Source of the DNA: Rhina ancylostomus
Taxonomy: Eukaryota
DNA: 64,000 nt
Assembly (NCBI GenBank): GCA_030265395.1
Contig: JARFYF010000057.1
Coordinates: forward strand, 8,070,977 to 8,134,976
Direction: 5' to 3'
The first letter of the stretch is position 1, and the number at the start of each line of letters is the position of its first letter. The position numbers and the translations under genes are program-made. Below are positions 1-64,000 of this stretch, piece after piece. The notes under the pieces were generated by a model that made no database searches, was not told the DNA's origin, and saw only the letters and a program-made list of their open reading frames with translations.

Positions 1-160
1 AAAATCTTGTCTGCTGCAGAAAAACAAACGAAACATCTCAAAGCATTTGTCTGTTTCCTTCTGCTAGAGAAAGAAGAAAGTTAAAAAAGGGAAATCTTGA
101 TTAGGTTGCCAAGTCCATTGAGGATGGTCGTCAGAGGGAAGGAAGAAAGGCAGAGCAGAA

Positions 161-342
161 GGGGTAGTAGTTAAGGCAGGTACATTAACAACATTTAAAA
201 GACATTTGGACAAGTACACAGACAGCAAAGGTTTAGAAGGATGTGGGCCAAATGCAGGCAAATGGGCCTAGCTTAGATGGGCATCTTGGTTGGCATGGAC
301 AAGTTGGGCTGAAGGGCCTTTTTCTGTGCTGTATGATTCTAT
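161..342 (+). mobile_element. CR1-type LINE 3' end fragment
   Basis: ORF2 C-terminal remnant (TTFKRHLDKY) followed by the typical 3' tail (gggctgaagggcct...tgtgctgtatgattctat). Boundaries approximate. Confidence 0.75.
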
Positions 343-494
343 AAGAAGAGAAAAGCAAAAGGGGTTATGGAGATAAAGAGTGCAGGATGAGACAATGAGT
401 GGAAATAAAAGGAGAGAAACAAGTTTCCATATGGTCCTGCTGCAATACTCTTAGTACCAATGGTTTTATCTGCAAAATCCATTAATTCACCTAC

Positions 495-563
495 CCGCTC
501 CATTTCCTTGAAGTCTTCATCAAGTTTGGTTCCTTCAGCACCACCCACTTTTTCGCTGACAAG
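495..563 (-). CDS. SH3GL1: Endophilin A2 coding exon 2 ([23 protein letters not shown]), N-BAR domain; the gene continues left of the window
   Basis: 69-nt phase 0/0 exon with acceptor ttcttcctag and donor gtaggt. The peptide matches endophilin A2 residues 16-38. Confidence 0.96.
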
Positions 564-663
564 CTAGGAAGAACAAAAAAGTGAATTTACAAAATGTATT
601 AATTACATTAGCACTTACCAGATCTCACCATCTTATCAGTACACTGGAAGCATTATAGCAATT

Positions 664-875
664 ATAGAAACACAGAAAAACTACAGCACAATTCAGGCCC
701 TTCGGCCCACAAAGCTGTGCCAAACATGTCCCTACCCTAGAAATTACTATTCTTACCCATCGCCCTTTATTTTACTTAGCTCCATGTACCTATCCAACAG
801 TCTCTTGAAAGACCCTACCGGGTATCTGCCTCCACCACCATTTCCGGCAGCCCATTCCATGCACTCACCACTGAG
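664..875 (-). mobile_element. CR1-type LINE 3' tail fragment
   Basis: Reverse complement of the same tail family (gggccgaagggcctgaattgtgctgtag). Confidence 0.65.
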
Positions 876-1579
876 TAAAAAATTATATGTAATTTTCAAA
901 TCATACAGAAGTTACATCAAATTCAGCATCACACGTGGCAAACTTCAATTTACTGCTCAAGAATTTATACAAAATAATGCTTTCGCATGTGGTTAATTTC
1001 CTTCACCTTGTCCACCAGTTTTGAAAGATTTTTTGACATGGGAGACTCTCTGACAAGGCTAACTTTTAAAGTCTAACTGCCTGTCAGAAGGTGGTAACCA
1101 TTCTTGAACTGCTGCAGACATTCTAGTACTTAAAATACTACTGAGTATGAAGTTCTAGGATTTAGGGACAGAACTATATTTTCAAAATGGTAAGTGTTTG
1201 GCAAGCAATCAGCTGAGTATTTTCAGCATTTTCTATTTTAGATTTTCAGCATCTCTAGTATTGTGCATTAAAAAGAAAGTTAATAAATTTGCTAATTCGG
1301 CAATATGGAAGAATTTTGTTTAAAATGGAAGGGTTCTCCTCTTTGCTGATCTTTAAAGTTCCAATAAAAATGTCAGTCCCTCATTCAGATGTCACTGCAT
1401 TGGCTGCAGATTGCTTTCGGACATGGGCCAAAAGCAATCAATCTACAGCCAATGCAGATGTTCAAGAACACTGGCCTATTATTGATCTGTGTATCTGCAG
1501 ATTACCCAGATGAAGTTCTAGGTGGAAATTAGACTACAGACTACATTGTTTAAGTTGCAGACACATGAAGAACAACTTG

Positions 1580-3670
1580 GTATTGGTTTATTATTGTCAC
1601 TTGTACTGGGGTACAGTGAAAAACATGTCTTGCATACCAATCGTACAGGCCAATTCATTACACAGTGCAGTTACATTGAGTCAGAACAGAGTACACTGAG
1701 GTAGTACAGGTAAAAACAATAACAGTACAGAGTAAAGTGTCAAAGCTACAGAGAAAGTGCAGTGCAATAAGGTGCAAGGGTAGATTGTGAGGTCAGAGTC
1801 CATCTCATCATATAAGGGACGTTGAATAGTCTTATCACAGTGGGATAGAAGTGATCCTTGAGCCTGGTGGTATGTGCCCTCAGACTCCTGTACCTTCTGC
1901 CTGATGGGAGAGGAGAGGAGAGAGAATGGCCCGGTTGGGTGGGGTCTTTAATTATGCTTCACCAAGACAGCGAGACGTAAAGACAGTCCTTGGAAGGGAG
2001 GCTGGTTTCTGTGACGCACTGGGCTGTGTCCACAACTCTGCAGTTTCTTGCGGTCCTAGGCTGAGCAGTTGCCATACCAAGCTGTGATGCATCCAGATAT
2101 GATGCTTTCTATGGTGCCTCAATAAGTTGGTGAGTGTCAAAGGGAACAAACCAAATTTCTTTAGCCTCCTGAGGAAGTAGAGGTGCTGGTGAAGTTTCTT
2201 AGCTGTGGCATCTACGGGATTTGACCAGGACAGGCTGTTGGTGATGTTCACTCCTAGGAACCTGAAGATCTCAACCTTCCTGACCTCAACACCATCGATG
2301 TAAACAGGAGCATGTGCATCACCACCCCCCCATCTTCCTGAATTCAGTGACCAACTATTTTGTTTTGCTGACATTGAGGGAAAGGTTGTCGTCATGACAC
2401 CATGTCACTAAGCTATCTCCTTCCTGTACCCCAACTCATCATTATTTGAGGATACTGCCCACTACGGTGGTATCATCTGCTAACTTGTAGATGGAGGTAG
2501 AGCAGAATCTGGCCACACAGTCATGAGTATATCGGGAGTAGAGGGCTGAAGACNNNNNNNNNNNNNNNNNNNNNNNNNNNNNNNNNNNNNNNNNNNNNNN
2601 NNNNNNNNNNNNNNNNNNNNNNNNNNNNNNNNNNNNNNNNNNNNNNNNNNNNNNNNNNNNNNNNNNNNNNNNNNNNNNNNNNNNNNNNNNNNNNNNNNNN
2701 NNNNNNNNNNNNNNNNNNNNNNNNNNNNNNNNNNNNNNNNNNNNNNNNNNNNNNNNNNNNNNNNNNNNNNNNNNNNNNNNNNNNNNNNNNNNNNNNNNNN
2801 NNNNNNNNNNNNNNNNNNNNNNNNNNNNNNNNNNNNNNNNNNNNNNNNNNNNNNNNNNNNNNNNNNNNNNNNNNNNNNNNNNNNNNNNNNNNNNNNNNNN
2901 NNNNNNNNNNNNNNNNNNNNNNNNNNNNNNNNNNNNNNNNNNNNNNNNNNNNNNNNNNNNNNNNNNNNNNNNNNNNNNNNNNNNNNNNNNNNNNNNNNNN
3001 NNNNNNNNNNNNNNNNNNNNNNNNNNNNNNNNNNNNNNNNNNNNNNNNNNNNNNNNNNNNNNNNNNNNNNNNNNNNNNNNNNNNNNNNNNNNNNNNNNNN
3101 NNNNNNNNNNNNNNNNNNNNNNNNNNNNNNNNNNNNNNNNNNNNNNNNNNNNNNNNNNNNNNNNNNNNNNNNNNNNNNNNNNNNNNNNNNNNNNNNNNNN
3201 NNNNNNNNNNNNNNNNNNNNNNNNNNNNNNNNNNNNNNNNNNNNNNNNNNNNNNNNNNNNNNNNNNNNNNNNNNNNNNNNNNNNNNNNNNNNNNNNNNNN
3301 NNNNNNNNNNNNNNNNNNNNNNNNNNNNNNNNNNNNNNNNNNNNNNNNNNNNNNNNNNNNNNNNNNNNNNNNNNNNNNNNNNNNNNNNNNNNNNNNNNNN
3401 NNNNNNNNNNNNNNNNNNNNNNNNNNNNNNNNNNNNNNNNNNNNNNNNNNNNNNNNNNNNNNNNNNNATGGTTTCTGGTTTGGGTAGTCCGTTTAGTACT
3501 CTTTGGTACACAGTCCTCCACGCACTTGAAAGTCTGTGATGGTGGTGGCACACTCATCTAGGCTGGCGGCTGAGTCTTTGAGCATGGACCAGTCCACTGA
3601 CTCAAAGCAGTGACGTAGAAGCTCATCTGTTTCCTCAGACTAGCACTGCACAACTCTGTACTGGATCCTC
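1580..3670 (-). mobile_element. Rex1/Babar-type non-LTR retrotransposon, degenerate, spanning the gap at 2554-3467
   Basis: RT motif IYKLADDTTVVG, C-terminal FRFLGVNITNSLSWS...LYFLRRLKKFG, upstream CVEDCVP segment, and 3' tail ending aataataaacc. Confidence 0.85.
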
Positions 3671-3859
3671 CCATTTCTTAGAGGATTCTTTTGAGATGAA
3701 AGGATGGGGAGAATAAAAGAATGTCCATGATAGGGTGGAGACCAAGGACATCCAGGTGGGACCATCTAAAAGAGGCGAATGAATGTTATTTATTCATAGA
3801 TGATCTATCTTGAGGAGTGGAAATAGAAGATGAATGAGAGCAGATACTGAAGAGAAAAA

Positions 3860-4737
3860 ACAAGCTGGAACATTGAGATGCAGAACACAGCAGCTGCTGA
3901 AAAAATGAAATAAAAGTAAATGCTGGTAATACACAACAGATCAGGAATGACTTGTAGAAAGAGGAAAAAACTGGAGTTGCAGGTGGATGATCTTTCATTC
4001 GAGCTGGACAAACAGGAAAAGTTGGATATCTGAAACTGTTGAATTCAATATTGAATCTTCAAGGCAGCAATATGCCTCAACACAAGTTGCTGTTCCTCAA
4101 GCTTACATTGGGCTTTATTGGAAATGTAGGAATCGAAAGACAGAGGTCAGAGTAGAAGTGGGATGGACAATTAAAGGTGACTGGAAGCTCCAGGCCACCT
4201 TTGCGGATTGAATGAGGTGTTCCGTAGAGCTGTCACTCAATCTGCTTTTGGTGTCTCCAGTATAGAGGAGACCACATTATAGGCCCTAAATGTCATATTG
4301 TGGGAACAGAGGTAGTAGAAGGTTAAATTAAGCATCTCCCATAGTTGTATGGGAAAGTAATCAGAGAATGGGAATGGTTGAAGGAGATGGAAGAATAAAC
4401 TAGGGTGTCACAATGACAGCAGTCCCCTCAGAATGCTGAAATAGAAAGGGAGGGGAAGGGAAGGTATGCCTGGATGGTGAATCCTTCTAAAGATGGCAGA
4501 AATTTTGTATGATCCATTGAATGTGGAGGTTGGTGGGCTGGAAGCATAGGACAAGAGGGAGTGAGAGCAGAGTGTTGGAAATAGAATAGACCCAGTTGAG
4601 AACCTTAAGTATAAAGAGAGGGGAGGCTACAGTTAAGGATAAAGGAAGGCATCTAAAAAGGACTGGTCTGTCTCATCAGCAGTATAGATGGAAAGGCAGC
4701 AAAATCTCCTTCAGCCCTTTGCCTCTTCTGCTCATCA
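3860..4737 (-). mobile_element. Penelope-like element fragment (GIY-YIG endonuclease remnant plus pseudo-LTR)
   Basis: Minus-strand CGLLYTGDTKSRLSDSSTEHL resembles the Penelope CGLLYIGETKRRLxxRFxEHL motif. Decayed pLTR at ~3860-4010. Confidence 0.75.
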
Positions 4738-7700
4738 NNNNNNNNNNNNNNNNNNNNNNNNNNNNNNNNNNNNNNNNNNNNNNNNNNNNNNNNNNNNNNN
4801 NNNNNNNNNNNNNNNNNNNNNNNNNNNNNNNNNNNNNNNNNNNNNNNNNNNNNNNNNNNNNNNNNNNNNNNNNNNNNNNNNNNNNNNNNNNNNNNNNNNN
4901 NNNNNNNNNNNNNNNNNNNNNNNNNNNNNNNNNNNNNNNNNNNNNNNNNNNNNNNNNNNNNNNNNNNNNNNNNNNNNNNNNNNNNNNNNNNNNNNNNNNN
5001 NNNNNNNNNNNNNNNNNNNNNNNNNNNNNNNNNNNNNNNNNNNNNNNNNNNNNNNNNNNNNNNNNNNNNNNNNNNNNNNNNNNNNNNNNNNNNNNNNNNN
5101 NNNNNNNNNNNNNNNNNNNNNNNNNNNNNNNNNNNNNNNNNNNNNNNNNNNNNNNNNNNNNNNNNNNNNNNNNNNNNNNNNNNNNNNNNNNNNNNNNNNN
5201 NNNNNNNNNNNNNNNNNNNNNNNNNNNNNNNNNNNNNNNNNNNNNNNNNNNNNNNNNNNNNNNNNNNNNNNNNNNNNNNNNNNNNNNNNNNNNNNNNNNN
5301 NNNNNNNNNNNNNNNNNNNNNNNNNNNNNNNNNNNNNNNNNNNNNNNNNNNNNNNNNNNNNNNNNNNNNNNNNNNNNNNNNNNNNNNNNNNNNNNNNNNN
5401 NNNNNNNNNNNNNNNNNNNNNNNNNNNNNNNNNNNNNNNNNNNNNNNNNNNNNNNNNNNNNNNNNNNNNNNNNNNNNNNNNNNNNNNNNNNNNNNNNNNN
5501 NNNNNNNNNNNNNNNNNNNNNNNCTATTTCTTTTTTTTTTGTAAAAATGTTACACAATAGAATAATAAATTTTCCAGTGAACATGTTGAGTAGAAAGGAA
5601 ATGCAGGAATCAGCAGTGAGCCAGATGGCGATCCTTCAGATTTCAAAATTGTCAGATAGCAGATTGTTGTCAATAATAAAGTGAGAAATATGATGCATCT
5701 TAATTTACCTGTGAGCATATATTCTTCATAAGTAGCAAGTCTACAGTTGCTTCGTTAATATCACCAAACCTAAACTGAATACTCGGTTTGACCCCAGCCT
5801 AAGATTGCACTGAATCCAGCAGCTACACCAAACCACTGTTAAAATGAATTCCTAGCAATCTCAAACTAATAATTAGATAATGCACAATAATCAATGTTTA
5901 CACTAACTGAAAGGGATCGTCAAGATGGTGGATGGCAACGCAAGCTACCACTGATTCAACATGAGTAAAGGAAGCAGAAATAAAAGGCCAGGGTAGGTTG
6001 TGTAGAGCAGACAGTTTCCCTGTACAGACATCCATGATCCAGCAAACTTTCTTAAGCTCAGCAAAACTGCTAGCAAGGAAATGAAATACAAATGTAGACA
6101 AAAGGAAAAGACCAAGCCTCTTTAGCTAGACTTGCAAAGTGTACCAAAAAACGTGAAAATGACAGAATTTGTTATTTCCTTTTTGGAATGGGGTTTAAGC
6201 ATCCTGAACAAATAACAGACACTTCCTTTCTGTAACAAGGATTAAAAACAACTTTGACCCTCAATACCTTTCTGAATCATTTTCAGCAGAGATTTTAAAT
6301 GGGGTTAAAACTTTTGCAAATTTTACTTTACAAATGANNNNNNNNNNNNNNNNNNNNNNNNNNNNNNNNNNNNNNNNNNNNNNNNNNNNNNNNNNNNNNN
6401 NNNNNNNNNNNNNNNNNNNNNNNNNNNNNNNNNNNNNTTTACAAATGAAACAGGATACCCACTGCACAAGCCCACCCCCAAAGATCCATTTCATTATCTC
6501 TCCATCTGCCACATCCCACTACAAGCACTCCAAACTATAAAGAAAACAAAATATATCCTTTTCCACCATTGACCTCAGTTGCAAATACAAAGCAGATGGC
6601 TGCAAGTAGATGACAATAGGACATAAATCACCAAGGCATGCGTTCCATACTATTCAGGGGAAAGGAATATGCAGCCCCAAAATTAGTTAGTTGCAGTTGA
6701 TTGGTATGCTAGGCAACCAGAGGCTTCATCTGTAAAAGCAGGTTGAATTTCCTCTCCTTTTTAAATTCAGAACAAAATTACCAGTTACAAAATCTTGGCC
6801 AGTTTAAATTGTGATGAGCTCACCACCTACAAGTAAAAATAGAGACTGATGAGGGAATTTGCTCAGGTAGGTCAATCAACAACAAGAAAATGGTTTCATA
6901 CTTTCAATGCCACATTTCACTTTATATATAGCCATATTCTATACAGTTCAAATCAATCACACATTCAGGATCAATTCAAACTCAAATTTTAATCAGATGT
7001 TTGTGTGGAACTTCTTCTCCCACCCCATTACCCCACTGTAAACACTCTTGATATAAAGCGATAGGAAGAATTTATGATCAAGAACTAATTCTAAGAGCCA
7101 GTAACAATTTTTATTATGCTCACAAACATGACTTGCAACACGTGTTCTCAGGGCATGAGGTACTCATTATTCATAAATGTTGAGGAAAATTAATGCTAAA
7201 ACATCTTTTGAACAAATGACAGAATTAAGCACATTTCTGAGCTTTATGGTGAAATATAATCCCTGGTCTTGCTCAAAATTGTCCCTCAATGCAATTTAGT
7301 TAGCCCATAGAGTACAACAGCATAGAACAAAAATTACCTGGATAGTTGATAGTAATTTCACTCATCATCTGTTTATAATCAGCAAAATTCAGTTTGAAGC
7401 AATTTATTCTTAATGCATAATTAATTCAACGGCTGCTTTGCACAAATTTAGAGAGACATACAAGTCCTTTCAGCTACAATGGCAATGCAGGAGAGAGAAA
7501 AATCACTTAGATATTTTGCAATCATTAGCAATCCAGTGACTATTTTGTCGGGGGCAGAGTGGGGAGGGGAATGGCACCAACAAAAGCAAGACCTGGCAAT
7601 TTTTTCATCTATGTCAGTCAATCGTCCAATTACTCTTAAAGTATTTACTAATATTAATGTTCTTGCTTCTCCTATGCATCCTGTTGTATTACTCTGAATT

Positions 7701-9269
7701 TTCACCCAGTTACGTGATGAACCATGCAAAACAGTTTTAGTTAATAATCTTTTTTATTGAGGCACCTTAAAGTCATATATTCATGCTGGGTTAACAGGAC
7801 TTTCCTACAATGCTTGACAAAAAGTAAATAATGTTTGGCCAGTTATCAGATTTAGCAGATACCCACTCCACGTCCTCCAGGATATCCTTGTCATTAGTGT
7901 TAATGGAGTCACATGGAGGATATCTGGTCAGCGATAAGTGTTCAAAAATCACTATTCACTGTTTTTGGCCTGTTGTAGCATACTTTCAAGCAAGAACAAT
8001 ACCTTACTTGCAACCAACCAGAACTTTTCTCATCATAATGCCCACTTGTGCTGGGCATGCATCTATCATGTCTCACAAGTGATGTCTTTTACTGGTGAGA
8101 GTGCATGATGAAATAGCCCACTAACAATCACCAGTGAAATAACAATGATCACTTAAAGGTGAAGGCAAACAAGGGGCACCTGTTACTCTGTGCTGTATTC
8201 CAAACAAGTGCCAAAATCTTTAAAGGATTTGAGCGTGTGAGATGCCTGGGTCAGAATATTATTTTAGGGTTTAGTAAATATGTTTCTGCCAAGGATAACC
8301 ATGAATGATTCTTCTTTCCTTTCAAACAAAATCTAATTCTCCCTTATAACAGAAATGTTAACTTATCACTCCAAGAATCAAATGGGAAGGGTATCAGGTG
8401 AGTTCAGTGGAATGATACCCATGACAAGTCACAATCTTCAAGGAAACGGGTGGAAAATAATTTGAAAAAGTTTACAAAATGAAATCTGCGTTACTACAGT
8501 GAAACAGTGCAACAAGATGAATTTTGGTCTGTCTTAGTATTGTGTTCCTATTCATTTCCCTCATCACAGGATATTTCAATAGGATAAAGTTCACAGTGCA
8601 GATGAGAAGTAGAATACAATACTCTTAACACCTGAAATTGAGAAAAGGAAGATTCTTAAATGATAGAACCACAGTGCATTTCTAAAAATTAGGTAAGAGC
8701 AGGTACTGGACTTCTCTGATGCTCTTTCCATTTGGCCTTCCTTGGCAGAACGCATAATATTCTTAGGAGGGCAATCTGCCAAATACAAGGTGCTTTCACT
8801 TTAAAAATACTATGATAATCCAAAAATTCAAACATCAAGGTATTTTCAGCAAATACCAGTCAAATTGCTGATTTTTGTTAACAAATAAAGGATGGTGAGA
8901 GAGAAGTAACAGTTACATTTTTCTTGTACCTGGTTTATCTCATCCAAACCTGACATTTAGTTGGGTCCTGCCAGGTTCAGACCAGACAGTCAGGCTATAC
9001 TGCAATGCATTACAGAGCTAGTCTGGACAAAAGATGCCACAAGGCTTTCTTCTATCCCTGGATGATTTGCTCATTGTAATTACAATGAAAACATAAAAGA
9101 GGGGGCAAACACAGGGCAGACACACATTCACAGAGTTATTCCTTTCTCATTCTTGATTTCATGATTTTAAAATCCAAAATGCAATCACAGGAGACAGTTT
9201 GCACACAGTAACATTCTCCAAATGGTAATGAGATTATCAACCATTAGTTCATTTCAATGGTATTGAATA

Positions 9270-9450
9270 AAAGATGAATGCTGCTTGAACAAAGCAAGAA
9301 TGGAGAAACCCTTCTTTAAATAATGTCACAGGATCTTTAATTCCCACCCCCTGACAAAGGAGGAGTGACATTAGGCTACTCATCTCATTTAAATAATCAA
9401 ACACAGCAATTCTCAGGATGGCACTAGTTTGTCTGCCTATAAACATGCTG
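9270..9450 (-). mobile_element. Ancient Deu-domain SINE remnant
   Basis: Reverse strand resembles the Deu core (atgagatg...aggggg...taaagatcctgtgacattattt). Highly diverged. Confidence 0.4.
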
Positions 9451-10799
9451 CAGGAACGAGCATGTAATAAGTCCATGATCACCACCACTGAGTCCAGTTT
9501 CCATCATAACCATTCAGCAGGGATAATAGGCAAGTTAAAAAAAAGAAAACATGATATAATGGCAGATAAATGCTCAGAGGGAAATCACTAAAATGCATTT
9601 TATGAAAAAAGATTTGAAGATAATGGATGGGAAAATGCTCGTGTGGAGCACAGGCCCTGGTAGAGACTGCTGGGCTCACCAGCCTTTTTCCAAACTGTAT
9701 AGCTTGCATGCATTTCCTGGTAAAGACATCCTGGCAACACCCTGGTCCAAGCACTGGCAACTGCTACATTAAATTGTCATCCAAGCAAAGGACGAGAGTG
9801 CATTGTAACAGGCACCAATAACTGCTGGACTGTTTACCACCTAATCCCCTCTCATCTCCATCAACCTGACCCAAACATCAGGATGCAAGCAAAAGANNNN
9901 NNNNNNNNNNNNNNNNNNNNNNNNNNNNNNNNNNNNNNNNNNNNNNNNNNNNNNNNNNNNNNNNNNNNNNNNNNNNNNNNNNNNNNNNNNNNNNNNNNNN
10001 NNNNNNNNNNNNNNNNNNNNNNNNNNNNNNNNNNNNNNNNNNNNNNNNNNNNNNNNNNNNNNNNNNNNNNNNNNNNNNNNNNNNNNNNNNNNNNNNNNNN
10101 NNNNNNNNNNNNNNNNNNNNAATACTCACGCTACGAATAAAAAAAATCTTGAAAATCTTGAATTTATATCTTAACAAAATTGAAAAGGGATAGTAACATT
10201 GTTCAGACATCAATGGCACATGGAGCAAAGTTTTATTCTTAATATGCTCTTGAGAAACAAAATTTAATGTGCTTTAGGCAAGGGTTGAAAATTGGGGAAG
10301 TTGAGGCTTGTCCACTGTGGCACATTCATAACACAAGGTAAAATTGCACAAACTAAAATGTTATTGTTGGAGGAAAATTTGAGCTAATTAAACAAACTTC
10401 TAATGTTCAAAATTTGTAATTAAAAGGGGTAATTTGTACAATTTAACATGAGATTGAAGACAGAGCTTTAAAAATACAACTTCAACTCCTAAATGAAAAA
10501 GAGGTATATGGAAAATGAGGTATATGGAAAATGAACTTAACATCTACAGTGAAATCTTGAGAAAATTTAGTCTTTTGTGTTCTTAAGCATGCTTTCTTTG
10601 TTTCTTTCAACTCTCTGAAGACCAGATAAAAATTCAGAAGTTTTGGATATAAAATGTGAAATGAAAGTTGACTTTAATTAACTCATTTCAAAACAGTAAA
10701 ACCAAACGCTAACAAAATAATCTCTGAACACTCAGATTAGTGTGGGTTTATGTCATGACTTGTACAGTGCTGAATCTACCAATTGGGTTTTTTTATTTT

Positions 10800-11215
10800 A
10801 ATTGGTAGAATGTGATTTGTGGCAATTCACATGGGTCTCTGATGTTGGAACCTCAACTTCTTGAACCATATTTCCGAACAGCTTGGATGATGGGAAAAAC
10901 AGCCACATACCAATAACATAAAGAGAGTCAACAATGTCATCAGCGCCACTGAATGATAAAAGACAATGAATTGCCAAAATTGTGACAAATGGATTTCAAT
11001 TTAGGCAAGTGTAAGATCAGGAACCTAAAAACAAAAAAAAAACACTTTCCAAATGGTGAAAAGCCAGAAATAACAATGCTCCAAAGATTTAGAAATCCAT
11101 GTGTACAGATTATTAAAACAACTGACAGGCACTAGCAATGGAAAATGGGATTGATATAGGTGGGTACTCTGGTCAGTATGGAAATTCCCGTTTCTGTTCT
11201 GTACATCTCTATGAC
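10800..11215 (+). mobile_element. Highly decayed CR1 RT fragment with 3' tail
   Basis: Eroded GxVLGPQ-like and WQMxFN-like segments, then a tail-like tctgttctgtacatctctatga. Confidence 0.45.
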
Positions 11216-11319
11216 AAGAAGGGAGAGATCAAGGTAGAACTGCATAAAACACAAATCAAGTTACCCTGAAAGTATATTTTAATTCTGATCAGCATGCTCT
11301 GATGACAACTGAATTCTAC

Positions 11320-12770
11320 AACTTCAGGTAACTCATTTTTTCTGTCTACATTAGAACTGGCCATTTCTGATCTAAGTTATCTATCTGTGATATTGGCTCA
11401 GTTTTTCCTCTATTAGCACATACTGATCTGCTGGATTCGTCCAAAAGCTCTGGATTTTGCGGCATTTTACTCTTTGATTTGTATCAACACCCTCTAATTG
11501 GCTCCATTAACCATCAGCCATAACTTATCTCCATCACAACCCTGCCCTCACCTCATCATAGATAATCCCTTCATCTACTAATCCCTCCCCAACCTCCTGT
11601 GCAACTTAAATCTTGTTTTTCTCTCTTTCCCAGTTCTGACTTCAAACTGAAACATTACCTTTGTTTCTCTTCCCATAGATGCTGCCTGACCTGCTGCAAG
11701 TTTCCAGCATTTTGTTTTTATTTCATACAGAAGACAAGATGCTGTCCCTGGAGCTTAAGTTGGGCCTCAATGGAGCAGCAGAGAAGGCTACAGAGTGGGA
11801 GTGGGATGGAAAATAAAAATGACAGCAACTAGAAGTTCAAAGTGCCTGCAGATTGAACAAAAGTGTTCCATGAAGTGGTCACCCATTCTGCTTTTATTTT
11901 CTCACACTGCTGAAATCCCATCATGATCACTAAACACAATACATTAGAGACTTGGCTCTACTTCCTTCAACTCTGCGTCCAGCAAGAACTCCATTTCATT
12001 CGGTCAGGTCCTCCACCTCTGTTGTATGTATGCTCCAATGATGAGACTTTTCACAAAGAGATCTCTGAGGTCTTGCTTTATCCTTGCCTATGGCTTCCCC
12101 TTTACAAGGGTCAACAAAAACCTCAACCACATCTCATGTATTTTGCACACCTCTGCTCTGATCCCATCTTCTCCCAGTCAGAACAAAGGTAAATACCCTA
12201 GCCCTCACATTCTACCCCAATAAATCATCCTTTGTAATTTCTGCCACATTTAGTATGATTCCACCACACATCTTCCCCTTCCAATATTCCAAAGGACCAT
12301 AAACTTCGCAACTCATTGGTCTGCCTTTTCATCTTCACCAACCATTCCCCTTGTCATAACACTTTTCCATTCAACCATAAAAAGGTACAACTTCTCTTTT
12401 ACTTTATCCGTTACCACCATACAGTGCCCTGAAGAGTCCTTGCAATCCAGAGTATATTGTATTCAGGGAGCATCCGTGTTCAGTCNNNNNNNNNNNNNNN
12501 NNNNNNNNNNNNNNNNNNNNNNNNNNNNNNNNNNNNNNNNNNNNNNNNNNNNNNNNNNNNNNNNNNNNNNNNNNNNNNNNNNNNNTGTTCAGTCCATGGC
12601 GTGACGACTTTCCAGTTCCCTGCCATTTGAACTCTGCATCCCATTCCCACTTTGACTTATGGTCTGTGCCTCCAACAAGGAACAACATAAACTTAAGAAA
12701 CAGCATCTTATCTTCCATTTATCCATGTCGCAGCCTTTGGGTCGCTATACTGAACTCAACAATTTCATTT
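11320..12770. mobile_element. Cluster of Penelope-like fragments in mixed orientation
   Basis: Plus-strand pLTR at 11631-11725 (gatgctgcctgacctgctg), minus-strand endonuclease piece at ~11735-11930, plus-strand RT C-terminus/endonuclease remnant at ~11940-12770 (CSNDETFH; HKLKKQHLIFHL). Confidence 0.75.
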
Positions 12771-15274
12771 AACATTTAATACTTTGTAAAATTCACTGCA
12801 TTATCTCTGATGCATTTTTATTTCTTGATATCTTACAACTAAACAATTCCTCATCTTTCTCATACTTTTCATGAAGCTACCAATTCTTAGCATTACTTTA
12901 ACTATTTCCAAACCTTATAGTGTCCTGTATTCTAAGGCTTAACCTATCACCTAGCTTTGTCACTTTGGAAAAAATTCCAGCAAACATTTAAATAGCTGAA
13001 AAACATACAAATGCATTTTGAATTTCTTTAGGTGTAATAGATATTAGAATATTACAATAAGAAAATACTGAACTTCCAGACTTTACTCATCCATTCCAAA
13101 TACTACTAGGTAGCAAACAGCTTGGAATATAGCCTGGAATGATTTCTCTTACCTCTGCTCCTATTTGCATAGATTCATCAGGAATGTAATTAATATCATT
13201 TGTTATATCATCACTACTGCAAACTTAAAGTACTGGCAATCCACAGAACAAAGTTATGGGATTGAACAATTGGAAGGAACCATGGGGAAAAACTACCATT
13301 CACTCTAATTAAATTACATTCAGCAAATCCCAAAGATGAAATTTAATCCCATGCTATAAGTTATGAAAACAAATACTTCTTTAATTTTTCTAGTGACCTG
13401 CACTGTGGCTCTTCCACAAATTATTTTAATGAATCACTTTGTAAACACTTATACATTTACTTCTCCACCTCCCAGATTTGCCTGACTACAAGTCAATCCA
13501 AGCCTTCTGTCTCTGATCCAAACTTTCCAGCAATGAAAAATGTAATATTGCATGGGAATATGAATGTTAATCAAAATACTCTATTCCCACACTTCAGCAA
13601 GCATTAGGAACTTTAGGAGATGAAAAAGAAATACTGGATGAAGGGATGGGAAAAACTTCACTGAGTAGAGCACAAAAGTGCTTTTTGGGAAGGATAACAT
13701 TAGCATTTCTTAATCATGAACATAAATGTTTATAAATGTCAGTAGAACCTATAGTTCAACTATAAATACCATCAAAAAATTACTAACCCAGAAAGTGAGA
13801 AGCAAACATTTTTGGTATTGAACATGAGTGAAGTTACAGCATTAGATCTTTAGACGAAGAGCACATTCAATTGAGTGAACCTTGTCGGCTGAGGGCAGAG
13901 AAATATCTGTTAACCCTTCTTCTCTCTCCTACCACCTCAGAGATATCCAGGTTCCTCTTGGAACCCTATAATTTCCACTCCAGGACACTGGATCCTGGGC
14001 ATTTTCACAGCTACTCCCCAGCGGAACATCACAAAACATTGGAACTATTCCAAAAGTCACTCTCACTCAACTGCTCATTCCCCTTGGATGAAATCTGGGC
14101 AGCAAATCATAGCATTGGCAAATGTAAACTTTCTAGCAGAGATTAACTAGTTTATTAACTTAAAGCTCTGTTCAAATCATTTTACTTCCTTATCCTTGGA
14201 ATACTGAGGCAAATTCCGAAACCATATTGTCACTATAGCTGGGAACAGTTAACCATGTTGAATGGGATCTTAAACAACGGCATTTTTGTATATTGTTCAG
14301 CAACATGGTTGGGATGAAATTGTACAATGTACCCATTAACATAAAAGGTTTGTATATGCATGTTCTATGCCAAGAAGTAATGTTGATACAGTTGCATTTT
14401 TTTGAATGTTTCAGAAATTCTACTTCCATTGGAAGCATGGAAACTGTGAAACTATTATCTTCTCGGAGCTGCTTTCAAGTCTCCCCCATAAAACCTACTC
14501 TATTCCTCAAAGTAGAACTGCTGATGTCATCTAAACAAAAAATATTTGGCAGCAAAGATAGTTTAAACAGAATTTGTATAAACCCAGTGTACAATGATGT
14601 AATTCAATGCAATTATTGGCTCAGCTACATTGCCTTGCAACCCACCAGCAGTCAAATGAGCTGCCAAAACTCAATCTGCAGCCTGAAATTTAATATCATA
14701 TGTGCAACTTATTAAAGATTCACCAGCAACCCTGCAGTCTCAAAGGCATTTTCAATTTAAGAATGCTGCCTGGTAAAGTCTATCAAGACCTTGAATTTGC
14801 CTGATAATTTTACAAGCATTCCTTTTCATTAACACTAACACCTAACAGTTCATCTGGTAAGCTGTAAAGACACTACATAGTGTAACATTCAATTCTGAGA
14901 GGTTGCCAGCTACTATTTCCACATATTCAGTTTGATATTTTACCTGGCAGAAGATGCTCCAACTGGCCTCAATATTTCTGAGTCCTGGAGCAAAAAGAAA
15001 TGTTCTAGATTTCTTATCATCTGGACACTCCACCAGCTTGTTCAGCTACATCACTCCCTCCTTCTTCCCAGAAAAATGGGAACTTAAAACCCATTGGAAA
15101 AGTGTATGTGAATATGTATTATGCCCATTTGGATACNNNNNNNNCAAAGTCAATTTTGGACCCGCAAAGGCTATGGAAGTCACTGCACGAAAGGGTGTAG
15201 AAATTTGTAATTCACACCCACAAAAAAATTCACCTGGCTCCTCAAACCTGCCTGCCATTTGACATGATCGTCGA

Positions 15275-15900
15275 ACAGTACAACACAGGAACAGACCCTC
15301 TGGTCCACCATGGCAATGCCAACCATAATGCCAATCTAACTAATCCCATCTGCCTGCCAATTGTCTATGTCCCTTTATTCCCTGCCTGTTAAATGTTGCT
15401 ATCGTATCTGTTACCAGCTCCCCTGGCGATGTGTTCCAGGTACCTACCATTCTGTCTAAAACAAAAACTTTCCTTGCACATCTCCTTTAAACGTTCGCCC
15501 TCTCATCTTAAACCTATACCTTCTAGTATTTGACAATTCCATCACATTAAAAAAAAGACTATCATGCTATCTGTGCCTCTCATAACCTTATATACTTCTA
15601 TCAGGTCACCCCTCAACCTCTGATGCTCCAGAGGAAACAATCCAAGTTTGCCCAGCCTCTCCTTACAGCTAACACACTCCAAACCCAGCAACACCCTGAA
15701 CTTCTTCTGGACCCTCTCCAAAGCCTCCACATCCTTCCTGTAGTGTGGTGACCAGAACTGCACACAAGATTCCACATATGGCCTGAGTTTTATAAAGCAG
15801 CAACATCATTTGGCAACTTTTATGCTCAATGCCCTGACCAATGAAGACAAGCAGCCATATGCCTTCTTTACCCCTTATCCATTTGCATTACCACTTTCAG
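15275..15900 (-). mobile_element. CR1 LINE 3' portion
   Basis: ORF 15542-15775 CVQFWSPHYRKDVEALERVQKKF...RLRGDLIEVYKVMRG is classic CR1 ORF2 C-terminus. 3' tail at ~15275-15370. Confidence 0.9.
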
Positions 15901-18900
15901 GAAGATAGAATTCCCCACAGGATTAGAGAATACTGAACAGACTTTACACACAAGAACAGAGACACACACACTCTAGAATCTAGGAATTTTGCCCAAGCAG
16001 ATTTCCACACATTCTTCCAACAGGATCAAGTTGAGGATAGGAAGAACTGAATCCTTGACCACTTTTTTCCTGCACTTAGATTTGCTTTGACACTATTGGA
16101 TTTAGCAGTGTTCTAAATATTAGGTAATAGTTTTGCAACAAAAGATCCTTGCAGCATAACTAATCTATACATTCATGTATCCCAACTCAAGTCCTATTTC
16201 TATAAAATGAGTGGAAAATATCTACTTGCATCTGAGGAATATTTTTGCACAAATCCCTTCTTTTGAACTGCTACATATTCAAATTTGAAAGCCAATGAAC
16301 AAACTAATATAGAAATTCACTTCTGAAGTGTTTTAAGGACATGGTAAAGTACAATTCCTTCTCTTTATTGACATCCACATACAGTTTTCATAAGTCTCTG
16401 GCTCTTGCCAATATCTTAAAGATGCTCTCTGCCAGAAACATCTGTATCTTACCAAATTTGTTCATTAGCCTGGTACACAATTGGATCTCTCAAGCAATGC
16501 TGAGATGTATTGTCTATCCTTAATTATCAATCAGGTGGCAGTTCAGAGAACCATAATGGTAGGTCTGTAAGTGAGTACAGCTGAGCTCAGGTAATGATGA
16601 TAGATCTCCTTGCCTGAAATCACAAGTGAGCCAGATGGGCTTGTACAATAATTAGGTTGTTTCATTGTCACTATTACTGAGATGGGCTTTTAATCCAACT
16701 TGACCATCCTGCAGAAGCACAGACCACACTGCCACTAGGTCAAGACTGCACCTGCAGTGGACTAATGGTGTTATCAACAATAAACAAAATAGCCAATAAA
16801 TATGAATGCATTGGTAGGTTCTCCATTCTTGCTGGGTTACAATCAGCTACTGGGAAACTTGATATTTTTGTTTATACTGATCAATGTTATAAGATGAATA
16901 ACATCTTATCATCGCTTTTACATAGCATTTTTATTGTGATTGTTCACCTTTAATGTTGAACTCTAAGTGAGATGTACAATATTACATTGCAAGATTCTTT
17001 CTTTTTACAAGTCGTAAGGACTCGTTCTAGAAATATAGTCGTAGTCGAACCACTTCAGTATGTGCAGAACCATATCCTCATGGTGGTTTGCTCTGTTGTG
17101 TGCACCAACTGAATTGAGAAGTGTCACGTGGCCTGAGTGGGCCAACATGGAAATGGGGAAACAGGATGTTTTGTTTAAAATATCTCAATACAAAAAGTGT
17201 GGTGACACTTGTGGGCTGCCCCCAGAATACAATACTCTACGCAAAAGATGCATTTCATTGTGTGTTTCAGTGCATGTGACTAATAAAGAAATCTTGCCTT
17301 GAAATTGAGCCCTTGTAAAGCTATTCCCATCATTAAATATAAAACTAGAGTGGTTGAATCTACATTGATCAAATGCTTGCACCAAATCATTTTGATACAT
17401 CTTTACCTTGCTCGATTTCTTCCTCCCACTTTCTGTTTACTTCTCCAAGCCTTTCCTCAAAGTGCAGAGTCTCACTCAAGCACCTTTCCAGAGTGTTGGT
17501 ATTCATGAGTAACAAGATTTTTCTTTCCATGATTTGGCATAGACATCACCCACTTCGGGGACTACAACCAAGCTAGATTTTGTTCATACCTCTCGATATA
17601 AATTTCAGACTAGTTCCTATTTTGGAGACAGAAGAGACTGCAGATGCTGGAATCTGGAGCAACAAACAAACTACTTGAGGAAATGAGTGGGTCATTTCCA
17701 AATGGTTCATTTGCAGTGAGCAATTTTCTTCCCGAGTTATCAATGAATTGAATTTAAAACATATGACAGGTTAACTTCTCACAGACACATGGTTCCACAT
17801 AGGCAAGTTATCCACCTTGGTCCGAGCACTTTCTAAATAGTGAGAAGCTTGAGAAATTAAACCTGCAAGAAGACCGAGGCATTCATGTAAAAAAAAAATC
17901 ACTGCAAACTAATCAGGAGGCATCCAGGCTACAAATCAATCTGCTAGATCCTACAACAGCCAGGAAGATAGCTATATGAACAATTTCCAATTTTGTCTCC
18001 CTGTTAAGGTTATGGAATGCAGTTCCAAGGGACATCATGCCCTTCAGTGACCATTTTATCCCAAAGAAGGAATACCCACAAGCAATTCAGCTTGGGTGGG
18101 GTGAGACTGTGTGGTAATCCAACTGATCCTAATCTTTAAACAGGACATAGATAATAACACACTTGTTTTCTGGTTTAGAAGCAGTAGCTAGATGTGAGCA
18201 TAATGACCATTACCCCCCATTCCAATATCTGGCAACTGGATTAGACACTAAGCTTACAAATCAGTACCATCAGGTGAAAAATTTGCAATTGAGCTGTCCT
18301 GAAGCTTAATGTGTACACAAGTAAACAGTAGTCAGCCAGGTTTAGTGCACAAAAGCCTTTGCTTGATTTTTTTTCCCCCGTGTACATTCTGAGACTATGC
18401 AAGGTGTTATCAAAGCTTGCATACCTTGTGATGTCTGGAAAGCTTTTAATTTCTAACCATAATTCTGTTTGATCCAAAGCATTCCAAGCCCACTAATTAT
18501 TTTTGGCACGTGGATCCAGTCCCCTTCTCCAAAAAGTTAGATTCTTCTAGTTTATAGCTAAATTCAAACTAATGTGGGACTAAGCCAAATAAAACCAGAA
18601 ACCTCAGATATGATCCTGGTTCCATGCTAAGTGATGACTTCATCTCAGGTTTGCAGAAGAGGTGTAATTGGCTTTGGTCCCCTTGGTTAGAGGGGAGAAA
18701 TAAATTATTCAAAAGGTATTGCACACAATTATTACACAACTATTTCTCCTGGAAAGAGATCAGGTGGTCTTGTGTTGATGCACATAACTGGGATCCAAAA
18801 TCAATGATAACTTCACACACACACAGCCACAGAGTAGTACAAGGCAGCTATTGGCCATGGAACCTTTGTCAAAGTACATGCTAGTGGTTTTAGAAGAAGG

Positions 18901-19949
18901 TTGCTTTAAGGGTGAAATTGTTCAGTTACTCTGATAGGGCAACTTCTTTCCACCAAAAACTTATTTTAAAAAAAAACTGCTTATTTCATTTTACTTTTGT
19001 CTTCTTACCACAACTTAAAATAATCATACCTTCAAAATCTCTATACAAAATCTCTAAATCCAGCTGTTCCCATGATCTTGCCAAATGTGTAACATAACCT
19101 ACATAAATCCCTGACATTTGCTGTTTGAGAGGAAATACTTCACAAATCCTGGCTGTTTAAAATAGTTTCCAGTTGGTCTGTTGGAAAAGTTACTGAATCC
19201 AACCACTTTGCTTAAGTAAATAAAGATCCGTAGCCATTATGTATCTGTTAACAATATTTAAAATTCTCTCTATCCCTTCAGATGTTTGGCAGTCAAACCC
19301 TACAAGCTCCTATTGAATGCCTTTTATCCTAGTTTCTCAGGCTTTGTGAACACACTGACCCTAAATAATTCCTTAGGATAATTTACATAACCCTGATTTT
19401 TATACACTGCCTTACGAATTTTCTTATCATCTTTCCTGGTGGCTCCAACTCATCCTACCTTTTAACACCTCAACTTAATGGTCTACCTTTATTTTTAAAA
19501 CTCACAGGAGGTTGTCTGACCATAAACGGTACTCTAAAGGAGATAATCTCGTTAGATGGTCACATACATCTACTTCCCAGCTTGGAGGCTACTGAACACT
19601 CAGCAGGTCTGTGGCCAATTCTTAAGTCCAGCTGCTCCTAAGAATAGGAATTTACTGATGTCACTAAAATTTTCTTTCTGCTGTCACAACCAACAACCCT
19701 GACTAGAAATCATTGGTCAGCATCTGTAACTAGTTTATCAGATGATGCAAGAATCATTTGTGAAGCAGGAAATATTTCAGAGGTTAACCCAATGAGGTAC
19801 AAAAAATTTTTTTGAGGAACATCCAAGCAGATTAACAAGCCAAATCATTAAGAGGCCCACCAGCATGAAATGTTTTATTTTTCACAGCACACAGTAAATT
19901 CTAACATTCAAAATGTCAGTATTTGCAAACAACACGGTTCATGACCATA

Positions 19950-22720
19950 TTGCTACAATACAAGTATCATCTCACACTTCTTGATTAAATTCCAACTGCC
20001 ATTACTCTGCACAAATTTCCACCTGATCGACTGTATATCCGTTGTAGCCTTAGACAACCTTCCTCGCTTTTCACACCATCACCTAATTTTGCATCATCCA
20101 CAAATGTACTGATCATATATCCTACATTCACATCCAAGTCTTTAGTATATGCATTAAAGGGGCCCTAGCACTGATCATTGCAGTACACCACAGGTCACAG
20201 ACTTCCAATCAGAAAAGCATCTTTCATCTCTACTTCCCATCACCAAGCCAATTTTTGATCCAACTAAACAGTTCATCTTGGATCATGTGCGCCTTAAACT
20301 TCTGGACCAGCCTATCATGCTGGATCTTGTCAAATGCCTTACTGAAGTCCATATGAATAAATTTTCTTAGTTATCTCCTCATAAAAGTCAATCAAAATGA
20401 ATGCCGCAGTATTTCCCCCCACACAAAACCATGCTGACAACCGCTAATCAGCCTCTACCATTTGAAATGTACACAAATCTTATCTCTCAGGACTTTCATC
20501 AATAATTTCCCAACCACTGATGCAAAGTTTGCTGGCTCATAATTTCCTGGCTTATCCTTGCTGCCCTTATATAAAGGAACAACTTTAGCTATCCTTCAGT
20601 CTTCTGGCACCTCATTTGTAGCTACTAAAGTTGCAAAAGTCTCTGACAGGACCCTGACAATCTCTTCCCAAAACAACCTGGAATGGACCTCATATGGTTC
20701 ATGGGATTTATCAATCCTTGTGTCCCGTGACATGTAACACCTCCCTTTTGCAGATTATCTGACCTGCTGCAGATTATTCAGATCCCCTTCCCTGAGCTCG
20801 CTATCTTCAACATCCTTATCCTTTGCAAATACAGATGACAATATTCATTTCAGACTTTGCCGCATTGCCTGGCTGCCCACATAGATTACCCCTTTGGCCC
20901 CCAAGGGGACATGCTCTTTCCTTAGCTACCCTCTTCCTCCTGATATGGAATTCTTGGGATTCTCCTTAATTGCCAAGAATGGCCCCTTTTGGCCCTACTT
21001 TCTTAATTTCTCTACTACACACTTGAGGAATCTAAAGAGAATTCCTTGATCCCAATTGCCAAATCCCATCATGTTTCCCTTTTCTCCTGATCAAACCTTC
21101 AACATCCTTTGTCATTCAAGGTTCTCAGATTTTTCCATCTTTGCCTTTCACCTTGCATGCTGGCCCTGAACTCCTACCAACTCTTTTAAAAGACTCGTAC
21201 TTAAAATGGCAGTTGACGAACAAGCACCTGCTCCCAATCTGCCAGGTCCTCTCATGCTATTGAAATCAGCCTTCCTACTGCCCCCCCTCACCTCCCAATT
21301 CAAGTCCTTAACTTGAGAAGCAAACTTATTCCTTTCCATAACTACCTTGAGGCTTGAAGAACAGTAGTCACTGTTCCCAAAGTGTTCCCCCACTCAGTTT
21401 CCGAAGATAAGGTTGAGCATTGACCCATCTCAAGTAGAACTCTCCACATATGGTCTCAAAAAACTTCCTTGGATGAACTTAAATTCCGTCCCATCTAAGT
21501 CACTTGAACTAAAACAATCTCAATTAATATTAGCAAAGTTAAAATTCTCCACTACATAACCCAATTGTTCTTGCATCCCTCAACAATTTCCTCTTTCGCA
21601 TTCCCAGTCACATTTGACACTTCTATACATCTGAACATTAAGCTGCCAATCCTGCGCTTCCCTCAACCACGTCTCCATGATTGCAATAACATAATTCCAA
21701 GTGCTGATCCATGCTCAAAGTTCATCTGGCTTACCCATGAGGTTCGCTGCATTAAAGTAAATGTAGTTGAGCCTGCCAGTCCTCCCATTCTCCCTAACCT
21801 GCCTGTCTACTCTGTCCATTGAACTTGCTTGATTTATCCTATACACTTTTCTCCCCACATGCTATGCTGCTACTATGCTTCCCACCCCATCTTGCCATAT
21901 TAGTTTAAACCCTCCGGAGTACAAACCTTCCTACAAGCATATTGGTCCCCCTCCAGTTTAGGTCCAACCAGTCCTTTTTGAACAGGTTCCACCAATCCCT
22001 GAAGCAATCCTAATGATTCAAGTGCATTTATGCCATCCTTCCTGCATCAGCTTTTCCATTTATTTATCCTGTCCTCCTATTCCTACCCTCACTAGCAGAT
22101 CCTGCTTTTTAACTTTTGCCTAACTCCCTAAACTCATTTTGGAGGACCACTTCGCTCCTTCTACCAATGTGTACCATGACCTCTGACTGCTTTCCTTTCC
22201 CCTTCAGAAGGTTCTGTACTCAATCCAAGACATCCCTGACCCTGGCATCAGGATGTACTTACTGCCCTTCCCATGGTCTGCCATCTCTTTTCTTTCACTA
22301 CCTGTGGCATGACCAACTCGCCAAAGTAGGACTATGAACATTTTCCACATCCTGGATACTCCACAGCATGTCCAACCACAGCTCCAACTGCTCTACGCTG
22401 TCTGACAAGAGCTGCAGCTGGATATACTGTTGTCACTTAGGGCAATGGAAGTGTCCCTGATCTCCCACATCCTGCAGGAGGAGCATATCACTGCCCTAGC
22501 TTCCATATCCTTTATCCCCCAGTCCCTTCTATTAAGAAAGGAAAGGGAAAAAATCCTTACCTGGTCACTACTCAGCCTCCTCACCAAAGCCCGTACTTTG
22601 ACCTCAACAGTAGCACTTTGACTTCAACAGCCACCCTTCAAACAGGCTGCTCCCATTCTACTTGCCTCTTCTTATACCTCTAGCTTGCCATCAGCGTCAT
22701 AAGTAATGGCAGTCCTTCTG
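19950..22720 (-). mobile_element. Long decayed CR1 LINE (ORF1 zinc finger, APE endonuclease, RT), lacking its 3' end
   Basis: ORF1-like AVICSSCRMWEIRDT (~22430-22500), endonuclease end GEHFGNSD...LNW...KADF (21148-21393), RT motifs MDFSKAFDK (~20327-20353), GVLQ*SVLGP (~20160-20190) and STFVDDAKLG (~20081-20110). Many deletions and stops. Confidence 0.85.
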
Positions 22721-23479
22721 CTGCCTCTAGGACTTGCCTCACTCAGGAGCATTTTAGGTCAGCATTCAGAAAAGAACTCAAATATGCATTGCTTTGCAAA
22801 TCAAAATAAACTTTGATTGTTAAAACAAAACAAATTCTTCTCTTGCTCCCACCCCCAATCCAGCACACAGAGCACATACACAGTACTCGATATTAATTTA
22901 TTTTGTCAGTTGACTGAACACAAGTCATTACCTTCCAAATCAAGCTACTGAAAAGTCCCAACTTCCCGAATTTCCCTTTACCTAGTACTCTGCACATATC
23001 ATCTCTGCTCTCCATGTCAGCACCTACCCCCACTTGCCAACTTAAACATTATGTTTCTGAACTTCATCTGATTACAGTTAGGCTGATAGAAAAATTAGAG
23101 AACACCAAATACATGACAGGTCTAACTAAAACGAAATATCCTGCCTCAGCAAACCTGCATATCATAAAGGCAAGTTAAGACATTTACTCTGGAAACCAAT
23201 GGAGCTCCTTTTCATTGAAACAGACAGTAGATTTCACCTAGATTCTTTCTTAGATACCCTATATAAATTGGGCTTCTGCCATCACTAGGATCCAAGCAGC
23301 AGAATCTTTCAGCCCTGTAATTCCTATAGCCATCCAATCATTGTCACCTCTGGAGTCACAGATGACTCTCTCTTTTGGCCTGGCCTGAGTGCTCGAGACG
23401 AATTGACCCAAGATTCTCAATGTCATCTCAAATGCTCCTTTACAATTTTGAGTAATCAGGGGACAGTATTTCTCAAAGT

Positions 23480-23655
23480 CAGAGTAACAATGCATGGAAA
23501 CAGGCCATCCATACCAAGATACCCATCTAAGCTAGTCCCACTTACCAACAATTGGCTCATATCCATCTAAACCTTCCTTATCCACACACCTGTCCAAATG
23601 TCTTTAAAATGTTATTGTACCCGCCTCAACCACTTCCTCTAGCAGCTTGTTCCAT
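23480..23655 (-). mobile_element. CR1 3' tail fragment
   Basis: Reverse complement of the family at 161-342 (ttttaaagacatttggacagg...). Confidence 0.7.
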
Positions 23656-23994
23656 GAGTCGATGGGGAAGTTGTACGTTTTCCTACCTTAAAGTTATATT
23701 TTCATGAAGGCTTTGTGAACATCTTTGAATCAGTTCTTCTGTCTGCCTGGTAATCCCTTGTCACAATGGAGCTATCCACTTCAGTGATCCAGGGTCAGGC
23801 ATGCAACTAACGGCCTGCACACTGGAAACAGCCATGTGTAATAAGGGCCTCTATACTGCAAATGCTGTTCTGGGAGCAAAAGCTGACATTGGTTTGCTTA
23901 TGCTGCCAGTGAATTTGAAGGATTTTATGGAGGCAGCACTGGTGTTACTCCTCCAGTGCTGAGATATCTGCGTTAAGTAGCCCATGACTCAGAA

Positions 23995-24400
23995 GGACAT
24001 AGGAAACCTAAGCATGGGAAGGCCATTTGACCCCTTCTGGCTGCTCTGCCCTTACGTTTCACTTCAGTGCCCTTTCCAGCTCCAACCCTACATCCTTTGA
24101 TTCTCAATATCTATCAGTCGAACCTCTTGGGTTGAGAATTACAAGGATTTACTACCCACCAACTCTAAAAACAAACTTTGAACTGAATGGCTAACCATTT
24201 ATTTTGAAACTGTAATCCCTGGTTCTCGATGGCCAAGCCGGAGGAAATATCAACTCTGCCTCTTTCCTATCAAGACCCTGAAGATTTTACATTTTAATGA
24301 GAACACACCTCACTTTATTTTTTTAAAAATGAGAGTATAAAGTCCAGTCTGTCTAATCTCTCTACACATGACAATTCTGTTGTCCTAGGGATAAATCTTG
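23995..24400 (-). mobile_element. Decayed CR1 3' fragment
   Basis: Tail-like start and eroded GHxFK / GLDR-like ORF2 C-terminal segments. Confidence 0.5.
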
Positions 24401-25264
24401 TGTACAAGAGGGCAGGGATTTCTGCTGCTCAGTCGACCATTAAATGTGCGTTGGGTTTGAAGCTTTTACTCAGGCCTTTGGATCACTAGTCCAAAAACTT
24501 AACAACAGTGCTGCAATACCACACAAGACCTCCTTCACTGCAAGATAACAAGAACACTCACAGCACTCTAAAGCTACCTATGGTAAGAAACAAATTATTA
24601 TGGCTACTGACTCAAGGCTAGAAATTGTTTGTCAAGAAGGTGGAGTTCAAATTTGTGGAATTGTTCCGGAATACAGGTGGTGTAACAACATACTGTTCGT
24701 CTTTGACATTCCCTAATTAGTTCATAACTTCTTTTGCACCAGAAATGCAAAATCAAAGATCAGCAGTCATCTTGTTATCTTAAGTTTAGGCTGTGGAACT
24801 TTGCTCAGTTTTCACTTAGAATCACTATTGATTAATTGGTTGAGGATGGAATTACATTCCTCTCATTCCTACAGCTGTCAATCAATCCAACAACGCCTAT
24901 GGTGGTAATCCTATCGAGGAATCACATAATACTACTAATTTCTTTAAAAAAAGAACATTTAAAGAAGGTGCCAATTTCATCAGCAAAATTTCAGAGAAGT
25001 ATAAACCTGGGGAGGGAATCTTCTGAATTTAGCATCAATTCTGAAAAAAAACGCTGGAGTACTTTATTCCTTCAAGCACAGATTTTGTCAGAAGAGCATT
25101 ATGATTTGCATAACATTTATGTTGCTTGAAGTATCTGGTAATAGTGGGAGAAACTTACAAAAATTCTCAAAGGAATATTGAATCAAGCATGACTTTCCCC
25201 AAATGTATTTGTACTGATAAGTTACATAAATAAAGCTAATACTGATAAATGAATAGTTTTGATA

Positions 25265-25480
25265 AGTCCAAAGAGCAAGAGCAGGAGGAGGCCCCATGGC
25301 CCTCCAGCCTGGACTGCCATGCCATAAGATCAAGATTGATCTGACTTTGGCCTCTACACATTCTTAACCAATTCCTAAAACTCTTATGAACCCCATTCCC
25401 TATAATCCAAACATAGGTCAATCTTGCATATACCTAATGATGTAGCACTCTCAGTTCTTTGGGGAACAGAATTTTAAGTA
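25265..25480 (-). mobile_element. CR1 3' tail fragment
   Basis: gagcaggaggaggccccatggccctccagcct...ataagatc is a reverse CR1-type tail. Confidence 0.55.
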
Positions 25481-25494
25481 CTCCAAACAAGAAA

Positions 25495-25765
25495 CTGGTA
25501 CAGCTAGTGGAGTTGCTGCTTCACTGTGCCAGTGATTCTGACCACCAGTTTCATCTGCGTAGAGCTTGTACATTCTCCCTGCAATTATATGGGTTTTCCT
25601 CCCACATCACAAAGATATGCAGGCTGGTAGGTAAATTGGCTACTGTAAATTGCCCCCAATATGTAGATAAGTTGTAGAACATTGGGGAGTTGATGGGAAT
25701 CTGGGAAGAATAGATTGCAGGGAAAGTTAGTTGGAGAATTGAATTACTCTGTAAACCAGCATTCA
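25495..25765 (+). mobile_element. tRNA-derived V-SINE (HE1-like)
   Basis: V-domain-like ttgtacattctccc...ttcctcccacatcacaaagatatgcagg...aattggctactgtaaattgcccc. Confidence 0.75.
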
Positions 25766-25899
25766 CTAAAAAGGTCAATATTTGATTTTTAAAATGCTAC
25801 ATGCATGCTAATATTTTTAAGATGTTGTACAAGCAGACTAAGAGTTCTCCTCATTATATCTGCCATATCTTTGGCTACTCGCTCGTCTACGTCTCTCTG

Positions 25900-26040
25900 T
25901 AGGCTTTCAGTCCTGACGAAAGGTCTCAACCCAAAATGTCGACTCTTTATTTCCCTCCATAGATGCTGCCTGACCCAAGGAGTTCCTCCAGCATTTTGTG
26001 TGTACTGCTCCAGATTCCAGAAACTTGCATCTCCTCCTTG
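25900..26040 (+). mobile_element. Penelope-like pseudo-LTR with a degenerate minimal hammerhead motif
   Basis: agtc-CTGACGA-a-aggt ctca accc-AAAATGTC-gact, followed by agatgctgcctgacc...ttcctccagcattttg...cagattccag. Confidence 0.75.
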
Positions 26041-26059
26041 AAGACTGTGCATCTCCTTC

Positions 26060-26440
26060 AGAATTTTCCCACTACTTCCATATCATCAACAAATTTAGAT
26101 ACATTGTCTTTTTATCTGAGGCATTAAACATTGATGCATCCTTTATTCTTTGATTNNNNNNNNNNTACATGGCCAAGATATTACTCTCGGACCCAAGACC
26201 CTCTCTAATGTAGCAACCTTCTATTTTGCACCTCATCAAATGCTTTCTGGAAATCTAAATACACCATATCCACAAGTCCCATGTTTCTACATTCCTTGTT
26301 CCATCCTCAAAAAAACTGTTTAAACACAATTTCCCTTTTCTAAAACCCTGTTGACACTACCTAATCATGTTACACTAATGTAAGTGTCCTGTTATCACTT
26401 TCTTATCAATGAATTTCAGCTTTTTCCTGAAAATCTTTTT
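26060..26440 (-). mobile_element. Decayed CR1 RT fragment
   Basis: Minus strand encodes VDMVYLDFQKAFDEVQ and SKFVDDM (FADD-like). Confidence 0.7.
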
Positions 26441-27034
26441 TTTAAACTGGTCTTTTATTCCCTTTTCTCTCCTTCCTTCCTACATCACTTTATTGATTAA
26501 CCATGCCTGCATCTTGTCCGCGACAAGAATTAACTGTTGCAGGTGTCAAGTCTCATTCATTCAAATTTTAATTGATATAGGTTAAAAAAAATTAAATATA
26601 TTTAGACTGCTATAATGACATATCTAGCAACACTACACAAAAATATAAAACCCTACACTTGTCCAGCAGGTTTGATACTGTCCAGCATTTTCAACGTTAC
26701 CTCAAATTACAGGATAGAATGCAGCAGGTAGATGTATTAGCATTTTATCAATACTAAATAACATTTGTCATGCATTAACTTACCCAGATCCCTTTGCCTT
26801 TGGTTTGCCTAAACCTCTGTGGGATCTATTCCCTTCAGCCTGCCTTGATGGCTGTTCCACAGTTTTCAGCCTCCGCTGTGCAATTCCCCCGTGATATCAC
26901 TCTTTCCCACCCCAGATTCCTCCCATAATATTCCTTAAAACCCAAGTTTTCAAATGATACATGTTCATGAATAATTGCACACCTTCCTATTAGCTAGCTA
27001 GTTTTACTTCAATTTTTGAGGTGCACATTCCAAC

Positions 27035-27535
27035 AACAGTTAGCACTGCTGCCTCACAGCTCCGGAGACCTGGGTTTGATTGTGATCTCGGGTACTGTGT
27101 AGAATTTGCACATTCTCCCTGGGTCTCCACCCACGTACCAAAGACATACCGATTGGCAGGTTAATTGTGGATGATGTAGGTAGGTGACAGAGTCATACAG
27201 TACAGAAACAGGCCGTTAGGCCCATGTACACGTAATCAGTAGGCACCCATCTGTATTAATCCCATCTTCCACCACTTGGCCCACAGCCTCCAATGCCTAG
27301 GTGATTCAAGTGCTCATCTAGACACCTCTTAAATGCTCCCGCAATGTACCCAAAGTGCTCACCACATTCTGGGTGAAAAAGGTCCCCCTCAAATCCACTC
27401 TTGATCTCTTACCCTACATCTACATCCTCTGGTTTTATTCATCTCTGATAAAGAGATGGGGATACAAGAGGAAAAGTGGGTTAGCATGGATAGTCGCTTG
27501 ATGTTCAGGACAGGCGTGGTATGCTATGCTGTATG
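27035..27535. mobile_element. V-SINE (+) interrupted by a CR1 3' fragment (-, ~27190-27450)
   Basis: SINE head and V-domain at 27035-27190, reverse CR1 tail, then the SINE 3' part resumes at ~27450. Confidence 0.6.
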
Positions 27536-29479
27536 ATGCTATATAACGTTAAAGAACAGTAATGTAGTAACTTTCAGAGCGCATCCCACTATGTTTCACT
27601 GAAAATTAATTTCTCTTTAGATAGAATTTAGTGTTTTGTAATAAGGTAGCAGACAAATTAAGCTCAACAGGGTTCCAGAGGCATTAATCAATAATGAACA
27701 AGAAAAATATTGGCCAAAACCTTCAAAGCATAACCCTGATCTTACAATAGTACCTTGGATCAATTGAATAGACAAATAGAAATTTGATTCAGCATCTTTC
27801 CTGAAAGACTGGATTTTTGTTTCACAATTAAATATTGGTTATGTGCTCTAGCTGATGTGGAACTTTAACTGAAGACCATTTGATTGAGAGTGATGACTGA
27901 TAGTGGACCAAGCTAACACATTGTGCCAAAGCATTTTAATATCAATATTGAAGTTGTCCCCTTGAGAATTAATTTGTAAAGTGCCCCTTGTTTATCTTTT
28001 TGTTGCAGTTTTAATCCAATTAATCCCTTTTAAGAGATTCTATTCAGCCATAATGAAGTTTATTTAGAGAAGCCTAATTTATAAAGTGGATGGATTGCAG
28101 TTTGGGGAAACATTGCAGGATAAAGAGATAAACATGTCCCTCTTTTTTTGTTTAGACTCATCCATATATTGTCCATCTAAATTGGCCAGGCTTAATATCT
28201 ACAGCATTCAGTCAACTAGTGAAGCCACTGTAAAGTTACAAACTATCTATACACTCAGGTGGAAAATTAATGAAAAAAGTAGTAAGAACAATTTATAACA
28301 CAGAAAGCCACCTTGGCAAGAAGATCTCAAATTTGGATTACCAGTTTGTATTAATTTAGCACATCTCCAGTGACTCAGCAGTTCAATTATACATAATTGG
28401 TCTAATTTAAACAGATGGTGGAAGGAGATAGTGGGAAAGAAAAGTCAGGGTCCTTGCTCCTTTCTGATACCTGCTGATTCCACAAAGTTGAATAGTCAAT
28501 GNNNNNNNNNNNNNNNNNNNNNNNNNNNNNNNNNNNNNNNNNNNNNNNNNNNNNNNNNNNNNNNNNNNNNNNNNNNNNNNNNNNNNNNNNNNNNNNNNNN
28601 NAAAGTTGAATAGTCAATGCCTGTTGAACTACTCTGTGTGTCAAAATTGATAAAATGGCAAAGCATTAGAGATTTTTGGCATTGCAGCAGGGTCAAGAAG
28701 AAAACAGGAAAAACGAATAACTAAATCAACAGCATTGGAACTTTGACACTAAAAACTACCATGGACTGTAATTTATTGAAATACCCTTGAGCTGATTGAC
28801 TCATCATATAATGGAAGTTACCTTTTAAACATGCATAAAGTCAATAAAACAAGAGGTACAACTGCTCTGACTCATCATTTTACAACGAATGAGATAACTA
28901 AAATGGTTACACACTTAAATGTGAAACATATTTTCATCCATGTCCAATGATAACGACAAGTATAAATGACTCCTATCATACTGCAACCATAGAAGTTGCA
29001 GTGAGATTTTGTGGCATTTTGTATTGATGCAAGTAAACAAAAATAACTCAGTAATAGTCATTAAATTCCCTCATTACTAATACCTTTAATTATAACCTCC
29101 TACAAATTTCTGAGCCATACCACGTGTCAGGAAGAGATTCTGCTGCAACGTATCACAATACAAAGGTTACAATCATCAGAATAGCACTCTCAGCTGATTG
29201 GAACATAGTTATCCAAAAAATAACACATGCTTTCAATTACTCCAGGGGTGAAATGAACTAAACCAGGAAGGCCCACTATATTTCACTACAACATGAACTG
29301 GTGAAAAACTGATTCTTTGTCTCATCTCTGCTAGCCATGGAGCAGCACAGCAAAATAAGTTGTAACAATGTGACAAGTAGAAAATGGCAAAAATAATTCC
29401 CTGCCACCTATTCCTTGAATAACCACTTTAAAAGTTCTGCTCCTCTGACAGGATATTATTTAAATCATTGGTACCTTAC

Positions 29480-29965
29480 TTCTCCAACCCATTCTGACAT
29501 CCATCTTCAGCTTCATAGGCTGTCCCTACACAGCTCATTGCAAGTCTGAGGAACAACACCATCATGTCCAAATAAGGACATTATAGCCTTCTGGACATAA
29601 CATCAAGTTCAACAATCTCAGACTGGCAATTCTAGACTTGATGCCGCGTATTTCCTGCATTCATATTCTTTTCTTTCTCTTTCCTTGTTGGGGATTTCAC
29701 ATATTTGTCTTCATCTAGTTACACCTCCCCCAGCCTATATTTGTTATTCACTGATGACATCTTTCACCTAACTCCATCACTCCTTTTGTAATTTCATCTA
29801 ATGTCTTCCAGGCCATTACAATTTTTTTTTAAACCTGTCCCTCAAATTTTTCCAGTTCTGATCCTCAAAGGTTCAGTTTTGCTCTCCACAGATGTTGCTG
29901 AACTTCTGAATATTTCCAGTATCCCCAATTGCTTGTTTCAGAACTCCAGCACTGCAGTATTTTTC
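29480..29965 (+). mobile_element. Penelope-like endonuclease C-terminus and pLTR remnant
   Basis: CKSEEQH...NIKFNNL-like segment, followed by ctctccacagatgttgctgaacttctgaatatttccag. Confidence 0.55.
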
Positions 29966-30319
29966 TGCAAAATAATAACACCCCAAACGCACAAGGAAAA
30001 AGTTGAAAGTTCATCCCCAGAAATTTAATTTTTTGATTTTTTTTTAAATGCAAGATGTTATAGAAAAGATTAAGAGCAGAATTCAATTTATGAAAAGTTA
30101 CAAATGGAATAAGAGCTTCCTATCTGTTAAATTATTAAGAGGCCTCTGACTGAGGAATAACATACAGCATATCAAGGAAAAAGAAATTTTCTACACTTTG
30201 TTTAAAATAAGAAAGAATTATCTGAAGCAGAGTTCATTATAACTAAATTTTATAGCATCTGATTTGCTCATTAAAGGCTATGAAGCATAAGCAGGAAAAT
30301 TGGATAAGAGTATCCTATA

Positions 30320-30668
30320 ATAGCACAGAAAAAGACTATTTGGTTCATCAAGTCTCTGCTGGCTCCAATGAGAGCAATCCCATTAGTCCCATTCCCCCTT
30401 TCCTTTTTCCCTCTGCAACTTATTCTCTCACACACATGCCCATCAACTTTCATTTGACCCTTTTTGTCATAAGTCTACGCCAAGGGGTAATTTACTTCAG
30501 CTGTTTACCAAGCAGTGCATCTTTTGGATACAAGGGGAAACCAAAGCATCTGGAGGAAACCTACATAGTGATTGAGAGAACATGAAAACTCCACATGCAC
30601 AGCACACAAGGTCGGGGTTGAATCTGGGTCCCTGGAGCTGAGAGGCAGCAGCATTAACACTGCTGCTA
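30320..30668 (-). mobile_element. V-SINE (HE1-like)
   Basis: Reverse complement of the tRNA-like head (gctgctgcctctcagctccagggacccagattcaacccc) and the V-domain. Confidence 0.8.
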
Positions 30669-32892
30669 ATTTCCAACTAAAAAGTTCCAATGGTGAAATC
30701 AAAAACAGAATAAGTGATCAAATACCTCAGATGAAATTCAGGAAATTCCCTAAAAGCAACAAGACTAATGATAAGCATTATTGGTCAGCACACTATAAAA
30801 TAATTTTAAGTCTGAATTACACACAGTAACCTTTCAATAGCAGCACAACTAACACTGTTACAATGAACTATTATTTTTAGCAGAACACTGCCTACAAGCT
30901 CCAAAGCCAGATGGCTAAATGCTGTGGCAATAATGCAATAATGGTCTCAGCTACTTCGAAACTGCCAAAATTGTGAAATTCATGCTACTATGCAAATGGA
31001 ATTCTTAGTTGATGAACCACTCAGGAGCTTGCTGGATCCAGAAGTATAACCATGCTAAACAGATCTTTTACCACCAATATGCAAGATAACAACAAGCAAA
31101 TGTGGAAAATCTTTTGAAAGGGAAAGAAACAAATTGTAATTATTAGCTTGTCTCTTGGCAGAACCGTCACCTCAAATCAAAAGATTTTGGGTTCAATCAC
31201 TCTCCAGGACTCAAATACATATTCAGGGCAAGTGCTGTGCACCATCCCACTGATGTAGACTCCCCCCGTCAAAGGCACCCAAGTTGGAACTCCTCTCTTT
31301 ATACAGATGGACTTAAATAGGTATTCTAGAACTATTAGAACACCATAAGGAATTGGTCATGTAATTATTTAACACATTTGATGTTCATGGGATATCATGT
31401 GAATAATTAGCCCAAGCAAACACCAGAAAAATACCTAAATTCATCTCTACTCCAATAACATATAGGAGTGAGCAACTACAAAATTGTACAAGTTATATTC
31501 TTGCAAGTGACGGGGGCTAACAGGTCTTATTTTATTATCACTCCTACTTAGTAGAAGCAGAACCACAGCAACCCTTCAGTATGATACCCAATTGCTCATT
31601 ATCTATACGCAAACCAAGATATTCAAATCTATTCTATGTAATGTGTGCCAAAAAATATGCGAACAAAAACATTTTAAAAACAAATCTCATGCATTTGTAT
31701 GTACCAAATTACTTAAACTGTTGCCAAGTGCTCTACAAACCACATTCATAAGCAATGATCCACAGATAATTAAGAACAGATCTAGTCACAGAATATTTTT
31801 ATACTCTAACTGGGAAATAATATGATATATTATTCGTTATAGATAAACACGTCCTACATTCTAACAGTGGCGCATAACACCCAACCCACAAAACCTCTCT
31901 TTCCTGCCTGCAGCAAAGTCTCCAGCATGCCAGCAAGGACTAAGAAGCTGGGAGGTCATACTGATTGTTTGGTATCCAAACAGATGGAAGCCAGATTTAT
32001 AATTCTACAAGGCCAAACTCCCTATATTATTTATATTTTTTTTAATTGACATTCTATAATATGGATGTAAAACACATCACTGGAAAACATTACATGTACC
32101 CAAACGTACTCCAGAACAAATATTACATAAACGAGTTGCTTCTGTGACATCCAGACACAGTCTACTGAGACAACTGCATTCAAATGAATAATGCCATCCC
32201 TAGAATGCCTTGAGACTTCCTCTCCTGCTTTCGATTTGGCTTTGCTCATGAGTGGTTCTACTGCAGAGATCATTTCCAAGTCTGCATACATTAACAGTAT
32301 CACCTTAAGCTACCCCTAAAATCCATTTTTATAATTTCTTTGCAAAACTAGTTTTACAGATATAGAGACAGCCAAATTCATACCAATCTAGGACACAATA
32401 GAAACAGAACTCCTCAAAATCCATCAAGCTGTTCTTCTCTTCGGCCATCACCCAAAAACTCAGTAGGTGCTTGGTTCACTATCATCTTTTGAGCGATAAC
32501 AAAAATAATAGCCATTTTTCACAAGTGTAAGACGTAAACCTTCAATAAATTATTCAACCATGGAGGACACCACATCTATCTCCACTCCTGTTCTCACACC
32601 ATCACCACAACCATTTTCCAGGATAGATGTTTTGATAGCCATTAGCTATCAAATCAATGATGTAGACTGGCACTTATGCAATCATTAAGATATCCATTCA
32701 TCAGATCTTTTCCTTTAACTTCAATGCCTGGAGGTAACTAGCACACATCGAAACATTTTAATTAAAAATTAGTCAATAAGTTAAAATCATGACCTCAAAG
32801 TAGAAAAATAAGTTAGTTCTTCTTCTAATGAGAAACTAAGAGTCCAGATACACCTGAACCATCGTACACAGCACAAGTGTTCCATGACTAAA

Positions 32893-33712
32893 GAAATCAG
32901 AATCAGGTTTATTATCACTTACATATGTCGTGAAATATGTTGTTTTACAGCAGCAGTACAGTGCAAGACAAAAATTACTGCAAGTTATAAAATAAATATA
33001 TAGTGCAAAAGAGGAATAACAAGGTGAAAAAAAGATGCTGGAGGAACTCAGCAGGTCAGGCAGCATCCAAGGAGAAAAGCAGGTGGTCAATGTTTTACAT
33101 CAGGACCCTTCTTCAGGACTGAAGATAGGAAAAGGGGAAGCCCAATGTGTGGGGGGGAGAAACAGAGCAGTGATAGCTGCTTCCTCTCCTTATGCCACCT
33201 GCCTCTATACCTTTGACACATCCCCTGGTGGATCTGCTCTCCCCTCCTGCCCCACATCTGCATATCACTATATCTTACCTTCATCTACCTATCACCACCT
33301 TGTGCCCACCCAACCTCCCAACATCCATGGATGCTGCCTGACCTGCTGAGTTCCTCCAGCATCTTGTTGTTTCTTTTCCCCCCCATCTAGATTCCAGCAT
33401 CTGCAGTCCTTTATTTCCCTAGGAATAAAGGGGCAGTGTTTGTGGGTTCCTGGACCCTTCAGAAATTTGATGGCGGAGGGAAACAAGCTGCTCCTAAAAC
33501 GTTGTGAGTCTTCAGGCTCCTGTACCTTGTCCCCAGTGGTAGTAATGAGAAGAGGGCACGTCCCAAATTGTGAGGGTCCTGAATGAAGTAGAGCCGCTGG
33601 CATGCCTTCTTTGTGACTGCATCAATGTATTGGGTCCAGGATAGATCCTCTGAGACATTGATGCCCAGGAACTTGAAGCTGCTCACCCTTTCCACCGCTG
33701 ACCCTTCAAATG
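32893..33712 (-). mobile_element. Rex/Babar 3' fragment with a nested Penelope-derived insert (~33025-33420)
   Basis: ORF 33459-33800 contains VERVSSFKFLGINVSEDLSWTQYIDAVTKKACQRLYF, with the tail ending aataaacctgattctgat. The insert is flanked by aggaataa direct repeats. Confidence 0.8.
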
Positions 33713-34379
33713 AGGATTTCCGATACTTTGCCCAAACACAGGACAACATCCATCTTATCCTTAACCAACATCCAACTAAATACTTCACCAAAGTAGTCAT
33801 TAAAAAGAAATCTGGAGTAACAATTTGCCTTAATTAAGGAGCACCATGGCGATCTATATCATTCTGACTGCTGCTCCAACTGAAATCAGGAATTAAACCT
33901 TAATTGTATAGTTCAGCTGTATGCTAACTTGTGATTTTTGTTTCTTGCATCGGTCGCCAGTTACTGGTTACAGTCAATTGCTATAGTTTTTCATTCCTCT
34001 CGAGGAATGGCAAATGTTTTGTTTGAAACGCCCAGGCAACGAGCAAGTTAACAAAGGTTGAATATTTAAGTTGTAACAGATGTTACAACTGCTTCTCCAT
34101 AAAACCACGAAACACTGCAGAACTCTCTCTGGACAAACACTCTTTTAGAAACAAGAGATTCGAGGATACTCATCACAATCTACTGGAAATCGGTCGTGCG
34201 CTTTTCTTATTAATAAGTGTTGCAAGCTGTCAGTATTAAAAATGTCAAGATTATAAACAATTACGAAGATCTGGGATAAGTCAAATTTTCTTTAATCGAA
34301 AGTTATATTTTTTATTTGAGTAATAAATACAAACATTTGTTTTTAAAACGATAGTAAATTTTGCTGTTTCCAGTTCCCA

Positions 34380-35090
34380 AGCGCCTTCTGCACGCACACA
34401 CACACAGACAGACAGAAAAAGTTGCATTGAAACAGAATGCGCTGACTGGGTCGGACTTGCTGAAAACTCTCACTGAACCAACAGCAACGAGAAGGTCGGA
34501 GCGGGGACGTGGCTGCGAGGGAAGAAGTTGCTGCACCGGCCGCTGTGTCCGCTGGTGCAGCGGGGCTGGCGCTGCCGGGGCCGAGCCCGTCCCCCCCGCT
34601 CTGGNNNNNNNNNNNNNNNNNNNNNNNNNNNNNNNNNNNNNNNNNCCACCCCCGCCTTTACCTGACTCGCTTTGTAAAACTGCTTCTTCAGCCCCGCCAC
34701 CGACATCCTCGAGCACTTCCAATACGCTTCAGGGAGGAGGGGGGGAGGATAAAGAAAGGCCAGCGACGCCCGGACCGCACTGCCGTCGGTGAGCCGCTCC
34801 GCTCCACAGCGAAAGAACCCCGACCAACACACTGACAGGGATCTTACATGGCAACCGCGGCTACTTCCGGCAGCGCGACAAGGAGCGCCACCCGCCGGTG
34901 GGGAACCGGGAGCCCGGGCCGCCGGACGGGTCCTCCAACCACAGCGCCACCCGCCGGCGGGGAAGCAGGAGACCAACCACCCCCAAACCCGACCACGGGC
35001 CGGGTCCTCCAAACACAGCGCCCCCCGCTGCACTGACGGAGTCTAGACCTGGCGCCACCTGCTGCTCTGGAAGAGCGAGATTCTCCATCT
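34380..35090. promoter_or_regulatory. CpG island / promoter of SH3GL1, with ETS motif CCGGAAGT (minus strand, 34863-34870)
   Basis: Sharp rise in GC and CpG against the AT-rich, CpG-depleted background, overlapping exon 1. Confidence 0.85.
34662..34706 (-). CDS. SH3GL1: Endophilin A2 coding exon 1 (MSVAGLKKQFYKASQ), amphipathic H0 helix
   Basis: ATG at 34706-34704, 45 nt, donor CAG/gtaaag. [14 protein letters not shown] distinguishes A2 from A1 (FHKATQ-KVSEKV) and A3 (FHKASQ-LFSEKI). Adjacency to CHAF1A agrees. Confidence 0.97.
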
Positions 35091-36089
35091 TTTTGTGAGC
35101 TGCCTGATGCTTATTTAGTTTTGAACTCTTACAGAATTGTCTCTGCAGAGTGTGAAAGTTCGTAGAGTTCCTCAGGAAGGTGAAAGATAAGTCACAGAAA
35201 TGTTGGGCGTAGTTTCTAGGCGTTATTGGTGGAGGTTTTTAGCTTATAATCAATGGCAGAGGTGGGACCTGGGTCCCCATGGACATCCTGAAAGTTGAGA
35301 GGAGAGTTGACCAGCAGTTTAAGATGGAGGGATAAAGTGTCCAGATATATTGAATAATTACTTATGTTTAAGGCGGGAGAAAAGCTGATTTCAATTATAA
35401 ATAGTTCTCTAAAGCAGCAGATTTAAGGCACTGTAATAGAAAAAGTTTCAATACTTGAGGTTTGCTTTAGAAGTTTTCTTTCTTACTCTTCGCCTGAAAA
35501 CAGGGAAGAAACGTTGATTTTACTTTCTGGCCAGGTGCNNNNNNNNNNNNNNNNAATGAGGCTCTTTACTCAATTCAGGAGAAGGGTTGCCTCTTGTATC
35601 TGTTGAAAAGAAAACTTTTTCTAATCTCCATTCTATTGCAGCATATACTGATCCTCAGACTTTGCTTGTTGGTACTGGAGGTTATGTAGGAACTCGGTGA
35701 TCAGTTTTCACTCGTTTTGGGCTACCGTCAAATTTCTGCTAAGTAATTCTTCTTTCGTTCTAGTCAAAATGTATTGCTTGATGAATCTTCCTACTGGCAG
35801 TTGGCATAATTTTGGAGCCCCATCTAAGTGCTGAATGGACACGTTTGAGCGAAAGTAGAGCTCTTCAAGGGCGGGTTCCCGTCATATCTGAGTCGAGACA
35901 TCGATTTGCTAAATGCAATTTGAAGTGAATTTCACTTCCTTTAGGCTCCTTGTTCAAATTCTTCCAATCACCTATTTTTGTTTCTAACTCTCAATTCGAA
36001 AAAAGAAGCAAAGACTGAACGATACCTGTTGTGCAAGATAAATAAGAAAGTGTCTAAAGGTTGCTTCTATTCCCCTTAGGCAGTTTCTC

Positions 36090-37520
36090 GACATTTTGAA
36101 TGCCTCCTGCCCACTCTAGTTTTTGGAGTTCTGAGGTGGATGATGAGGTCGATGTGGGATCTGCAGACTCTCCCAGGGGTGGGGCAGGTGATATCCAATG
36201 CAGCAGGGGAATGGGTAGTCTTCAAGATGGTCAGTCCTTCCACAGCTTCTGGTCTGTATGGGCTCACAATGCAGACCCTCAAATTTTTCAATACCAATTT
36301 GAATTTTTTGCACTTTTCTGAATAGACATAGGCTAGAGATTCCCAAAAGTCAGTGAAACTATTGCATTTCTTCGAGGGGGTTTTGAGTACATCCTTGAAT
36401 TTTTTTCCTTGTTCCATCTGGTAACATTTTTCCATGACAGAGTTCGGAATGGCATGTCTGTTTTGAGTGCCAGGTATGCATATTCACGGTCTGAGAGAGT
36501 GTTTGGAGCTGGGTCACCAATGGCATTTAAGATGAGTCTAGATGAGTACTTGAATTGCTTAGGCAGAGAAGGACTAAATGCTGGATGATGGAGCTAATAA
36601 GGATGGGCTCCCACTGGTCTATTTGGATGAGTTGGCCCAAATGACCTGTTTCCATGCTGTACAATTCTATGATCATAGCTGACTGGTGTACAAAGGACCC
36701 TAATGCTGATGATGTTATCCTGCCAGTGAATTTGGAGGATTTTGCAGAGCAAGCTTTGACAGTACCATTCCTTAGCCTTGAGATGCCTGATCTCTGAGGT
36801 AGTCCACATCTCAGAAGTATATAGCAGGGCAGGATTACNNNNNNNNNNNNNNNNNNNNNNNNNNNNNNNNNNNNNNNNNNNNNNNNNNNNNNNNNNNNNN
36901 NNNNNNNNNNNNNNNNNNNNNNNNNNNNNNNNNNNNNNTTACTATTGTCCAGTAGACCATAAGGTTCCGTGCCAGGTCTGAGGTCTTAATCTTCAAATAC
37001 TTTTTTCCTCAATCAATCAAAGGTTCTGCTGGTGCATTTAAGAAAATGGTGAATTTCATCATTGATGTCTGCCTTTTCTTGTGAGTGTGGAATGTAAGGC
37101 CAGTCCTCTCATACGCTTCAGGACAATGATGACTTGGAGCTCGGCCTTCGAGCATGTGCAAACACAAGTGTGTCTGTATACTGCAGCTTCACTACTGAAA
37201 TTTAGGTGACCTTGGTTCCGGAGTGTAATTGCCATAGGTTGAACAACTTTCTATTATTTCTGAAAATTAGTTCTATTCCTGTAGGAGGTTTGTTGAGCAA
37301 GAAAGATTGAGAGAAGTGTTGGGACATTAATACAGCCTTGTTTGACTCCTATCTTCACTGAGAATGGGTCTATTGTACACCCACCGGTTGGCATGCTGTC
37401 ATGAAACAAATCTAAAATGGAGATGAATTTCAGTGGTTAGCCAAATTTCAAGAGGGCGTTCCTCTTGACTGATAGAAACAATTAAGGTCATAAAGGGCCA
37501 TATAGAATGGCTGGTGCTGA
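36090..37520 (-). mobile_element. RTE-clade LINE, decayed, interrupted by a CR1 tail
   Basis: KKFKDVLKT...CN...WESLA, C-terminal TCPTPGRVCRSHIDLIIHLRT (CxxC...HxxxH-like) and IPALLYTSEMWTT...RHLK...KILQIHWQD are RTE ORF signatures. Confidence 0.8.
36490..36675 (+). mobile_element. CR1 3' tail nested in the RTE element
   Basis: gcatttaagatgagtctagatgagtacttg...ggcccaaatgacctgtttccatgctgtacaattctatga. Confidence 0.7.
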
Positions 37521-38279
37521 TTATCACTGACTTAGAAGCTTATTTTTTGTTTATTATTCATAACATGGAAATCCAGGACTTTTGCAATTTAGAAAACCCT
37601 TGGAGTTATTCACTAAACAGTGAGATCGTGCCTGTTTTGTGACCAAACTTCTTTCTTTGCTTCATTTTCCTGAATATCTTTTTAAAAAAAACCTATTAAT
37701 TACAGATTTAAAATTAACAACTGATATGCTTTTGAATGAAGAAGAAAGTTCCAAATTTCAGTCACCCTATTTGTGTAGCTATTTTGTCCTGATGTATCAC
37801 TAACTGAAATATTAACATCTTCTACCTTTTTGGATGCTGACAGACCTGCTGTATATTTCCCAGATTTTCTTTGGACATTTTTTTGATGTATTATCAGTCA
37901 TGATCAGATATTCTTGTCATAGATGGTGCTGTGAGTGTGATTCCACTTGTATGCATTGCTAATTAACTGTCCATTTCTCCTGATATTACTTCAGTAACTA
38001 CAAATGGTTGTTTTTTGAGAAGATAGGAAGCATCTGAGAACATGTTGGAGATTTACTTTTTCTTGCTGCCCCCACCAAACCATCTCCTTTCCACATCACT
38101 ATTGACAGCAATGATTCCTTGCTAGTATGCAGTTCCACAAATGATGGGCATATTCCCTTAAGTTAGCTGGGTAGCCTTAATACAAGCATTACAGTTGTAA
38201 CTTAGTATTTTATTCAACTGTACGTGTTATCATAGCTGAAACTGATCTTGAAAATCAAAAAAAAACTGAGCATGTCGGA

Positions 38280-38390
38280 GAAAGACAGAAAATGCTAGAA
38301 ACTGTCAGTGGGTCAGGCAGCATCTGTGGAAAGGGAAACTGAGTTCACGTTTCATCCCCAAGTTCCGTCTTCAGAACTGGGAAAGAGAGG
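38280..38390 (-). mobile_element. Penelope-like pLTR with a hammerhead-like core
   Basis: Minus strand reads ccagtt-CTGAAGA-cggaacttggggat-GAAACGTG-aactc...cagatgctgcctgacccactga. Confidence 0.7.
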
Positions 38391-40589
38391 TTTTTAAAAA
38401 ATGTAACTCTTTTGTCTCTCTTTCCCAGAGTCCCATTTGTACAGTGTCTGTGAAGTAGCAAGGTGTTTCACAAAAGCAATATTCACTGAAAAGCTGACAT
38501 CCAGCAATATATGATATTTTAGCAGGCAACCCAAAAGCTTAATCAGAGGTAAGTCTGAGAGAGCATTCTAATAGTGGATATAATGCTTAACAGGTTTAGG
38601 GAAGGAATTCCAGAGCTTTAAGCCCTGTCAGCTGAAGACACAATAAAATGATGAAGGTACAGTTAAATTTTCAGAAGTACAGTTCAGCAGTGCCTCATGT
38701 TCAGAGAGTGGAATGCGAAAGGTCAGCTCGGAGTCTAGCAGTAGTAAATAGATGTAATGGAAATCTTTTTAACAGCCTGAATCTATGGCCCAAAATTTAA
38801 CTATGTCAAAAACGACACCCAAGTTCCAAACAGTATGGCACAGTTCTGGGCAGCTATCTGTGAGAGAGCTGGAAACAGTTGCTGGGCAATAGAGTACACG
38901 ATGGGGTCTGAAGACAGTGATCTATGTGATGTGATGTGAGTGTTTTGTTCATCCACCATTAGATGTTCTACATACAACTTAACAATTTAGATCTACTAGG
39001 GAGGCCAAGAGACATGTTGAAAAGCTGGGAGTCATCAACGTACAACTGAAAACTGACACCATTGTCAGCGTTGTAGAGGTACAGCATGGAAACAGACCCT
39101 TTGGCCCAACAAATCCACAGTAACCATCAACCACCCACCACCCTTGCTAATCCGACATGAATCCCTTTTTTTTATTCTCCCCACATTCTGATGCTAACGA
39201 GGGCCAGTGTGCAAATGTAAAATGGGAGAGGGATCAACAGCAAACTCTGGTAGGAATCGGGCGTGGGAGCCTTGTCAGATTTTTCCTTCATCCCACGGCT
39301 GTGGCCCATATTGCAGTGTTTTCCAGCTGAGATCATTTGGCTCAGCACAGACCAGGGATTTAATCTTGAACCTCACTCAAATACACATTAGAAAAAAAAA
39401 TCTCAGTGCCATTGGCATCCTAGAGCTATTTTTATTGCGTGAATACAGTGTGGAAAGGTTTGATTCATGAGGACGTGAAAATGAGTTGAAACGTCTCTAA
39501 AACTGTAGCAGATATAGACTTTTTCAAGATCAATTTTCAGTTTGTAAGACAGTGCCCCTTAAAGGGCAATTGTATTATTACATTAAATATTACCTGAGCA
39601 ATCAAAGCCTTGAAACAAAGGGAGTCATTTTAACTTTGTGTCATCAGAGAAAACAAGTTTGTTTCACCCCCTGTTACACACCTTGTCCAATTTTCTTTTC
39701 AGTGGAAGTCAATTGCAAGTAAAATCTGGTAGCATTCATAACCGGTAGCAGATTTGTTATTGCTTATTTTATTCCTTCCCTCAAAGTTAAAATTATCCCA
39801 AAGATTCATACTGCATTTATTGCAATAAAGAGATTAGCATATTGTGCTGGAAAGCCCCTGGGTTGTGTGGGTGGTATATTGTAGATATAATACTTCTAAC
39901 CATATATCCTCTTTCATAATAAAAGTATTGTGCCTCTGTGAGATACTTTGAGGTGCATTAATTGTTGTTATGGAGGCAAACGTGCTGCTTGCCAGGATTA
40001 TTCCACAAATAACTTATTAATATGTTTCAGTCTGATTTTTGTTGAGAGGAATTTTAATTAAAACACAATCAAATCAAGATTGCAGTACCATGGCTTTTAT
40101 GTTACTGTGGTAATTATCTGGAGGCCTGGATGTGATCTGGAAATGGACCTTTTGCCATAACTTTCCAGTGGTCAGGCACTGACAAACCTATTGTGTTTTT
40201 TTTCAGTTATCTGGATTCATGCAAGCTCCCGGTAGTTTATTTTTGAATCTTGAAATAAAATGCTCATAATTTTGGATATCATTTCTTCAATTGTTCTTGA
40301 ATCTTTAAAATTTCAGTGCATTTGCATGTAGGCTAATTATTTACAAAATTGAATTCATTAGTGTATGAATGTTTTCTTATATATTGAAAGCCAGGTCCAG
40401 TACTGTATATTTCCAGTATTTACAAAGAGAAAACATTTTTCAATGGTAAGTGGCACAGAGAGACCTAAAGCAGGCAGGCATTTATCAAGTAGCCCTCTGT
40501 ATACATCAATTAAATACTTTGCCAATTATCATACCATACAAACTAGGAAGGGCCCATGTTGCATCCACAGTTGGTGGTGATTAGTGATC

Positions 40590-41895
40590 ATCAATAAGTC
40601 AGCATGGTTTCCTTCAGGGAAGATCCTGCCTGACCAACCTATTGGAATTTTTTGAGGTAATCTCAAGTAGGATGGGCAAGGGAGAGGCTGTGGATTTTGT
40701 GTATTTGGATTTTCAAAAGGCCTTTGACAAGGTGCCGCAGAAGAGGCTGCTTAATAAGTGCCCATGGAATTACAGGAAGGATATTAGAATGGGTGGAGCA
40801 TTGGCTGATAGGCAGAAAGCAAAGGGTGGGAATAAANNNNNNNNNNNNNNNNNNNNNNNNNNNNNNNNNNNNNNNNNNNNNNNNNNNNNNNNNNNNNNNN
40901 NNNNNNNNNNNNNNNNNNNNNNNNNNNNNNNNNNNNNNNNNNNNNNNNNNNNNNNNNNNNNNNNNNNNNNNNNNNNNNNNNNNNNNNNNNNNNNNNNNNN
41001 NNNNNNNNNNNNNNNNNNNNNNNNNNNNNNNNNNNNNNNNNNNNNNNNNNNNNNNNNNNNNNNNNNNNNNNNNNNNNNNNNNNNNNNNNNNNNNNNNNNN
41101 NNNNNNNNNNNNNNNNNNNNNNNNNNNNNNNNNNNNNNNNNNNNNNNNNNNNNNNNNNNNNNNNNNNNNNNNNNNNNNNNNNNNNNNNNNNNNNNNNNNN
41201 NNNNNNNNNNNNNNNNNNNNNNNNNNNNNNNNNNNNNNNNNNNNNNNNNNNNNNNNNNNNNNNNNNNNNNNNNNNNNNNNNNNNNNNNNNNNNNNNNNNN
41301 NNNNNNNNNNNNNNNNNNNNNNNNNNNNNNNNNNNNNNNNNNNNNNNNNNNNNNNNNNNNNNNNNNNNNNNNNNNNNNNNNNNNNNNNNNNNNNNNNNNN
41401 NNNNNNNNNNNNNNNNNNNNNNNNNNNNNNNNNNNNNNNNNNNNNNNNNNNNNNNNNNNNNNNNNNNNNNNNNNNNNNNNNNNNNNNNNNNNNNNNNNNN
41501 NNNNNNNNNNNNNNNNNNNNNNNNNNNNNNNNNNNNNNNNNNNNNNNNNNNNNNNNNNNNNNNNNNNNNNNNNNNNNNNNNNNNNNNNNNNNNNNNNNNN
41601 NNNNNNNNNNNNNNNNNNNNNNNNNNNNNNNNNNNNNNNNNNNNNNNNNNNNNNNNNNNNNNNNNNNNNNNNNNNNNNNNNNNNNNNNNNNNNNNNNNNN
41701 NNNNNNNNNNNNNNNNNNNNNNNGGGTGTTCAAGGAGGAGATTGATAGGTATCTAATTAGTCAGGGCATCAAGGGATATGGGGAAAAGGCTGGGAATTGG
41801 AGCTCGATGGGAGAATAGTTTAGCTCATGGTGAAGTGACGGAGCAGACTCAATGGGCCAAATGGTCTACTTCTGCTCCTTTGTCTTGTGGTCTTG
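40590..41895 (+). mobile_element. Relatively young CR1 LINE (RT to 3' tail), mostly within the gap at 40837-41723
   Basis: QHGFLQGRSCLTNLLEFFE...VDFVYLDFQKAFDKVP; after the gap, FKEEIDRYL...GIKGYGEKAG and the tail. Confidence 0.9.
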
Positions 41896-42119
41896 TAAAT
41901 AAGGCAGCAGTCAGGGTACTACAGTGCTCTGAACACTCCTACATTAAAAAGGGGAATTTCACTTCTGATTATTATCTGAGATATCCTGGTGTAGTATGTT
42001 TGGACAAGGGCAATGAGTAGAGACATCACTGGGCTATATTCTGATGGTCTGTCCCTACATATAACTACTGTAGGCCATCTACAACAAAGGTTATTATTGT
42101 GATTGTAAGTAGTTGCCAG

Positions 42120-42482
42120 CAGGTAGTGCACTTGCTTCTCAATCAGAAGATTCTTGGTCTAAATTCTGCTTCAAAGACTTCAAGCCGGAAAACCTTGAAT
42201 GTCCATTCTGTTGAAGGTGCCAAAGTCTAGGTGAGACATTAAGTTGAGATTATATAATTTCTCTCAGTGGATACAAAAAATTCCCATACTAATTTTGAAG
42301 AGAAAGCGTTCTCTTCAATGTCCTGACCAACATTTCCCCTTCATTCTGCATCACAAAAGTGATTAACTATCTTTATCAGTTGATCTTGGTTGCCACTGAC
42401 CCTGCATTAGAGTATTTTCTCAGTTGTAAAGTGCTTTGCCTATTCAGAGTTTGTGAAAGACACCATATATATGCAAGTATTT
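42120..42482 (+). mobile_element. Deu-domain SINE (SacSINE1/AmnSINE-like) with L2-type tail
   Basis: ggtgcc...gtgagacattaa...tcagtggatacaaaaaattcccat...tgtcctgaccaacattt core; tail tgtaaagtgcttt...gtgaaagacaccatatatatgcaag. Confidence 0.65.
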
Positions 42483-43943
42483 TCCACTTGCTTTAATGGA
42501 TTATTGTTAACCTGTGTTACTGTTTTGAATTCTTTGCTTTCTTAACATTTTCTCTTCCCAATTTCTCCCTAACTCTCCTTGAGGTCCTGATTTTTCACAT
42601 CAGCATGGACAATTGACACAGTAGACAATTGACACAGTGGACAATAACTTTTCATGTCTGTCTCTTGCAATGGCAGGCACTGTAATTATTAAGTTTTTCA
42701 ATTAATTTTCGTCAATGATAATTCATATGATCCTGTGTACAGTTTTGGGCTGCAAAGGATCAAAGCCCAATCTGTAACTATGATGACTTATGTTGTAATT
42801 ATAAGGTATCAACAATAGAGACATTTCACCAAGTTGGTGAAGACCTTTTGATCTGGTTCATCGATTGAATAGGTTTCAGATAATTATTGCTGCTATCTAA
42901 TGCCAAGCATATCATGGCGGTTTTTTAATGGGTTCAAAAAACAAANNNNNNNNNNNNNNNNNNNNNNNNNNNNNNNNNNNNNNNNNNNNNNNNNNNNNNN
43001 NNNNNNNNNNNNNNNNNNNNNNNNNNNNNNNNNNNNNNNNNNNNNNNNNNNNNNNNNNNNNNNNNNNNNNNNNNNNNNNNNNNNNNNNNNNNNNNNNNNN
43101 NNNNNNNNNNNNNNNNNNNNNNNNNNNNNNNNNNNNNNNNNNNNNNNNNNNNNNNNNNNNNNNNNNNNNNNNNNNNNNNNNNNNNNNNNNNNNNNNNNNN
43201 NNNNNNNNNNNNNNNNNNNNNNNNNNNNNNNNNNNNNNNNNNNNNNNNNNNNNNNNNNNNNNNNNNNNNNNNNNNNNNNNNNNNNNNNNNNNNNNNNNNN
43301 NNNNNNNNNNNNNNNNNNNNNNNNNNNNNNNNNNNNNNNNNNNNNNNNNNNNNNNNNNNNNNNNNNNNNNNNNNNNNNNNNNNNNNNNNNNNNNNNNNNN
43401 NNNNNNNNNNNNNNNNNNNNNNNNNNNNNNNNNNNNNNNNNNNNNNNNNNNNNNNNNNNNNNNNNNNNNNNNNNNNNNNNNNNNNNNNNNNNNNNNNNNN
43501 NNNNNNNNNNNNNNNNNNNNNNNNNNNNNNNNNNNNNNNNNNNNNNNNNNNNNNNNNNNNNNNNNNNNNNNNNNNNNNNNNNNNNNNNNNNNNNNNNNNN
43601 NNNNNNNNNNNNNNNNNNNNNNNNNNNNNNNNNNNNNNNNNNNNNNNNNNNNNNNNNNNNNNNNNNNNNNNNNNNNNNNNNNNNNNNNNNNNNNNNNNCA
43701 AGCATCTCATGGCGGTTTTGTAATGGGTTCAAAAAACAAATTGTATATCTCCAATTTGTGGACAAAAACATGGTGAGACAATGACTGTTATCTGCTTGGA
43801 TTTTAGTAGGGAAAAACAAAACAAAGCCATTCATGTAAAACAGATTTGCAGAAAATGTGCACAAAGTATTGCTCTGACATGATATGTGGTTGAAAGTAAA
43901 CGCAATATATTGATACATTGATCTGACTGAGATTACACAAATA

Positions 43944-44600
43944 CAGGCAGTCTCCGATTTAAGAACATCCATACTTACGAACTGACCTCCGTAAAGCCAA
44001 TTATTTAAAAAAATTCAAGTTATACACAATAGTTCGTACTAACGAACGGGCGGACTACTTTGCGCGACACTCAAAACACTGCGCATTTTAAGTGGTTCGT
44101 CAGCCCGTAATCATGGCTTCAAAGCATAAATCTCGTGCAAGTAATGATGATGCATCGAAGAAAAGGAAAACTATCACGATTGAAACGAAAGAAGAAATAG
44201 TAAAGTGTTCAGAGAGAGGTGAAACGCCAACAAACATTGGAAAAGTGTTAGGCTACAGTCAACGATCGGGACAATTATAAAGGACACGGGGAAAGTAATG
44301 GAGTATGTAAGAGGTTCTGTCCCANNNNNNNNNNNNNNNNNNNNNNNNNNNNNNNNNNNNNNNNNNNNNNNNNNNNNNNNNNNNNNNNNNNNNNNNNNNN
44401 NNNNNNNNNNNNNNNNNNNNNNNNAAGAAATGTTTCTTTAATGTTTTTATACCTATACACACACATTCTCTCTCTTAATTATAAACATTTGACTAATTGA
44501 CGCTAGATGTGAACTGTATGGAACTGTTTCAACTTGCATACAAAATCGGGTTACAAACAGACTCAGAAACGGAACTAGTTTGTAATCTGGGGACTGCCTG
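43944..44600 (+). mobile_element. Tigger/pogo-family non-autonomous DNA transposon
   Basis: TIRs CAGGCAGTC(T/C)CC at both ends, TA target duplications at 43942-43943 and 44601-44602, and a CENP-B/psq-type HTH remnant MASKHK...KKRKTITIETKEEIVKCSERGETPTNIGKVLGYS. Confidence 0.9.
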
Positions 44601-44602
44601 TA

Positions 44603-45660
44603 TAAGAATTGGGAACAGGAGAAGGCCACTTGGTATTTCAAACCTATTCTGTCGTTTAATAAGATTGTGGCTGATCTGATTGTAACCTCAACTCAGGAAT
44701 GCAGAGTTGAGGTTTATCCACGAGGTAATCTTTCGTCCCCTTGCTTATTGAGAATGCTTCTTGTCTTCTTCCACCCCCTTTTGAGGAAGCAGATAAGGAT
44801 AAACAAAGGGTGGGGGGGGGGGGCAGGTGGATCTAGGTGCAGGCCTCTATCTCATAAAATGTTGACAATTCCTTTCTCTCCACAGATGCTGCTTGACCTG
44901 CTAACTTCCTCCAGCAGTTTGTTTTTTGCTCCATATTCCAGCATCTGCAGTCTCATGTGTTTTTGCTTTCTAGTCTCATTATTTCCTCCTTACAATTTAC
45001 TTTGTTACCTACCTTGTGTTATCAACAAATTTACCGACCATATCTTTGGAGCCTTCATCCAAAACATAAATTATAAAGAGTCAAGGCCCCCAGCAACAAT
45101 CCCAGTGGCACACCACTAATTACATTTTGCAAACCAGAAAAAGACCCATTATTACTTAATCTCTGTTTTCCATTAGCCAGCAATCTTCTGACCACACCAG
45201 TATGTTACCTCCTCCAAGATTAGCCTTCCTTTCCTGCAGTAATCTTTGATGTGGCACCTTGTCAGATGCCTTCTAGAAATCCAGGTAATATACATCGATT
45301 GGTTATCCTTTATCTACAACACATGTTCCTTCTTCAAAGAACTCCAGTAAATTGGTCAGATATGATTTCCCTTTCACAACCATGCTGACTTTGCCCAATT
45401 ACCTTGTTATTATAATAGCTTCTAGCATTTTCCCAAATACAGATGTTAAGCTAACTGGTGTGTAGTTTTCTGTTTTCTGTCTGTTTCCCTTTTTGAATAA
45501 AGGAGTTATATTTACAATTTTCCAAACAAATGGAACCTTTCTTTGAACCTAGGGAATGTTGCAAAGTTAAAATCAAGCATCAACTAGCTCACCAGCCACT
45601 TCTAAGACACTAGAAAGAAGTCCATTAGGCACCAGAGACTTGTCAGCCCACATTTGGATC
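44603..45660 (-). mobile_element. Decayed CR1 (tail ~44603-44760, RT ~44990-45660) with a Penelope-like pLTR at ~44860-44960 (+)
   Basis: SGVPLGLLLGP and DVYYLDF*KASDKVP on the minus strand; cagatgctgcttgacctgct...ccagcatctgcagtc insert. Confidence 0.75.
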
Positions 45661-46969
45661 AGTATCGGAATGCTGCTTCCAAATAACTTGGAAGGCAGGA
45701 TATTGTCCCAGGATGTGACATCACCCCGTGTTAAATCATAGTAATCTCACATCTGTGTCAGGACATTATAGATTTAAGTAGGACAACAGAAGTTTGACCA
45801 CATAATCCAGACTGAAATTTAAATTCTTTGTTGAGAAAGTATAATAGCATAATGAGATGACAAACTCAGCCATGGTTTGCCTGCTTAACTTTATTTACCC
45901 TTGAATAAACGTACAATAACCTAAAGACTGCCTTAAAAACACTGCCTTCTGCCTTATGATTAGCATCAACAACTGTCCTGTCCTATCTTGTCCTTTCTCA
46001 TTGGGCCCTAACCTGGCCACACTCTTCTTAATCTGCTCAATGTTGTTTTGGATTCGGCAAATTATCAAAATGTTTTGCAATATAAATATGTTTTCTATCT
46101 TTACATAGGTAAGTTAATTTTGTTCAAAAGCCATTGATCTAAATAAGTATGCAAAGATCTACAATGTATGGAAATTCCAGGTCCATGTGTACAGATGTGT
46201 CTGATGGAATTTTACAGGCATGTGTAAAGTATCAAGATTAGGTAGGAGCAGATTAACTGTAGATTACATATTAAATGGAAATGCTTGTTAACAGAGCAAG
46301 GGCAAGATTGTGGGTTTGGTGGATGGGTAATTGAAACTGTCAATGCAGTGTGTGCAGGTGGTGGAGAAATGTAACTAGATGTTGGTTTGAATAACAGAGC
46401 AGGACTTTAGTCCAAGGAAATGATGTTTATGATGCGCCAACGTAAGATTTACCTGTTTCTGCTGTGACGCTGGAAAAATGTCAAATTATTAGTCATGGTC
46501 CAGAAGGCAATTTGTTGATTTCTGAATGGGAGGGGGAGAAAATTTCTGATAAGTAAGAATTGCCTGCCTTGGGGCTTTACTTTCTAGAGAATCGTGGTAG
46601 CCAAAGGACCTATTTCGATACTATAGGACTCTCCGTTGGAACAATGAGACCGAATATGAAAATGTGAAGCACCCACTGTCTGGTTATGTGATTTGTGTCT
46701 GGTATGAAAAGTTTGGATCCAGAAGAATATTTTAGTTGTATATATGGATTGATGAATAGAGACATGGTTTAACATTGCAAAGAAAGTCTTGTATTGATGG
46801 CCTTCAAACATTCCAAAGCACATAACAACCAATGACGTACTTTTGAAGTGCGGTTTTGTTATTAAGGATAAAGATAGAAAATAAAATCTTTAGGCAACAT
46901 TTTTAAAGAACTGGATTACATAACTATGGAACTAATTACTAGTGGAGGTGGTAGAACAGAAATATTTTA

Positions 46970-47795
46970 GTAGGGTTTGTGATGCTGCTTCACAACTCCA
47001 GCATCCTCAGTTTGATCCTCACTTCAGGTGCTGTCTGTGTGGAGTTTACACATTCACTCTGCGATCGTGTGGGTTTCCACTGGATGCTTTGATTTCCACC
47101 CACATCCCAAAGATGTGTTGGTAAGTTAATTGGCTGCTGCTACCTGTTAGGATAGGTTGAAGGTAAAAGAATCAAGGAATTTTTGTGTGTGAGATCAGAA
47201 GTTGCATGGGAAACAAGGAAATGGGAAGGGGGCAAATGGGATGGTGCCTCTGGAAGCTGACATGGCCCTAATGGGCCAAGTAGCCCCATTCTTTTTCATT
47301 ATTAATAAATTAGAAGGGTTCATAATTTTTAATTCTACGCAGTTTGGGCCACAGAGTAGTGCAGCTAGTAGAGCCACTGCCTCACTGTGCCAGAGATCTG
47401 GGTTGAATCGTGACCTGCACGTTTGTGTGGAGTTGCAGTCTCCATATGGGTTTCCTCAGAATGCTTCATTTTTCTCTCACATCCAAAAATATATTCAGAT
47501 TGGTCGTTTAACTGACCAGTGTATGTTGTTGTTCGTGTATAGGTGAGTAGAATGGGTGGGGGGGGGGGGAATGGATGAGCATGTGGGGCANNNNNNNNNN
47601 NNNNNNNNNNNNNNNNNNNNNNNNNNNNNNNNNNNNNNNNNNNNNNNNNNNNNNNNNNNNNNNNNNNNNNNNNNNNNNNNNNNNNNNNNNGGGAAAATAA
47701 ACAAAGAGTAAGCTTGATATAGGATTAGTTGAAGTGGGTGGTTGGTTAGTGTGGACCAAAGGGCCTGTTTCCATGCTGTATCTTTCTCTGACTCC
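46970..47795 (+). mobile_element. Two tandem V-SINE copies (~46970-47290 and ~47347-47795)
   Basis: tRNA-like heads and V-domain (tgtggagtttacacattc...cccacatcccaaagatgtg...ttaattggc); the second copy ends in a CR1-type tail. Confidence 0.75.
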
Positions 47796-48543
47796 GTATG
47801 TGCCCTATGACCTGCTGAAATTTTCTAGCATTTTGGGAGAATGTATAACTATTGTGAAAAGACGTGCAGAATTATTAATTCCAGAATTATAGTAAAGACA
47901 CAAACACTTGGTTTGGAATAATGTGTTTGGTGTCTTATCCCTGCTCAAATACTTGGACCTAGTCTCAATTTCTTGGACCTGATTCTCTTGAACCAGTGAG
48001 AATCCTTTTAAAATGAATGTGCACGTTTTGTAAAGATATGATTTAATTAAATATATTTTGAGGCGGATATCAATATTCTAAGAATAACAAGTTACCCACC
48101 AGTCACTGTCATTCCACAACACTTGTTTGCCTCTGTAGTTAGACATGAAAACTACAGACACTTTTTAAAGCAATGATTCATTTCCGAGTTTGTCCTGGCT
48201 GATGAGTTGANNNNNNNNNNNNNNNNNNNNNNNNNNNNNNNNNNNNNNNNNNNNNNNNNNNNNNNNNNNNNNNNNNNNNNNNNNNNNNNNNNNNNNNNNN
48301 NNNNNNNNNNNNNNNNNNNNNNNNNNNNNNNNNNNNNNNNNNNNNNNNNNNNNNNNNNNNNNNNNNNNNNNNNNNNNNNNNNNNNNNNNNNNNNNNNNNN
48401 NNNNNNNNNNNNNNNNNNNNNNNNNNNNNNNNNNNNNNNNNNNNNNNNNNNNNNNNNNNNNNNNNNNNNNNNNNNNNNNNNNNNNNNNNNNNNNNNNNNN
48501 NNNNNNNNNNNNNNNNNNNNNNNNNNNNNNNNNNNNNNNNNNN

Positions 48544-49110
48544 CGGCGGCGGGAAGCCGGAGGGGGGAAGAGGAGCAGAGCAGAACAGCGCGGCGCGGCC
48601 GGTCCAGCCAGCCAGCCACCCACAGCGGCTGTCACTGACCCCAGCGCGCCGCCCGGGGGAGGGGCGGGGGATGCTGCAGACCCCGACACCAGGACACCAG
48701 CAACAGGCGGCGGCAGCGAGAGAGGACCAAGGTGGGGGAGTGAGTGAGGTGGAGGGAAGGAGGGAAGGAGGGAGGGCCCGGGTGAGGCTCGCAGTCGGTG
48801 ACAAGGCCCCGGCCGAGCGGCTGGAGGGGGGACCGGCCCGGTGCTGACAAGGCAGCCGAACACCCACTGACAGGCCGGGGACTGCCAGCGGCTCACTGCC
48901 GGCTCCGGCCAAGAGGGGGATGCACAGATGCTCTTGGATCCACGGCAGCTTTTTAAAGAAATTAAACATTATTTTAAGGCGCTGACAGGAAGTTCACCTT
49001 GGTCCCAGTCACTTTCACCCAGCTGCTGAGCCGTAGAAAGGCGGGAGAGCCAGAGGCTCGGATTAAGTGGCGCCCCATTCAGAGTCGATCAGGAGCGATC
49101 ACTCGCTTAA
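48544..49110. promoter_or_regulatory. CpG island of CHAF1A, with E2F-type site GGCGGGAA (48548-48555) and GC box (48661-48670); the core promoter probably lies in the gap at 48211-48543
   Basis: High GC/CpG and motif matches. CHAF1A is an established S-phase E2F target in mammals. Confidence 0.8.
48671..48731 (+). CDS. CHAF1A: Probable CHAF1A coding exon 1 (MLQTPTPGHQQQAAAAREDQ + G)
   Basis: ATG inside the CpG island; 61 nt ending in phase 1 at CAAG/gtgggg, the phase exon 2 requires. Similar layout to the short, poorly conserved ML... first exon of human p150. Peptide similarity itself is weak. Confidence 0.7.
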
Positions 49111-50399
49111 AAGCATTAGCTTTTCTCAAAAAAATATCTTCACCTGTGTTTGAACGGCTAGTTAGTTTCTGGCTGAGGGTGCTGAAGCTTCTGAACGCTA
49201 TTGGGATTGCGATTTTTGAATTAGTATTGTTGACGTTTGTGGGATTTTGTAAACAAACTTCGTTTCCTTCTCTGTATTCGGACTTTCGTCCTCTCTCAAG
49301 GTTTCCCTCTTGTTTATACGGAATATTCTTTGTTTCCTTGGCTGTGTGCTTCGATAGAGCCAGTGCTGAATGAGTTTTCCGTAAAATCACGTGGAAATCT
49401 TCTGATTGCATTAAAAATGAAATTTAAAGTTTTCTAAGGCGCAGAGTTGATTCATTCAACTTGATTGTCAAAGTTATTCATGCTAAATCCGTATTGTATT
49501 ACCTGCTGCAGTTGGTTTCATACGTGCAGCGTTTCATTGGAAGAAACGTTTAACCCCTTGTAACTATTTATGCAGTGAGATCACACATGTTATATGTTGC
49601 TGATTGATAGATTCCATTACTTTAAATTTGGATTATACAAATTCTGACACTTTGATGTGAGTCATCATTGACTTTGAATGAATTTTAATTGTACTATAGT
49701 AGTTAAATTTCTATTGTGCATTTTTTTAAAGTGGAAGTACATGACAACTGCCTCTCTGACTCAATTGGTGTACTTAATGACTTAATTACAGAATAACGTT
49801 CTGTAGGTCATTTGTGATCCTGTTTGGCTGCCACTTTCATCCTAGTGGGTTACAAAGGTCATCTTGGCCTGCTCAAATTTTCTGCATGGAGATTGAGAAG
49901 TTTTTTTTCACCCCCTTCCTCTCAAGTCTTATTACATATAACTGCTCAATGCTTTCATTAAAGCTTTGTGATTTCCGTTTGGCATATGTTTTAAGGAAAA
50001 AATTGGAAGACAAAGTTCTTCCGGATTGCAACAGTTTCTTGAAAAGACTTTGCTAGGATCCTAACACTTGATATGGAATTCATTATTTTCCAAAATCATA
50101 AAATAATAGACATAGCAGGTGAAAGTTAAAATAGTGATATGTGTTCAACATTTTATTCTTCTTTACAAAATTGAAGAATAACTGCACAAGATTGCCCTTT
50201 GACTGTCCTGAAACTAAGTAAGAAGGCAAGGTGGGACACGGCAGTGTTGTCTTTATATTTTTAGAAAAAGGCCATGAGACTCTCAAGCGACCCCATTGAT
50301 CTAAAGTTGTCTCAGTGGCAAGAAGCAAAGGGTATTGATTGACAGCCATGCTCTATGAGCAGGCCTCAGTATGAAGTCTCTTTTTGCAATAATTACTTA

Positions 50400-51535
50400 G
50401 ACCTGAAAATAGGAGACATAATAAGTTTGCAGATAATATAAAATTTGCCTGTGTTGCCAGTTAGGAAAAAGCATTCAGTTTCATTGAAATACAGATGGTC
50501 AGTTGGGTAGGAAGATGGTTAAAGGAACTTAATCCAAACGAATAAGGTAATAGTTTTCAAGGGATGGAGCAAGGCAAGGAAATATTGGGGGATTTTAAAT
50601 AGTAGTGAGGAACAGAGGGGCCTTGAAATGTCTTAAGTTTTTAAAGGTAGTAACACAGGTCAAGCAAGTGATGTGTTCCTTTATTAGTAAAGGTATAGTG
50701 TATAAATGTAATTCTGTAAATGTATCTTAAATTTGTAATGACACAGAAGGAAGGCCATTCAGGTCCATACCAGCTCCCAAGGAAGAAATCCCATTTGTTT
50801 CATTCCCCTCTCTCCTCGTTTCCCTATACACCTGCAATTTAATCTCTCTCATGCCCATCAGCTTCCTTTGATCCTTTCAGCCATTAACCTATACCAGCTG
50901 GCTAATTTTACAGTAGCCAGTTAGCTTACCAGCACATCTTTGGGATGTGGGATGAAACCAAACACCTGGAGGAAACTAGCACAGCATGGAGAGAATGTGC
51001 AAACTCTACACAAACAGTACCAGCAGCAGTCAGGATCAAACCCAGGTCCAGAAGCTGTGAGGCAGCAGCACCATTTTGTGAGGCTATTGGGCTGCAACAT
51101 GGGTATTGTGTATGCTTCTGATCATTGTATGTGAGGAAAAAAGTGATTGCTGGGAAGAAAAATGTTGTTAGGATTGGAAGATTGCAGCTCTGAAGGAAGA
51201 TTGTGTAAGCTAGAGTTTTTTTCAGAATGGAGCAGGTGAGACTTAATTGGAGTGCATAAAATTGAGGGGTTCGATAAAGAGGAAGGGGGTGTTTTCATTA
51301 GCAAAAGGATAGAAAATTGTGGGACATTAGATTTAAAGTAATTAGAAGTATTGGAGTGGAGGAAAAATTCTTTCAACCTGAGGGTGGTCGGGGTCTAGAA
51401 CTTGCAGCCAGAAAGTGTGATGGAGGCAGAAATCTTTACGTTTAAGAATTACTTGGATATGTACTCCGAGCCATCACCTACAGGGGTACTTTGTTCGAGA
51501 AGGTGGGATTAGGTTGGTTAGCTCTTTTTCAATTA
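50400..51535. mobile_element. Decayed CR1 (+) split by a V-SINE (-, ~50740-51075)
   Basis: ISKFADNIK and EEQRGL segments before the SINE, CR1 C-terminus and tail after it; reverse V-domain in between. Confidence 0.7.
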
Positions 51536-52940
51536 GTGTATGTATTTTGATTCTGAGATTCTGTATTTTAATGCAGGCACTAGGAAAGGAAAACCAGTTT
51601 TAATTGGTATTTTTCAAGTTTTGATAAGAATGACACCTCTCAGACCTTTCAGGGGATTTGACAACTGAAATTACTTTGTTACTGTTGAAATTAGAATTAT
51701 GAGCCCTCATCTTTATGTTTCATCTTCAGCCTGTTACTTATTGTTTTTTCTTCAATGGTTAGCTGAGATTTAAAACTTCTCATTAGGATGCAATTCTGCC
51801 TTTTGTACTTGGTGGTAGCACTGGTGTATTGGTGCAGGGCATGCTGTGCCATTGTTCGCTAAGAAAAAGTAATTCATAGATCAGAACTATTGCTTGGTAA
51901 CAGGATATTTCTTCCTCTTTCCTACCCCCACCTCCATTCAAATAAGCATTTCTGCTTATCTATCATTGTAGGCAATGATGTTCATCATTCAACCTTCTCA
52001 CAAGATATGCTGTAGGTTGTAAGTACTAGCATCTGTAATTAAGTATTAAAATCAATCCAGCATTGCCCTAAATATTTGAAATGTTTATTAAACTACCAAA
52101 AATTGAACAGTTCTAGAATACTTCAAGATGGCTAAAGTAGATTGATTCTTTCTTAAATTATTACACTGCTGAAGCATTGCAATTTAGTCTGATGAAACTG
52201 AATGGCCTTGCAAGACCAAGATCAGATAATTCCGCCTTTTCCTGGGATATTTGAGTCTGATCAGAGTGGCCAAATACTCTCTTTAGGGTAGCAATTGAGG
52301 TATTATGTCATTGTAGGATTTCAATATTTTTCTGTAGATGCTCTCTCCATCAAATGAAGAATTTGCTCTCTGTTGATGCAACCTCTTTCTCAATTTTTCA
52401 TTTTGCTCCCCCAAAGTAAGAATATATTGGGTGTTCAGTATTTTAGTATACAGATTGAACTTGAAATCCTTCAAATGGATTATTTTGGTAACTTGCATAT
52501 TAATACCTTCAGGATTTTTAACAGCAAATATGGAAGCCACATGTGGAATAATTGGTTGCCAGAGAGGAAATCAATATTTTGAAAATATGCATGAACAAAA
52601 AGGCTTCAGTTGAGTTTCATTGTGAAAATTTTAATAATGACTTCAAAATTATCTGACACGATTGTCATCTTCATGATGATTTTGAGGTGGGAGAAGGGAA
52701 AGTGCTGATGATGGTGGAAAATACTTTGGATCGACCCAAAAGTCAAATTCATCAGAAGTTTGAGTGTTTGAATACATGAAGACCTGCAAAACATCAACTT
52801 TTGAAGTTATTCACAGGATTAATTATTGATGTGCATATTATTTGAAGATATTTAACTTGCTCCAAGGGCCATCAGTATAGCTTCCATCGCCAGGCTGAAA
52901 TCGGTAAGATTATTTGCAAAGAAATGCTTGATATTAAAGG

Positions 52941-53508
52941 TGTTGTGATATACATAGAATATAGTTCAAAACCTGATGTTTCCAGCCTTTACTTGTCATT
53001 TCACATAAGAAAAAGTGCCAAGTGTGTTGGTTGGATTCTCTGAAAAGATTATGGACTTTGTCCGTATTGGTAAGTATGCACTTAAATAGAATTCTAAATA
53101 CTGGGTGTTATGATTGAGTTGTGTTCTTGTTAGGATATTTAAGTGATGTTTAATCAATATTTCAGCTAGTGTTTTCAAAAATCTTGTTTTGAGTAACTTT
53201 CTTTTTCTTTCTTTCGCAGTAATGGAGGAGTGCAAGTTGAAAGCTGCTACTCCAGCAAAGAAATTAGTGCAAGGTAATTTGTTGCATTTTTTGATGTTGA
53301 TATAATGGGTTATAATGTGGTCTTTTCATGATTTTGAGCAATGTTGTGGCGCCTTCGGTGACTATGATGTCTCCCCTGATTAAACAATATTGGCCTAATA
53401 TTTAAGTGAATCCAACACATCTGTCTTTCACGAGGAAAAAAATGCAAAGTTTTAAAAAAAGTGCTGAAAACATCAGGTTTTGAACTATATTCTATGCATA
53501 CCACAACA
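52941..53508. repeat. 46-bp inverted repeat (52941-52986 / 53463-53508) bracketing CHAF1A exon 2
   Basis: 43 of 46 positions are complementary, with a 29-bp perfect core catagaatatagttcaaaacctgatgttt. Confidence 0.92.
53220..53273 (+). CDS. CHAF1A: CHAF1A exon 2 ((V)MEECKLKAATPAKKLVQ)
   Basis: Strong polypyrimidine acceptor ctttttctttctttcgcag and donor CAAG/gtaatt, 54 nt, phase 1/1. Resembles human MDCKDRPAFPVKKLIQ. Confidence 0.92.
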
Positions 53509-53769
53509 ATATTGCATACCTACGTGCCCAGTAAACTCTGACAGGACATATTTGTGAATGGGCATCAACTGATTTGCAGAATGACTTCTGCATTAAGTTT
53601 GCCCATCACATCTGTGCTAGCTCTATTGCATTGAGCAATCATGCATTGGGGTTAGGAAACTGCTCAATTGTTTATTGGCTTATTGTCATAAAATCATAAA
53701 CTTTTATAACACAAAAGGAGATTATTTATTTAATGGTCTCCTTGCTTGTCCAAAAAACAGCAACCCAGC

Positions 53770-54310
53770 CTAATTCCTCCCCACCCCTCACTCTTCCTTT
53801 TCCAGCATAGCAGCTCAGTCACTCTCCTTTGGGCTTTTACATTTTTAATTAGCCTGTCACGTGACACTGTCAAAAATCTTGCTGACATACACCGAGTACA
53901 AACACAATTTGTTACCATCTCAAAACGTTCTAATCAAATTGGCCCAAAACAATTTTAACAAATCTGTGACGATACCTTATTAATTTTGGCTTCCTAAATG
54001 AAGGATTATACAGTCTATCAGACTTAATTCAAACAATTTGCCCAACTCTGAAGATGAGCAACCTGGCCTGTAATTCTTCAGTTCATCTATTCCTCACTTA
54101 AATAATAGTGCATTAGCATTCTTTTGGCTTTACTCCTGGAGTCAGGGAGGATTGACATTGTAGTCAGCACTATTAGCACCCAACCCTTGCTGTTTTTAAC
54201 TGTCTGGGATGTATTTAAACCTGAAAATGTGTCCACTTCCAAGATTTTAATCCCATTATCTGCTTCTACTATGTTTAAGCTATCCTGTATTTCAGACTTG
54301 TCCTGCTTAA
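53770..54310 (-). mobile_element. Highly decayed CR1 fragment
   Basis: Eroded RT-region similarity (ctggcctgtaatt, actcctggagtcagggagg). Confidence 0.4.
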
Positions 54311-54762
54311 TGGCATCATCGTCAGTGTGGTATTCAATAATTTAAAAAAAACCTCTGGATATTTGGTATAAACTAATTTGTGATGATTTACATTTGTAAC
54401 GGTGATGGCAGCAGCTCCATAAATGCACCCCAATGGAATGGAATGTTGTGCTGTCTCTTGGGGAAAATCCCTGTCCTAATTCCAATGTCTAAATGAATGT
54501 TACTCCTCTAATACTGCATCAAATATATTAACTAGTTTATTATGGCTTTGTGAACGATTTTTATTGAAACACTTTTCAGCTTAACTAATAAACCAATTGA
54601 GTCTCCCAAGTGTGGCCAACATGTTCAACGCTCAGGGAGGAGTTTCTAACTTCCCAATAGAAGGGGAAATTAGAAGTGAAATGGAAGCTGGAATTGTTAT
54701 TTGGAATGTTAGAAACTTGTCCTTGTTTTTTTGATCTTAATGGTCGTAATTTTATGTTGCAG

Positions 54763-55583
54763 CACGATTACCTTTCAAACGTCTCAATCCCATACCAAAG
54801 CCAGAAAATGAAGAGACTGATGATGCCAAGCGGACAAAAATATCTCCCAATTCACCTGGGCAGCTAACTTCAGAAAAACTGATGGTCTCTGTTGAGGATG
54901 TTGAGAATGACTGCAAAATAAACTTAGATGGCCAGACTGGAAATTCACCGACGTTGGATGGGGATCTTGTTCCCTCCAAACTTGTTAATGGGAAAGGACC
55001 TCTTGATGGTTTCTTGAATTTCATTCAGAAGAGTAAGCCCGTGCCCAAGATGCACAGTAGTGAACTCCATTCCACAATTGACTTGACATGTGATTCTAGC
55101 AACGAAGTCATGGACAGTGCAGACACCACAGTTATAAAAGTAGTGCCTTCTAAATGTCTGAGTAAGAAAACAAATGTTGATTGTGAAAAAACATGCAACT
55201 GGTTGAGAGCTAGTTTAACAAAAGCAGTAACTTCTGAATCTATGAATTCTGGAAATTCAGTACCTGGGGAGACTAGCAGTGAAACGAAGGCCAAGGAAGG
55301 GCAAGAAATTGAAAGTGCAAGCCCTAGTTCTATCAGCTTACTTGGAAGCAGAGTTCCAGTGGTGGTATTGAAAGATATAATGGCTGATAAATCATGCTGG
55401 GCTGGGAACCTGGCAAAGGGGATAGTCCAAGTTGAAGGAATGCAATCATTTGATAATGAAAATAACAACTCGCCGATCAGCTCTTTATCAAGTTCATTTT
55501 CATCTGTTGAGAGTTCACCAGAAGCAAGAACTCCAAAGGATAAGAGGAGTCCAGTATCTACATTAACGACTTCAGGCAGCAAG
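54763..55583 (+). CDS. CHAF1A: CHAF1A large exon 3: PIP1 core (Q)ARLPF, LVNGKGPLDGFL block, SIM-like STIDLT, HP1-binding PxVxL (RVPVVVLKDI), Ser-rich PEST-like region
   Basis: Acceptor ttatgttgcag, 821-nt open exon in phase 1/0, donor AAG/gttgat. Motifs match human p150 ARLPFKRLN, KLVNGKGPLDNFL, VIIDLT and KVPMVVLQDI. Confidence 0.95.
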
Positions 55584-57324
55584 GTTGATTAAAAATATTT
55601 CTGCACATTTTGAAATTTCTGATGGGGAAAGAGAAAGAAAAGCATCAATGATTTTAGCATATTTAATGAGAAATAATTTAAGTGGATATAAGCTAAAATG
55701 TTATCGTATCCTGAAAAATTACTTTTCAGGGAGGGGAGGAAGGACATCTTGCACTGACCAGTGAGTTTCCCAAGAGATCCAGATGTCCCCCTTTTGAGGT
55801 CTTTTTTTTTTGCTTGCAGCATGCCTACAGATGGAATCATCTGTTGGGTGGCTCCCACCTGATCAGAAAGACTCCACATAATGTTAGATCTCTCCAAGTG
55901 CAAGTGTCAGATTCTGCCACAAGAATTACTTTTAACACCTGGTATGAGCATAGCCCCATTTTGAAATGAATATTTGTGAATGAGTTAAGCATTGAAAGCA
56001 TGCCATTGCTCTAGAGCGTGCTACTAAAATATTTAAACACACTTTCACACACACTTAATTCAGTTTATTTGAATAAATTTAATTGTTTAAATCAAATGTA
56101 AAGGGAAGTGGACAGCCACTTGAGATGTATTTTGGTGGGCCTGCTGGACTTGTGCTAGGTTCAGCAGGCAGGGTTTCCTAGCTCAAGTCCTGGGAAATGC
56201 AGGGAAGTTTGTTCTTCTTCAGGAGTCTACTGGTTGAGTGCGAGTACTTAGTAGAATGAAGTGTTGGACTTGAGCCTGAATTTGATTCCTGGTCTTCCAC
56301 CTAGTTAACTGGGTAAAAGCTGTCAGAATCAAGTGGATCTTCGAGATCTTAAACAGAAGATGAGGCCATTGATTAATAAATTGAGTACTGATTATAGACA
56401 TACATTCATAAAATAACTAATTAACTTAAAGCTTAATATCCATCTTTAAGTTCTGTATATGTTCTCTCTGAACCCAAGAAGTGCTGTGTGATTGTTGTCA
56501 CCATTCGCTCCCTCCCAAATTCTTCCATTTCTTGGAAATGTTGTAGTACTAAGTATTCCAGCCGTTGGACTTAAGAATGTTTTGTATCCTCACACTGGCA
56601 TTTTATCTTTTATTTCTGTCCACCTTTTTATTCCTTGTCATCTGTTGTGCTTATCATATCTTCTGTGCATCTTAGTCCATCCTTTGAATTGCTACTTTAT
56701 TTCCAGATTTGTTCCCTTTTCCTGGTTACTTATAAAGAATATAGCTTGTGGGAGAAGAACTTAAAACTTAATTTTGGAGATCATCAGTCAGCAGAAACCA
56801 ATGGAAACAATCAAAACTACTTGCCTTTGGTACTTTTCATAAAGACTCCTTTCTTTTTCCCAGTCCCTCTGCCACCTCCTCTCAACCTTTTATTCTTGCT
56901 AAGTGTGTCAAAATATTTTTCATAATTGCAACGTCTTATTCAATGAATATGAATGCTTGTGGGAGAATTTGAAGGAGGATGGAAATGTTAAAATTAAGGT
57001 GTTTATCAATCTAGGANNNNNNNNNNAGGAGGCACCATGGGTGAGTAAGTGACCGGGGCTAGTGAATAGGGAAATGAGCAGCAAAGTATTTGGTGACATG
57101 GTTTACTTTTGAGTCCTTGATAGTCTGGTTATTCTATATTATGTTCATATTTCTATAATGGGGCCCCATATCAGTATTTTAAAAGTACCATGCATATGGT
57201 TAACCATTTTGTTTTGTATTGATTGTCCTACATTTAAAACTGAATCCTATTTTCTTTCATGCTTTCTGTCTTTAAGAAGAATTCTATGCCCATAATACTC
57301 TACCTGCATCCTTAATAATTTTGT

Positions 57325-58095
57325 TATTTGTCGAACTCAGTATTAAGTCTTGAAGGTTATAAACATGCTCAGTTGGAAGATGAGGTGCTGTTCCTCAAAG
57401 TTGGGTTCATTATAACATTATAAAAAGCTAAAAGTAGGGTAGTGGAGAATTGATGACTGGCAACTGGAAGCTCCGAATTGCCTGTGCACTATACAGAGGT
57501 GTTCTGCTTAGTAGTGACCTGATCCATGTTTGGCTCCTCCAACATAGAGGAGAGTACATCATGTGCACTGAAAGCAATACATCAGATTGGAAGTGCAACG
57601 TGTGAATTTCTATTTGTGTCCCTGTTCAGTGGGAAGGAATGAAATAAAAGGATGTGCTGCATCTCTGGTTATATGGGAAGATGCTTTGAGAAGGAAAGTA
57701 GCTATTGTTGGCAATGGAAAAGTAAATCAGGGAATCAGAAGGAACAATCCCTTTGCCTTGCTCAGAATGGAAGATGTTGGCATCACATTGAAGGTGGAAT
57801 AAAATGAAGTCTGTTGGACATAGCAGTTTGTGGGAGCCAAAGGAGAGTACAAGGAGGGCCTTCACTTTTCCCCACCCACCCAGAGCGCAGAGGGGGTGAG
57901 AACTAAAGTGCAGGAAATTAGAAGTCTGGTTGGGAGCCCTTTCAATTCCAGTAGAGGAGAAATCATAATTAAGGGGGGGGAAAAAAGTCTTGGAAACTGG
58001 TGTGATAAGTGTTGTCACCCAGATGGTTATGATGGAGCCGCACATGTTCAGAAAGTTGAATGGAGTCCTTGCAGGAAGCTCTAAGAGGAGTTGTA
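57325..58095 (-). mobile_element. Penelope-like element fragment (RT C-terminus and GIY-YIG endonuclease)
   Basis: Minus strand encodes FTRCTSNLMYCFQCT*CTLLYVGGAK...AEHL and ASCKDSI. Confidence 0.8.
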
Positions 58096-61000
58096 TGCCA
58101 CTTTTCAGTTATGTAAAGATGCAATAGCTTCAAATTACCCACTTAATAATCTTGTTGCTAGGTAAAACTGGAAACTGAATGCATTTTTTTTAAATGTGTT
58201 AGGGAAAATATTGGTCATTTTTGAGATAACTGTATAGCCTTTTACCTGTTGCTTCCTCAGTCCATTTAGTATTTTGGAAGTGGATTGTGAGCAGAACTGC
58301 ATCAATATTTCTGAAGGTCATGTCATATCCTACTGCTTTTATTTTAAATGTTCTTAACTGTTTGAATTATTTTTTACTTGCAATTTAAATGGCAGGTACT
58401 GAAAACTTGGATTGCTAAATACGATATCCCTGCTGTGAACTGTTGAATTTTGCAGCATTACTGTTCTGTTTATTAATGAATTCTTGTCTTTGACTTGGAC
58501 ATTCTTTTAACTAAGTAGGGTTTACTCCTGCTTCCTATTGCTTAATTATTCTATCTGTTGCCTACCCTTTCTGAGTAGGGTGCAGTTGGTGGTGCCAAGA
58601 TGAACAGTGCTACCCTTTTCTCAAAGCCAATCTTGTGTGGGATATAGAACATGAAATTGAAAACCTGGCTCAATTTCAGACCTCTTGAAATTCAAAGAAA
58701 GCATCTAAAGAGAAAATTTGAAGTTGACTTCATCCTTGTTTATGAATTATAGCAAAATCAGAAAGGATGATAATATGTAAAATAACAGCATTTTACATGG
58801 TGGTTCCTTTTAGAGAGAGATACTTCGTACTTGAGTAACTTTATGAAATTCCACCGTACCCAGCAAAGTCATAGCTGTAACCAAGTGTGCTCTTCGTCCA
58901 ACAGTATTGCTTGAACCAGCTTTAAGTCATGCATGGCTAACCTTTATACAGCTGGTCTTCATAGAAATTTAGCTGAGAGATTTTTTTTTTGTCCTACATG
59001 CCCTCTTCTTGCATCAGAGGAAGAAATGCTTTTTGGTCTCTCCCCACTACCCAACCGCCCCCTCAGTTATTCAATTGTCTACTCTGGAAAAATAAGGTGT
59101 GCATTATAAAGATAATAAAATTAAATTACTTTCCTGGATGGTGTCTTCCCTGTTGGTACAACATCATGAAATCATGGTCTCAACTATTTTCTGCCTATTG
59201 ATTCAGAATGCCCTTTTATGTAACCAGACAAACTAAAACCAAACACACGATCTCTGTTCTGGGTTGGACTAACTAATCTCTTTTAAGAATGGAGGAAGAT
59301 TCTATAGTTGATCATGGGACTGCTGAATTAGAGAATAGAAAATTGTTGAACTTGTCCTGAATTTATCCAACAGTGCCTTATTCTTGTTGATTTCAAATGT
59401 TCAATGCAAATAGGATAAGCCCTGGTTGTGTCGCCACTGTCCAGTGTATGTTGGACCGCTAATGTTCACTGCAAATGCCACTTGGATATGCATTGTATCC
59501 GTTTTATGAGTGAGATCTTGTCTGAATTGAAGCTAAAACTAACATTCATTGATTATATTGTTTCCTGCTTGGTCTCCCACAAAATGTCCCATTAACATAT
59601 AACCATTTCTGCATCAAAGGAACCTTGGAATTGAGGGTATAGTAAAAGAAAATGGACTTTAATATCTCTGACTGTAGCCTCATTTCCACAGTCCTTTTGA
59701 TGCAGAAATGGTTATATGTTAATAGGATATTTTGTGGGAGGTCAAGCAGGAAACAATGGGGATTAGAAGGGTTTGGCATTGGTACTTGAATAGGGTCTGG
59801 TCGGCAGATCTAAGCTGTCTGTCTTTTACCTCTTGTGTTTCAAACCCTGGCAATATAAACACATTTTGAAGGATATTGTGTTATAACACTCTATCATTAT
59901 ATTGGTCAATGTCAATCTGAACAAGGTACATAATGCTAGTAAAAGCATTTATCAAACTTTTGAAAAGTAATTTGTAGTATCAATAGGACCTTTTAGGATA
60001 GGCTTGCTTCCCTTCTAAATTTTAATATCTCCTTTGCCTCTGCATTTTACCTTGTTGCATTATTTAGAACTCTGATATTCATAAAGCTTTCTATCATTAA
60101 TATTTTTTAAAAATTATTTGAATTTGGTGCATGTTACAATGAAAGATGTTTTTCTTTATTGTTTTAAACCTGTGGAACTCCTGCATGGACTAGGCACAGT
60201 GGAAAATTTTAATCTATTCTCTGGATAACCTTAAAATCCAGAACCAGGTTTAAGAGTTTGCAACTAGTTAAGAATAGTTTATTCATATCCAAATCCATGA
60301 AACAAGTAGGAAATGTCCAAAGGCCCTAACATCTTTACAAGCTTTTAAAATTTTGTCCAGGGATATCATTCAGTAGATTTGTGCATTCTTTTTCTGAATT
60401 GTTTTGGAAGTGGCACTTGGTGTAATTATGATTCTTAGCATCTTGATTAACTTATTGAAATGGTAGCATTTGGTCAATGACCACTTTGGTATACTTTTGA
60501 AATCTATAAGGAGCTAAGTAATGTGATGGGAGGAAAATAAAAATTATCTCTTCTTGGATATAGATTTAAATCCAGCTAGAACTGCGTGGGAATTACCAGT
60601 GCAGAGTTTGACGTGCAAAGTTTTAATAATTTGAGTGCATTATTCTGACTCTGGGCATGCACAGTCATTGCAATCTAGTTTCAAAATGATACCAATTCAT
60701 TATCAAAGATTAATAGTTGGGAAAATTCAAAATATTGCACCAGTATTATAGTAAATATATCCTACAAATACAGCTTAAAAGTAATTTTAAAAGGCCTTTT
60801 GATATATATCATGAAGCTTTTCACATCACTCAAGCATACAAATGTGACATAATGAATTGAGCTAATAATCCAAATTTTTGAATCCATTTTAAAAACTTTG
60901 AAATCCAGCTCAAAATCCTAGAAGTGTTAATAGTACTTCGAAAAAATATTGGGGTCACCACGTAGATTTCTTGGTTTAGAGACATGTTTTGGGTCTCATT

Positions 61001-61583
61001 GTGGTTCCATATCAGTACTCCCACTAAAAGCTGAAGTTTTTAGTTTTGAAGTTTTTAGCACTGGTAGTAGCAGTTGGCCACTGGTTCTATGTATTGTGGC
61101 ATAGTAAAATCCAGACATTTTATTGGGATGTTGTGATATTGTTTGTGCATCAAACTATAGACTAGTTCATTTATGGGCATAACAGTGCACAGCTGGATTT
61201 TTTTCAAAGAGCACAAGATCATCTGCTCTAACCATTTGAAATTGAATTTTGCAAAAGTGATTAAAAATTCTTTTGAAGCCCTAGTTTAAATATTAGTCTT
61301 TATAACCCCTTAAGAAAATTTGTTCCATATATTTGTAAATAGTTCAAAGAAATTGAAGTTTAACTATGAAGAACTAAATACCTTGCCAATTAGTTTGGTT
61401 TTGTAACTTATTGTAATCTCAAACTGTTTTGAGTTGATGATTTTGAAGTGTTGCTGCTGTGCATCTTCATCAAAAAGATGAAGTGCATGCTGCAAGAAAG
61501 TGATCAATTTGTTCCTGTTTAATAATGGACACAGTTATTTTATCTCACTGTTCTATTTATAAAAGGCTATTGTGATTTTGCAG

Positions 61584-61631
61584 ATCTGTCAGACTCCTAA
61601 GGTGCGAGGCAAGAGATCCCTGCAGCAACAG
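61584..61631 (+). CDS. CHAF1A: Probable CHAF1A exon 4 (ICQTPKVRGKRSLQQQ); the KER-domain exons lie beyond the window
   Basis: Acceptor gattttgcag, donor CAG/gtattt, 48 nt, phase 0/0, open and basic. Fits the short basic linker exon preceding the KER region, but peptide similarity is low. Confidence 0.65.
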
Positions 61632-62499
61632 GTATTTTGATCTATTAACAGAGTTAGTATTGAGTTAATATCTTGCTTTTGCTGACAACTTCATGCTGTG
61701 TTTTCCTCTTTCCCCAGTGCTCAGGGTTATATTAGTAGTTCTGGTGACTGTGTAGTATCTGGTCTTGGGCAATTAAACTGAGAGGATTGTTGCCACAGAT
61801 TTGTGATGGGCAGATTTGCGTAGCTCTTATTCTCCCTGTATAAAACTGTATCATTTCAATTGAAGGTTCCTGAATGGTATCCATTTTGAAAATGTGCAGA
61901 ATTGAAAGAAAATTACTTATTTGAAGAAGACTAAGGGCAACCCATTGGGGAATGACACTCAGTGTTATAACATACAGTTGTTACATACCAGCAACAATAG
62001 AAACACACTGAGTCATGTACAAGTGTTTAAAAACTATTTTATTAATAACTACTTGTAATAATCAGAAAAGTAAAAACATTAGATATCAAATATATCCTCA
62101 AAACTAAACTCTAAGTGTGTGTGGCAAATTCCCAAACTCCAAGTCCAGGAATAATTCTCAAAGTTCAGTTCAGCAAGTCATCAGGTGAGACATGAGCAAA
62201 GGCTTTTACAAAACCACTGACTGAAGACAAAATGGAGAGAGAGAATTTATGAAATCCACGTGTTCCACATTGGGACCCATATGACACCTCAATCTCATGT
62301 GATCTCCATTGCTTTGTTCCGGAATATCTGCCATCCTGAAGGCATTCGAGACGTGGCCGTCCACACAAATACTTGTTTCCCTCTACAGGTTAACGACAAA
62401 GTGGACTCCACTGGATTACTTCAAAAATCCATACGTGGATTGTAATGACAGACACAGTTACTGTCTTTCATTCATCGATAGAGACTAGCAGGCTGGTGT

Positions 62500-62812
62500 C
62501 ACTCACTATGCTCCATCTTAAAGGGACATTCACCAATAGTAACCTAGTTCGTGACACATTGATCAACACTTGGTCCGTTGCCTTCTCTATCTTGTCATCT
62601 AGACACTTGTTAAATGTGGTGGGAATACCTGGCTCCACCACCCACTCAGACACTGTGGTCCAGATCCCAACCACCCCCTGGGTGAACAAGTTCTTCCTCA
62701 GATCCCTTCCAAACATCATACTCCTTAACCTAAACCCATGCCCTCTAGTTTTAGACACCTCTGCCATGTGGATAACTTTCCTACTATCTACCCCATCTAT
62801 GCCTCTTTTGTA
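62500..62812 (-). mobile_element. CR1 3' fragment
   Basis: ORF 62468-62818 RGIDGVDS...SKTRGHGFRL...FTQGVVGIW...VVEPG..TTFNKCLD. Confidence 0.85.
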
Positions 62813-63479
62813 TGTCATTGGACAATAGTTGGAGATCAGAATATTGAGCAGCTTGAATGTAGAGCTGTTGGACCATCAAGAACATCAGACACATTAACTA
62901 ACTTACATTTAGAATCAAATTATTTAACTGTGAGAGTGGGATAGGGTCAGAAATGACCATCATGGCTTACCGTGTGTCCTTTCCAGAGAAAAAAAACTGT
63001 GTTACATTAGACAGGGTGGAATTTCAAATTGAGTTTGGATTTTGTTATAAATATAAGGTATTGTCAACAGTGTGGCCAGAGGACCCTCAGGAATCGTAAT
63101 TTACTACAAATGGACTATTCAGCCCCCTCCTTGTGCATAACAGCTAAATAATTGACCTATTAGTAAAATAGACTCGGACAAGCAAATTGTTTCTGTTTAT
63201 TTATGGGCAACACGTGCTCATGATCTGGTTTCTTTTAGCTGCTGGTTTCATGGTTTTCTCTCAGGAAGGGTGGTACATTTTTTCTGTCTTACTGGGTACC
63301 TTGTGGTCACAGCGTGCACATTGCATGAGGGTAACAAGTGTGAAAGGACATCGATGGGACCTGTTCTGAATAAAATTGTGAACACAACTGTACTTACTAT
63401 GGAGCCTGTAACATATATAGTTATAATTCAGTTGTTAAGACCATGAACAAAATGCAAGTTATGATTTAACATTCTCACT

Positions 63480-63715
63480 CCTAGCTGGTGACTCACACTG
63501 AGGATAGCAGGTACGGGTCAAGGGATAAAACTACATGCCAATAGCTTGGGTGATTAGCTGCTGTAGATTACCTCTAGTGCAGATGAATGGCGGGAGAATC
63601 AGGGGGAGTTGAGGAGCATGTGAGAGAAAGAAGTCAGCGGGGGAAGGCAATTGATGGGATTGCTCTGACAGTTGTCAAAGACTCGATGGGCCAAATAGCC
63701 TCGTCTATTGTGAGA
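63480..63715 (+). mobile_element. Decayed V-SINE
   Basis: attagctgctgtagattacctctagtg...ggagaatcagggggagttga...gactcgatgggccaaatagcctc, the same family as 25495 and 46970. Confidence 0.55.
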
Positions 63716-64000
63716 AATATCGGAAATTACAGAGTCAGGTTGGTCCTGTCACTGGAGGGTGACTGTGCTGCCATTATAACTGCAGTGTGGAGGAAGGACT
63801 ATTTCACTTTGATGCTTCTGTTCTGGTGTGAGGTGAAGTTTTGGGCCGGGTAAGGGAGCAGTGTGTGCTGATCTCAGTAGAACCAGGCAACAATAGTTCC
63901 CGACGTGTATATTACTGTGCATGGTGTACGAATCCACAGGGTGCACATCCTAGACATTCTTGACCTCTCTCACTGTATGATGGTTCCCAAGTGAAGTCTT

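What the first reader, a model, noticed from the sequence alone, without database searches (positions are those of the whole stretch)
52941..53508. Long intronic fold-back centred on CHAF1A exon 2
Seen: arms 52941-52986 and 53463-53508 pair at 43/46 positions with a 29-bp perfect core, lying 233 nt before and 189 nt after the 54-nt exon. Further helices nest inside in the correct order: 53023-53038 with 53408-53419, cacttaaata 53079-53088 with 53399-53408, tgtttaatca 53147-53156 with 53377-53386, and a weak tcaaaaatc ~53175-53183 with gattttga ~53330-53338. Together they outline a ~570-nt imperfect hairpin with the exon at its apex. All three mismatches in the main helix are A:C in the sense RNA (G:U in the antisense). 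The arms match none of the repeat families I recognise here. Inference: this could be a pre-mRNA structure that loops out exon 2 and/or an ADAR substrate, since A:C mismatches are favoured editing sites.
Basis: partly seen in the sequence, partly recalled or inferred. Interest (0 to 1): 0.75.

Follow-up and report, generated by a model that had tools for sequence, protein, structure and literature searches.

The report
Inverted duplication around CHAF1A exon 2
A real, single-copy pair of mirror-image 46-base sequences sits in the introns on either side of a small exon of a ray's chromatin-assembly gene, but it is likely an ordinary leftover of a local copying error, one of many in this genome, and nothing yet shows that it controls splicing.

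Summary
The 46-bp inverted repeat is real (43/46, 29-bp perfect core), single-copy (2 hits in 2.2 Gb) and brackets the 54-nt, frame-preserving exon 2 of CHAF1A in a sawfish-like ray. The '570-nt hairpin' is overstated: without the main helix the interior folds like shuffles (z -0.1), and only one of four inner helices is predicted.

The repeat predates relatives about 6% diverged. Its left arm changes no less than the rest of the intron (4/46 vs 28/514). Two of the three proposed editing adenosines are genomic G in relatives. Covariation is unresolved because 47 of 87 difference rows were not shown.

Similar repeats with 0.3-1 kb spacers occur in 12 of 180 sampled 10-kb stretches; 6 of 7 checked genome-wide are local.

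For function: RefSeq models of 2 of 9 batoid species (both skates) skip exactly this exon, removing the Q of the N-terminal PCNA-binding motif, and two changes in this lineage restore pairing. No RNA reads were examined.

Best reading: a template-switch-type inverted duplication relic with at most an incidental splicing effect. The scan has noted similar single-copy repeats around exons in other genomes.

The parts
52941..52986 (+). Left arm of the inverted repeat, CHAF1A intron 1
   Evidence: single-copy; covered in all 4 relatives
53463..53508 (+). Right arm of the inverted repeat, CHAF1A intron 2
   Evidence: single-copy; covered in 3 of 4 relatives
52987..53045 (+). Possible decayed inward extension of the left arm; its 9-bp end (53030-53038) pairs with 53408-53416
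   Evidence: anchored alignment reached by 27 of 2000 shuffles; helix probability 0.97
53401..53462 (+). Possible decayed inward extension of the right arm
53220..53273 (+). CHAF1A exon 2, 54 nt, phase 1-1, encodes (V)MEECKLKAATPAKKLVQ; skipping keeps the frame
   Evidence: the 3 listed differences in relatives are all synonymous (read against the codons)
53088..53214 (+). Intron stretch before the 3' splice site with no substitution shared by relatives C and D (D has 3 indels there)
   Evidence: largest-gap P 0.007, post hoc
48671..48731 (+). Coding part of CHAF1A exon 1 (ATG to 5' splice site, phase 1)
   Evidence: matches N-termini of batoid proteins
54763..55583 (+). CHAF1A exon 3, begins with (A)RLPF; 3' end read from the sequence
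   Evidence: 96% to Pristis pectinata CHAF1A

Best explanation
The two arms are a single-copy inverted repeat that likely arose once by a local inverted duplication (probably replication template switching) and is likely decaying neutrally; the pre-mRNA is predicted to form the 46-bp duplex around exon 2, with probably only an incidental effect on splicing. Shown: the repeat, its single-copy status, its presence in relatives up to about 6% diverged, no extra conservation of the left arm, and many similar repeats in the genome. Predicted: the duplex forms while the splice sites stay mostly open (unpaired probability 0.91 at the 3' site, 0.67 at the 5' site). Inferred: origin by template switching, and lack of a selected function.
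For: Only the two arms match a 26-nt core pattern with up to 2 mismatches in 2.2 Gb; DNA searches of both flanks hit only each other. The loop holds the ancestral exon in its normal orientation, with no target-site duplication of note. Background: 12 of 180 fixed-step 10-kb stretches (1.56 Mb) carry a sample-unique inverted repeat with arm >=35 and spacer >300, against 1 mirror repeat and 0 in shuffles. Of 7 checked genome-wide, 6 had arms that hit only each other among scored hits or had one distant 76% hit; 1 belonged to an old repeat family. That is one per 130-260 kb; assuming 200,000 exons, a few hundred would be enclosed by chance. A second single-copy inverted repeat lies in intron 3 of the same gene. 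Left arm 4/46 changes vs 28/514 in the other intron sequence (Fisher p 0.32); core 1/29. About 2.8 new defects per lineage are expected neutrally since the split from C/D, close to the 3 mismatches seen. The mismatches are A:C in the sense RNA, not the tolerated G:U.
Against: RefSeq models of Leucoraja erinacea and Amblyraja radiata join exon 1 to exon 3 exactly (2 of 79 chondrichthyan proteins; 2 of 9 batoid species; 0 of 13 shark and chimaera species). Two of the four visible changes on the path to this species restore pairing (52947 to G:C, 53464 G:U to G:C); rough post hoc chance is 1%, and the partner bases are not fully visible. The core is much better kept than the possible inner extension. 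The 46-nt test has low power. 47 of 87 difference rows were hidden, including changes shared only by C and D in the right arm, so compensatory changes cannot be excluded.
Confidence: 0.62

Rival explanations
1. A selected or co-opted long-range RNA duplex loops out exon 2 and tunes production of a CAF-1 p150 form lacking an intact N-terminal PCNA-binding motif.
For: Layout matches exon loop-outs (PMC10573301). Duplex -59.8 kcal/mol against about -22 to -24 for the validated human cases in that paper (different energy programs). The exon is frame-preserving, and exact skip isoforms are annotated in two skates. Two restoring changes. A 127-nt substitution-free stretch lies before the 3' splice site.
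Against: No skip form among 6 isoforms of the closest annotated species, Pristis pectinata. The left arm is not conserved above background and takes a 5-nt insertion at its inner end in C and D. No compensatory pair was seen among visible rows. The skates were not shown to carry the repeat.
Confidence: 0.15
2. An older, longer inverted duplication whose core is kept alike by DNA-level arm-to-arm conversion or template switching, without selection on the RNA.
For: 93% core inside a roughly 105-nt decayed alignment; restoring changes; the mechanism is described in PMC8794818 and PMC7954356. In background loci the arms are closer to each other than to outside copies.
Against: The restored pair at 52947 is adjacent to an unrepaired mismatch at 52948, which a conversion tract should have fixed too. 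The inner extension is only weakly significant (27 of 2000 shuffles when anchored, 235 of 2000 when free).
Confidence: 0.13
3. The arms are terminal inverted repeats of a decayed DNA transposon, or two inverted fragments of an old repeat.
For: The 568-nt span resembles a MITE, and one background case is an old repeat family.
Against: No other genomic copy, although the same search finds 70-77% copies of neighbouring repeats; it skips very common words. The spacer holds an exon conserved to tetrapods. No target-site duplication of note.
Confidence: 0.06
4. A functional ADAR substrate with specific edits at the A:C mismatches.
For: All 3 mismatches are A:C in a long duplex; incidental editing of such a duplex is likely on general knowledge.
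Against: 52952 is G in 4 of 4 relatives and 52948 is G in 2 of 4. The sites are deep intronic. Three of three A:C has a 1-in-8 chance among transition mismatches.
Confidence: 0.04

Closest known systems
Short-range template-switch mutations that create reverse-complement repeats (PMC7954356, passages read; PMC8794818, abstract and opening read; bioRxiv 10.1101/2020.03.06.980458, abstract and section 6 read)
   Same: A single-copy reverse-complement copy of nearby sequence with no repeat family.
   Different: No pre-event ancestor was seen, so the switch points are not shown. The 476-nt spacer is longer than most events in the bioRxiv section (majority under 50 nt; paired events mostly under 400 bp).
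[quoted passage not shown] PHF20L1 exon 6 and CASK exon 19 (PMC10573301, passages read)
   Same: Complementary regions lie wholly in the two flanking introns, more than 200 nt apart, enclosing a short exon.
   Different: Conservation above background was tested on the left arm and not met. Covariation is unresolved. No RNA contact, inclusion-rate or mutagenesis data.
Inverted duplications that cause exon skipping in patients: MANBA (PMC6549551, passages read) and CHM (PMC8756506, abstract read)
   Same: A local inverted duplication, attributed to a replication error, predicted to form a pre-mRNA hairpin.
   Different: Those are 1.7-13 kb, recent, include the exons themselves and have cDNA evidence. 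This one is 46 bp, purely intronic, old and shared by several species.
Non-repetitive inverted duplicates in vertebrate genomes (PMC5398296, abstract, passages and section 12 read)
   Same: An abundant class with spacers mostly under 1 kb, most without known function.
   Different: That survey covered 21 vertebrates with no cartilaginous fish, used much shorter minimum arms and focused on intergenic cases.

Membership tests
PCCR exon loop-out | Complementary regions fully inside the two flanking introns | tested here: met
PCCR exon loop-out | Arms conserved above intron background | tested here: not met
   left arm 4/46 vs 28/514, p 0.32; low power, right arm only partly visible
PCCR exon loop-out | Compensatory substitutions | tested here: inconclusive
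   none among the 40 rows shown; 47 of 87 rows hidden
PCCR exon loop-out | Enclosed exon is alternatively skipped | tested here: inconclusive
   skip models in 2 skates, none in 6 Pristis pectinata isoforms; no RNA reads examined
PCCR exon loop-out | Disruption and rescue changes splicing | not testable with these tools
   needs a minigene or antisense oligonucleotides
Template-switch inverted duplication | Single-copy reverse-complement copy of nearby sequence | tested here: met
Template-switch inverted duplication | Outgroup with only one arm that shows the switch points | not testable with these tools
   the relatives reached already carry the arms wherever covered; more distant introns were out of reach
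MITE or DNA transposon ends | Other genomic copies | tested here: not met
MITE or DNA transposon ends | Target-site duplication | tested here: not met
   only an offset 5-nt AT-rich match
Conserved ADAR editing site | Edited adenosine conserved opposite C | tested here: not met
   52952 is G in 4/4 and 52948 in 2/4 relatives; 53467 unresolved
Rfam RNA families | Match to a covariance model | tested here: not met
   52400-54100: one chance hit, E 0.41, outside the repeat

The most novel reading that the evidence does not exclude
Rays co-opted a local inverted duplication as a pre-mRNA switch that loops out CHAF1A exon 2 and makes a CAF-1 p150 isoform with a broken N-terminal PCNA-binding motif; the skip isoforms annotated in skates would be its product. 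It would be one functional member of a genome-wide class of single-copy inverted repeats with a preferred 0.3-1 kb spacing.
Probability: 0.12. Interest if true: 0.6.

Novelty: new member of a known kind. Interest (0 to 1): 0.2.

Why it matters
If neutral, it is a reminder that long single-copy intronic duplexes around exons arise often by mutation and are not evidence of regulation; here that background rate was measured. If it does drive skipping, it gives a natural splice switch for the N-terminal PCNA-binding motif of CAF-1 p150, which a review describes as binding PCNA strongly in vitro but dispensable for nucleosome assembly in vivo in human (PMC13604520). The side result, that such repeats prefer 0.3-1 kb spacers in this genome, may be the more useful lead.

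Tried and rejected
RNA: no RNA holder listed on record. No RNA run was laid, so skipping, back-splicing and editing in this species remain untested.

Relatives: relative E has no cover over the right arm and over 53074-53152; nothing is concluded from that. Changes shared only by C and D after 53363, and changes private to one relative, were not shown. A 39-nt piece in relative B matching the end of the right arm at 32/39 was treated as chance.

Libraries and literature: Rfam gave nothing. Searches for CHAF1A + exon 2 + skipping (3 papers, 1 listed, listing only), for CHAF1A splice variant / p150 / motif (5 papers, listings only) and for inverted repeats in shark genomes (12 of 79 listed) showed no description of this repeat or of this isoform. 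No supplements were read, and subscription papers are not covered.

Tetrapods: 85 of the 89 proteins with an N-terminal RLPF keep the exon-2 Q (95 examined). The other 4 are partial or odd starts, not clean skips. This test is blind where exon 1 has no ATG.

Considered and set aside: a circular RNA of exon 2 alone is unlikely at 54 nt (general knowledge, not tested); an assembly artefact is rejected because contigs of C and D span the stretch in one piece; an antisense RNA structure folds better, but no antisense transcript was sought.

Full report
Observation. The main helix is exactly as described: 52941-52986 with 53463-53508, 43 of 46 pairs, a 29-bp perfect core, three A:C mismatches, 233 and 189 nt from the exon. 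The 651-nt region folds at z -4.3 (sense) and -8.1 (antisense), and the helix has mean pair probability 0.92 in the sense ensemble. The inner helices exist as letter matches and exact 10-mers are modestly enriched (2 observed; 3 of 1000 shuffles reach that). But only 53030:53416 is predicted to form (0.97); 53079-53088 prefers a local partner (0.68 vs 0.03), 53147:53386 reaches 0.28 and the last helix 0.0. The interior alone has z -0.11. So the object is a 46-bp duplex, possibly with a decayed extension to about 105 nt, closing an ordinary multiloop; it is not a 570-nt hairpin.

Gene context. Exon 3 translates to a protein 96% identical to Pristis pectinata CHAF1A, so the organism is a sawfish-like ray. 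Coding exon 1 runs 48671-48731, exon 2 53220-53273 and exon 3 starts at 54763. Exon 2 is 54 nt and phase 1-1; skipping keeps the frame and removes (V)MEECKLKAATPAKKLVQ, including the Q of QARLPF. [quoted passage not shown] The splice sites are predicted mostly unpaired (0.91 and 0.67; polypyrimidine tract 0.44).

Copy number. Both flanks hit only each other in the own genome, and a 26-nt core pattern with up to 2 mismatches occurs only in the two arms. The DNA search skips very common words, but it did find 70-77% copies of old repeats next door. There is no Rfam match and no target-site duplication of note. A transposon origin is unlikely, also because the loop holds an exon conserved to tetrapods.

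Relatives. DNA contigs of 4 of the 18 runs listed, one each for organisms B, C, D and E, were laid on 52750-53750. They differ by about 3.5% (B, E) and 6.3% (C, D). The left arm is covered in all four and the right arm in B, C and D. Only 40 of 87 difference rows were shown; from their order I infer that rows shared by C and D are complete up to 53363 and hidden after it. Left arm rows: 52947 G>A (all four), 52948 A>G (C, D), 52952 A>G (all four), 52960 T>C (C, D), plus a 5-nt insertion after 52985 (C, D). Right arm: 53464 C>T (B, C, D). The left arm has 4 changes in 46 against 28 in 514 for other intron sequence (p 0.32), and the core 1 in 29. Two of the three proposed editing adenosines are G in relatives. 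No compensatory pair is visible, but partners of 52947 and 52960 in C and D could be among the hidden rows. Against my reading: two of four visible changes on the path to this species restore pairing (rough post hoc chance 1%), and a 127-nt stretch just before the 3' splice site has no substitution shared by C and D (largest-gap P 0.007, post hoc; D has three indels there).

Skipping. Among 79 chondrichthyan CHAF1A proteins (6 further cluster members were not listed), two RefSeq models, Leucoraja erinacea X3 and Amblyraja radiata X3, join exon 1 directly to exon 3. That is 2 of 9 batoid species and 0 of 13 shark and chimaera species; none of 6 Pristis pectinata isoforms skips. The test is blind where the model's exon 1 has no ATG. 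Three carpet-shark species have another N-terminus in place of exon 2. Tetrapods show no clean skip among 95 proteins. Whether skates carry the repeat could not be tested, and no RNA reads were examined, so the link between repeat and skipping is open.

Background. I scanned 180 fixed-step 10-kb stretches of the own genome (1.56 Mb without N). Twenty carry an inverted repeat (arm >=28, >=85%, spacer <=4 kb) with no other hit in the sample; 12 have arm >=35 and spacer >300. Controls: 0 in 765 kb of shuffles and 1 mirror repeat. Seven of the 12 were searched genome-wide. Five had arms hitting only each other among scored hits (in two of these only 40 candidates were scored, and one has an assembly gap in its spacer). 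One had a single distant 76% hit, and one lay in an old repeat family. The rate is one per 130-260 kb, or roughly 8,000-17,000 in the genome; with an assumed 200,000 exons, some 350-700 would be enclosed by chance. Many background duplexes are stronger than this one. The same gene has a second single-copy repeat in intron 3.

Mechanism. Most likely a replication template switch copied a piece of one flanking intron in reverse into the other before the split from C and D (inferred; no one-armed ancestor seen). The arms have since changed at about the intron rate (shown for the left arm, low power). The pre-mRNA can form the duplex once the right arm is transcribed (predicted). Exons inside stable intronic duplexes tend to be included less (PMC10573301, passages), and inverted duplications cause skipping in patients (PMC6549551 passages; PMC8756506 abstract), so a small incidental effect on exon 2 is plausible. 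Selection for it is not shown.

Comparison. It works like a PCCR loop-out in layout, but fails the conservation test as far as it could be run, so I do not file it as one. It is best filed as a non-repetitive inverted duplicate (PMC5398296) of template-switch type (PMC7954356; PMC8794818; bioRxiv 10.1101/2020.03.06.980458). Searches found no description of this repeat or isoform; only listings were seen and no supplements were read. Earlier notes of this scan report similar single-copy repeats at AFF4 and PRAG1 in other genomes; these are unchecked notes, not support.

Verdict. Real, ordinary in kind, function unproven. Interest 0.2; new member of a known kind; about 12% chance of a selected splice switch, worth 0.6 if true.

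Noticed in passing
own genome sample L007-L186 (e.g. L019:325-990, L031:9044-9547, L118:2360-3512, L128:2844-3445): Sample-unique inverted repeats have a preferred spacer: 14 of 16 with spacer over 30 nt fall between 320 and 1000 nt, none between 30 and 320 (post hoc P about 1e-7 against log-uniform). Some have sharp 89-90-bp arms at 97-99%. Unexplained; old transposon ends and assembly errors are not excluded for all of them.
   Followed up: partly
window 59557-59757: Second single-copy inverted repeat in CHAF1A intron 3: 87-bp arms at 87%, 27-nt loop, no other genomic hit.
   Followed up: partly
window 53088-53214: 127 nt before the exon 2 acceptor without any substitution shared by relatives C and D; may hold splicing elements. 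It includes a 12-nt direct repeat of 53398-53409.
   Followed up: partly
P0154, P0153 (skate CHAF1A isoform X3): Exact exon-2-skipped RefSeq models in Leucoraja erinacea and Amblyraja radiata, losing the Q of the QARLPF motif.
   Followed up: partly
P0175, P0172, P0167: Chiloscyllium and Hemiscyllium models have a different 19-residue N-terminus spliced to exon 3 that also ends in Q, so the motif is rebuilt.
   Followed up: no
window 33032-33073 / 33324-33365: 42-bp inverted repeat of a high-copy family (44 other hits in the sample); earlier scan notes describe Penelope-like fold-backs in this genome, not checked for this copy.
   Followed up: no
window about 34470-35042, minus strand: ORF containing MSVAGLKKQFYKASQ, recalled as an endophilin (SH3GL1) first exon, head-to-head with CHAF1A as in human (recalled).
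   Followed up: no
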